IMG/VR virus record: IMGVR_UViG_3300000563_000001
Span: 1 to 35,767 of that record
From: a virus
Length of the DNA: 35,767 nt
Strand: one strand, 5' to 3'
Shown here: positions 1 to 35,767 of the stretch, one piece after another
Position numbering within the stretch: position 1 is the stretch's first letter
Layout: each line of letters begins with the position of its first letter
Position numbers and translations under genes: made by a program
The notes under the pieces: generated by a model
Seen by the model: only the letters and a program-made list of their open reading frames with translations
What the model was told of the DNA's origin: nothing
Databases searched by the model: none

Positions 1-65
1 AATGATATGTTAATATCTAACTTAAGACCATTCCCAGTACCTGCATATCCTAGTTGTTCACCATA
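1..65. repeat. Terminal overlap; bases 1-65 are identical to 35703-35767 (closure of a circular or circularly permuted molecule)
   Basis: Read directly: the first 65 nt (aatgatatgttaatatct...gttcaccata) recur exactly as the last 65 nt. The duplicate lies inside one continuous ORF. Confidence 0.95.
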
Positions 66-108
66 CGCACCAGCTTCAAGCGTTATAACAAACTGTGGTT
101 TATGCTAA
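1..108 (+). CDS. 3' end of the wrap-around ORF that starts at 35202 (Gly-rich/TM/Cys-rich hypothetical protein)
   Basis: Frame 1 is open from base 1 to TAA at 106-108. It is in phase with the ORF opened by ATG 35202 once the 65-nt overlap is collapsed. The C-terminus reads ...PSCSPYAPASSVITNCGLC. Confidence 0.8.
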   Translation, partial: NDMLISNLRPFPVPAYPSCSPYAPASSVITNCGLC

Positions 109-140
109 TTAAATAAAATTTCCCTCAAAAGAGGTGATTA

Positions 141-169
141 AGAGGGACTTAAAACGTCTCTCTTTTTTT
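141..169 (+). terminator. Rho-independent terminator after the wrap-around gene
   Basis: Stem agagggac/gtctctct (8 bp including one G-U), 7-nt loop, then a T-run, about 35 nt after the TAA at 106-108. Confidence 0.7.
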
Positions 170-202
170 ATAAAAAAATAAAATAATAGGAGTGATTTAT
201 AA

Positions 203-550
203 ATGGCATGTTCAAATTTACCTTGCAATCTTTGTAATAGATTATTAAAATCAACTAGCGTAGAAATAAAAGGGGTAGCACCTAACCAAGTTTTAACTAT
301 AACTATACCTAGTACAGAATTAGAAAATTTAGAAAATTACTGTTTGGTTATATGTCAAAAATTGCCAATAGGAAGTGACGAATTACCAGCAGTGGTAAAT
401 GATGGCGGAACTATATTACCTCTAGAATGTAAAAAAGGAAATTATATACACAGTGAACAACTTTGCACAAGAAGAAGATATAGTGTAACTTATGGAAATG
501 ACCCTTTCCATTTAATGATTAATAATAATGTTCCTTTATTTGAAATATAA
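203..550 (+). CDS. Cys-rich hypothetical protein (115 aa, 7 Cys)
   Basis: ORF track. AGGAG at 188-192 lies 10 nt upstream of the ATG. No family recognised. Confidence 0.7.
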   Translation: MACSNLPCNLCNRLLKSTSVEIKGVAPNQVLTITIPSTELENLENYCLVICQKLPIGSDELPAVVNDGGTILPLECKKGNYIHSEQLCTRRRYSVTYGNDPFHLMINNNVPLFEI

Positions 551-747
551 TGAATAACATTAATGACCATACTGCGTTGCAATTATTTATAAGTTTGTTA
601 GGGGTATTAAATTACGAAGAAAATCTAAAACAAACAAGTAATGACGATTTACTAGAAGAATTAAAAACACAAGATAAAGTTTATTTAAATAGAATAATAG
701 AACAAAATGAATTAATAATAAAAATGTTAAAGGAGGTTTCAAGATGA
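550..747 (+). CDS. Hypothetical protein (65 aa)
   Basis: ORF track. TAATG stop/start overlap with the previous gene suggests translational coupling. Confidence 0.6.
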   Translation: MNNINDHTALQLFISLLGVLNYEENLKQTSNDDLLEELKTQDKVYLNRIIEQNELIIKMLKEVSR

Positions 748-1142
748 TAGATAAAGAAGAAATTAATAAGCTCAAAGAACTTAATAAATCTATTGTTGAA
801 AAATCCATGTCTAAAGTTAAAGAATCACTTGATTTAGGAACTTGGGATTGCGAATGTTTCGATACCATGAATGATTCTATAGAAAATTTAGTTAATTTAA
901 GCAAATTAGAAAAATATACAGATAAACAAGAAACAGAAAAAGCTATTGTTGCTAAGAAAATGGACGCTAAAACAGACATAACAGAATTTGAGCAACTAGT
1001 TTATGACATATCTGAAAAATTAGAAGGTAAAGAGGGCACGTTAACACTTACTACTACAATTGCGGAAGTGGTTGAAGATATGGAAATTATTAATCCACGT
1101 CTTTATACTTCTTTAATGAACAAATTAAAGGGGTTGTTATAA
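744..1142 (+). CDS. Hypothetical acidic protein (132 aa)
   Basis: ORF track. ATGA overlap with the previous ORF; AGGAGG at 731-736. Confidence 0.65.
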   Translation: MIDKEEINKLKELNKSIVEKSMSKVKESLDLGTWDCECFDTMNDSIENLVNLSKLEKYTDKQETEKAIVAKKMDAKTDITEFEQLVYDISEKLEGKEGTLTLTTTIAEVVEDMEIINPRLYTSLMNKLKGLL

Positions 1143-1143
1143 T

Positions 1144-1644
1144 ATGGAAACCGATATAATTAAATTATTTAAACAAATAATAGAAAAAAATGCAAATGGA
1201 GAGGTATTCCATGATAATATATCAAGAATGGCTCATATGTGGGGATTACAAGGATTTAAAAGACTGCATAGATATAATTCTTGTGAAGATAGAGCAAGGC
1301 GTGTAAGTTTACAACACTATATAATAGATAGACACGGTGAGAATTTAGAACCAGACTGGACTTATGAAACACCACTTATAAAAAGTATTGAAGAAATGTT
1401 GGACGAATATATAAAATGGGAAGAAAGCGTAATCAGAGAGATGTCTATTGCGGGGAATATGCTTATAGAAAAAGGCTATGTAGTAGAAGGACAAAAAGCA
1501 CAAGCATGTTTATGTGATGTTACAAATGAGATTATAAAAGCTAAAAGATGCAAACAAGATTTTGAAAAAGCTGGTTATAACTGGGAGTATATTAGAATCG
1601 TAGATAAAGAAATCCATGATAAATATAAAGAATTAGAAAAGTAG
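1144..1644 (+). CDS. Hypothetical protein (166 aa); weak resemblance to a ferritin/Dps-like helical bundle
   Basis: ORF track; the start is 2 nt after the previous stop. The segment HMWGLQGFKRLHR...HYIIDRHG loosely resembles the Dps W..G..F..LH helix. The function is not secure. Confidence 0.65.
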   Translation: METDIIKLFKQIIEKNANGEVFHDNISRMAHMWGLQGFKRLHRYNSCEDRARRVSLQHYIIDRHGENLEPDWTYETPLIKSIEEMLDEYIKWEESVIREMSIAGNMLIEKGYVVEGQKAQACLCDVTNEIIKAKRCKQDFEKAGYNWEYIRIVDKEIHDKYKELEK

Positions 1645-1652
1645 GTGTTTAT

Positions 1653-1775
1653 ATGTCATGCATTGTTGAAAATAACGGAATGAAATTTATAAAAATAAAA
1701 GAAGCGGATTATATTAATTTATCTTCTTGTGTTAAAAGAAATCCATTTTTAATATTTATTATTTATCCTAATTAA
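1653..1775 (+). CDS. Possible small ORF (40 aa)
   Basis: ATG 6 nt after AGGTG. Below the ORF-track cutoff. No similarity recognised. Confidence 0.25.
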   Translation: MSCIVENNGMKFIKIKEADYINLSSCVKRNPFLIFIIYPN

Positions 1776-1796
1776 ATAAAAAAGGAGTGATATTTA

Positions 1797-2135
1797 ATGT
1801 CAAGTGCAATAAGTTTGGAATATTTAAATTCAATAGAGGGTGTAGCGAATGGTTTAGCTACTTTAGACGGAACTGGGAAGATTCTATTAACCCAATTACC
1901 CGAGGGAGCTATAGAAACTTACAAAGGAGAATTCGCAACATTATTAGCATTGCAAACTGATTATGACATAGCAAATCTAGCTGACTACGCTTATGTTACA
2001 GAGGATTTATCTTTTTACTACTGGAATAGTAAACTTGCAACACCTGCATGGGTTAACCAAAATATTACAGTAACGAATTATAATTTATTATCTGCTTCTG
2101 AAAAATCAGCAGTGCCATATATTATAATTCCATAA
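1797..2135 (+). CDS. Fibre-like protein (112 aa) with a GLATLDGTGKILLTQLP motif
   Basis: ORF track; AAGGAG upstream. The motif G(L/V)A.LD..GK.....LP is common near the N-terminus of phage tail-fibre or baseplate proteins. The N-terminus MSSAISLEYLNS is paralogous to the next gene. Confidence 0.7.
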   Translation: MSSAISLEYLNSIEGVANGLATLDGTGKILLTQLPEGAIETYKGEFATLLALQTDYDIANLADYAYVTEDLSFYYWNSKLATPAWVNQNITVTNYNLLSASEKSAVPYIIIP

Positions 2136-2150
2136 AAAGGTTGTGATTAA

Positions 2151-2606
2151 ATGAGTTCAAGTGTTAGTTTAGAATATTTAAATTCTGTAATTGCAAATAA
2201 TGGCAATGGAATAAGTGCAGATGGAGGATATTATATAACATTAATTAATAAAACTGGAGCTAATAGTATAAAAGGAACTATAGTAATTGCTTCTACTACA
2301 AACGATAATGCAGTTAATATAGCACCTATTAACTCAGAAAGTCCTATAGGTATTATATTAGAAGATTCGGTGCCGGATGGTTCACCAGTAAAAGTAGTGG
2401 TAAGTGGTAAAGCTTATGTATTATTGGCGAACGGATTAGCATCCACACGTGGATACTGGTGCGAAGTTTCAAGCACACAAGCCGGAAGAATGTCACAACT
2501 AGTTAACCCGAACCCTGCCACTCATTGGGCAGAATTAGGGCATAGTTTAGAGAGCAAAACAGCTGGTACAAATGTTTTATCTTTAGTAGTATTGCATTTT
2601 AATTAG
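2151..2606 (+). CDS. Hypothetical structural-type protein (151 aa), N-terminal paralogue of 1797..2135
   Basis: ORF track. MSSSVSLEYLNS matches 10 of 12 residues of the upstream gene's N-terminus. The beta-rich G/V segment PIGIILEDSVPDGSPVKVVVSGKAYV is reminiscent of decoration or fibre domains, which is impression only. Confidence 0.7.
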   Translation: MSSSVSLEYLNSVIANNGNGISADGGYYITLINKTGANSIKGTIVIASTTNDNAVNIAPINSESPIGIILEDSVPDGSPVKVVVSGKAYVLLANGLASTRGYWCEVSSTQAGRMSQLVNPNPATHWAELGHSLESKTAGTNVLSLVVLHFN

Positions 2607-2632
2607 AGAAGAGGGAAACCTCTTCTTTTTTG
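2607..2632 (+). terminator. Rho-independent terminator
   Basis: agaagagg / cctcttct stem, 4-nt loop, then TTTTTTG, immediately after the TAG at 2604-2606. Confidence 0.8.
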
Positions 2633-2646
2633 TTTTTAAAAAAATA

Positions 2647-2675
2647 TTGAAATAAAATATTAAGAGTGATACAAT
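2647..2675 (+). promoter_or_regulatory. Sigma-A-type promoter TTGAAA-17-TACAAT (with TG at -14/-15)
   Basis: Hexamers read directly: 2647-2652 and 2670-2675 with an exact 17-bp spacer. It precedes the ORF at 2709. Confidence 0.6.
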
Positions 2676-2708
2676 GTATATACAGTCAAATAAAAAGGGG
2701 TTGTTAAA

Positions 2709-3035
2709 ATGGGAATTAAAAAAGTTAATGGGGTATTATTTAAAGGTCAATATTTAGAAAACTTAAAAAAATTAAATAAAGGTAAAACAATAACACATAA
2801 AGATTTTGGGTTGGGGACTTATCACACTACAATAAAATTTGAATTTTTTACCAATCTATTAGATAAAGCAAATATAAAATATAATAAACAAGGTACTAAT
2901 TTTTCTAATTTAAAAATAGTTAGAGTTAAAAAACAAAAAAACCAAGTAGAAATATTGATATTTACAATTATACAAATATTTTTAGCGTGTATAGTAGGTT
3001 GGATAATAGGAAAAATATTAGCTTTTTTATATTAA
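2709..3035 (+). CDS. Tail-anchored membrane protein (108 aa), stand-alone transcription unit
   Basis: ORF track; GGGG SD upstream. The C-terminal hydrophobic helix is ILIFTIIQIFLACIVGWIIGKILAFLY. It has its own promoter and follows a terminator. Confidence 0.65.
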   Translation: MGIKKVNGVLFKGQYLENLKKLNKGKTITHKDFGLGTYHTTIKFEFFTNLLDKANIKYNKQGTNFSNLKIVRVKKQKNQVEILIFTIIQIFLACIVGWIIGKILAFLY

Positions 3036-3096
3036 TGTGATTGCAAATTATAAACTTGCATTTATTTATTTAAAGAAAAAATAAAAATTAATTAAT

Positions 3097-3232
3097 ATAT
3101 TTATATAATAAGAGATATTTTAAATTTTTTCACTCTAAAATCATGTCTTAAGGTGCTATTTAAAGCTATTCTATCGTTAAAATCCGTAAGCGTTTTTGTT
3201 CTAAAAACTGCTTATGTTTTACAAGTTGTCAG
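3097..3232 (-). repeat. Intergenic cassette copy A (core), reverse orientation
   Basis: The reverse complement reads CTGACAACTTGTAAAACATAAGCAG...GCTTTAAATAGCA...CTCTTATTATATAAATAT. It shares a 16-mer and a 13-mer with copy D and a 16-mer with copies B and C. Confidence 0.85.
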
Positions 3233-3284
3233 ATTATAAATTTTGCAAGATTTTAATAATTAGAAATCATTTTTCCTAAAAGTA

Positions 3285-3313
3285 TTGCAATTTATAGCGT
3301 GTTGACGTATGAT
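3285..3313 (+). promoter_or_regulatory. Candidate promoter of the primase-helicase gene (TTGCAA-17-TATGAT), with a GTGTTGACG box in the spacer
   Basis: Hexamers at 3285-3290 and 3308-3313. Alternatively GTGTTGACG (3299-3307) is itself a -35 of the early-promoter family, but no -10 follows at 17 bp. Confidence 0.4.
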
Positions 3314-3345
3314 ATACATATCAACTTTTTGAGGGGGGTTGTTAT

Positions 3346-5754
3346 ATGAAATTAGATTATAAAACTATAAATAGAGATAAGATTAATTATATAAATAATA
3401 ATTTTAAAATGTCAGAAGTAGTAAAAACCATAACTGGCGAACAATGCGACAGGCATGGAAATCTATATTGTCCAATCCACGGTCACAATAAAAAGGAATT
3501 TAATTGTAGTATAAATATTAAAAAAGGAGATAATATTATTACTTGTTGGAGTGAGGGTTGTCTTAGAGGGTCAGGAATATTCAACTTCCTAGACAAATAT
3601 TTGAGGGAAGTAAAAGGATTAAACGACTGGAAAGAAGTATACAAGACTATAGATTCAATTTTGGGAACGGACTTATATATAAAGCCTATAAAACAAGAAA
3701 ACCAAGTGCAAGAGATTACAAGCGACTTTACACATGAATTTAAAGTGGACAAATATTGTAATGAAATAGAACAAGAAATAAAAAAAATAATATTATCTAA
3801 GAAAACAACTGTAATAAACGCGGGGACAGGATTAGGTAAAACTTATATGCTCACAGAAATCGGAAAAGACTTAAGTAAGATTGTAGATAACGTAGTATAT
3901 TTAACAGCTAGAAGAAGTTTGGTTGAAGAGATTTCCCAAAAGTATAATTACACTAGCTTCATGGGAAACGACTTTCTAATGCCAGACAAACCAACTATCG
4001 TAGCCACTACACATAAAGCTTACATGATAAATTATTCTTTGCAGACTAGCGAGTTAGGAGTAGCAGAAGAGGACAATACTAAATTAGAATTTTATGAAAA
4101 AAACTATGGATTAATAATTGATGAGTGCCATCTTCTACACGCATGTAGAAATATAATAGGCAATATAGACGAAATTAGTGAACTTATAAAAAATGCTGAA
4201 TTTGTAATATTTACAAGTGCTAACACAAAACATTTTTATAAAGCGTTTAAAGAAGAATACAATATAAATAATTATATTAATATAGAGAGAAAAGAAAAGG
4301 CATATAATTTAGACAGCTTGGATATAATAAGATTAGAAGCAAATAAAAAAAGTAAACCCGATTGGATAGTAGAAAAATTAAAGAATGATACAAATAAAAT
4401 ATTAATAATAAATAATAATATAAAAGAAAATATAGAGATAGCTGAAAAATTCAAAGAAATTGGGAAGATGGCTATTGAAATAAACGCAAATAATAAAGAC
4501 AACGAAGCATATGAAAATATAATAAATAAATCTCTGCTAAGTTGTGAGATTACTATATGCACTTCTGTACTAGACACAGGTATTAATATAAATACAAGAG
4601 GTGTTACAACAATGATAATAGCCGATTCTATGCAGTTCGATGACATAAGTATAATTCAAGGGTTTGCAAGGACAAGAAGCCTTACAGGAGGGAATAAAGG
4701 TATTTTAGTTCTAAATAAAAGAAAGCAAGAAGTTAAAAGAACAAAAATAAGTGATATCCAAGAATTTATTGAATTTAATACAGAATTAACAAATAAAAAT
4801 TGCTTTAGATTCAATGAACATATGTTTGATTACTATGATTGTAATTCTTTTGAAGAATATAAAATAATTTGGAATTTGCTAAGGGATAATGAGTTATATA
4901 ATTGTACCTCTTCTATGTTAAGAATAAAAACAGATAAATATAATGCTAATCCGAGAATGGAACTCGATGAAACAATGGTTTATGAAGTTAGCAGAAAACA
5001 ACATTTAAAAGATAATTATTATATAGATAGTTTTATATTAGAAATATTAAAAGATGTAGCTAGTAATAATACACAAATAATAAATGAAGTATTTAATTCC
5101 AAAATAGAAAAAGAAAATATAGAAAAATCACAAGATTTTGAAAATTTAATAATAGATATATTAGAAGATGAAAAAATATTTGATATATTAGCAAATGATT
5201 ATATTGAAGAAAAAGACGTAAAAGATAGCGAATTATTAACACAACTTTTCGAAGAAGATGAAAAGAAAATGACTGAATTAAATAGAATAATAAGAAATAT
5301 AATTAAACTTACTAATAAAACCAGCAAGAATATTAATATAGATATAAAAGAATTTATAGAAGAAACTTTTAAAGCTTATATATTAGAGAAAAAGGTAGAA
5401 ACTAATAAAAGAGTAAGAGAATTAAAATTTATAATTTATAATCAGCTCTATCCAAATAAAATAGATTATATGGAACTAGATGGAGTTGGGGATTTGTATT
5501 ACTCTATAATAAGGGAATCATGCGACCTAGTAAGCTCTAGAAGAGGAATTATTACTGATAGAATAAATATGGCTATGGTAAACGAATATTGTATTAGAAA
5601 TGGATATACACCAATTCCAGGAGGAGAATTTAAAAATAAAGGTAAAAAAGTTAATTTAAATAAGATAGCTAAAAATATAAATAACTTAATAAATAATATA
5701 TATAATGTAAATGAAAATGGAAGAATAAACATTTTAATAAAAAAGATAAAATAA
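3346..5754 (+). CDS. Primase (CHC2 zinc finger) / SF2 helicase fusion protein (802 aa)
   Basis: N-terminal CPIHGHNKKEFNCS...ITCWSEGC is a DnaG-type zinc finger. Helicase motifs are AGTGLGKT (I), DECH (II), TSA (III) and QGFARTRS (VI). It is the largest early gene. Confidence 0.8.
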   Translation: MKLDYKTINRDKINYINNNFKMSEVVKTITGEQCDRHGNLYCPIHGHNKKEFNCSINIKKGDNIITCWSEGCLRGSGIFNFLDKYLREVKGLNDWKEVYKTIDSILGTDLYIKPIKQENQVQEITSDFTHEFKVDKYCNEIEQEIKKIILSKKTTVINAGTGLGKTYMLTEIGKDLSKIVDNVVYLTARRSLVEEISQKYNYTSFMGNDFLMPDKPTIVATTHKAYMINYSLQTSELGVAEEDNTKLEFYEKNYGLIIDECHLLHACRNIIGNIDEISELIKNAEFVIFTSANTKHFYKAFKEEYNINNYINIERKEKAYNLDSLDIIRLEANKKSKPDWIVEKLKNDTNKILIINNNIKENIEIAEKFKEIGKMAIEINANNKDNEAYENIINKSLLSCEITICTSVLDTGININTRGVTTMIIADSMQFDDISIIQGFARTRSLTGGNKGILVLNKRKQEVKRTKISDIQEFIEFNTELTNKNCFRFNEHMFDYYDCNSFEEYKIIWNLLRDNELYNCTSSMLRIKTDKYNANPRMELDETMVYEVSRKQHLKDNYYIDSFILEILKDVASNNTQIINEVFNSKIEKENIEKSQDFENLIIDILEDEKIFDILANDYIEEKDVKDSELLTQLFEEDEKKMTELNRIIRNIIKLTNKTSKNINIDIKEFIEETFKAYILEKKVETNKRVRELKFIIYNQLYPNKIDYMELDGVGDLYYSIIRESCDLVSSRRGIITDRINMAMVNEYCIRNGYTPIPGGEFKNKGKKVNLNKIAKNINNLINNIYNVNENGRINILIKKIK

Positions 5755-5766
5755 TCTTAAAAAGTG

Positions 5767-5795
5767 TTGACAATGTATTAGTTATTCTATATAAT
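5767..5795 (+). promoter_or_regulatory. Early promoter gtgTTGACA-17-TATAAT
   Basis: Consensus hexamers with an exact 17-bp spacer. It shares AAGTGTTGACAATGTATT with the promoter at 8617 and TATAATAATAATTGTAG with the one at 11384. Confidence 0.8.
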
Positions 5796-5900
5796 AATAA
5801 TTGTAGAAGATAAGTAGTAGCAAAAAGAATCAAACTCCACTACTACTAAGGAGTTGTATTGTAAAGATTAAATAAAAAAAAATATTGGAGGAATAAAAAA

Positions 5901-6191
5901 ATGGTAGCAATTTGTATGAACAAAGAAATAATAAATTTTAGACAAATTCAAAATAAAAAGAAATTAGAAAATAAAAAGATAAATGATGATAAAGTTAAAA
6001 AAGAATTAGAAATAAAAAGTATAAATAGAATTATAAATAAAAAAATGGTTTCAAGTAGGGAATTGAACTTTCTAATTAAATGCAAACAAATAGATTTAGT
6101 TACAAAAATTGGTATAGATTTTAGAAATTTTAAAATAGTGAATAAATATTTAGTGGTTTATAATGATAGAGTTAATTTAATATATTGTTAA
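5901..6191 (+). CDS. Hypothetical Lys-rich protein (96 aa)
   Basis: ORF track. GGAGG at 5888-5892 lies 8 nt upstream. Confidence 0.55.
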   Translation: MVAICMNKEIINFRQIQNKKKLENKKINDDKVKKELEIKSINRIINKKMVSSRELNFLIKCKQIDLVTKIGIDFRNFKIVNKYLVVYNDRVNLIYC

Positions 6192-6204
6192 AGGAGATAT
6201 TAAA

Positions 6205-6708
6205 ATGAAATTATATGATATAAATGAAAGCATATTAAAAGTAGTGTATATGTACGAAAATGAGGAAATAGATGAAAAAACATATCAAGATACATTGGAA
6301 GGGTTAACTTTAGCACAAAATGATAAAATTGATAATATAGCTTGTTATATTAAACAATTATTAGCAGAAGAAAAAGCATTAAAAGAAGAAATTGACAATT
6401 TAACTAAGAGAAGAAAAGCCAAACAAAAGACTATAGAAAATCTTAAAGAATATATAAGTAATACTATGAAAATAAGTAAAATAGATAAATTAGAAACAAC
6501 TAGAAATATAATAAAATTTAGGAATAATGCTGTAAAAGTTAATATACAAGACGAAGAAAAGTTCCTGTTGTGGGCTATGGAAAATCATGACGATTTATTA
6601 AACTATAAAAAGCCAGATATAAACAAAACTATGATAAAAGAATATTTAAAAGATAATGAAATCGAAGGAGTTAAACTTGTAAGGGAAAAATCTTTACAAA
6701 TTAAATAA
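6205..6708 (+). CDS. Siphovirus Gp157-family protein (167 aa)
   Basis: MKLYDI...TLEGL...DKIDNIA...central coiled coil, about 165 aa, immediately upstream of the recombinase. This is the typical Gp157 layout and sequence pattern. Confidence 0.65.
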   Translation: MKLYDINESILKVVYMYENEEIDEKTYQDTLEGLTLAQNDKIDNIACYIKQLLAEEKALKEEIDNLTKRRKAKQKTIENLKEYISNTMKISKIDKLETTRNIIKFRNNAVKVNIQDEEKFLLWAMENHDDLLNYKKPDINKTMIKEYLKDNEIEGVKLVREKSLQIK

Positions 6709-6722
6709 TTATTAAAAATGTG

Positions 6723-6754
6723 TTGACATTGTATAAATTATAGTGTAATATAAT
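6723..6754 (+). promoter_or_regulatory. Early promoter tgtgTTGACA-17-TAATAT (or 20 bp to TATAAT)
   Basis: GTGTTGACATTGTAT box read directly; -10 candidates at 6746-6751 and 6749-6754. Confidence 0.6.
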
Positions 6755-6769
6755 AAGTGTAATAAATAA

Positions 6770-6795
6770 AGGAGGGATTAACCCTCCTAAGGAGG
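6770..6795 (+). promoter_or_regulatory. GC hairpin abutting the SD in the erf 5' leader
   Basis: aGGAGGG-attaa-CCCTCCt followed by aaGGAGG, then the ATG at 6805. The same design occurs at 7742 and 11703. Confidence 0.6.
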
Positions 6796-6804
6796 ATAAT
6801 TTTA

Positions 6805-7494
6805 ATGATAGAATATAATGAAGAAATTAAAAAAATGAATTTGTGGGAGAAGATATCACAAATAAGTAGTGAAATTGAATACTTAAAAAAAGATGATAAA
6901 GTAGGATTTGGTAACAACGCTTATAAAGCTATTTCAATTGAAAAAGTAATGACAAGCGTATCTGAAAAAATGAATAAGTTTGGAATAGTTATATATCCTA
7001 TACAACAAGTTTACAATAGGAAAGATGAGGAAGTAACTAAAAAAGATGGGACGAAAGGTATAAATAGAATAAGCGATGTTGATGTAAAATACCAGGTTGT
7101 TAATATTCATAATCCACAAGAAACTATTATAGTAGTAAGTGGTGGTACTGGTGTAGATACACAAGACAAAGGTATAGGGAAAGCGATGACATATGCTTAT
7201 AAGAATATGATTATAAAATTATTTGCAATTGCTACCGGCGATGATACTGACAAAATACACTCTGACGATTATACAAATAAATTATTAGGAAATGAAGAAA
7301 AAAAAGATAGTGAAGGTATTAGCGAAAAACAAATTAAAAGATTATATGCTATAGGAAATAAAGCAGGAGTTACTCCTAAGCAAATATTGGCAGGAGCTAA
7401 AAGAGATTATAACATAGTGCAATTAGAAAAATTAAGTAAATTACAATATGATGAATTATGCGAAAAATTAGAAAAAGTAGGGGGTAATAAATAA
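6805..7494 (+). CDS. erf: ERF-family single-strand annealing recombinase (229 aa)
   Basis: AYKAISIEKVMTSVSEKMNKFGIVIYP and GKAMTYAYKNMIIKLFAIATGDDTD match the ERF pattern (..YA.L..v...v...L...G; ..TYA.RY.L....GI..DDD). Neighbours are Gp157 and SSB. Confidence 0.75.
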   Translation: MIEYNEEIKKMNLWEKISQISSEIEYLKKDDKVGFGNNAYKAISIEKVMTSVSEKMNKFGIVIYPIQQVYNRKDEEVTKKDGTKGINRISDVDVKYQVVNIHNPQETIIVVSGGTGVDTQDKGIGKAMTYAYKNMIIKLFAIATGDDTDKIHSDDYTNKLLGNEEKKDSEGISEKQIKRLYAIGNKAGVTPKQILAGAKRDYNIVQLEKLSKLQYDELCEKLEKVGGNK

Positions 7495-7733
7495 TGTGCA
7501 GATATTGTGAGTTTGATTTAATACAAGAACCATTTACAGAAAAGGAAATATTTAGAGGTGACCTCTTCTTACATGAATTAGATAGTGATATGTATATAGA
7601 ACGTGATTATTGCGAAATTGAAATGCAACAATATTTCGGGTATATATTAGTTACTCAATTATCAAACAGAAAAAAGATAGAAGATGAAATAAGATTTTGC
7701 CCTAAATGTGGTAGAGAATTACCTACAAAATAA
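7494..7733 (+). CDS. Zinc-ribbon protein (79 aa)
   Basis: CxxC at the N-terminus (CRYC) and CPKC at the C-terminus. TAATG overlap with erf. Confidence 0.55.
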   Translation: MCRYCEFDLIQEPFTEKEIFRGDLFLHELDSDMYIERDYCEIEMQQYFGYILVTQLSNRKKIEDEIRFCPKCGRELPTK

Positions 7734-7741
7734 TAATAAAT

Positions 7742-7763
7742 GGGGAAATATTCCCCTAGGAGG
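7742..7763 (+). promoter_or_regulatory. GC hairpin abutting the SD
   Basis: GGGGAA-ata-TTCCCC followed directly by TAGGAGG; the ATG at 7773 is 9 nt later. Confidence 0.55.
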
Positions 7764-7772
7764 TGTTGTGCA

Positions 7773-7958
7773 ATGTATAATTATTTTATTAGTTATATCG
7801 GGGTAGATGAATTTGGAAACCCCAATATAGGAAGTTGTGTTAATGTAGCAGAAACAAAAATAAAAGATATAGAGTATATTAGAGCTATAGAAAAAAATCT
7901 ATGTGAAGAAAATAAACTTATAAAAGTTACTATAAACAACTTTATTTTATTAAAATAG
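7773..7958 (+). CDS. Hypothetical protein (61 aa; start trimmed from the ORF-track 7740)
   Basis: The ATG at 7773 has an AGGAGG 9 nt upstream. The ATG at 7740 lies at the foot of the hairpin with no SD. Confidence 0.55.
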   Translation: MYNYFISYIGVDEFGNPNIGSCVNVAETKIKDIEYIRAIEKNLCEENKLIKVTINNFILLK

Positions 7959-7969
7959 GAGGGAATAAC

Positions 7970-8608
7970 ATGAGGTTTAAATTCACAACTCGAGAAATAG
8001 AAAACGCACTAAAAGAATTAATAATTATTATAGATAGCAGAGAACAGAAAAGCGAAAATTATAAAAAAGAGTGGAATAGAGATAATATAAAAACTTATAG
8101 TAAAGAGGATTTTTTATATCTAAATGAAGTCAAGAAAATGCCTAAAAAAGATTTATACGAACCTTGTTTACCAAGTGGTGACTATTCTGCAATGCTACCA
8201 AGTGGGACTCTTAGGGGAATAGATAGGGCATTATGGTTCGACAAAAAGACTATAATAGAGAAAAAAGGAAGTATAGACGAATTAGCAGGGAATATAAGCA
8301 AAAAAGATTTAATAAGGCTTAGAAATGAATTTGCAAGGCTTAAAGCTAATGGCACAAGACATAGGATATTTATAGAAGACGGATTGTATTTTAAACACCT
8401 GTATGAAGGAACTGGAAACCAAAAAAATGGGTGGAAGTCACAAGAAAGTCTCGGCTGTGCTATAAGTAGAGAATTAAGCAGATGGGGGACAGAACTTATA
8501 CCAATTCCACCGGAATATATGGCTAGAGAAATATATCGTAAGATAAAATATGATGTTAAGACTATCTTAGAAGAAGAATTTGAAATAAGTGAAATAGAAA
8601 ACTTTTAA
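7970..8608 (+). CDS. ERCC4/Mus81-type (XPF-family) nuclease-like protein (212 aa)
   Basis: IIIDSRE, SGDYS and IEKKGSIDELAGNI resemble the ERCC4 motif set (DxRE, GDY, ERKxxxDL). It sits in the recombination module. This is a call by eye only. Confidence 0.5.
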   Translation: MRFKFTTREIENALKELIIIIDSREQKSENYKKEWNRDNIKTYSKEDFLYLNEVKKMPKKDLYEPCLPSGDYSAMLPSGTLRGIDRALWFDKKTIIEKKGSIDELAGNISKKDLIRLRNEFARLKANGTRHRIFIEDGLYFKHLYEGTGNQKNGWKSQESLGCAISRELSRWGTELIPIPPEYMAREIYRKIKYDVKTILEEEFEISEIENF

Positions 8609-8616
8609 AATAAGTG

Positions 8617-8646
8617 TTGACAATGTATTGTATTATATGTTAGAAT
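8617..8646 (+). promoter_or_regulatory. Early promoter gtgTTGACA-18-TAGAAT
   Basis: The AAGTGTTGACAATGTATT box is identical to 5764-5781. Confidence 0.6.
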
Positions 8647-8677
8647 TAAGACAAGTTAAAGAAAGGGGAATAATAAA

Positions 8678-8866
8678 ATGAAAATGATAGAAGGTTACAA
8701 TTTTTATGAAGTTTTGGAAATTATATCAGATTATGAAATTTATAGAGGATATGAATATACTATAACAAAAAGGTCTATACCTAACGGAATAATAATTAAA
8801 AGCATAGAAAGTGATTCCATAAATTGGGATAATTTACAGAAAGAATTATTTATAAAAGTAGAATAA
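8678..8866 (+). CDS. Hypothetical protein (62 aa)
   Basis: ORF track; AAAGGGGA SD. Confidence 0.6.
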   Translation: MKMIEGYNFYEVLEIISDYEIYRGYEYTITKRSIPNGIIIKSIESDSINWDNLQKELFIKVE

Positions 8867-8870
8867 AATA

Positions 8871-8890
8871 AGAGGGTTTATCCCTCTTTT
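8871..8890 (+). terminator. Rho-independent terminator (short T-run)
   Basis: agaggg/ccctct stem, 5-nt loop, then TTTT. Confidence 0.55.
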
Positions 8891-8911
8891 AAATAAAGTG
8901 AGGTTGTATAT

Positions 8912-9202
8912 ATGTTAAAAGAAACTATGGAAAGTATAAAAATAGAAATCGAATTAAGAAAACTTGAAATACGAAAAGCTGAACTAGATATAATTTGTTT
9001 TAGAAGAGAATTAAATAAACTAAAAAATGAAAATACTATAAAAGAGATAAATGAAGAAATAAATAAATATAATATTGCAAATAGTAAAATTATAAAAACA
9101 TATCCAGTAGCACTACCGGAAGGAGTTAATGCACTTTATACAGAAAATGGAATAAAAATAGCAGAATTAGAATTAAAATTGGAGGAGTTAGAAAATGAAT
9201 AA
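8912..9202 (+). CDS. Coiled-coil hypothetical protein (96 aa)
   Basis: ORF track; GTGAGG SD. Heptad-like E/K/L-rich sequence. Confidence 0.6.
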   Translation: MLKETMESIKIEIELRKLEIRKAELDIICFRRELNKLKNENTIKEINEEINKYNIANSKIIKTYPVALPEGVNALYTENGIKIAELELKLEELENE

Positions 9203-9575
9203 AGTATTTTTAAATGGAAGATTAACAAAAGATATAGATTTGACTTTCGCACAAGGAAGTGGAACAGCTATATGCAAATTTAACTTAGCAGTAAATAGAA
9301 AATTCAAGAAAGACGAAGCTGACTTTTTTAATTGTATAGCATTTAATAAGACTGGGGAGATAATAGCAGAATATTTTAAGAAAGGTAGCCCTATTTTATT
9401 AGATGGTCACATACAAACAGGCTCTTACGAAAATAAAGAAGGAAGAAGAGTGTACACAACAGATATTATCGTAGATAGCTTTGACTTTATATCAATTAAA
9501 AAAGAAAATGATACTCAAACAAATTCACAAGACTGGTCACCTGCTGATGCTGATGCTGATGAAATACCATTCTAA
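9195..9575 (+). CDS. ssb: Single-stranded DNA-binding protein
   Basis: OB-fold signature MNKVFLNGRLTKD...FNLAVNR...DFFNCIAFNKTGE...GR...TTDIIVD and an acidic tail ending DEIPF. Confidence 0.95.
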   Translation: MNKVFLNGRLTKDIDLTFAQGSGTAICKFNLAVNRKFKKDEADFFNCIAFNKTGEIIAEYFKKGSPILLDGHIQTGSYENKEGRRVYTTDIIVDSFDFISIKKENDTQTNSQDWSPADADADEIPF

Positions 9576-9592
9576 ACAGAGGAGAATAAAAA

Positions 9593-9805
9593 ATGAATTT
9601 TAGAGAACAATATAATTATAATTTAAAAAAGATGTATGAGATAGAAAAAATAATTAATGCTAATCCTGAAAAATATGACGAATTATATCCAGCTTTTGAT
9701 AAATTTACAAAGGCTTTAAGTAAAATGGAATTAGATTGTAAAAATAAATATAACTATATAATGTCAGTTAAAGAAATATTAAACGGATTCGAAGGAGTGA
9801 ATTAA
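9593..9805 (+). CDS. Hypothetical protein (70 aa)
   Basis: ORF track; GAGGAGAA SD. Confidence 0.6.
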   Translation: MNFREQYNYNLKKMYEIEKIINANPEKYDELYPAFDKFTKALSKMELDCKNKYNYIMSVKEILNGFEGVN

Positions 9806-9806
9806 A

Positions 9807-9989
9807 GTGGATAATATAAGTTTAATGAACAACATGGAAATAATAGAAAATATAAATAAAATGTTAGAAGAATTAAAAGAAAGAAATATAAATATAAAAG
9901 ACGATAATGATATGTGGTGGTATTTAGATAAAATTTTATATAATCAAAATATAGATGAAATTATATTCATGTGTGCAACTAATCAATAG
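9807..9989 (+). CDS. Hypothetical protein (60 aa, GTG start)
   Basis: ORF track. AAGGAGTG lies 9 nt upstream of the GTG. Confidence 0.5.
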   Translation: MDNISLMNNMEIIENINKMLEELKERNINIKDDNDMWWYLDKILYNQNIDEIIFMCATNQ

Positions 9990-9996
9990 CAACTGA

Positions 9997-10026
9997 GGAG
10001 AGGACTAAAAGCCTCTTCTTTTTTTA
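9997..10026 (+). terminator. Rho-independent terminator directly in front of the DUF4230-like/SpoIIP-like gene pair
   Basis: ggagagg/cctcttc stem (one G-U), 8-nt loop, TTTTTTTATTT. The next SD (AGGAGG, 10030) follows with no recognisable promoter. Confidence 0.75.
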
Positions 10027-10038
10027 TTTAGGAGGATA

Positions 10039-10686
10039 ATGATGAAAAGAAATAAAATAAAAAGAATTATATTAATAGCGTTATTGGGAATATCTTTTTT
10101 AACTATAAGCAAGTTCGGATTAAAGGCATTTACAAAGCCATCTAACAATTATAATATTTCCTCTATACAAAGTATAAATAACAATAGAAAAATTGATTCA
10201 GTGACTATTTTGGAGGAACTGAAAGAAACTGGAAGGATTGAAATAATGCAGGGTTTTACTTCTAAAGAAATAGAGATTAAAAACGGGATTGCTGATAATG
10301 TTATATTTAAAAATAATAAATATATAAATTTCAAAGGGTTAGGACATTATTATATAGATTTGCAAAATTTAAAAGACAATCAAGTACAGGTGAACGAGGA
10401 TAAAAGAGAGGTTACTATTTTCTTAAGTTCTCCAATTTTGGAACTAGAATTATTAGAAGATAAAACAGAATTTAAAACAGAACAAGGTATACTTATATTT
10501 AATAATTTTAAAATGGAATTAGAGGAATATGAAAAGTTAAAACAAGATATAAAAATAGATATGATTAAAAAACTTTCGGAAGAGGATTGTATAAAAGAAG
10601 TAAATGAGAAAACCGAAAAAATAATTAATGAAACTGTAATAAAATTAGTAAAAAGTGGATATAATATTAATATAAGATTTGTATAA
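10039..10686 (+). CDS. N-terminally anchored membrane protein, DUF4230-like (215 aa)
   Basis: N-terminal TM helix IILIALLGISFLTI. The segment GLGHYYIDLQNLKDNQVQVNEDKREVTIFLSSPILE resembles the DUF4230 pattern (aGiDL..l....i.vd...k.i.i.LP.p.i). Confidence 0.45.
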   Translation: MMKRNKIKRIILIALLGISFLTISKFGLKAFTKPSNNYNISSIQSINNNRKIDSVTILEELKETGRIEIMQGFTSKEIEIKNGIADNVIFKNNKYINFKGLGHYYIDLQNLKDNQVQVNEDKREVTIFLSSPILELELLEDKTEFKTEQGILIFNNFKMELEEYEKLKQDIKIDMIKKLSEEDCIKEVNEKTEKIINETVIKLVKSGYNINIRFV

Positions 10687-10703
10687 GAAAAGGAGAATAA
10701 TAA

Positions 10704-11363
10704 ATGTTAAGGAAAAAGTTAATAAAAATAATATCAAAAATATTAATAATATCTAGTTTAATAGTAACTCTTTTAATGCCTATAAATTCATGTTTGGCAC
10801 GTTCTAATAAAAGCATACTAATATATCATAGTCACACTAGTGAAGCTTACACAGATGATTATAACGTAGTTAAAGCAGGCGAAGACTTAAGCAACAAATT
10901 AAGAAAAAAAGGGTATATAGTACATCATGTAATAGATAAATTTGACAATGATTATAATAATAGTTATTATTGTTCTAATAAAATGCTAAAAGGGAAAGAT
11001 TTAAATAGTTATGATTTAATAATTGATTATCACAGAGATGCTATAAATGATAAAAAAATAGTAACTAAAGATAAAAACAATAATGAAGTAGCTAAAACTA
11101 TGTTTGTTATAACTAAAGAGCAGGAAAATTTTAATAAACAAAATAATATTGTAAAGAATTTAGAAAAGGAATTAATTACAGTTTCTGAATCTGATATGGT
11201 TCGAAAAACATGGTATTACAACAAAGGTATAAATTACTATAGTCAAAATTTATCAGATAATATAATACTTATAGAAAATGGATTTAATACTAATACAGAA
11301 CTAGAAATAAAAAGAGCAAATACTTATCTAAGTTACTCTATTGATAAAGTTTTAAAAAAATAA
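10704..11363 (+). CDS. spoIIP: SpoIIP-family cell-wall amidase homologue (219 aa) with an N-terminal signal/TM segment
   Basis: ILIYHSHTSEAY, DYHRDA, AKTMFVITK and YSQNLSDNIILIENG reproduce the conserved SpoIIP blocks (iYHTH..E.Y; DiHRDa; Akimfv; NQ.l....lLiE.G). Hydrophobic N-terminus IISKILIISSLIVTLLMPI. Confidence 0.8.
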   Translation: MLRKKLIKIISKILIISSLIVTLLMPINSCLARSNKSILIYHSHTSEAYTDDYNVVKAGEDLSNKLRKKGYIVHHVIDKFDNDYNNSYYCSNKMLKGKDLNSYDLIIDYHRDAINDKKIVTKDKNNNEVAKTMFVITKEQENFNKQNNIVKNLEKELITVSESDMVRKTWYYNKGINYYSQNLSDNIILIENGFNTNTELEIKRANTYLSYSIDKVLKK

Positions 11364-11383
11364 AAAAAGTTTTCATAAATGTG

Positions 11384-11412
11384 TTGACAATATATATACA
11401 TTGCAGTATAAT
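11384..11412 (+). promoter_or_regulatory. Early promoter gtgTTGACA-17-TATAAT
   Basis: Consensus hexamers with an exact 17-bp spacer. The initial transcribed 17-mer is identical to the 5790 promoter. Confidence 0.8.
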
Positions 11413-11464
11413 AATAATTGTAGGGAACAACAAAACAAATTAAAAATAAAGGGGAATAATTAAA

Positions 11465-11698
11465 ATGAAAAAAGAGTTTATAAAAAATGTATGCGATATA
11501 GATGTAGACGGTTTTAGAGGTATAAATACTTATACTATTAAAGCAATGTACAACGTGGAAAAAGAAGAGGGGTATTGGGGAATAGAATTTAAACTAATTG
11601 ACAAGTTTACTATGACATGGTCTGAAATAGAAAGAGATGGAGGAATAGAACAAATTAATAGAGATTTGGAAGAATGTTATAATATTAAAAAAGATTAA
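11465..11698 (+). CDS. Hypothetical protein (77 aa)
   Basis: ORF track; AAAGGGGA SD. Confidence 0.6.
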   Translation: MKKEFIKNVCDIDVDGFRGINTYTIKAMYNVEKEEGYWGIEFKLIDKFTMTWSEIERDGGIEQINRDLEECYNIKKD

Positions 11699-11702
11699 AA
11701 AA

Positions 11703-11726
11703 AGGAGGGTACGCCCTCCTAGGAGG
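11703..11726 (+). promoter_or_regulatory. GC hairpin abutting the SD (on the minus strand it reads as hairpin plus T6)
   Basis: aGGAGGG-tacg-CCCTCCt followed directly by AGGAGG, with the ATG at 11734. It is preceded by A6 on the + strand. Confidence 0.6.
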
Positions 11727-11733
11727 TATAAAC

Positions 11734-11856
11734 ATGGTAATAAATTATAAAGATTTGTATTTAAAATATATAAGTATAATTTACAAATGTGATTCATATA
11801 AAATTACAAATAGATTAAATAAATTATCAGAATGTAATTTGAGAGAATTAGAATAA
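11734..11856 (+). CDS. Small ORF (40 aa)
   Basis: ATG 7 nt after AGGAGG. Below the ORF-track cutoff. Confidence 0.45.
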   Translation: MVINYKDLYLKYISIIYKCDSYKITNRLNKLSECNLRELE

Positions 11857-11861
11857 AAGTG

Positions 11862-11890
11862 TTGACATTGTGTAATATGTGTATTAATTT
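11862..11890 (+). promoter_or_regulatory. Early-family promoter gtgTTGACA-17-TAATTT (weak -10)
   Basis: AAAGTGTTGACATTGTGTA box read directly. The -10 is poor. Confidence 0.45.
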
Positions 11891-11929
11891 TAGTATATAA
11901 GATAAATAAATTTAAAGGAGAGTAATAAA

Positions 11930-12019
11930 ATGCAAATTTGTTTAAACAATGTAGGTAGAGAATTAAAAAAATATTCGTTTCAAAAAGGTAAAGAAAAAAA
12001 TAAAAAAATGGAGGAATAA
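11930..12019 (+). CDS. Small basic ORF (29 aa)
   Basis: ATG 8 nt after AAAGGAGAG. Below the ORF-track cutoff. Confidence 0.4.
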   Translation: MQICLNNVGRELKKYSFQKGKEKNKKMEE

Positions 12020-12026
12020 AAATCGT

Positions 12027-12236
12027 ATGAGAGAAATTTTTAAGAATATGAATTATGATGAATTTAAAGAATGGTGTAATGACAGAGCTTGTGATGGGCA
12101 ATGGAATGTTGACGAGGCAATGTTGTATATTCCAATAATGAGAGCTATTGACGAGATAAAAATAAAAGGATTATTTAAGAAAAAAGCAACTAAAGAAGCT
12201 AGAGAATTGGCTTGGAGAGATATATTTGAAAAATAA
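12027..12236 (+). CDS. Hypothetical protein (69 aa)
   Basis: ORF track; GGAGG at 12010-12014. Confidence 0.6.
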   Translation: MREIFKNMNYDEFKEWCNDRACDGQWNVDEAMLYIPIMRAIDEIKIKGLFKKKATKEARELAWRDIFEK

Positions 12237-12279
12237 AAAATAGGAATATTGCAAATTAGTAGAGGAGGAATAGAAAAAA

Positions 12280-12411
12280 ATGAAAATTAATGAATTATTT
12301 AAAGAAGAATATATAGGTAAAAAGGTAATAGATAATTGTGGGTCAATTTGGATTGTTGGAAAATCAAATTTAGAACTTGCAGAAAATGCAAAAGACAAAT
12401 ATATAATTTAA
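12280..12411 (+). CDS. Small ORF (43 aa)
   Basis: ATG 9 nt after GAGGAGGAA. It is the last ORF before the terminator at 12425. Confidence 0.45.
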   Translation: MKINELFKEEYIGKKVIDNCGSIWIVGKSNLELAENAKDKYII

Positions 12412-12424
12412 TAATAATTAATTT

Positions 12425-12449
12425 AGGCTAGGGATTAACCTAGCCTTTT
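12425..12449 (+). terminator. Rho-independent terminator closing the early region
   Basis: aggctagg/cctagcct 8-bp stem, 6-nt loop, then TTTT. Confidence 0.75.
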
Positions 12450-12464
12450 CTTAAACTCAATAAA

Positions 12465-12478
12465 AGAACATATGTTCT
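12465..12478. promoter_or_regulatory. LexA (Cheo) box-like perfect palindrome AGAACATATGTTCT
   Basis: Matches the Gram-positive SOS-box core GAAC-N4-GTTC (idealised CGAACATATGTTCG) at 12 of 14 positions. It is intergenic. Confidence 0.45.
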
Positions 12479-12537
12479 AATATTCGTAATGGTACGAACA
12501 ATAAAGCTAAAAAAATTAAAAATATTCGTCTTTTTAT

Positions 12538-12696
12538 GTGTTGACACGAAAGCACTTTTTTTCTAAAAAACGCTTTTTTATTTTAACGATAAAATCCAGT
12601 CGCCAAGCGGGTTGAGGTCACTTTTTACCTTCAAATAATTCAAAATAGTTCTTATTATATAAATATCTTTTATTCTTTTTTATTTATTTAGAAAGG
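12538..12696 (+). repeat. Intergenic cassette copy B, forward orientation
   Basis: gtgTTGACA...GCACTTTTTTTCTAAAAAACGC...TTTTAACGATA...CTTATTATATAAATATCTTTT...TTATTTATTTAGAAAGG. It shares a 21-mer and a 17-mer with copy C and has an 11-nt deletion relative to the other copies. Confidence 0.85.
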
Positions 12697-12754
12697 ATAT
12701 TATTATTTGTATATTCGTGTTTCGTATCTAATAATTATCACCACCCTAAGCAAA

Positions 12755-12783
12755 TTGAATTTTGTGACCACAAATGGTATAAT
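12755..12783 (+). promoter_or_regulatory. Box promoter of the packaging/head operon: TTGAAT-tt[TGTGACCACA]aatgg-TATAAT
   Basis: Exact 17-bp spacer; extended -10 TGGTATAAT. The spacer 10-mer is shared with the promoters at 18261-18289 (-) and 33553-33581 (+). Confidence 0.8.
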
Positions 12784-12814
12784 TAATATATATAAATGAA
12801 AGGAGTTGATTGAT

Positions 12815-13222
12815 ATGACAGTACCAGTTAAGGGAGGTCGACCAAAGGCATTTAATAGTGTCGAGGAGCTTGAAAAGAAAATTGAAGAGTTTTATGACTA
12901 TTGTGAATTAAAAGAAGAGACTTTGACTTTTGAAAGATTATCAACGTTTCTAAATGTAGATAGAAAAACCATTTATAATTATGAAGATAAAGACGAGTAT
13001 TTCCACACTTTTAAAAAAGTTAGAGAGAGAATATTAGCTGATATAATGAGTAAAGGTTTAGGGAATAAGATAAATCCAACCTTTGGAATATTCTGTTTGA
13101 AGAATTATGGATATACAGATAAGCAAGAGATTGAAAGCACTAATACAAATACTAATAAGAATATTAATGTTGACCATCTAAGTACAGAACAAATCAAGGA
13201 ACTATTAAAAGATGAAAGTTAA
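12815..13222 (+). CDS. terS: Terminase small subunit
   Basis: The N-terminal GGRPKAF...EELEKKIEEFYDYC motif is typical of HTH-type TerS. It lies directly upstream of and overlaps terL. The ATG at 12815 is 9 nt after AAAGGAG, whereas the ORF-track TTG at 12806 abuts the SD. Confidence 0.8.
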   Translation: MTVPVKGGRPKAFNSVEELEKKIEEFYDYCELKEETLTFERLSTFLNVDRKTIYNYEDKDEYFHTFKKVRERILADIMSKGLGNKINPTFGIFCLKNYGYTDKQEIESTNTNTNKNINVDHLSTEQIKELLKDES

Positions 13223-14600
13223 GCAACAATTACAATGCGAATTAGCAAGACGTGAGTTTTGGTATTATTGTAAATTGATGGCTAGTGATTTCTATAAAGA
13301 TGATAGAATATACCTGAAAGAGATTTGTGACACTCTCCAAGAGTTTTATGAAGGAGATAAACAAGTGCTGTGTATTAATTTACCGCCGAGGCATGGGAAA
13401 TCTAGAACAGCAACCCTTTTCGTAGAGTGGTGCTTGGGTAAAGACAATAGTCTTAAGGTTATGACAGGCTCATACAATGAAACTCTATCAACTACATTTT
13501 CAAGACAAGTTAGAGGAGCAATCCAGGAAATTAAGGCAGATGAAGATAAATTAGTATATAATGATATATTCCCCTCTACTAAAATAAAGTACGGAGATGG
13601 GGCAGTAAACCTTTGGAGCTTAGAAGGTAACAATAATAAGAACTATCTAGCAACATCGCCCACAGGGACTGCCACAGGCTTTGGAGCTGACATTCTAATT
13701 ATAGACGATGTAATCAAAAATGCAGAAGAAGCAAATAATGCTAATGTACTAGAAAAACATTGGGATTGGTTTTGTAATACTATGCTGTCAAGATTGCAGG
13801 GCAAAAGAAAAGTCATAATTATTATGACAAGATGGGCAACACAAGATTTAGCAGGTAGAGCAATAAGACACTTTAAAGATATTAATCAAAATGTAGAACT
13901 ATTAAGTATGAAGGCTTTTGATGGTTCAAAAATGCTTTGTAATGATGTTTTAAACCTAGAACAATACGAAACATTAACCAAAACTCTAGGTGATGACATA
14001 GCCTCTGCAAACTACAATCAAGAGCCTATTGACTTAAAAGGTGTTTTATATTCTAATTTAAAAACTTATGATAGTATTGAAGATATAGGAATTAAAAGTA
14101 TAAACAATTATACAGATACAGCAGACACTGGGAAGGATTATTTATGTAGCATAACCTATGCGGTAGATAAAGACAAAAACGCTTATATATTAGATGTAAT
14201 ATACACTCAAGAGCCTATGGAAATTACTGAACCTCTTCTCGCTAAAACTTTGTTAGAATATAAGGTAAATTATGCAAATATAGAAAGTAACAACGGGGGG
14301 CGTGGGTTCGCTAGAAATGTTAATAGGATTATCAATGGCGTAAATAATAGACATACAATAATAAGACCATTTAGCCAAACAAAAAATAAAGAATCAAGAA
14401 TATTAACAGGTTCTACTGGCGTTATGAATAGTATTTATTTCCCTAGTGATTGGAAATATAGATATCCTGATTTTTATAGAGATGTAACAACTTATCAAAG
14501 AGCTGGTAAAAACAAACATGATGATAGCGTAGATGCACTTACTGGTGTATATGAGAAAATTCAAAGCAATAATATTATGCGTACTAATGCAAGACTATAA
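13212..14600 (+). CDS. terL: Terminase large subunit
   Basis: Walker A-like PPRHGKSRT, Walker B ILIIDDV, C-terminal nuclease motifs DTADTGKDY and HDDSVDALTG. 462 aa, with the portal gene next. Confidence 0.9.
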   Translation: MKVKQQLQCELARREFWYYCKLMASDFYKDDRIYLKEICDTLQEFYEGDKQVLCINLPPRHGKSRTATLFVEWCLGKDNSLKVMTGSYNETLSTTFSRQVRGAIQEIKADEDKLVYNDIFPSTKIKYGDGAVNLWSLEGNNNKNYLATSPTGTATGFGADILIIDDVIKNAEEANNANVLEKHWDWFCNTMLSRLQGKRKVIIIMTRWATQDLAGRAIRHFKDINQNVELLSMKAFDGSKMLCNDVLNLEQYETLTKTLGDDIASANYNQEPIDLKGVLYSNLKTYDSIEDIGIKSINNYTDTADTGKDYLCSITYAVDKDKNAYILDVIYTQEPMEITEPLLAKTLLEYKVNYANIESNNGGRGFARNVNRIINGVNNRHTIIRPFSQTKNKESRILTGSTGVMNSIYFPSDWKYRYPDFYRDVTTYQRAGKNKHDDSVDALTGVYEKIQSNNIMRTNARL

Positions 14601-14612
14601 AGAGGTGATAAA

Positions 14613-16019
14613 ATGTTAACTTTTCAAGATTATTTAAATAGTAGTGATAAAATAGGCTTTATAAATGATGCTATAATAGAGTTTAAAGCGTCTGAAAGAT
14701 ACAAGATAGCTAATATAGCTTGGGCATACTTTAGCGGTGAAAATGTAACCATTTTGGAACGTATGAAGTGGTTTTATAATACTAATGGTATAAAACAAGA
14801 AGATTTTTTTAAAGCTAATAACCAAATTCCATCTGCATTTTTCCCTAAGATAATTAAACAAGAATGTTCTTATTTACTTGCTAATGGTGTTACTATGGAA
14901 GATAAATTTAAAAAAGATTTAGGGAAGAAATTTGATAATAGAATTTATAAAAGTGGATTATATTCGAAAATAGATGGAGTAAGTTGGACTTATTGTCATT
15001 TGGATTCTAAAGGCAAATTCTGTGAAGATGTTTGGAGAGGCAATGAATTTGTGCCTTTATTCGATGAAAGAACAGCAACTCTTATGGCTGGAATAAGGTT
15101 CTGGCAATTAGATGTTAACAAACCTATGTTTGTAGAGTTTTACGAACAAGATGGAATTACAGAACTACAAAGTAATAAACAAAATAATTTGATAGTGACT
15201 AAAGAAAAACAACCTTATAAATTAATTAAAAAAATAGATGTACTAGGAGAAAGAATAGAAGGAGAGAATTGGAGCATACTTCCTATAGTTCCATTATATT
15301 CAGGGATATTAAAGAAAAGTTCGTTGACTATTTCTCTAAGAAATCAAATTGACCTTTTTGATAAAATTTCTTCTGACTTTGGAAACAATTTGGAAGATGC
15401 ACAAGACATTTATTGGATTCTTAAAAATTATGCAGGACAAGATATGGAACAGTTTTTAAAGGATTATAAATATTATAAAACTATACAAATTACTGACGAA
15501 GGAGAAGCAAGCCCACATACCATAGAGGTACCACATGAAGCTAGAAAAATAGCTTTAGAAATATTAAGAAAGCAAATTTATGCTACTGCTATGGCTACAG
15601 ACATGGACACTTTGACTGGTGGAAGCTTGACAGCTACAGCTATAAGAATAGCTACCCAAGATTTAGATTTAAAAACGGATGAATTTGAAATAAATGTTAT
15701 TGATTATATAGAAAATATTCTTAATATATACAATGAATATAAAGGCTCTAACGAGGAATATGAATTTAAATTAATAAGAAGGACATTAATTAATGATACT
15801 GAAACTATAGACAATATTTATAAATTTAGAAATGATATAGATTTAGAAACTGCATTGAGATTAAATCCTTATATAAGTGATGCAGATGTGGACGATATTA
15901 TCAAGAAATTAGAAGAGGAAAATATAAATAAATTTAGTTATGAAGAAGAAAATACATCTATAGAAGAACCTGAAAATGGTGCAATACAACAAAAGGAAAA
16001 CAAAGAAGAGGTGGTGTAA
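14613..16019 (+). CDS. Portal protein (SPP1 gp6-like)
   Basis: 468 aa immediately after terL, with an acidic C-terminus. Size and position are canonical. Confidence 0.85.
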   Translation: MLTFQDYLNSSDKIGFINDAIIEFKASERYKIANIAWAYFSGENVTILERMKWFYNTNGIKQEDFFKANNQIPSAFFPKIIKQECSYLLANGVTMEDKFKKDLGKKFDNRIYKSGLYSKIDGVSWTYCHLDSKGKFCEDVWRGNEFVPLFDERTATLMAGIRFWQLDVNKPMFVEFYEQDGITELQSNKQNNLIVTKEKQPYKLIKKIDVLGERIEGENWSILPIVPLYSGILKKSSLTISLRNQIDLFDKISSDFGNNLEDAQDIYWILKNYAGQDMEQFLKDYKYYKTIQITDEGEASPHTIEVPHEARKIALEILRKQIYATAMATDMDTLTGGSLTATAIRIATQDLDLKTDEFEINVIDYIENILNIYNEYKGSNEEYEFKLIRRTLINDTETIDNIYKFRNDIDLETALRLNPYISDADVDDIIKKLEEENINKFSYEEENTSIEEPENGAIQQKENKEEVV

Positions 16020-16928
16020 TTGGATTTTGCACATCAAGAAACGGACAAAATGTTGTTTAATTTGGAAAAAGAACTCAATAAAATCTATAAGCAATCATAC
16101 TTTGAATGTAAATCAAAACTAAATAAAAATCAGAAACTAATTGATGAACTTAGTAAAACTGATGACTTAATAAAGCGTAACAATTTACTTAGGAAAAAGA
16201 ATAGACTTGACACTCTATTAAAACAGATGATGTTAAATATAAATTCAACTAATGAAATAGCTGTAAAGATGATTAACAATGATATGATAGATGTATATTG
16301 GTTTAATTATGCTTACTTAGGTTATACTATAGAAAAGACTTTAAATGCTAGAATAGGATTCCAAGTATTTAATCAGAATGTAATTAAAAAGCTATTACAG
16401 GACGAGTTAAACCCTTTTACTTTGCTTACTATAGATAAATTAAAAGATAAAGGGAATATTTATTCTCAACTTAAAAGAGAGCTAAGTGTTGGACTATTGC
16501 AAGGAGAGAGTATAACTAATTTAGCTAAGAGAATGGAAAAGGTTCTTAATATAAGTCATAACTCTAGTATAACTATGGCTAGAACAGAAACAACTAGAAT
16601 AGAAAGTTCGGCTAGGATGGATAGTTTTGAATTTGCAGAAACTAAAGGCATAAAAGTAAAAAAAGAATGGATTAGTACAATTGATAAGCGTACTAGGAAA
16701 AGCCATAGAAGACTAATGGGAGAAATTAGAGAGATTGACGAAAAGTTTTCTAATGGTCTTATGTATCCCGGAGACCCAAATGGGAAAGCTGAGGAAGTTA
16801 TTAGGTGCCGTTGCACTATGGTATCTAAATTAGTTGACTTAGAGGAAACTAGAAAAGAATTAGAACTTGATGAAAGAATAAAGAAAATGAGTTTTGAAGA
16901 GTGGGGTGTTGAATATGCTAAAGATTAA
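16020..16928 (+). CDS. Head morphogenesis protein (SPP1 gp7 / Mu F family), TTG start
   Basis: MARTETTRIESSARMDSF, IDKRTRKSHRRLMGE and VIRCRCTM are hallmark MuF-family motifs. It follows the portal gene. Confidence 0.85.
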   Translation: MDFAHQETDKMLFNLEKELNKIYKQSYFECKSKLNKNQKLIDELSKTDDLIKRNNLLRKKNRLDTLLKQMMLNINSTNEIAVKMINNDMIDVYWFNYAYLGYTIEKTLNARIGFQVFNQNVIKKLLQDELNPFTLLTIDKLKDKGNIYSQLKRELSVGLLQGESITNLAKRMEKVLNISHNSSITMARTETTRIESSARMDSFEFAETKGIKVKKEWISTIDKRTRKSHRRLMGEIREIDEKFSNGLMYPGDPNGKAEEVIRCRCTMVSKLVDLEETRKELELDERIKKMSFEEWGVEYAKD

Positions 16929-17307
16929 CATACAAGATAATAGCAAAAAATTACTCGGAGAAACAGAAGAAAAAAAAGAAAAAATATTGTATATGATTGG
17001 GTTGGAATGGCAACGCATAGTAACTAAAATAATAACTGAAAAGAAAATAGTAGATACTGGTAGACTAAGAGCTTCTATGAGTTTTATAACTAATAAGAGA
17101 CAAGTAAAAGGTACTAGAGTACCCGAAACTCTTCCAAAAGATTATTTGAGTGGTAGAGCTGGTAAAGATGAATTAATAGTAGGTAGTAATGTTGAATATG
17201 CAGAAAAAAATGAACTTACTAATAGAAAAGGTGATTTCTTAAGACCTTCATTACTGGAACATACAGGTGTATACCAAAAAATAGCAGATTCAGTTTTTAA
17301 AGAATAA
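16915..17307 (+). CDS. HK97 gp10-like head-tail joining family protein (about 130 aa; start trimmed)
   Basis: The VDTGRLRASMSF motif matches the gp10 family (vDTG.Lr.S). The ATG at 16915 follows GGGGTG. It overlaps the previous gene's end. Confidence 0.55.
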   Translation: MLKINIQDNSKKLLGETEEKKEKILYMIGLEWQRIVTKIITEKKIVDTGRLRASMSFITNKRQVKGTRVPETLPKDYLSGRAGKDELIVGSNVEYAEKNELTNRKGDFLRPSLLEHTGVYQKIADSVFKE

Positions 17308-17311
17308 AAAA

Positions 17312-17340
17312 AAGAGGTATTAACTACCTCTTATATTTTT
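17312..17340. terminator. Bidirectional rho-independent terminator between convergent genes
   Basis: aagaggta/tacctctt 8-bp stem flanked by an A-run upstream and ATATTTTTT downstream. The stop codon of the minus-strand ORF lies in the stem. Confidence 0.8.
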
Positions 17341-17908
17341 TGTTTATTTTATTAAATTTTATTAATATAATTATTAAATAAATTAACATAGAAGGAAAGA
17401 ATATAACTCCTACTGGAATTGGGAATATTGCACTTAATATACTTCCTATAATTGTAACACCTAAAAATCTATAAGCTATGCAATTTTTATAATATTTATT
17501 AGGCGTATTTGTTTTAATTATGTTCAAAGTTTTTTTGCATTGTACTTTTACATCTCTAAACACTTCTTTTATTTCTTCTAACTGTTTTTTATTGTGTTCT
17601 TTTCTAAGCTTAACAAAGACATGTTTGAATTCTTTTTTAGATTCTCTATCTAAGTTAAGATAAAACTCATGGAATGACCTGAAATCCATGCTATCTCCTT
17701 TTGTAAACAGTTTTACAGTATCATCTACACTAATTGTAGTCTTATTATATATCTTGTTATATAAAGCTTTATGAGGGTCATTAATCCACCCCATACCTTT
17801 TTTACCATACCAAGGTATAAATGCTTTTTTAGCTTTTCTTTTAAGTTTAGCAGTAGTACGAGATTTTATTCTATTTTTAAGATTTATTTTTCTAATTCCT
17901 AATTTCAT
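17324..17908 (-). CDS. Membrane protein (194 aa): basic N-terminal domain with a YGKKGMGWINDPHKALYNKIYNKTT motif and two C-terminal TM helices
   Basis: ORF track. ATGA overlap with the upstream small ORF. C-terminal hydrophobic stretch FLGVTIIGSILSAIFPIPVGVIFFPSMLIYLIIILI. Confidence 0.75.
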   Translation of the reverse strand: MKLGIRKINLKNRIKSRTTAKLKRKAKKAFIPWYGKKGMGWINDPHKALYNKIYNKTTISVDDTVKLFTKGDSMDFRSFHEFYLNLDRESKKEFKHVFVKLRKEHNKKQLEEIKEVFRDVKVQCKKTLNIIKTNTPNKYYKNCIAYRFLGVTIIGSILSAIFPIPVGVIFFPSMLIYLIIILIKFNKINKKYKR

Positions 17909-18066
17909 ATTATTTCAATTCCTTTCTGATTTGATATTTGTGTATGTTCAATCCAGTCTTTTTGTATAAAATCACACAAGTATGGTAAACCTTCATTTAA
18001 AAAAGTATTTAAAGTTATATAACCTTCTTTTTTATTATATTCGTTTCTTATTTTTCTTATTTTCAT
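17905..18066 (-). CDS. Small protein (53 aa), paralogue of 18063..18230
   Basis: Read from the reverse complement: MKIRKIRNEYNKKEGYITLNTFLNEGLPYL.... ATGA overlaps occur at both ends. Below the ORF-track cutoff. Confidence 0.55.
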   Translation of the reverse strand: MKIRKIRNEYNKKEGYITLNTFLNEGLPYLCDFIQKDWIEHTQISNQKGIEII

Positions 18067-18230
18067 AATATGTTATTTCTCTCCTCTTCATTTAATAAGT
18101 AATCATCAAACCATAGACCCGATTCTGTAAATTCATAACCCAAAGGTAATTTGTTATTTTTAATAAGCTTTTCTATAGTAATATATTTTATTTTATTAGT
18201 AGCAATATTTCTTATTTTCCTAACTAACAT
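18063..18230 (-). CDS. Small protein (55 aa), first gene of the antisense operon
   Basis: Reverse complement: MLVRKIRNIATNKIKYITIEKLIKNNKLPLGYEF.... AGAGGTG lies 7 nt upstream. It is directly downstream of the box promoter. Confidence 0.55.
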   Translation of the reverse strand: MLVRKIRNIATNKIKYITIEKLIKNNKLPLGYEFTESGLWFDDYLLNEEERNNIL

Positions 18231-18260
18231 TTAATATCACCTCTTTGATTTGTTAATTAT

Positions 18261-18289
18261 ATTCTATCAGATTGTGGTCACATTGTCAA
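18261..18289 (-). promoter_or_regulatory. Box promoter of the antisense operon: TTGACA-a[TGTGACCACA]atctga-TAGAAT
   Basis: Reverse complement of 18261-18289 with an exact 17-bp spacer. The box is at 18273-18282. Confidence 0.75.
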
Positions 18290-18371
18290 TAGCCTGACTG
18301 TAGTAAGTTAACTTAGGAAGTTATTAATTGAAGATGAAAAGATTGAAATTGCATATATCATAATTGCATTA

Positions 18372-18547
18372 CCTTTCTAAATAAATAATTTATAAAAAAA
18401 TAAAAAGATATTTATATAATAAGGAACTTTTTTAATAATATTGAGCCTCGACTGGCTACAAACCCAGTAAATAAGCCAATCCTTTAGCAGAGTGACGTAA
18501 GCACTTTTCCAAAAAAAACTGCTCCAAAATTGTGACGTTGTCAACAC
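18372..18547 (-). repeat. Intergenic cassette copy C, reverse orientation
   Basis: The reverse complement reads gtgTTGACAACGTCAC...GGAGCAGTTTTTTTTGGAAAAGTGCTTACGTCAC...CCTTATTATATAAATATCTTTTT...TTATTTATTTAGAAAGG. Confidence 0.85.
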
Positions 18548-18616
18548 GCTATTTTTAGTGCTTTTTGCAAGTTTTTAATTTACTTCTTGCATATTTATAC
18601 GTACATTGACAGCAAA

Positions 18617-18645
18617 TTGACAAAAAAAAATTCGTGTTATATAAT
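18617..18645 (+). promoter_or_regulatory. Promoter of the scaffold/capsid operon TTGACA-17-TATAAT
   Basis: Consensus hexamers. The spacer contains ATTCGTGTT, also found at 12713-12721. Confidence 0.8.
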
Positions 18646-18689
18646 TAAATTAGTGGAAATCACTATAAAATTTTGAGGAGGATTATAAA

Positions 18690-19226
18690 ATGGATTTAAA
18701 ACAAATATTAATCTCTAGTGGAATAGAGAGCGAACTAGCCGAGCAATGTTCTAAGGCTATAAATGGAGAACTACACAAAGAGTTTATCCCAAAGGCACAA
18801 TATAATAAGAAAGTCGTTGAATTAGAAAGTTTAAAAGAAAAAGCTGACGATTTATGTGCAGTAAATGGGGAGCTTGAACAACTTAAAACTCAATTAGCTA
18901 ATAAAGAAGAGGAATTTAATAATTATAAGATTGATATAGAGAAAAAAAGTACACAAGCTACTAAAATAAATAAAATAAAAGACCAATTAAAAAAAGATGG
19001 AATAACAAGCGATAAATTAGTTAATTTATTAGTAAAAGAGGTAGATATCAACTCGTTGGAGTTTGAAGATGATAATATAAAAGATTGGGAAAACATTGGC
19101 AAGAGTTTGAAAGAGAATTATTCTGACTTTTATACATCTACACAAACAACAGGGGTTGAACCATCTACACCACCAGCAAATAACCCTAGCGAAAAAGACC
19201 CATTTTTGATGGGATTTGATAATTAA
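18690..19226 (+). CDS. Scaffolding protein (phage GP20-like minor structural protein)
   Basis: N-terminus ...EFIPKAQYNKKVVELESLKEK plus a long coiled coil. It lies immediately upstream of the major capsid gene. Confidence 0.8.
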   Translation: MDLKQILISSGIESELAEQCSKAINGELHKEFIPKAQYNKKVVELESLKEKADDLCAVNGELEQLKTQLANKEEEFNNYKIDIEKKSTQATKINKIKDQLKKDGITSDKLVNLLVKEVDINSLEFEDDNIKDWENIGKSLKENYSDFYTSTQTTGVEPSTPPANNPSEKDPFLMGFDN

Positions 19227-19250
19227 AACAAATAAAAAGGAGTGAATCAA

Positions 19251-20081
19251 ATGGCAGTTAACCATGCGTCAAAGTATGAAAGTAAAATTGACGAAAGAAT
19301 GAAATTACAAGCACTTACAGAAAGAGCAATAAACAGAGAATACGACTTTAATGGAGTTAATACAATAAATATATATTCAGTACCAACTGTTCCTATGACC
19401 GATTATACTATGAGTGGGTCAAGTAGATATGGTACACCAAAGGAATTAGAAAATGAATTACAAACAGAAGTATTAAAGAAGGATAGGTCTTTTACATTCA
19501 CTATAGATAGAAGAAACTATACAGATACTTTAATGACTTTAGAAGCAGGAAAAGCATTAGCAAGACAAATTGACGAAGTTATAATTCCAGAAATAGATAC
19601 TTATAGATTAAGTGTTATATGCTCTAAAGCTGGTAAAGTTGAAACTGGTGCAGTTATAGATAAAACAAATGCTTATACTTCATTTTTAGATGGAGTAACA
19701 ACTTTATTAGAAAATAAAGTTCCATTAGCTTCATGTTTTGCATATATATCAACATCTTTTTATAAAGCAATAAGACAAGATGATGGATTTATAAAAGCTA
19801 GTGACATGGCACAAGACATGTTGGCTAAAGGTTCTGTAGGAATGATAGAAGGAATACAATTAATATATGCTCCTTCTGTATATTTACCTGAAGATGTAGA
19901 ATTCGTTATAACTTCCGCAATGGCAACAGTAGGAGCCGAAAAACTTACAGAATATAAAACTCATGACAATCCACCTGGTATAAACGGCTGGCTAGTAGAA
20001 GGCAGAATATACTATGATGCATTTGTATTAAACAACAAAAAGAATGCTATATATGTTTATAAAAAAACAGGTGAAGTTTAA
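19251..20081 (+). CDS. Major capsid protein (about 276 aa)
   Basis: Position after the scaffold gene and followed by a strong terminator. The ATG at 19251 is 8 nt after AAGGAG, whereas the ORF-track GTG at 19242 overlaps the SD. Confidence 0.8.
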   Translation: MAVNHASKYESKIDERMKLQALTERAINREYDFNGVNTINIYSVPTVPMTDYTMSGSSRYGTPKELENELQTEVLKKDRSFTFTIDRRNYTDTLMTLEAGKALARQIDEVIIPEIDTYRLSVICSKAGKVETGAVIDKTNAYTSFLDGVTTLLENKVPLASCFAYISTSFYKAIRQDDGFIKASDMAQDMLAKGSVGMIEGIQLIYAPSVYLPEDVEFVITSAMATVGAEKLTEYKTHDNPPGINGWLVEGRIYYDAFVLNNKKNAIYVYKKTGEV

Positions 20082-20121
20082 TAAGCTAATTTCATATTAA
20101 ATATATAAATAACCTCAAATG

Positions 20122-20150
20122 TCGGTAGTTTGAATACTACCGATTTTTTT
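20122..20150 (+). terminator. Rho-independent terminator after the capsid gene
   Basis: tcggtagt/actaccga 8-bp stem, loop TTGAAT, then T7. Confidence 0.85.
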
Positions 20151-20158
20151 GGTATAAT
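20130..20158 (+). promoter_or_regulatory. Promoter embedded in the terminator: TTGAAT (hairpin loop)-17-TATAAT with TGG extension
   Basis: The -35 is exactly the 6-nt loop. The spacer is the 3' arm plus the T-run plus GG (17 bp). The -10 is at 20153-20158. Confidence 0.6.
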
Positions 20159-20177
20159 TATAAAAGGAGGATATAAA

Positions 20178-20636
20178 ATGTATAATATAATGAAATATTT
20201 AAATAATTATTTTTTTAATTTCAAAGAATATGGAGAATACTCTATATTAAATAATACAATAGAAGTAAGAGGAAAATACTTGGCAGGACAATATATTCTA
20301 ATAAAAGATTCAATTTTAAATGATGGAGTTTATAAAATAACTAAAGTAGAAAATAATATAATTACTTTAGAAGAAGAACTTAATACAGAATTATTTACAG
20401 GATATATTTGTTCTTTAAGTGTACCAAGAGATTTTATAAAAACATGCGAAGAAATAAAAAAATTCAATGAAAAACAAGTTAAAACCGATATAATATCAGA
20501 AAGTTTTCCGATGGGATATTCTTATAGTAAAACTACTGTAAACGGACAATTAACAACTTGGAAAGATGTATTCTCAATAGAATTATCTCCTTATAGAAAA
20601 ATATACGATGATTTTAGGAGGTGTAAGAGCATATGA
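20178..20636 (+). CDS. Head-tail connector/adaptor protein (about 152 aa; start trimmed)
   Basis: First gene after the capsid gene. The ATG at 20178 is 7 nt after AAAGGAGG. Confidence 0.6.
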   Translation: MYNIMKYLNNYFFNFKEYGEYSILNNTIEVRGKYLAGQYILIKDSILNDGVYKITKVENNIITLEEELNTELFTGYICSLSVPRDFIKTCEEIKKFNEKQVKTDIISESFPMGYSYSKTTVNGQLTTWKDVFSIELSPYRKIYDDFRRCKSI

Positions 20637-20989
20637 TACAAGATATATTTGAGTCTTTGATTTTTCTTGATAAAGTATCAATACCTGACGGTATGGGAGG
20701 GTTTGAAACAATTTGGAAAGATGGGGCAGAATTTAAAGGGTATATAAATTTAGATAATAGCATAGAAGCTAAGATAGCAGAAAAACAAGGTGTAACAAAT
20801 ATATATACAGTTACAACTGAAAATAATGTTTTTTTAGAGTTTAATGATATAATAAAAAGAAAATCAGACCAACAAACTTTTAAAATAAAAAGTTTAAATA
20901 ATACAGAAAATATACCGCCTAAATTTGCTACTTTGAATTTAAGATATGCCACAGCTGAATTGTTCGACCTACTGCCTACATCAGAATAG
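20633..20989 (+). CDS. Head closure (stopper) protein
   Basis: 118 aa with an ATGA overlap. The GGFETIWKDGAEF pattern is typical of head-closure proteins. Gene order supports the call. Confidence 0.6.
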   Translation: MIQDIFESLIFLDKVSIPDGMGGFETIWKDGAEFKGYINLDNSIEAKIAEKQGVTNIYTVTTENNVFLEFNDIIKRKSDQQTFKIKSLNNTENIPPKFATLNLRYATAELFDLLPTSE

Positions 20990-20999
20990 GGGTGAATTT

Positions 21000-21365
21000 A
21001 TGAGCAATTTTTTAGACCAAGCAAGTTTATTATATGAATTTTTTAGTGATATATGTCCATCTTATTTACAAAATGTAGTGCCTGACGGTTCTAAATATCC
21101 TTATTTGACTTATACATTAGATAATTTAGCTTGGGACGATTCTAGTTTAATACAAGTTAAAATTTATGACCAATCTCAAAGTGTAAAAAGTATTTTAACT
21201 TTAGCACAAAAATTAAGTGATGAAATAGGTGAAGGTATTACAATAAATAAAAATGGTACTTATATATATATGAGAAAAGGTTCGCCTTTTTTACAGTTTA
21301 TGGTAGAAGATGAACAAAAATTTATAAAGAGTGTTTATTCTGTAATAGAATATAATGTTTATTAA
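21000..21365 (+). CDS. Tail completion / tail-to-head joining protein (121 aa; start trimmed)
   Basis: The ATG at 21000 follows GGGGTGA. It lies between the stopper and major tail genes. Confidence 0.55.
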   Translation: MSNFLDQASLLYEFFSDICPSYLQNVVPDGSKYPYLTYTLDNLAWDDSSLIQVKIYDQSQSVKSILTLAQKLSDEIGEGITINKNGTYIYMRKGSPFLQFMVEDEQKFIKSVYSVIEYNVY

Positions 21366-21382
21366 AAAGGAGGAATTAAAAA

Positions 21383-22024
21383 ATGGGAAGAACTTTAAAC
21401 GCATTTACACCAAACACAGCTAAAAATTTACAATTAGATGCTGGAGTATTTTTGAAAAGTATAAAAGATATTGAAGCTTTAGGAAAATCAATATTAGAAA
21501 TTAAAGACGGTGAAACTTTTGACGATATTTTACCAGAGGGAAGTGAAAAATTAGGAGCAACAAGCGGTGGCGGTTCATTTACTGCTATACCAGAAATGAG
21601 AAATACACTTGAAAATATTGACGGAGCTAGAGGAAATTATATAGGTGGCAATAAAATAGATAGTTGGGAAATAAAATTGACTACTACATTAGCGGAATCA
21701 ACAGCTGAGAATTTTAAATTGGCATTATGTGCTAGTGATATTAAAAAAGCTGAAGAAACTGAATTATATGATAAAATAACAGCTAGAAACGATATACGAG
21801 ATACTGACTATATAGATAATATATGTTGGTTAGGCACACAACAAGGCTCAAATATACCTATTATAATAGAAATAAAAAATGTAATAAATACAAATGGTTT
21901 AAACTTTACTTTTGCCGATAAAGACAATGGTAAAATAGAATTGGAATTAACCGGTAATAAAACTATGACTAATCCCGATGAAGTTCCGTTCGAAATTCAT
22001 GTCCCTACTAAAAAAATAGTTTAA
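21383..22024 (+). CDS. Major tail protein
   Basis: 213 aa, strong SD, directly upstream of the chaperone pair and tape measure gene. Confidence 0.7.
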   Translation: MGRTLNAFTPNTAKNLQLDAGVFLKSIKDIEALGKSILEIKDGETFDDILPEGSEKLGATSGGGSFTAIPEMRNTLENIDGARGNYIGGNKIDSWEIKLTTTLAESTAENFKLALCASDIKKAEETELYDKITARNDIRDTDYIDNICWLGTQQGSNIPIIIEIKNVINTNGLNFTFADKDNGKIELELTGNKTMTNPDEVPFEIHVPTKKIV

Positions 22025-22043
22025 AAAAGAGAGGTATATTAAT

Positions 22044-22424
22044 ATGAAATTAAGTCAAATTAGTGCAGATAAAACTATGGATATTTTGTGCGAGATAACT
22101 CCTCATATTTCCAACATAATAGAAGATAAAAAACTTATGGAAATATTAAAAAATAAAGTAAAATATGAAGAAGATAAAAAAGAAGAAATAGAAGAAATAG
22201 GATTTGAATTGGGATTTAAAAACTTCACTAAATTAATACCAGTAATTTTTAAAGACCATAAAAACGATGTACAAATGATTTTAGCAATAATGGACAATGT
22301 TACTTTGAAAGAAATACAAGAAGAAAATATTTTTAAAAATATTAATAGAATAAATGAATTAATACAAGATAAGGAGCTATTAAGTTTTTTTACATCATTG
22401 CAGAAATTGGAGGCTCTAAAATAA
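22044..22424 (+). CDS. Tail assembly chaperone (G-like)
   Basis: 126 aa, acidic, located between the major tail and tape measure genes. It contains the slippery run near its 3' end. Confidence 0.8.
   Translation: MKLSQISADKTMDILCEITPHISNIIEDKKLMEILKNKVKYEEDKKEEIEEIGFELGFKNFTKLIPVIFKDHKNDVQMILAIMDNVTLKEIQEENIFKNINRINELIQDKELLSFFTSLQKLEALK
22385..22391 (+). other. Programmed -1 ribosomal frameshift site T_TTT_TTT
   Basis: In the zero frame the sequence reads agT TTT TTT. The -1 frame is open from 22373 to 22702. Confidence 0.75.
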
Positions 22425-22702
22425 TATTTATAGCTAACACAGTTACTAGAAAAATGAATTTTAAAACTTTTAATTTATATTTGAAGGAATATTTAAAAGA
22501 AGAAAATAAAGAATTCATTTATAAAGATTATGTAACCAGCTCTCTAAATATATTAGTTCAAGGTGCTAATGTAAAAAAACCTTTAGATAGTATTAAAAAA
22601 CTATTCGATAAAATAGATAATAAAAATATAGAACAAGATAATAGAACAAGCGAAGAAATAGAACAAGATATAATAAATAAATTCAAGGGGGCGTGGGGTT
22701 AA
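22391..22702 (+). CDS. Frameshift extension (T part) of the tail assembly chaperone; the fusion is 22044..22391 joined to 22391..22702
   Basis: This ORF is in the -1 frame relative to 22044..22424 and ends 36 nt before the tape measure gene. This is the canonical G/GT arrangement. Confidence 0.7.
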   Translation, partial: YIIAEIGGSKIIFIANTVTRKMNFKTFNLYLKEYLKEENKEFIYKDYVTSSLNILVQGANVKKPLDSIKKLFDKIDNKNIEQDNRTSEEIEQDIINKFKGAWG

Positions 22703-22737
22703 ACTCACGCCTTTCTTGTTAAAAAGGAGGGAATAAT

Positions 22738-25290
22738 ATGAATTTATTTAACCTTAAAGCCGTTTTAGGAATAGACGATAAGGAGTTTAAAGCAGGTATA
22801 AAAGGGGCAAAAAAAGGCATAGAAGGAATAGGACAGACAAAAGGATTCCAAATTTTAGACGGATTTGTTAAAAAAGGAGCAATTGGGGTAGGTATTTTAA
22901 AAACAGCAGTAACCAAAATGGGTATAGAATATAATTCTAGTCTTCAAAGTTCTACGGTAGCATGGAAAACTCTACTAGGGACACAAGAAAATGCTCAAAA
23001 TATGATGAAAGATATTGAACAATATGCAAGTAAAACACCTTTCACAAAAATGGGAGTTGATGCAATGGCTAAACAACTCCATAATGCAGATTTTGAAGGT
23101 CAAGCACTTTTTGACCAATTGACAAAATTTGGAGATATTGGAGGAGCTTTCGGAATACAAGAAGATTCACTTAAAGAAATGGTAAGACAATATAGCCAAG
23201 TTCAACAAGCGACGGTCGCATATACAGAAGATTTAAATATATTACAAGATAGAGGTGTACCAATTTATAAGGCATTAGCAGAAGTTACAGGTAAAAGCGT
23301 TGCAGAAGTTAAAAAGATGGCTAGTGAAGGTAAAATATCAGCTGATATATATAATCAAGCTATTGATAGCATAGCAAGTAAAACTACTGGAGCTATGGCT
23401 AATCAATCCAAAACATTTGACGGTATGATGTCTACTTTAAAAGATAATCTTGGTATGATAGCTGGTAAAATAATTGAACCATTATTTAACAAATTGAATG
23501 AAGTTATGCCTAAAATAATTGAATTAGTTGACGGTATAAACGAGAAAATGACAGAAGGTCAAAGTTTTATGAGTGCTTTAAAAGAAAGTATACAAGAAAC
23601 TTTCGGAACAGGTGCTTTAGTGGCTTTCATAGCTATAAAGGACGCTATAATTGGCATAGTAGCTGTATGGGGTACTTTGAAGGCAATAATGACAGTAAAT
23701 GAAATAGTTGACAATATAGGTAAATTTAAAACCAATATAGGATTATTATCAGATGGTGTTGGCAAAATGGTGGGTTCTATGGGGTTAGCGGAAAAAGCAA
23801 CAAAATTATTAAGCCTAGCATTTATAGAAACTCCTATTGGCTGGGTTGTATTAGCAATAGGGGCATTAGTAGCTGGTTTTATATATCTATGGAATAACTG
23901 CGAAGGATTTAGAGAATTTTGGATTAATCTGTGGGATACTATTAAAACTAAAGCGATTGACGCTTGGAATGCTATAAGCAGTTTTTTTACTGAAACTATA
24001 CCCGAAGTATTTGGGAAAATAATTGATTTCTTTAAAAATAATTGGAAAGAAATATTATTGTTTTTAGTTAATCCGTTCGCTGGAGCTTTTGCACTTTTAT
24101 ATAATAACTGTGATGGATTTAAGGAGTTTATAGACGGATTTGTGGAAGATATAGGGAACTTTTTTAAAGAAGGCTGGAACGCTATTGTAACGTTTTTTAC
24201 TGAAAGTATACCTAATTTTGTTAATGATGTTTTGCAATGGCTTGGAGAATTACCAGGAAAAATTTGGGAAGGAATAACAACATTTTTCAATGAAGCACCA
24301 AGGAAAATAGGCGAGGCAATAGGAACTATATTAGGATATATATATATATTAGCTACAACGTGGTGGGAAGGATTTGTTACTTTTTGGACTGAAATGATAC
24401 CTAATTTAATTACATCTATAGGGGAATGGTTTTCAGAATTACCTGCCAAAATTGGTGAATGGTTGGCACAAGTTTGGGAAGATTTTAAAACTTGGGTTAC
24501 TAATTTGTGGACAACAGCAAGTGAGGGAATGGCAAATTTAATAAATGGTATTGGTGAATGGTTTTCTCAATTACCTACTAAAATTTCTGCTTGGCTATTA
24601 TATACATGGGATAAATTCAAGAGTTGGTGTTCTGATATGTGGAATACAGCGAACGAAAAAATAAATACTTTAGTTGATGGAGTAGGGGATTGGTTTTCTG
24701 AAATGCCTGGTAAAGTTGCTAAATGGTTACTAGATACTTGGAATAAACTTGTTAAATGGGGAAGTGATATGGTTACTAGTGCCAAAAATTCGGCAAAAGA
24801 TGTTTTCCACGCAATAGTTGATACAATTTCTGATATACCAGGTAAAATGCTAGATATTGGGAAAAATATAGTAAAAGGTATATGGAATGGTATAACAGGA
24901 ATGGCAGGTTGGTTAAAAGAAAAAATAGGTGGATTTGCTAGTGGAGTTGTGAAAGGATTTAAAGGGGCTTTAGGAATACACTCACCTTCTAGGGTAATGA
25001 AAAAAGAGGTAGGTCAATACACAGCTCAAGGGTTTGGAGTAGGTTTTATAGACGAAATGGATAACGTTAATAAAGATATTCAAGAAAGTATGAAAGATAC
25101 TGTAAATAGTGCTAGAGTACCTATCCCTTACTATAAGCAAGATGATTTTAAAGATAGTTTAAAAACTATGTTTAGTATAGATTTTAAAATGGATATAGAC
25201 GGACAGGAATTTGTAAGAAAGACAGTGGCACCACATCAAGGAGAATTGGAAGACTATAATAGAATGACTACAACTGCTTTTTCTTATTAA
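22738..25290 (+). CDS. Tape measure protein (850 aa)
   Basis: Longest tail ORF. It has a central hydrophobic segment and about six tandem W-rich repeats of about 40 aa (GEWFSxLPxKIxxWL...W..). The C-terminus carries GIHSPSRVM. Confidence 0.9.
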   Translation: MNLFNLKAVLGIDDKEFKAGIKGAKKGIEGIGQTKGFQILDGFVKKGAIGVGILKTAVTKMGIEYNSSLQSSTVAWKTLLGTQENAQNMMKDIEQYASKTPFTKMGVDAMAKQLHNADFEGQALFDQLTKFGDIGGAFGIQEDSLKEMVRQYSQVQQATVAYTEDLNILQDRGVPIYKALAEVTGKSVAEVKKMASEGKISADIYNQAIDSIASKTTGAMANQSKTFDGMMSTLKDNLGMIAGKIIEPLFNKLNEVMPKIIELVDGINEKMTEGQSFMSALKESIQETFGTGALVAFIAIKDAIIGIVAVWGTLKAIMTVNEIVDNIGKFKTNIGLLSDGVGKMVGSMGLAEKATKLLSLAFIETPIGWVVLAIGALVAGFIYLWNNCEGFREFWINLWDTIKTKAIDAWNAISSFFTETIPEVFGKIIDFFKNNWKEILLFLVNPFAGAFALLYNNCDGFKEFIDGFVEDIGNFFKEGWNAIVTFFTESIPNFVNDVLQWLGELPGKIWEGITTFFNEAPRKIGEAIGTILGYIYILATTWWEGFVTFWTEMIPNLITSIGEWFSELPAKIGEWLAQVWEDFKTWVTNLWTTASEGMANLINGIGEWFSQLPTKISAWLLYTWDKFKSWCSDMWNTANEKINTLVDGVGDWFSEMPGKVAKWLLDTWNKLVKWGSDMVTSAKNSAKDVFHAIVDTISDIPGKMLDIGKNIVKGIWNGITGMAGWLKEKIGGFASGVVKGFKGALGIHSPSRVMKKEVGQYTAQGFGVGFIDEMDNVNKDIQESMKDTVNSARVPIPYYKQDDFKDSLKTMFSIDFKMDIDGQEFVRKTVAPHQGELEDYNRMTTTAFSY

Positions 25291-25293
25291 TAT

Positions 25294-25318
25294 AGGAGGT
25301 TTTACACCTCCTTTTTTT
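25294..25318 (+). terminator. Rho-independent terminator after the tape measure gene
   Basis: aggaggt/acctcct 7-bp stem, loop TTTAC, then T7. Confidence 0.8.
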
Positions 25319-25329
25319 GATGGTATAAT
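25301..25329 (+). promoter_or_regulatory. Promoter embedded in the terminator: TTTACA (loop)-17-TATAAT with TGG extension
   Basis: The -35 spans the loop plus the first base of the 3' arm. The spacer is exactly 17 bp. TGGTATAATTATA is shared with 20150-20162. Confidence 0.55.
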
Positions 25330-25348
25330 TATATAAGGAGGTGATTTT

Positions 25349-26068
25349 GTGATAAATTCGTTTTGGTTTAATGGCAGAAATTCATTTAGTTTTGGAATAG
25401 GAATAATTGATAAAGTAGATTATCCTGTGATACAAGAAGAAATTGAACTTATACCAGTCGAAGGAAGAAGAAAAGGTAGTTTAACTAGAAAAACTGGTAA
25501 TTATAAAGACATTCAATTTGATTTAAATTTAAAAATATTTGATATAAAAAGATATAAAGATAGACAAAGAGAAGTTAATTTATGGTTAAATAATATAAAA
25601 GATAATAGATTATTCTTTGATGATTATAGAGAAAAATGTTATAAAGTTAAAAATGTTATATGTGATAAAATATCAGACGAAAAACATGCAAATGCAGTAT
25701 TAGAAACAACTTTTAATTGCGAACCTTTCTTATATAAAACAGAAGAATATTGGGAAACTATAACAAATAATTATGATTTATTTTATAAAGGAGATTTAGA
25801 AGGAAGTCCAAACATTAAACTAACATTACCCTCTTCCAATCAAAATATATCTATAATAATAAATGGTGAAGAATTACAATTAAAATCAGTAAATGATTAT
25901 GTATATATAGATAGTGAATTAATTGAGATATTAGATAAAAATAATCAAAGTATAAGTAAGAAAATGATAGGGGATTTTCCTGTATTAAAAAATGGATATA
26001 ATAAAATATCCTGGGCTGGAACTATCAATAAATTTGAAATATTAAGCAATACGATTTTTGTGGGGTGA
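25349..26068 (+). CDS. Distal tail protein (Dit), GTG start
   Basis: 239 aa directly after the tape measure gene. The N-terminus FWFNGRNSFSFGI is typical of the siphovirus tail-component family. AAGGAGGTGA SD. Confidence 0.75.
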   Translation: MINSFWFNGRNSFSFGIGIIDKVDYPVIQEEIELIPVEGRRKGSLTRKTGNYKDIQFDLNLKIFDIKRYKDRQREVNLWLNNIKDNRLFFDDYREKCYKVKNVICDKISDEKHANAVLETTFNCEPFLYKTEEYWETITNNYDLFYKGDLEGSPNIKLTLPSSNQNISIIINGEELQLKSVNDYVYIDSELIEILDKNNQSISKKMIGDFPVLKNGYNKISWAGTINKFEILSNTIFVG

Positions 26069-28457
26069 TGATTTGAGAAGTTTTACTTGTCTATTTAGTG
26101 GTAAAAGTACTAGAGAAGAAGTTTTGACGACTAACGGTGACTATATTATAGATGATTTAATAATAAGCGATAAAATAACAGAAGGATTAAATGATAAATT
26201 TGATTATCAATCCGTCTTAATAGTTGATAAAGAAAAGCCAAAAGAACTTTATAATTTATTTGTAGAAGGTTCTATAATAAGAGTTTCTGACGAATTTGGT
26301 GACGAAGTATTTAGAATATGTAATGTAAGGAAAAATAAAAAAGAAATAGAAATTTATGCTAGGCAAATAACTATATCGGATACTTTAAATTTATGGTTGG
26401 AAGATGTCAGACCTACTAACCAAAGTGGAACTAGTGCAATTCAATATATTTTTAATGGTGCTAAAGGTAAAAATGAAATAATAGCAACAAGTAATATAAC
26501 TAAAATAAATACAGCTTATTATATGTATATGAATGTATATAAAGCCTTATTTGACAATGACAATTCATTCTTAGAACGATGGGGTGGAGAAATATATAGG
26601 AATAAATATAATTTAGCTATTAACAATAGAGTTGGACAGGATAAAGATATAATAATACAAAGTAAAAAAAATTTGATAGGATTTGAAATTAAAACAAATA
26701 TAGATTCTCTTTGCACAGTAATATATCCAGTTGGATTCGATGGTATAAAAGCAGATAGAGTAATATCTCCATTGGTTAATAATTATCCTAGACAGTTCTT
26801 TAAGGAAATTAAGTACGAAGATGTAAAGTTAAAAACAGAAAATGACCCCGAAGGATATGACACTTTAGCACAAGCACAAACGGAATTAAAAAGGCGTGCA
26901 GAATTAGAATTTAGTAAAAATCATATTGATATAATAACAGCAGAATATAATATTAATTTTGTGGAATTGTATAAAACAGAAGAATATAAAAATTATGGCT
27001 TAACAGAATATGCCGGGATAGGTGATACAATTACAGTAAAAGAAGATACTTATAATACAGATATAATAGTTAGAGTTATAGAGAGAGAATATTCTCCGAA
27101 GTTAGATAGAAGATTATCCACTAAATTAAGCAATAAAGATATAAAATTAACTCCTCCTAATGTTTCTCAAATAATTGCAGAACTAGACAAAGCACAAAAA
27201 CAAGGTGCTAATGGGTTAGGTGACTATATAAATGCTTTAATGAATAGCGGTATAAAAGATAGTTATGTAATAGCAAAGCAAAATGAAATATTAATAATGG
27301 ATTCTAAAGATATAAATACTTCTGTAAATGTTGTTAGACTTAATAGGAATGGTCTTGGGTTTAGCCAAACTGGTTACTATGGGCGTTATGAGTATGGTTT
27401 TACTATAGATGGTAAAATAAATGCTAGTTTGATAAGTACAGGAATTTTATCAACTGTATTAATTCAAAACTGGGACGGAAGTCTGCAAATAGATTTAAGC
27501 TCTAAAGAAAGCGGTATAAAATTCAAAAAGAATGGATATAATGGGATAACTATAGAAGGTCAAAGTCAATATTTTTATGACTGGGAAGATGAAAAACGTC
27601 AAGTAACGCCAACCTCTGCTATTTATAGTTCACGTTCAATAACAACATCTAATGCCCCGGGTTTAGTATTAGCACATAATTTAAATAATTATATGACCTT
27701 ATCTTATGTAGAAGAAGAATTTAACGAAAAAAATGGCTTCATAGCAAGGGGATATATTTTATTAGATAAATTAAATAAAAGAAAACAAGATACTAATAAA
27801 TTCGCACCTATTCAAATTTATACTGATTCTATAATTTATAATTCTTTATTTTTCCAAAATACAACAAATGAAATTTTTGGCTCACTTGAAAATAATTTAG
27901 TATTAAAAAGTAATAATAATATAAATTTAGCAGATTCAAGCAAAAAAACTTTTGCTAGTTTTTCCGGAAGTAAATCTACAATTTGGTCAGACACTACTAT
28001 TGTGGGAGATTTTACAGTAAGCGGTAATAAAAATTGTGTCCAAGAGACCGTTAAACATGGCAAAGTAGCTTATTATAGTATAGAAGATTGTGAAAGTTAT
28101 CTTACTGAAAGGTCTAAAAGAAGATGTAAAACCGAAAATAATATCTGTAAAATTTATTTAGATGATATATTTTTAGAAAGCACTATCGGAAGATATACAA
28201 TCGAAATATTTAAATACAGTTGGGGAGATTATAGAATATTAGAACAAGAAAATGATTATTTTATAGTAGAAAGTGAAAAAGATGAATTTGAATTTGATTG
28301 GGTTGTAACTAGACATAGAAATGGGTTTGAAGATGAAAGATTAAAAGTCATAGAACCACCAAAACCATTTTATAAAGCTTTCAAACCATCATTTAATTTT
28401 GAATCAGATGAAAGAATAATAAATACAGCACCTTTAGAACAAGGTGTTATAATCTAG
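26058..28457 (+). CDS. Tail-associated lysin / minor structural protein (Tal), 799 aa, TTG start (26058 or 26073)
   Basis: It overlaps the Dit stop. Size and order (TMP-Dit-Tal) are canonical. Confidence 0.75.
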   Translation: MWGDDLRSFTCLFSGKSTREEVLTTNGDYIIDDLIISDKITEGLNDKFDYQSVLIVDKEKPKELYNLFVEGSIIRVSDEFGDEVFRICNVRKNKKEIEIYARQITISDTLNLWLEDVRPTNQSGTSAIQYIFNGAKGKNEIIATSNITKINTAYYMYMNVYKALFDNDNSFLERWGGEIYRNKYNLAINNRVGQDKDIIIQSKKNLIGFEIKTNIDSLCTVIYPVGFDGIKADRVISPLVNNYPRQFFKEIKYEDVKLKTENDPEGYDTLAQAQTELKRRAELEFSKNHIDIITAEYNINFVELYKTEEYKNYGLTEYAGIGDTITVKEDTYNTDIIVRVIEREYSPKLDRRLSTKLSNKDIKLTPPNVSQIIAELDKAQKQGANGLGDYINALMNSGIKDSYVIAKQNEILIMDSKDINTSVNVVRLNRNGLGFSQTGYYGRYEYGFTIDGKINASLISTGILSTVLIQNWDGSLQIDLSSKESGIKFKKNGYNGITIEGQSQYFYDWEDEKRQVTPTSAIYSSRSITTSNAPGLVLAHNLNNYMTLSYVEEEFNEKNGFIARGYILLDKLNKRKQDTNKFAPIQIYTDSIIYNSLFFQNTTNEIFGSLENNLVLKSNNNINLADSSKKTFASFSGSKSTIWSDTTIVGDFTVSGNKNCVQETVKHGKVAYYSIEDCESYLTERSKRRCKTENNICKIYLDDIFLESTIGRYTIEIFKYSWGDYRILEQENDYFIVESEKDEFEFDWVVTRHRNGFEDERLKVIEPPKPFYKAFKPSFNFESDERIINTAPLEQGVII

Positions 28458-28468
28458 GAGGTTATAAA

Positions 28469-30985
28469 ATGAAATATAAAATTATAAATATAGATACGCA
28501 AATAGCTAATGATATAAAAACAGAGATAATGCAAAACTATACTTTACCAATACAATTTAAATTGTTTAATAATATGATTCCTTTCGACGCGACTGGCTAT
28601 AGTGTTAGGGCTGAAATGTTAAAATCTGATAAAACATTCATAATACAAACTAATAATATAACTATAAGTAAAGATGAAATTTTATTTGTTGCAGATAAAG
28701 ATTTTACTAGAATATCAGGGTTAGGCAGATTACAAATAATACTTTATAAAGGCGATGAAGTTACTGGTACTTGGAATATTAATGTAGATATAAAAAGAGG
28801 AGCAATTAGTGCAGGAGATATTCCTTCTAAAAATATAATAACTTCTTTAGAAGAACTTAGGAATGAAGTTAAAAATGCAGATAATCAAAAAAATATATTA
28901 GTAAATACAATAGAAACAGAAAAGAAGAGTGTTGAAAATTTAATACAAGATGTTAATAAAAATATTGCTGATGCTAATGTAATTCCTACAAAAGAATATT
29001 CTAGCTATTTTAAAGATATAACAACTACAAACTATATAAATGATACTTTAGATTGTAGAAATGGTTATTTTAAAAATGTTGGTATAAAGGGTAATACTTT
29101 GATTAATATTATTAATTTTAAAAATTCAGAAGTAAATGGGGATGGAGCTCCTACAATAACAATAGATACTATAGGTGTAAAGGCAGAAAATACAGTACAA
29201 GGTAGCAACGTTATTTCATATAATACCAATATTTTTAAATGTAATACAGAATATACAGTTTTTTTTAATATAGATACAACAAAAATTCAAGGAAAAAATT
29301 GTAGTTTAGGGTTTAAAATTGGTAATGATTTTGCTGTAAATAAACAAATTATATCCACTACAACAAATTCAATTAATAGAAAAATAAAAATTAAAACACC
29401 TGAAACTGGTTTTGTAGAAGCTTTAACTATAGGCGTTCATACTAACGAAATGATTAAAGGTGATTATATTTATATTAGTAATCTTTTAGTTTTAGAAGGT
29501 GATTGGACAAATAAACAAGAACCCTCTTGTTTTGAAGGAATAAAAAGCATTGGAGAACTTAGCCCAATAAAAATTATAAGTAATAATATTAATATGGCTA
29601 ATATAACTTATAACAATGTGTCCTATAATAATATTCCATTTGTAAATATAAAAGAAAATGGTATTGATATTTTGGGTAATGAAATTAACCAAAGAATTTG
29701 TTTTGACATGTATTTAAAGAAAAATACTAAATATATAATAAAAGGTAAAAGATTAAATAATCTAGGAAATAAAAATTCTGCTGTAATGATGAGAATAAAA
29801 AATACTGATACTATGTATGGGGATTTATTAGACGGTAATGAATTTAGTTTTATATTTAATTCAGCTAATGAAAATAAATTTTTGCTTTGTTTTTATACTA
29901 ATTTAGAAACTATAGAAAATAAAACATTTTCATGGGGAGATATACAAATAATAGAAGAAACAAAAAACCAAGAATTTGTTCCTAGTCAAAGAGATATATT
30001 GGAATTAGATAATATAATATTATCAGGATTGCCAAATGGGATTTGTGATATTTATGATAAAAATAATAAGATAATTAGAAATGTTGATAAAGTTATTTTT
30101 AATGGTTCCGAAAATTGGGTTGATAATAATATAGATAGTATTGATTATTTCCAAATGGAATTAGTTTACCAAAATGGTGGTGCAAGTGAAAAAGGTGATA
30201 ATAGAATAATAAGTGATAAATTTAGTTTTGGTTTGAATCATGGAACTGACGACAAAGAAGGTGTTTCTTGTAATGAAAATAAAATTTATTTAAAAATATT
30301 AAAAAATAAATTATCTACTCCAAATTTGGCAGGATTTAAAAAATGGTTAATGCAAAATAATACAATTGTTTATTTTATTAAATCAACACCAACTTTTGAA
30401 GATATAAAAGAAAACAAATCTCTACAATGTTTTGCAGATGGTATAGTAACTTTTGAAGATACTTTTTATCCAAATTTAGAATTAACTTATCCAATAACTT
30501 TTAATAGTGCTATGTTAACAAATTCTATTGAATTAAATAATTTTAATAATATAATAGAAGATAATATTAATATAATAAATACAAATACAACTAATATAAA
30601 TAAAAATACAACAGATATAAACAAAAATATTTCTTCTATAAATAGTTTAAATACAAATTTAACAAACACTATAAATTCTTTTTCTATAAGCCAAAGTGGA
30701 ACTAATACAACTTTAAAAATGGCTAATAATGCAAAATTAATGTTTTATTCAGATTTTTTCCAAATAGATAGTGGAACGTATCCGTACGGAAGAGATGTAA
30801 AATTCGAGACTGCCTTTCCAAATGGATTAATAGGAATCAATATATGTGGTAGAAGAATTGGAAGTGATATATTTGGTCTTAAAAATTCTGAAATATGGAA
30901 TAAAAACAAGGAAGGCTTTAGTTTCACAGGAACCATGGAATCAGGAAAAGCTTACGCTATAGAAGTATTGGCGATAGGATATTAG
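28469..30985 (+). CDS. Receptor-binding / tail fibre protein (838 aa) with a BppU-like N-terminus and an N/I-rich coiled-coil neck
   Basis: It follows Tal. The N-terminal 110 aa resemble the baseplate upper protein Ig-like module. The heptad-like tract is NINIINTNTTNINKNTTDINKNISSINSLNTNLTNTIN. Confidence 0.65.
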   Translation: MKYKIINIDTQIANDIKTEIMQNYTLPIQFKLFNNMIPFDATGYSVRAEMLKSDKTFIIQTNNITISKDEILFVADKDFTRISGLGRLQIILYKGDEVTGTWNINVDIKRGAISAGDIPSKNIITSLEELRNEVKNADNQKNILVNTIETEKKSVENLIQDVNKNIADANVIPTKEYSSYFKDITTTNYINDTLDCRNGYFKNVGIKGNTLINIINFKNSEVNGDGAPTITIDTIGVKAENTVQGSNVISYNTNIFKCNTEYTVFFNIDTTKIQGKNCSLGFKIGNDFAVNKQIISTTTNSINRKIKIKTPETGFVEALTIGVHTNEMIKGDYIYISNLLVLEGDWTNKQEPSCFEGIKSIGELSPIKIISNNINMANITYNNVSYNNIPFVNIKENGIDILGNEINQRICFDMYLKKNTKYIIKGKRLNNLGNKNSAVMMRIKNTDTMYGDLLDGNEFSFIFNSANENKFLLCFYTNLETIENKTFSWGDIQIIEETKNQEFVPSQRDILELDNIILSGLPNGICDIYDKNNKIIRNVDKVIFNGSENWVDNNIDSIDYFQMELVYQNGGASEKGDNRIISDKFSFGLNHGTDDKEGVSCNENKIYLKILKNKLSTPNLAGFKKWLMQNNTIVYFIKSTPTFEDIKENKSLQCFADGIVTFEDTFYPNLELTYPITFNSAMLTNSIELNNFNNIIEDNINIINTNTTNINKNTTDINKNISSINSLNTNLTNTINSFSISQSGTNTTLKMANNAKLMFYSDFFQIDSGTYPYGRDVKFETAFPNGLIGINICGRRIGSDIFGLKNSEIWNKNKEGFSFTGTMESGKAYAIEVLAIGY

Positions 30986-30996
30986 GAGGTGATAAA

Positions 30997-31293
30997 ATGA
31001 TTTATTTTAGGAAAAATGGTTTTAAAATAATGGGTTTTTATGATGATGAAATAAAGGAACACAATCAAGTTATAGAAAATGATAAAGATAATTATATTCG
31101 AATAGATTTAGAAACTCATAGAAAATTATATAAAGAAGGAATGTATAAATTAAAAAAAGATGTAAATAGTAAAGAACAAATAAATATAAAAGATTTTGAT
31201 AATATATTTGAAAGATATACAGATATTGATTTTTTAGAAGAAAATACAGAAATAATCGTTTCTCCAAGCATGGCATTAATGAAATTGCTTTAA
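30997..31293 (+). CDS. Hypothetical protein (98 aa) between the fibre and lysis genes
   Basis: ORF track; AGGAGGTGA SD. Confidence 0.6.
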   Translation: MIYFRKNGFKIMGFYDDEIKEHNQVIENDKDNYIRIDLETHRKLYKEGMYKLKKDVNSKEQINIKDFDNIFERYTDIDFLEENTEIIVSPSMALMKLL

Positions 31294-31343
31294 ATTTGAT
31301 TTGAATTTGAATAAATGTTATAATTTATTAAAGAGGTGATATT

Positions 31344-32093
31344 GTGAAAATAGGATTAAGAGGTGGACACTCAGCTAATTGTTTGGGTGCTGTTGGTTTA
31401 AGAAATGAATACGAACAAATGCAAAGTTTATATAGATATGTAAAAGATACATTAGAGAAACATGGGCATGAAGTTATAGATTGCAATAGCAATGCTAATA
31501 CAGAAAGTTCTGAACTCAGAGAAGGAACTACAAACGCTAATAGTAATAAAGTAGATTTATATTTATCTCTGCACATGAACAGTTTTAACGGCAATGCACA
31601 CGGTACTGAAGCATGGGTATATAAAGATAGTGGATTAGCTTATAATATTGCTAATAAAATGACAGAAAATTATGAAAAATTAGGTTTTTATAATAGAGGT
31701 GTTAAAGTTAGTACAGGATTGCACGATTTAAAATATTCTTATGCACCAGCAATAATTTTCGAAACATGTTTCTGCGATAGTGAAAAAGATATCGAAATAT
31801 GGTCACCAGATTCTTGGAAAACTTTATCATTTAATATATGCAATGCAATTGATGATAATATAAAAGAAAAAGAAATAATACAAGAAGTTAAAAGTGATAT
31901 AAAAGCAACTACAAAAAATGTAACTACAGGCTTAAATATACGAGAATGTCCTTCGGATTCTTCTAAGATAATAACAAGTATAAAACCCAATGGATTATTT
32001 CATATATTATGGACAGAAATAGGGTGGCATTTTGTTAGTTATTATGACTATCTAGGCTATGTAAGTGCTGACTATGTAAAATTATTAGAATAG
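31344..32093 (+). CDS. Endolysin: N-acetylmuramoyl-L-alanine amidase (Amidase_3 type) with a C-terminal SH3-like wall-binding domain, GTG start
   Basis: GLRGGHS...DLYLSLHMNS...GTEAWVY...ETCFCDS is the MurNAc-LAA zinc amidase pattern. The C-terminal GLNIRECPSDSSKIITSIKPNG...GYVSADYV is SH3-like. Confidence 0.9.
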   Translation: MKIGLRGGHSANCLGAVGLRNEYEQMQSLYRYVKDTLEKHGHEVIDCNSNANTESSELREGTTNANSNKVDLYLSLHMNSFNGNAHGTEAWVYKDSGLAYNIANKMTENYEKLGFYNRGVKVSTGLHDLKYSYAPAIIFETCFCDSEKDIEIWSPDSWKTLSFNICNAIDDNIKEKEIIQEVKSDIKATTKNVTTGLNIRECPSDSSKIITSIKPNGLFHILWTEIGWHFVSYYDYLGYVSADYVKLLE

Positions 32094-32106
32094 GAGGTAA
32101 AATGTA

Positions 32107-32334
32107 ATGCAAGAGCTTTTAAATAGATTTAAACACCCTTCTACAATAATATCATTGGTTGGATTGATGGGCATGTTATTGATTCAATTAGGTGTTAAAG
32201 TAGATATGGAATGGCTAAATAATACGGTTCAAATTATTTGTTCTATTTTAATATTATTGGGGGTTGTAAATGACCCAACTACACAAGGTATTTATCTTTG
32301 TAAGAATTGTAAAGATGAGGATAAAGATAAATAA
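32107..32334 (+). CDS. Holin (phiLC3/SPP1-type, 75 aa, two TM helices)
   Basis: TM helices IISLVGLMGMLLIQLGV and IICSILILLGVV, followed by the NDPTTQG motif characteristic of this holin family. It is adjacent to the endolysin. Confidence 0.7.
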   Translation: MQELLNRFKHPSTIISLVGLMGMLLIQLGVKVDMEWLNNTVQIICSILILLGVVNDPTTQGIYLCKNCKDEDKDK

Positions 32335-32588
32335 TGGATATTTCAGACTATGTTAAAGAAATAGAACAGATTAAACAAGAATTAAGGCTACATGATAAAA
32401 GATTAAGCGACATTGAAGGAGATAGAAAGCTTCAATTATTTCAATATGAATCTATTATGGAATGTATGAGTGAGTTGAAAATAGATGTAAAAGAAATAAA
32501 AGAAAGACCTCTTCGCAAGTGGGATATAATAATAACTGGAATTATAACAGCTTGTATAGGTTATTTTATGGCCACAATATTAAAATAG
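32334..32588 (+). CDS. XhlA-like lysis-associated membrane protein (84 aa)
   Basis: N-terminal coiled coil plus a single C-terminal TM helix (IIITGIITACIGYFMATIL). TAATG overlap with the holin. Confidence 0.5.
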   Translation: MDISDYVKEIEQIKQELRLHDKRLSDIEGDRKLQLFQYESIMECMSELKIDVKEIKERPLRKWDIIITGIITACIGYFMATILK

Positions 32589-32603
32589 AAAGAAGGTTAA
32601 AAG

Positions 32604-32900
32604 ATGGGGGAGAATAAACTACAGGAATGTTTTAATGAAACCTTTAAAGGTTTTTTAAATCTACAAAGGGAAAACAGGAATAAAGACAGAAATGTTATGA
32701 TAATTTGTATATGTTCTATGTTGCTACAGACATTTGTGCTGGTGGGAGGAGTATTATATTTCCTAAATACTTATGAAATAGACATGCAAACTTCTACCAC
32801 AACAACTACACAAACTGTAGAAGGAGATAATACAAAAATAAACAACATTGATGGCAACCAATATAATGATGAAGCTACGCACAACGAAAATGAAAATTAA
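32604..32900 (+). CDS. Membrane protein (98 aa), one TM helix and a T/N-rich tail
   Basis: ORF track. TM helix VMIICICSMLLQTFVLVGGVLYFL. Confidence 0.6.
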   Translation: MGENKLQECFNETFKGFLNLQRENRNKDRNVMIICICSMLLQTFVLVGGVLYFLNTYEIDMQTSTTTTTQTVEGDNTKINNIDGNQYNDEATHNENEN

Positions 32901-32919
32901 TTTATAGGGGTGATATTAA

Positions 32920-32985
32920 ATGGGAAAAGCTACACAAACAAAAACTACTAAAAAGAAAAAAGTAAGAATTAGGAAGAAAAAATAA
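32920..32985 (+). CDS. Possible 21-codon Lys-rich upstream ORF (MGKATQTKTTKKKKVRIRKKK) overlapping the next start (TAATG)
   Basis: ATG 7 nt after AGGGGTGA. The stop overlaps the ATG at 32985 by 1 nt. Confidence 0.3.
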   Translation: MGKATQTKTTKKKKVRIRKKK

Positions 32986-33248
32986 TGTTAAGTAGAAGTC
33001 AGGTGAAGAGGGTGTTAGATTGCCCCTCTAAGCCACTTTTAATTCTAGCTTTGGAATTGGTCAATCTTAAAGAAAAAGAACGTGTAGCGATAGAATATGT
33101 GGACATTAAAGGCTATACAGAAGAACAGACAGCAGAGATTTTAAATATAAGTAGAAGTAGTATCACTAAATATAGGAAAAATGCTTATAATAAAATGGGA
33201 AAAGTGTGGGAAAAAGAAAAATCGATAAAAACAATTTTGGAGGGTTAG
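32985..33248 (+). CDS. Sigma-70 region-4-like HTH protein (87 aa; a late-regulator candidate)
   Basis: LKEKERVAIEYVDIKGYTEEQTAEILNISRSSITKYRKNAYNKM is a typical sigma r4 / YlxM-like HTH. No region 2 is present. Confidence 0.6.
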   Translation: MLSRSQVKRVLDCPSKPLLILALELVNLKEKERVAIEYVDIKGYTEEQTAEILNISRSSITKYRKNAYNKMGKVWEKEKSIKTILEG

Positions 33249-33268
33249 CAAATAACCTTCTTTTTTTA
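33241..33268 (+). terminator. Rho-independent terminator closing the late operon
   Basis: agggtta/taacctt stem (one G-U), 5-nt loop, then TTCTTTTTTTATT. Confidence 0.6.
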
Positions 33269-33281
33269 TTCCTTATAACTG

Positions 33282-33327
33282 AATAAATATACAAAGTAAA
33301 CGCTTAAATAGCAAATAAATATACAAA
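33282..33327 (+). repeat. Two direct copies of AATAAATATACAAA, 32 bp apart
   Basis: Read directly at 33282-33295 and 33314-33327, between the terminator and cassette copy D. Confidence 0.7.
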
Positions 33328-33335
33328 AAATCCAT

Positions 33336-33471
33336 CTGACAACTTGTAAAATCGGAGCAGTTTTCAGAGAAAAAGTGCTTTCGCAAATTTACTAAAGAAT
33401 TGCTTTAAATAGCATGTTTGAATATGATTTGATGCCAATAAAATTATAAATGTACTCTTATATATAAATAT
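33336..33471 (+). repeat. Intergenic cassette copy D (core), forward orientation
   Basis: CTGACAACTTGTAAAATCGGAGCAGTTTTCAGAGAAAAAGTGCTTTCGC...GCTTTAAATAGCA...CTCTTATATATAAATAT. Confidence 0.85.
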
Positions 33472-33552
33472 TATTTTATTTTTTTATTTTTTTAATAATG
33501 TATAAATTTAATGTATATCACTTTTCTAAATTAATCTCCTTCGGCTAGGTAG

Positions 33553-33581
33553 TTGACAATGTGACCACATTGGTATATAAT
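33553..33581 (+). promoter_or_regulatory. Box promoter TTGACA-a[TGTGACCACA]ttggta-TATAAT
   Basis: Consensus hexamers with an exact 17-bp spacer. The box is at 33560-33569. Confidence 0.8.
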
Positions 33582-33613
33582 TAAGACAATAAATAATTTA
33601 GGGGGAAAATAAA

Positions 33614-33781
33614 ATGGAAAACAACAATAATAATGATTTAACTAAAGATGATTTTATTCACATGAGAATTAATAAAGAACTTAAAGCAAGAGCTATAAAA
33701 GTTGCAAAAGCTAATTACACAGATTTAACACAAATGGTTACTGATTGTTTAGTTAAAATAGTAAAAGAAAATAATGTATAG
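33614..33781 (+). CDS. Ribbon-helix-helix (Arc/CopG-like) DNA-binding protein (55 aa)
   Basis: The pattern HMRINKELKARAIKVAKANYTDLTQMVTDCLVKIV fits beta strand, helix, N.T turn, helix. GGGGGA SD. It is the first gene after the box promoter and is below the ORF-track cutoff. Confidence 0.55.
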   Translation: MENNNNNDLTKDDFIHMRINKELKARAIKVAKANYTDLTQMVTDCLVKIVKENNV

Positions 33782-33794
33782 AGGTGGTTATAAA

Positions 33795-33959
33795 ATGAAA
33801 AATATGAAAGAACTTTTTGAAAATATAGAAAAATGTGATTATAAATGTATTGCTGGAGATTTAGAAAATAATATTGATTATATAGAAATTAAAAAAAGAT
33901 TTTATGAATTAGAAGAAACTTTAAATTTATTAGTCGGTGTAACATTTTCTAATAAATAA
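33795..33959 (+). CDS. Hypothetical small protein (54 aa; start trimmed)
   Basis: The ATG at 33795 is 7 nt after GAGGTGG. Confidence 0.55.
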   Translation: MKNMKELFENIEKCDYKCIAGDLENNIDYIEIKKRFYELEETLNLLVGVTFSNK

Positions 33960-33998
33960 CATATAATAAAGTATAAAGAAAAATAAGGAGTGTTAAAA

Positions 33999-34160
33999 AT
34001 GGATTGTAAACAAGAATTAGTAAATCAAATAAAGAAAACTTTTAAAGGTATAGATAATCCAGTAGCATATTCAAATTATTTAACTAATTTATGTACTAGA
34101 GAATATTTAAAATTAAGTTCAATGAATGAAATTATAGCATGTAAGGAGATAGAACAATAA
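33999..34160 (+). CDS. Hypothetical small protein (53 aa)
   Basis: ATG 8 nt after AAGGAG. Below the ORF-track cutoff. Confidence 0.5.
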   Translation: MDCKQELVNQIKKTFKGIDNPVAYSNYLTNLCTREYLKLSSMNEIIACKEIEQ

Positions 34161-34261
34161 TGAAGATGACTAAAGAAGAGTTTATGGCTCAATATTATAA
34201 AGACCAAGAAAAGAAGAAAAATGATAAAATAAAGGCTGAAAAAGAAATTGGCTGTAGTTGA
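34160..34261 (+). CDS. Hypothetical small protein (33 aa)
   Basis: TAATG overlap with the previous ORF. AAGGAG lies 12 nt upstream. Confidence 0.4.
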   Translation: MKMTKEEFMAQYYKDQEKKKNDKIKAEKEIGCS

Positions 34262-34286
34262 TTTATGTTAATTAAAGTGATATAAT
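34258..34286 (+). promoter_or_regulatory. Promoter TTGATT-17-TATAAT with a TG extension
   Basis: Hexamers at 34258-34263 and 34281-34286. gTGaTATAAT is an extended -10. Confidence 0.65.
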
Positions 34287-34292
34287 ATACAC

Positions 34293-34375
34293 ATACATTA
34301 AGATTTTTTTATTAAAAAATTATTCTCCAAAATTTTTATTTTTCTTATGAAGAGGTTGACCCCTCTTCTTTTTTT
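34293..34375 (+). ncRNA. Candidate sRNA of about 80 nt, or a terminator-containing leader
   Basis: It is bounded by the promoter at 34258-34286 and the terminator at 34349-34375. No SD-preceded ORF lies inside. It contains a UUAUUCUCC tract. Confidence 0.3.
34349..34375 (+). terminator. Rho-independent terminator
   Basis: gaagagg/cctcttc stem, 6-nt loop ttgacc, then T7. Confidence 0.8.
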
Positions 34376-34483
34376 ATGCTCAAAATTACTAATAAATTAC
34401 TCAAATTTCGCTCTAAATTAATACAGACTTTTATTTTGTAAGTGATAAAATTATAGTAAAGAGAAAAATAAGGAGGATATAAA

Positions 34484-34927
34484 ATGGCTTTAGGATATAA
34501 CAATTATGGCGGGTATAATGCTTATACAGCACAAGCAAATCCATACGGAAGTCCAAATATTCAGCAACAAATGCAACAATTACAACAAATGCAACAGCCT
34601 CAACAACAGTTTCAACCTCAACAACAAAGCGTAAATATTTTACAAGGTCAACAAGTTGCAGATTTAGAAACAGTTAGGGGATTTAATATTCCATTAGATG
34701 GAACAATTACTTATTTTCCAGCTACTACAGGAAATATTATATATACAAAACAATTGCAACTTGACGGAACGGTAGCATTAAGAACTTATAAATTAACAGA
34801 AAATAAAGAAGAAACCAAAAAAGATAATATAGATTTAGATGAATATGTAAAAAAAGACGAATTTAATAAAGTAAAAGGAGTTTTAGATTCGTTATTGGAA
34901 AACCTAGGAGGTGCAAAAAATGAATAA
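34484..34927 (+). CDS. Protein with a Q-rich (prion-like composition) N-terminus and a small beta-rich C-terminal domain (147 aa)
   Basis: ORF track; AAGGAGGA SD. The N-terminus contains NIQQQMQQLQQMQQPQQQFQPQQQ. Confidence 0.7.
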   Translation: MALGYNNYGGYNAYTAQANPYGSPNIQQQMQQLQQMQQPQQQFQPQQQSVNILQGQQVADLETVRGFNIPLDGTITYFPATTGNIIYTKQLQLDGTVALRTYKLTENKEETKKDNIDLDEYVKKDEFNKVKGVLDSLLENLGGAKNE

Positions 34928-35153
34928 TGTTAATCCGATGCAAATGCTCATGAATATAGTCATGGGTGGGGGTCAAATAAATCCTAATCAAATAATGGGA
35001 ATGTTTGGAAATAGTCCACAAATGCAACAAGCACAAAACATGATGAACAGCGGTAATGACCCTAAACAAATCATAGCTAATATAGCTAAACAAAAAGGTA
35101 TTGACCAAAATCAATTAAATCAAATGGCAAGTAAGTTTGGTATTAAGCTTTAA
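34920..35153 (+). CDS. M/N/Q-rich small protein (77 aa; start trimmed)
   Basis: The ATG at 34920 is 8 nt after AGGAGG. It overlaps the previous stop. Confidence 0.6.
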   Translation: MNNVNPMQMLMNIVMGGGQINPNQIMGMFGNSPQMQQAQNMMNSGNDPKQIIANIAKQKGIDQNQLNQMASKFGIKL

Positions 35154-35201
35154 AAAGCTTTAATATAAATAAATATTTTTTTAAATATAGGAGGAGGTAA
35201 A

Positions 35202-35767
35202 ATGGCTATGGCTGATTTACAAGGAATAATTCCAACAATGGACGTAAAAGGTGGCAATGATGGTTTCGGTGGCGGTAATGGCTCTTGGGTACTTTTATTA
35301 TTCTTTTTACTAGCGATGGGTGGTAATGGTTTTGGAGGAAATGGAAACGCAAGAGGTGAAATTTCAAACGACTTTTTATACACAAACTTAAGTCAGGGAC
35401 TAAACACTGATTTCTTACAAATTTCTAATCAAAACATGCAAACATCAAGAGATGTATGTTCAGGATTCGCAGGAGTAAACGCAAGTATTGCAGAAAATAG
35501 ATTCGCAGGTCAACAATGTTGTTGTGAAACTAATAGAAATATTGATTCGGTAAAATTTGAAAACTTAAATAATACTAGGGACATAATAGCAAACGCAACT
35601 GCTAACACTCAAGCTATACTTGACAAAATGTGTGCTACAGAAGTACAAAACTTAAGAGATGAATTAAATGAAACTAGAAGACGAGCAGACATATGTTCTC
35701 AAAATGATATGTTAATATCTAACTTAAGACCATTCCCAGTACCTGCATATCCTAGTTGTTCACCATA
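35202..35767 (+). CDS. 5' part of the wrap-around ORF (total about 223 aa): Gly/Asn-rich flanks around one TM helix, then a Cys-rich (9 Cys) C-terminal domain
   Basis: The ATG at 35202 follows AGGAGGAGG. There is no stop before the contig end, so the ORF track missed it. The sequence reads GGNDGFGGGNGSWVLLLFFLLAMGGNGFGGNGN...QQCCCE... and continues at 66..108. Confidence 0.8.
   Translation, partial: MAMADLQGIIPTMDVKGGNDGFGGGNGSWVLLLFFLLAMGGNGFGGNGNARGEISNDFLYTNLSQGLNTDFLQISNQNMQTSRDVCSGFAGVNASIAENRFAGQQCCCETNRNIDSVKFENLNNTRDIIANATANTQAILDKMCATEVQNLRDELNETRRRADICSQNDMLISNLRPFPVPAYPSCSP
35703..35767. repeat. Terminal overlap, identical to 1-65
   Basis: Read directly. Confidence 0.95.

Follow-up and report, generated by a model that had tools for sequence, protein, structure and literature searches.

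The phage genome analysed here carries four paralogous non-coding cassettes that are selectively maintained. Each unit is long, non-coding and composed of several parts at exact internal distances; it is under selection, and there is one copy per transcription-unit boundary. Our tentative reading, to which we give somewhat less than an even chance, is that of a landing pad for a regulator: the cassette would act in cis, as DNA, beside the first promoter of each transcription unit.

The window, that is the whole stretch of 35,767 nucleotides that was analysed, ends as it begins, with bases 1-65 recurring exactly at 35703-35767, and the same sequence is present as a 35,704-bp Logan contig from run SRR490128. 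We conclude that the window is a circularly assembled phage genome of approximately 35.7 kb. The G+C content is 27%. Its genes include a structural and packaging set (small and large terminase, an SPP1-type portal and a scaffold protein), an amidase/holin lysis pair, recombination and replication functions (ERF, SSB, Gp157 and an 802-aa ResIII/DEAD helicase) and a SpoIIP-domain protein, a content that suggests a siphophage of an AT-rich spore-former. Among 50,697 GenBank phages there is no close cultured relative; the best match to the large terminase is 61% identical, while the helicase has zero matches. A scan of 41 ORFs against Pfam, PHROGs or NCBIfam yielded a sole DNA-binding domain above the curated cut-off, that of an 87-aa sigma-70 region-4/GerE-like HTH protein (32985-33248, plus strand), whose gene lies directly upstream of cassette D. 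The first gene behind the promoter that follows D encodes a 55-aa ribbon-helix-helix-like (RHH) protein (33614-33781, plus strand), which is kept in all relatives.

Structure and position of the cassettes

The preliminary description of this DNA had proposed four diverged copies of one element, and their likeness goes well beyond shuffled controls. All six pairwise Smith-Waterman scores exceeded every one of 300 dinucleotide shuffles, with z-scores ranging from 5.4 for the A-C pair to 23.7 for A-D. An nhmmer profile of the four copies recovered exactly four full-length matches in the genome (E 5e-37 to 2e-44); the other matches with E < 1 were the palindromes (described below) against their own opposite strand, and the rest were no better than E = 1.9. 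The sequence blocks quoted as shared were all found, namely CTGACAACTTGTAAAA and GCTTTAAATAGCA in A and D, and CTTATTATATAAATATCTTTT and TTATTTATTTAGAAAGG in B and C. The four intervals can be aligned over approximately 200 nt with a mean column identity of 67%. About 140 columns are gap-free across the paralogues, which are only 67-73% identical, and they remain gap-free when orthologues are added. The length of the unit is roughly 170-200 bp.

In a common orientation, every copy consists of five parts: a 5' motif, a 25-bp palindrome, a middle part of about 70 nt with moderate conservation, an AT block and a T-rich tail. Cassette A (3062-3257, minus strand; E 5e-37) has its palindrome at 3188-3212, its AT block, CTTATTATATAAATAT, at 3097-3112 and a tail running to about 3062. 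In cassette B (12506-12716, plus strand; E 7e-39) the palindrome lies at 12551-12575, the AT block at 12651-12666 and the tail extends to about 12700. Cassette C (18351-18568, minus strand; E 2e-44) has the palindrome at 18499-18523 and the AT block at 18408-18423, and cassette D (33311-33510, plus strand; E 5e-41) has them at 33356-33380 and 33455-33471, the latter reading CTCTTATATATAAATAT. These profile envelopes indicate that the intervals first proposed, although homologous, were too short. The copies had also been said to fill the four largest intergenic gaps, which holds only when the small ORFs among the Logan gene calls are counted; if an ORF must reach 50 aa, the gap around copy A (310 nt) drops to sixth place, after 11698-12027 and 34160-34484.

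The 5' motif is a small palindrome of the TGT/ACA type, reading CTGACAACTTGT in A and D, GTGTTGACAACGTCACA in C and GTGTTGACAC in B. The larger palindrome, AGCAsTTTT-N7-AAAAs(n)GCT, is two-fold symmetric, built of A/T tracts and 25 bp long in all four copies; its outer AGC(A/G) tetranucleotides stand about two helical turns apart and enclose the inner T4/A4 tracts. It is exclusive to the cassettes: when up to two mismatches were allowed, eight of nine matches on both strands fell in them, against 0.38 expected by chance, and in C and D the pattern AGCAsTTTT-N7-AAAnnGCT is perfect on both strands. The AT block contains an 11-mer, TATATAAATAT, whose exact matches in the genome number four, every one in a cassette, and the distance from the first base of the palindrome to the end of this 11-mer is 116 nt in all four. 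When the 50-nt windows of the genome are ordered by AT content, the AT blocks of D, A and C with their tails come first, second and sixth, and this region is among the least stable duplex of the genome. The conserved columns show no significant 10.5-bp periodicity (best P approximately 0.1-0.2), though the pattern is suggestive by eye.

Promoters and terminators were called by consensus scans. The sigma-A-type promoter of the small-terminase operon (12755-12783, plus strand) lies 39 bp downstream of B and carries a TGTGACCACA box in its spacer (12763-12772). Cassette C is followed after 62 bp by the promoter of a three-gene minus-strand operon (18261-18289, minus strand; box at 18273-18282), and D after 43 bp by the consensus promoter of the RHH-gene operon (33553-33581, plus strand; box at 33560-33569). 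There are exactly three such boxes in the genome, each in the promoter spacer after B, C or D. The distance from the cassette end to the promoter with this box had been put at 88-131 bp, but a recount from the ends then used gives 59-90 bp. Two further promoters face the 5' edges of the minus-strand copies: that of the helicase operon (3285-3313, plus strand; TTGCAA-17-TATGAT with GTGTTGACG in the spacer), whose -35 element is 28 bp from the edge of A, and the consensus promoter of the scaffold/capsid operon (18617-18645, plus strand), 49 bp from the edge of C. Thus a cassette, pointing in either direction, lies 28-62 bp upstream of every one of the five promoters with which a transcription unit begins, and copy A is not the orphan it had been taken for. 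The distance from palindrome to promoter varies from 85 to 222 bp. Intrinsic terminators lie upstream of B, ending the replication operon (12425-12446, plus strand), and upstream of D, ending the late/lysis operon (33239-33261, plus strand); C occupies the space between divergent promoters. There are also internal promoters without a cassette; in the replication module these form a GTGTTGACA class, and in the late operon they are two terminator-plus-promoter composites, at 20118-20170 and 25289-25341.

Conservation in related phages

Relatives were recovered by pattern scans and protein-guided look-ups and represent at least five lineages, all metagenomic; syntenic orthologues occur in at least five related phages. 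Cassettes A and B were found in L080 (Logan SRR29457770; A as a full orthologue) and in L072 (ENA ERZ28616442), the latter dataset also supplying D in L076. A JGI sediment phage yielded C (L038/L048/L058/L064/L065/L067), B (L066) and D (L160/L161), and D was found again in L074/L075 and in L162. Every cassette holds its syntenic position in the relatives. Identity to the window is 92-93% in L080; it is 85% in L072 and 92% in L066 for B (85-92% across its three orthologues), 87% for C, as in L038, and 77-89% for D, with nearly no indels. By comparison, the helicase, portal and terminase genes on either side agree at 65-71% of their four-fold degenerate sites in L080 and at 48-50% in L072. Orthologous cassettes are thus 77-93% identical against 48-71% at four-fold sites, which argues for purifying selection; the cassettes evolve like first and second codon positions. 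The boundary regions as a whole, promoters included, are well conserved among relatives, beyond the cassette alone.

Across 13 sequences from six lineages the arms of the palindrome never change, whereas the loop does, so that conservation operates at the level of sequence rather than pairing. Variation in the hairpin had earlier been described as compatible with pairing; it comes down to one outermost position that is unpaired in 3 of the 13 sequences, and 7 of the 10 stem pairs are invariant. The box in the promoter spacers follows a related pattern: its TGTG and CACA arms are kept in all relatives but one (L080 reads TATG at B), and the central dinucleotide differs in nearly every relative (AC, GT, AA, TT, TC, GA). 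Judged from this pattern, the TGTG-NN-CACA box behaves as a candidate palindromic operator.

Copy A of L072 has lost about 120 nt, comprising the 5' motif, palindrome and middle, but its AT block and tail are still present, as is the helicase promoter, so the palindrome and middle are dispensable at least there. In L077, where the sigma-r4-like gene has a 60%-identity relative, the D position consists only of an 85-nt terminator-promoter gap, with neither cassette nor TGTG box, and the cassette is missing at 33 loci that encode a related large terminase (TerL). Outside the clade, no cassette was found in 185,579 GTDB species genomes (one genome per species) or in IMG/VR or JGI metagenomes, and the B region had zero matches in 50,697 GenBank phages. 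The paralogues, being 67-73% identical against 77-93% for orthologues, are older than the divergence of the phages. Segments of 25-40 nt have nevertheless been swapped between paralogues since the relatives diverged: the D copy of L076 equals B at 23 of 24 positions and that of L074 equals A at 21 of 24. In L080, the regulatory island around B has non-homologous segments on both sides, and different inserts are present in L066 and L072. A breakpoint test between relatives located replacements at B and near A, with the C and D regions collinear.

Candidate explanations

A multi-site protein landing pad was among the options listed in the preliminary description, and it is the one that best fits the palindrome, the spacing, the selection and the position beside promoters, with binders that are candidates only. 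Two-fold symmetric, invariant arms around a free loop point to selection by a dimeric DNA-binding protein rather than for an RNA helix. The exact spacing to a second invariant block that is easily deformed suggests a defined nucleoprotein geometry, and the location upstream of the boundary promoters indicates control of these promoters. A dimeric protein, either phage-encoded or a host factor, would recognise the palindrome. On the phage side the candidate is the 87-aa sigma-r4/GerE-like protein, the only recognisable one. The bound palindrome and the readily bent or melted AT block, held at a fixed distance, may together form a nucleoprotein complex, which would tune or time the adjacent sigma-A promoters. 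This complex could also cooperate with the putative TGTG-NN-CACA operators in the spacers, for which the RHH-like protein is a natural candidate binder. Since the palindrome is symmetric, a cassette could serve promoters on either side of it, which would explain copies A and C. If this is right, the cassettes would offer a direct handle on operon coordination, with four identical targets for pull-down or footprinting.

It is also conceivable, though we regard it as unlikely, that the AT block is the -10 element of a promoter belonging to the cassette itself. Such a promoter would give rise to an additional transcript from upstream, or to a small or antisense RNA, and the palindrome would act as a remote operator or activator site. 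A perfect TATAAT is present on the reverse strand of A, B and C and their orthologues, and a T4-late-like TATAAATA (TATAAA/T) on the forward strand of all four copies; A-C also have a weak TTCAAA-like hexamer 17 nt upstream of TATTAT. Promoters within intergenic repeats have precedents in halovirus HF2 (PMC8707807) and, as PeSLs, in T4-type phages (PMC4122927). However, neither a -35 hexamer nor a TG extension is kept at the canonical distance in one direction or the other, the TATTAT/TATAAT hexamers are broken in the D group, and the block is changed in L076 and L160. Promoter-like matches are no commoner than in shuffles of this 27% GC genome (141 against 132 and 114 against 125), a transcript from copy A would enter the 3' end of a convergent gene, and a promoter would leave more than 116 nt of additional conserved sequence superfluous.

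Recombination at module boundaries was another of the original suggestions. Patchy exchange between paralogues and the B island, which is bounded by replaced DNA in three relatives (L080, L066 and L072), agree with it, and the phage encodes an ERF-family recombinase; on the other hand, C and D are collinear with all relatives and no inversion or deletion isomer is seen among the related contigs. The wider claim, that cassettes are homologous linkers whose main role is module exchange between phages or genome rearrangement, as has been proposed for PeSLs, seems to us distinctly unlikely, because such a linker needs homology between phages and not four paralogues of 67-73% identity within one genome, and because selection acts on specific motifs and their exact spacing rather than on overall similarity.

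A more ambitious version of protein binding would make the cassettes anchors of a protein-bridged architecture, paired or looped so that the chromosome of about 35.7 kb is divided into four insulated transcriptional and topological domains. In such a virus-sized system of boundary elements the AT block, 11 helical turns away, would be the melting or bending partner of the palindrome. We consider this highly unlikely, and likewise a related reading in which a -35-less, T4-late-like TATAAATA promoter would be driven by the palindrome as a remote enhancer.

A structured cis-acting or small RNA, for example one with put-like antitermination as first suggested, now appears very improbable indeed. 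Single copies had MFE z-scores of -1.15 to +0.48 against shuffles on either strand. RNAalifold, run on five and on nine sequences and on both strands, gave -3.3 / -4.0 kcal/mol for the nine and predicted nothing beyond the invariant A/T hairpin, and the covariation score from pair counting on 13 sequences (0.082) was below all slid controls (0.124-0.159). Searches against Rfam gave nothing at the gathering score, and inside the cassettes nothing even at E up to 10. What can be said for an RNA is that one hairpin is common to all copies and that, at stem column 124-141 of the reverse-strand alignment, 5 of 9 copies have a G-U pair where the forward strand has an A-C mismatch. RNAs of the put type have two conserved stem-loops with stability and covariation, features that the cassettes lack, and lie just downstream of a promoter, within the transcript; according to the consensus scans, B and D instead follow terminators and precede their promoter, and C lies between divergent promoters.

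The probability that the cassette is a MITE-like miniature mobile element or a repeat of host origin that multiplied within the phage, in line with the earlier idea of a mobile promoter-carrying cassette, is close to negligible: the copies are dispersed, intergenic and in both orientations, but scores for terminal inverted repeats and flanking target duplications were within the shuffle range for all four, the same four sites are occupied in relatives, the paralogues predate the divergence of the phages, and the element is absent from the genomes and metagenomes searched outside the clade.

Several other candidates were set aside. A small protein gene does not fit, as every frame is stopped in at least two paralogue groups and there is no ORF common to the copies; a frame is open in cassette C only, and its orthologue has many non-synonymous changes. 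As for a replication origin, GC skew is monotonic without inflection at any cassette and there are no iterons common to the copies, and four origins in one phage genome are implausible. None of the host operator consensus sequences compared by eye (CodY, CcpA cre, Spo0A box, PerR/Fur, parS and SinR) fits all four copies; a CodY-like match in A and D was rejected because the loop in which it falls is not conserved.

Comparison with known systems

Non-coding DNA is scarce in phages, and what remains usually consists of short promoters, operators and terminators. The cassette is specific to its lineage, an uncultured clade whose genes are mostly unannotated. The known kinds that come nearest to it are dispersed regulatory repeats of other phages.

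PeSLs of T4-type phages are compact units that join a near-consensus sigma-70 promoter to a terminator stem-loop rich in G+C; their copies are numerous and lie for the most part in hyperplastic regions (PMC2839356, PMC4122927). Like the cassette, they are short, non-coding regulatory repeats in intergenic DNA that exchange sequence by recombination. PeSLs are located at sites of insertion or replacement between close relatives, as the cassettes are at B and near A. The cassette differs in its length of approximately 170-200 bp, its fixed internal spacing and its number, with four copies only, one per operon boundary. It has -10-like hexamers on both strands without a conserved -35 element or TG extension; no canonical promoter is conserved inside. 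Its hairpin is A/T-rich and unlike a terminator, with two G-C pairs and an internal mismatch; it was not called by the terminator scan, and a T-run behind it is confined to the B group and part of the D orthologues. With neither a terminator-type stem-loop nor a clear promoter, the cassette hardly qualifies as a PeSL. The intergenic repeats of halovirus HF2 are archaeal promoters of 29-58 bp (PMC8707807). They share with the cassette an AT-rich composition and a position upstream of ORFs, but they reach only a third to a sixth of the length of the cassette, in which the strongest invariant feature is a symmetric palindrome approximately 100 bp from the AT block.

Two analogous cases came from other phages that were examined. 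L078 (helicase 44% identical) and L032 (large terminase 56% identical) each have a two-copy non-coding cassette of their own upstream of operon promoters, the two copies being 80% identical over 425 nt in L078 and over 139 nt in L032. By eye, both pairs resemble the cassette, with a TxACAAnTTGT-like motif at the 5' end, an A/T hairpin, a TATATA block and short direct repeats. As homologues they were rejected, local alignments being within or barely above the shuffles (z up to 3.2), and these weak scores led us to treat them as analogous. Neither pair has an RNA fold signal or an Rfam match. Their presence hints that long cassettes for upstream control may be a recurrent feature of Firmicute siphophages.

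The stoperators of Cluster A mycobacteriophages are asymmetric, orientation-dependent sites of 13-14 bp, present in 20-30 copies and bound by the immunity repressor. Both have one conserved protein-binding motif, putative in the case of the cassette, that is repeated in intergenic DNA and coordinates, or in the cassette may coordinate, several transcription units; in the cassette, however, the motif is a 25-bp palindrome within a long conserved unit, and its binder is a candidate only. In Bacillus phages, the p4/p6 sites of phi29 and the curved A-tract DNA of promoters form a nucleoprotein complex that switches sigma-A promoters. Inverted repeats of A/T tracts and bendable AT-rich DNA upstream of sigma-A promoters are common to phi29 and the cassette, although there is no sequence or protein homology and phi29 has one divergent promoter region rather than four paralogues. 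The plasmid-prophage N15 has dispersed centromeres that are bound by SopB and need the sopAB partition operon. These, too, are four palindromic sites scattered in a phage genome near promoters; ParA/ParB (SopA/SopB) domains were found neither in the 41 ORFs scanned against Pfam, PHROGs or NCBIfam, many of which are unannotated, nor among the Logan Pfam marks.

The 25-bp palindrome is a single intergenic motif of the binding type repeated far above chance, as dispersed operators are. By analogy, the cassette would work most like a dispersed operator combined with upstream bendable DNA, while belonging to none of the families compared here. By itself it overturns nothing known, and adds to the known class of dispersed regulatory repeats in phages.

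Operator-like boxes and cassette-edge motifs

A TGTG-NN-CACA box occupies the spacer of three promoters, those of the small-terminase operon after cassette B (12763–12772), the minus-strand operon after cassette C (18273–18282, minus strand) and the RHH-gene operon after cassette D (33560–33569). Its arms are unchanged in every relative except the related phage locus L080 (TATG at B), and its central dinucleotide is different in nearly all of them (AC, GT, AA, TT, TC and GA). The box is probably an operator, and the RHH-like product of the D operon's conserved first gene (33614–33781) is a candidate autoregulator.

The 9-mer GTGTTGACA, which is the extended −35 element of the replication-module promoters, recurs as the 5′ end of cassette B (12538) and of cassette C (18539, minus strand); B orthologues carry this near-palindrome at the cassette 5′ end with a flipped centre (GTCAACAC). 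Short direct repeats lie 3′ of the T-rich tail in cassette C (ATGCAAT twice, 18348–18369, minus strand) and cassette D (AATGTATA twice, 33497–33517, plus strand), their sequence being specific to each copy. In the related locus L038 both C repeats have undergone an identical change, from ATGCAA to ATGAAA, and in L074 and L075 the D repeat pair is now inverted.

Surroundings of cassette B

A TTCGTA-N4-TACGAA palindrome and additional ATTCGT repeats (12483–12498, 12524–12529 and 12713–12726) are found on either side of cassette B only. The set is kept in L080 and a second relative, L072, with an altered loop, and is possibly a pac/small-terminase site or the site of a B-specific regulator. Immediately upstream of the cassette is a hypervariable slot (12340–12490), which holds approximately 440 nt of extra sequence in L080, including a 169-aa ORF, and approximately 1150 nt in L066, and is replaced by non-homologous sequence in L072. 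The small-terminase gene downstream of cassette B is likewise replaced in L080.

Cassette pairs in other phages, genome ends and host

In each of two other metagenomic phages, L078 and L032, large gaps that lie upstream of operon promoters hold a pair of non-coding cassettes (496–967 and 11810–12269 in L078; 8570–8704 and 16609–16743 in L032), with 80% identity within each pair. These cassettes have no significant similarity to the window cassette, and a search for an RNA fold signal in them yielded none. L032 also encodes a tRNA (13146–13216), and its positions 1665–1734 match the type-P1 twister ribozyme below threshold, scoring 46 bits where the gathering score is 67.2 (E = 3e-7).

An exact 65-nt repeat, with one copy at each end of the window (1–65 and 35703–35767), is an overlap from circular assembly, so the genome is approximately 35 702 bp. 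A SpoIIP-domain protein gene (sporulation cell-wall hydrolase family; 10704–11363) and, in the close relative L080, a collagen-repeat/BclA C-terminal domain gene (exosporium-type protein; 812–1546) both point to a spore-forming host. The tape-measure-like 850-aa ORF contains an internal 86-nt direct repeat (24185–24270 and 24374–24459, 71% identity).

Promoters and terminators away from the cassettes

A family of near-consensus plus-strand promoters with an extended −35 element (GTGTTGACA-N17-TATAAT) is restricted to the replication module (5764, 6720, 8614, 11381 and 11859; also 3299). The packaging operon and the three-gene minus-strand operon converge on a single hairpin (17312–17332), which has flanking T-runs on each strand and is predicted to act as a bidirectional terminator for the two. 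Within the late operon, a terminator-promoter composite element is present in two copies (20118–20170 and 25289–25341, 72% identity), in which a G+C-containing terminator hairpin is followed immediately by a promoter of the extended −10 type (TGGTATAAT) and by an RBS. These two composites resemble the promoter-early stem-loops (PeSL) of T4-type phages.

Follow-up and report, generated by a model that had tools for sequence, protein, structure and literature searches.

A Conserved Dyad in Three Promoter Spacers of an Uncultivated Phage: A Putative Operator and Its Candidate RHH Repressor

Introduction

Three promoters of an uncultivated phage carry the same 10-base box, TGTGACCACA, between their −35 and −10 hexamers. 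The question raised by this locus is whether the box is an operator and, if so, which protein reads it. In the window (the entire stretch of DNA analyzed, 35,767 nt), bases 1–65 are identical to bases 35703–35767, and the window, described earlier from its sequence alone (the preliminary description), is therefore read as a complete circular genome of 35,702 bp with a 65-base end repeat. Its source is the Logan assembly of SRR490128.

The genome has a GC content of ~27%, an intergenic share of 10.4%, and nearly all of its genes on the plus strand. It comprises a group of small genes without known function, replication genes (ResIII helicase, Gp157, ERF, ERCC4-type nuclease, and SSB, together with DUF4230 and SpoIIP-like genes), and the packaging genes (terS, terL, an SPP1-type portal, and a Mu-F-like gene), followed by three antisense genes and then by those for scaffold, capsid, tail, amidase, and holin. 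The identity of terS is based on Pfam GP3_package, while SPP1_portal and Phage_Mu_F were matched in a syntenic relative (L100). Since neither an integrase nor a CI/Cro-type repressor was detected in the genome annotation, the phage is probably virulent.

The Box and Its Promoters

The three promoters, referred to here as P_D, P_B, and P_C (Table 1), occur at the positions and with the sequences given in the preliminary description, and the spacer is 17 bp in all three, as claimed there. Their hexamers, spacers, and intergenic location are those of sigma-A/sigma-70-type promoters, and they are among the best sigma-A-type matches in the window when scored on the sigma-A consensus. The hexamers are conserved in orthologues, with the P_D promoter kept in L106, L107, L110, and L115. 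P_D lies upstream of the gene at 33614–33781, which is the first of its operon; P_B drives terS, terL, portal, Mu-F-like, and 137-aa genes (12815–17307); and P_C drives an antisense operon of three genes (18230–17324).

Table 1. Features of the circular phage genome discussed in the text (window coordinates).
Feature	Position	Strand	Sequence or remarks
Module A	3036..3270	−	fourth copy, truncated by the 3′ end of ORF 2709–3035; no box promoter
Variant site	3298..3307	+	cGTGTTGACg; inside spacer of promoter 3285–3313, upstream of helicase gene
Class I early promoter site	5763..5772	+	AGTGTTGACA; over −35 of consensus promoter 5767–5795
Class I site	6719..6728	+	TGTGTTGACA; over −35 of promoter 6723–6751, upstream of ERF gene
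Class I site	8613..8622	+	AGTGTTGACA; over −35 of promoter 8617–8646
Class I site	11380..11389	+	TGTGTTGACA; over −35 of consensus promoter 11384–11412
Class I-like site	11858..11867	+	AGTGTTGACA; weak −10
Module B	12500..12790	+	paralogous cassette, ends in P_B
Distal box-like site, module B	12537..12546	+	TGTGTTGACA; 226 bp upstream of box B; no usable −10
P_B, predicted promoter	12755..12783	+	TTGAAT-tt-TGTGACCACA-aatgg-TATAAT; 10/12 consensus positions plus TG (TGgTATAAT, extended −10)
Box copy B	12763..12772	+	TGTGACCACA; flanks TTTGTG-AC-CACAAA
Antisense operon	17324..18230	−	55-aa and 53-aa paralogues, 194-aa protein with C-terminal membrane segment
Module C	18255..18600	−	ends in P_C; divergent from consensus promoter 18617–18645
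P_C, predicted promoter	18261..18289	−	TTGACA-a-TGTGACCACA-atctga-TAGAAT; 11/12 consensus positions plus TG (TGaTAGAAT)
Box copy C	18273..18282	−	TGTGACCACA; exact copy
Distal box-like site, module C	18539..18548	−	cGTGTTGACA; 266 bp upstream of box C
Sigma-70 region-4/LuxR-type HTH-only protein, 87 aa	32985..33248	+	Pfam Sigma70_r4_2
Module D	33290..33590	+	ends in P_D; 79–84% nucleotide identity to four relatives
P_D, predicted promoter	33553..33581	+	TTGACA-a-TGTGACCACA-ttggta-TATAAT; 12/12 consensus positions
Box copy D	33560..33569	+	TGTGACCACA; core of 16-bp perfect palindrome CAATGTG-AC-CACATTG (33557–33572)
RelB/ParD-like RHH candidate, 55 aa	33614..33781	+	first gene after P_D; NCBIfam NF050811, sub-threshold

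A 10-mer that proved frequent elsewhere in the genome would have refuted the idea of a shared regulatory site, as the preliminary description itself had pointed out. The search of both strands that it proposed returned three exact copies of TGTGACCACA and zero copies with one mismatch. Its statement that no further full copy was seen thus holds for the exact 10-mer but not for near copies, which occur in the form TGTGTTGACA at 6719, 11380, and 12537. Under Markov models of order 0–3, the exact 10-mer is expected 0.013–0.027 times on both strands and the dyad TGTGNNCACA 0.13–0.20 times, versus three observed copies in either case. All three copies of the box are intergenic, each within a 17-bp spacer. 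The shared box is real and is not a product of chance.

The box is best read as the core of a 12-bp dyad operator, (A/T)TGTG-NN-CACA(A/T), at about −28 to −19. Because it is a conserved dyad in the spacers of strong promoters, the proposal that it serves as an operator from which RNA polymerase would be occluded likewise stands as the best reading. A further claim, that the box ties late gene timing to its binding factor, does not carry over: on the packaging side the box is limited to the unit from terS to the Mu-F-like gene. The promoter for scaffold, capsid, tail, and lysis genes is at 18617–18645, a perfect match to the promoter consensus without a box, so the box cannot alone set late timing.

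Positive control of these promoters is highly improbable. It would involve a T4 MotA-box-like activator, a sigma-remodelling factor, or a MerR-type spacer binder, any of which would switch the units on at a set time. P_B is the promoter best suited to such a scheme, given its weaker −35 (TTGAAT, and TTGCAC in L100) and its place at the head of the packaging operon; many Firmicute phages depend on a sigma-like late activator for their packaging operons, and a sigma-r4-like protein is encoded in the genome. However, P_D and P_C agree with the consensus in 11–12 of 12 positions and have the optimal 17-bp spacer, and would thus not need an activator. MerR-type activation, moreover, requires spacers of 19–20 bp, and MotA-type promoters have no −35, whereas the box promoters do.

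Conservation of the Box in Relatives

A megablast search of INPHARED found no close relative of the phage. Relatives detected in IMG/VR through terL are all at ≤60% identity and all without the box, and IMG/VR scans for the RHH and sigma-r4 proteins were empty. Syntenic contigs were reached through homologues of TerS and of the gene following P_D in a large protein collection, namely L100/L101 and L107–L109 (one sample), L102, L106, L110–L114, and L115. An IMG/VR pattern scan added L125, L128, and L133, which stem from the same wetland samples as L110. Distant relatives (L103, L104, L116, and L120; TerS ≤71% identity) have neither box nor module. Among the relatives, none keeps the box without the RHH gene, and none the reverse.

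Orthologues of P_D share the order TTGACA, one base (a or t), TGTG, a two-base centre (AC, GA, AC, TC, and AC), CAC, a last arm base (A, A, A, A, and G), six variable bases, and TATAAT. At P_B, the box appears as TGTGAACACA in L100 and, with a 2-nt shift, as TGTGTTTACA in L102. At P_C, it reads CGTGACCACA in L100 and TGTGAACACT in L102, while in L125, L128, and L133 the window's box is found reverse-complemented, as TGTGGTCACA, with its promoter position unchanged. Centres of AC, AA, GA, TC, and GT are thus found across the relatives. Copy D forms the longest palindrome, which measures 16 bp in the window; its counterpart in L107 extends to 18 bp.

Conservation was counted over 13 distinct promoter instances from the window plus L100, L102, L106, L107, L110, L115, L125, and L128. 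The TGTG/CACA arms deviate in 4 of 104 cells (eight positions), the central dinucleotide in 11 of 26, and the six distal spacer positions in 24 of 60, a difference with a Fisher p of 1.6e-8 among instances that are related and not phylogenetically independent. The arms are, in other words, conserved above both centre and flanks, as a dyad operator would have it. This would fit such an operator: a two-fold symmetric protein site is expected to keep its arms, to vary at its centre, and to tolerate either orientation, whereas simple common descent leads to no such expectation.

The Intergenic Modules

Unnoticed in the preliminary description, each of the three promoters is the 3′ end of a paralogous intergenic module of about 250–300 nt, of which the genome has four copies. 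Blocks common to the modules include an exact 16-mer, CTTATTATATAAATAT. Compared with their counterparts in relatives, the modules are 63–84% identical in nucleotide sequence, which is about equal to the neighbouring genes.

This arrangement bears on an explanation without any trans-acting factor, in which the 10-mer was inherited from a duplicated cassette, possibly homogenised by gene conversion, or is a spacer feature that affects the polymerase. The three promoters do terminate paralogous ~300-nt modules, these are conserved as a whole about like their neighbouring genes, and TTGACAATGT is common to box-free early promoters too. Furthermore, the window's boxes are identical in centre and orientation, while copies within the relatives differ. 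Nevertheless, an explanation of this kind is unlikely for the box, which has stayed intact while adjoining sequence diverged nearly to randomness between paralogous modules. In the relatives, the arms are spared by substitutions, which affect the centre and distal spacer instead; dyad symmetry is kept, and the inverted copy of L125 sits in place, neither of which common descent alone predicts. As for a polymerase effect, positions −28 to −19 are read by no known sigma-A contact.

Other roles for the modules were considered and rejected. A structured regulatory RNA is not indicated, as a search of the modules against Rfam gave no match and RNAalifold on five orthologues, with an alignment of 318 columns, yielded −13 to −16 kcal/mol and, for either strand, a covariation penalty; no tRNAs were found. 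Nor do the modules hold extra promoters, as their distal TTGACA-like elements are without a −10 at 16–18 bp.

Variant Sites at Early Promoters

Beyond the perfect dyads, the genome contains sites of a one-mismatch variant, TGTG-TT-GACA. Among intergenic 8-mers other than RBS sequences, GTGTTGAC is the most frequent, and its eight copies all fall between genes. Early promoters with a −35 overlapped by this 8-mer, in the form (T/A)GTGTTGACA, are those at 5767, 6723, 8617, 11384, and 11862. It is present as well at the distal ends of modules B and C, where no −10 follows, and within the spacer of the 3285 promoter. The three copies of TGTGTTGACA and further A/C-GTGTTGACA variants are likewise all intergenic. 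Of all sequences, this variant is the nearest to TGTGNNCACA that retains a perfect TTGACA. In L100, the reverse complement, TGTCAACACA, stands where module B has its distal site, and L102 likewise has TGTCAACACA at an orthologous distal position. The counterpart of the module C distal site in L125 is a perfect TGTGTCCACA. The TGTG-TT-GACA sites are probably weaker members of the same operator family.

Spacings between distal and proximal sites, computed by hand, are 226, 234, 245, 260, 266, and 268 bp. As they show no conserved helical phase, DNA looping between the two kinds of site stays a matter of speculation.

Occurrence of the Design in Other Phages

The pattern TTGACA-N-TGTGNNCACA-N5-6-TATAAT has 10 matches in IMG/VR, three from the relatives described above and seven from ~6 unrelated lineages of 35–64% GC. 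Composition-matched controls gave one match (TGTGNNACAC) and zero matches (CACANNTGTG). The enrichment of TTGACA-N-TGTGNNCACA in IMG/VR is suggestive, with small counts and an incomplete background model. In L124, an unrelated IMG/VR contig, such a promoter heads an operon whose products include a Pfam RHH_3 protein, and L129 has TGTGAACACA three times in 7.6 kb. The exact 17-mer TTGACAATGTGACCACA has zero matches in IMG/VR; a metagenome scan for it returned 61, nearly all coding or unrelated. The two promoter-like matches, L056 and L059, proved to be autoregulated TetR genes with another palindrome (TGACCA-NN-TGGTCA) and are coincidental.

On a broader reading, TGTG-N2-CACA one base past a consensus −35 would be a widespread phage design, read by stand-alone RelB-like RHH proteins, graded genome-wide in this clade, and setting transcription timing by means of a single very small repressor, possibly with looping. 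Its graded versions would be perfect spacer dyads, one-mismatch dyads over early −35 hexamers, and distal sites ~225–270 bp upstream. So wide a scheme is considered quite unlikely.

Candidate Binding Proteins

The first gene after P_D encodes the protein that the preliminary description took for an RHH autoregulator. NCBIfam NF050811 (RelB_ParD_antitoxin, N-terminal half) matches its residues 17–55 with an E of 4.9e-5 and 23.5 bits, against a cut-off of 60. The same profile matches five of five homologues (best E 4e-6), TIGR02384 RelB_DinJ matches three of five, and DUF6364 is weakly matched in four of five. The NF050811 matches are all below the curated cut-off, and the protein does not reach the curated family threshold for the RHH superfamily; neither Pfam nor PHROGs gave a match for it. 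In a BLASTP comparison with E. coli RelB, IHMRINKELKARA aligned with INLRIDDELKARS. The sequence follows the RHH-type order of a strand with alternating polar residues and then two amphipathic helices, with FIHMRIN as the putative strand and KELKARAIKVAKANYTDLTQMVTDCLVKIV after it; this part aligns to the strand and helix A of RelB. This strand is invariant in homologues that are 62–84% identical overall.

Structural modelling was uninformative. An AF2 monomer based on an alignment of five sequences came out as a single long helix (pLDDT 81) instead of an RHH fold, Foldseek with this monomer returned zero fold matches, and a PDB sequence search with the RHH profile returned noise only. The protein would consist of the RHH alone, its 55 aa holding no additional oligomerisation domain. 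The ORFs downstream of it (33774–33959 and 33990–34160) have no Pfam match, just a PHROG of unknown function. In sum, the earlier assignment remains plausible by virtue of profile matches in all five homologues, although these fall below cut-off, and the gene is a plausible RHH autorepressor.

The preliminary description also named the two small proteins at 18230–17905 as DNA-binding candidates. They are true paralogues (39% identity over 36 aa), and the proteins of the antisense operon belong to PHROGs of unknown function. The AF2 model of the 55-aa paralogue is a beta-rich domain (pLDDT 93.5) for which a structural search found no PDB match (best E of 2). With a beta-rich fold and no DNA-binding signature, the pair finds no support as DNA-binding candidates.

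A third candidate is the 87-aa sigma-r4 protein, which matches Sigma70_r4_2 (Pfam; E 1.3e-7, 31.5 bits versus a cut-off of 25.7); no other protein of the phage has a DNA-binding domain above a curated profile threshold. The box may be a real operator with another binder. This could be a dimer of the sigma-r4/LuxR-type HTH protein, with the box as part of a NarL-like 7-2-7 site, or else a transcription factor of the host, which would couple the phage promoters to host physiology. Copy D is indeed a perfect 7-2-7 palindrome, and the sigma-r4 gene adjoins module D in every relative. However, neither the other copies nor the orthologues keep the outer positions of that palindrome, and the gene is at the end of the lysis operon, without a box of its own. 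A widespread factor would agree with the spread of the design over IMG/VR phages of diverse GC content in excess of the controls. Still, the box matched none of the Firmicute regulator motifs with which it was compared. In that comparison, CRP/FNR (TGTGA-N6-TCACA), Rex, LexA, the Spo0A 0A box, cre/CcpA, CodY, CopY/BlaI (TACANNTGTA), GerE, SpoIIID, and omega heptads did not fit; the DnaA box has CCACA alone in common, and this is lost in the relatives. A binder of either kind is accordingly rated as rather doubtful.

Comparison with Known Systems

A close parallel to the putative operator is relO. In this system, the site of one RelB dimer is a palindrome 12 bp long, with the hexad [A/T]TGT[A/C]A in two inverted copies, and the two relO half-sites of this kind are TTGTAATTACAA and TTGTAATGACAT; the TGT core and flanking dinucleotides are critical and the central dinucleotide least so (PMC2812701). 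The phage 12-mer, ATGTGACCACAT, resembles relO in its TGT-N4-ACA geometry, A/T flanks, and tolerant centre. The RelB operator overlaps its own promoter and RelB is a negative autoregulator (PMC2812701), and a similar circuit is proposed for the phage. Both proteins have an N-terminal RHH-type sequence (RI-x-x-ELKAR). There are also differences. Position 5 of the hexad is A or C in relO and G in the phage; relO has two directly adjacent 12-bp sites for cooperative dimers, whereas the phage has a single site per promoter; and RelB has one target promoter, in contrast to three unlinked ones in the phage. In addition, the 55-aa phage protein differs from RelB in having no C-terminal toxin-binding tail, and no RelE/ParE-like toxin gene follows it. 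As both the toxin gene and the C-terminal domain are absent, a type II toxin–antitoxin module (relBE/parDE) was rejected.

Other small repressors offer partial parallels. P22 Arc, a stand-alone RHH protein of 53 aa, represses the operon whose first gene encodes it. Its operator occupies the −35/−10 spacer of a strong promoter, Pant, such that binding excludes RNA polymerase. This operator is 21 bp long, and its TAGA subsites, spaced at 11 bp, are filled by two dimers. The phage shares with Arc/Pant a small first-gene RHH (here a candidate) and an operator (here putative) in the spacer. In contrast, Arc controls one locus only, P22 is a temperate phage with a Gram-negative host, and Arc has no sequence similarity to the 33614 protein.

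The omega repressor of inc18 plasmids (pSM19035) is a small Firmicute RHH protein with a three-promoter regulon that includes its own promoter and with short repeats across the promoter elements as operators, namely 7–10 contiguous 7-bp heptads, (A/T)ATCAC(A/T). One small RHH protein for three promoters, its own included, is also what is proposed for the phage. An omega-type heptad operator was rejected on reading the three promoters, which hold no arrays but single 10–12-bp dyads with half-sites that overlap within the 10-mer. Finally, phi29 p4 is not an RHH protein; it binds upstream sites, contacts the alpha-CTD of RNA polymerase, and represses or activates. The p4/p6 switch region of phi29 is similar in belonging to a virulent Firmicute phage with host sigma-A promoters and in packing several protein sites around its promoters into a compact, conserved, AT-rich intergenic region of ~200–300 bp. 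It is, however, one region with no spacer dyad, as opposed to four paralogous modules in the present phage. By analogy, the circuit would be of a familiar phage type, with Arc/Pant-like action, an omega-like regulon, and the half-site architecture of relO.

Proposed Mechanism

RHH autorepression plus co-repression of P_C and P_B is the likeliest mechanism and is regarded as moderately probable. From the pattern, position, and conservation of the box and from the family resemblance of the protein, all observed directly, we infer binding, the identity of the binder, and the sign and timing of regulation. In this mechanism, a dimer of the 33614 protein would insert its N-terminal beta-ribbon (FIHMRIN) into the major groove across the dyad. 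It would read the TGT/ACA triplets and tolerate any central dinucleotide. The bound dimer would deny RNA polymerase the flanking −35 and −10 boxes, and the predicted outcome is negative autoregulation of the P_D operon together with co-repression of the antisense three-gene and terS–portal operons. The same protein may also bind TGTG-TT-GACA, though more weakly.

Several observations speak for this mechanism, among them the non-random placement of the box, its dyad-like conservation, the RelB/ParD profile matches, the likeness to relO, and the L124 operon. The putative recognition strand and the operator arms are both invariant or nearly so, and the longest palindrome is copy D, beside the RHH gene, which matches the expectation for an autoregulatory site. 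Several others speak against it, including the sub-threshold profile score and the helical AF2 monomer. For RelB, Arc, and Mnt, tight repression takes two adjacent dimers; each phage promoter has a lone 12-bp site, with no second dyad beside it. The G at hexad position 5, in place of the A or C of relO, is a further mismatch, and the sigma-r4 HTH gene is equally near module D. Repression of packaging by a protein that is itself made from a consensus, presumably early, promoter also poses a timing problem, and the main structural promoter at 18617 is box-free.

Significance

The finding leaves the general view of phage regulation unchanged. If the proposed mechanism is correct, the operator logic of a toxin–antitoxin antitoxin would be at work with the toxin absent, and the resulting repressor–operator pair would be compact and portable for use with consensus Gram-positive promoters. 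In related metagenomic phages, (A/T)TGTG-NN-CACA(A/T) at −28 to −19 would provide a sequence rule for regulon annotation. For the phage itself, an apparently virulent, uncultivated virus of the Clostridia type would control at least three units with one 55-aa RHH protein, and this regulon may extend to the early replication promoters.

Intergenic modules and promoter elements

Four paralogous modules of ~250–300 nt each occupy intergenic DNA of the window, where they border the main transcription units, and they are kept in relatives. Blocks common to them include a TGACAAC-type element, GCTTTAAATAGCA, a T-rich tract, the inverted repeat AGCA-TTTT/AAAA-TGCT and the exact 16-mer CTTATTATATAAATAT. 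No RNA structure signal was found in these modules.

The most frequent 8-mer of the window's intergenic DNA, other than ribosome-binding sites, is GTGTTGAC, with 8/8 copies intergenic. TGTG 5′ of the −35 element is also kept in six promoters of the syntenic relative L100, and we know of no role for it in sigma-A recognition.

Box-type promoters in other genomes

Unrelated IMG/VR phage contigs of 35–64% GC (L124, L126, L127, L129, L130, L131 and L132) carry TGTGNNCACA one base 3′ of the −35 element in consensus promoters. The palindromic promoter pattern gave 10 matches in IMG/VR; of two controls matched in composition, one gave 1 match and the other none. The L124 operon encodes a Pfam RHH_3 protein, and TGTGAACACA is present three times in L129.

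Two metagenome contigs, L056 and L059, were rejected as further cases of the box (the TGTG-NN-CACA dyad of the promoter spacer). Their genes are autoregulated members of the TetR family unrelated to the window phage, the actual operators being two copies of the palindrome TGACCA-NN-TGGTCA; TTGACAATGTGACCACA in the promoters of these genes is a chance occurrence.

Gene neighborhoods and genome ends

The 55-aa first product of the antisense operon has a beta-rich fold in a very confident AF2 model (pLDDT 93.5), for which no PDB neighbor was found. Together with its paralogue, it belongs to an uncharacterized family of small phage proteins. A perfect, bidirectional terminator hairpin separates this operon from the converging terS-to-Mu-F unit.

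Positions 1–65 are identical to 35703–35767. With ends that overlap by 65 nt, the contig is a genome of 35,702 bp that closes into a circle (or is terminally redundant), and the junction lies within a gene for a 202-aa protein.

A highly basic 21-aa ORF, MGKATQTKTTKKKKVRIRKKK, follows a strong ribosome-binding site and ends in a stop codon that shares bases with the initiation codon of the sigma-region-4-only gene. Taken together, the SpoIIP-like protein (a Pfam match on the L100 orthologue), the DUF4230 protein, the cysteine-rich protein and the region-4/GerE-like protein, all encoded by the phage, hint at a host among spore-forming Clostridia.

Coordinates of features in the window
Feature	Position	Strand
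Paralogous module	3036–3270	−
Paralogous module	12500–12790	+
Paralogous module	18255–18600	−
Paralogous module	33290–33590	+
GTGTTGAC copies	3299, 5764, 6720, 8614, 11381, 11859, 12538	+
GTGTTGAC copy	18540	−
Cysteine-rich protein, 115 aa	203–550	+
DUF4230 protein	10039–10686	+
SpoIIP-like protein	10704–11363	+
Terminator hairpin	17312–17332	
Second small paralogue	17905–18066	−
Small paralogue, 55 aa	18063–18230	−
21-aa ORF	32921–32986	+
Sigma-region-4-only gene	32985–33248
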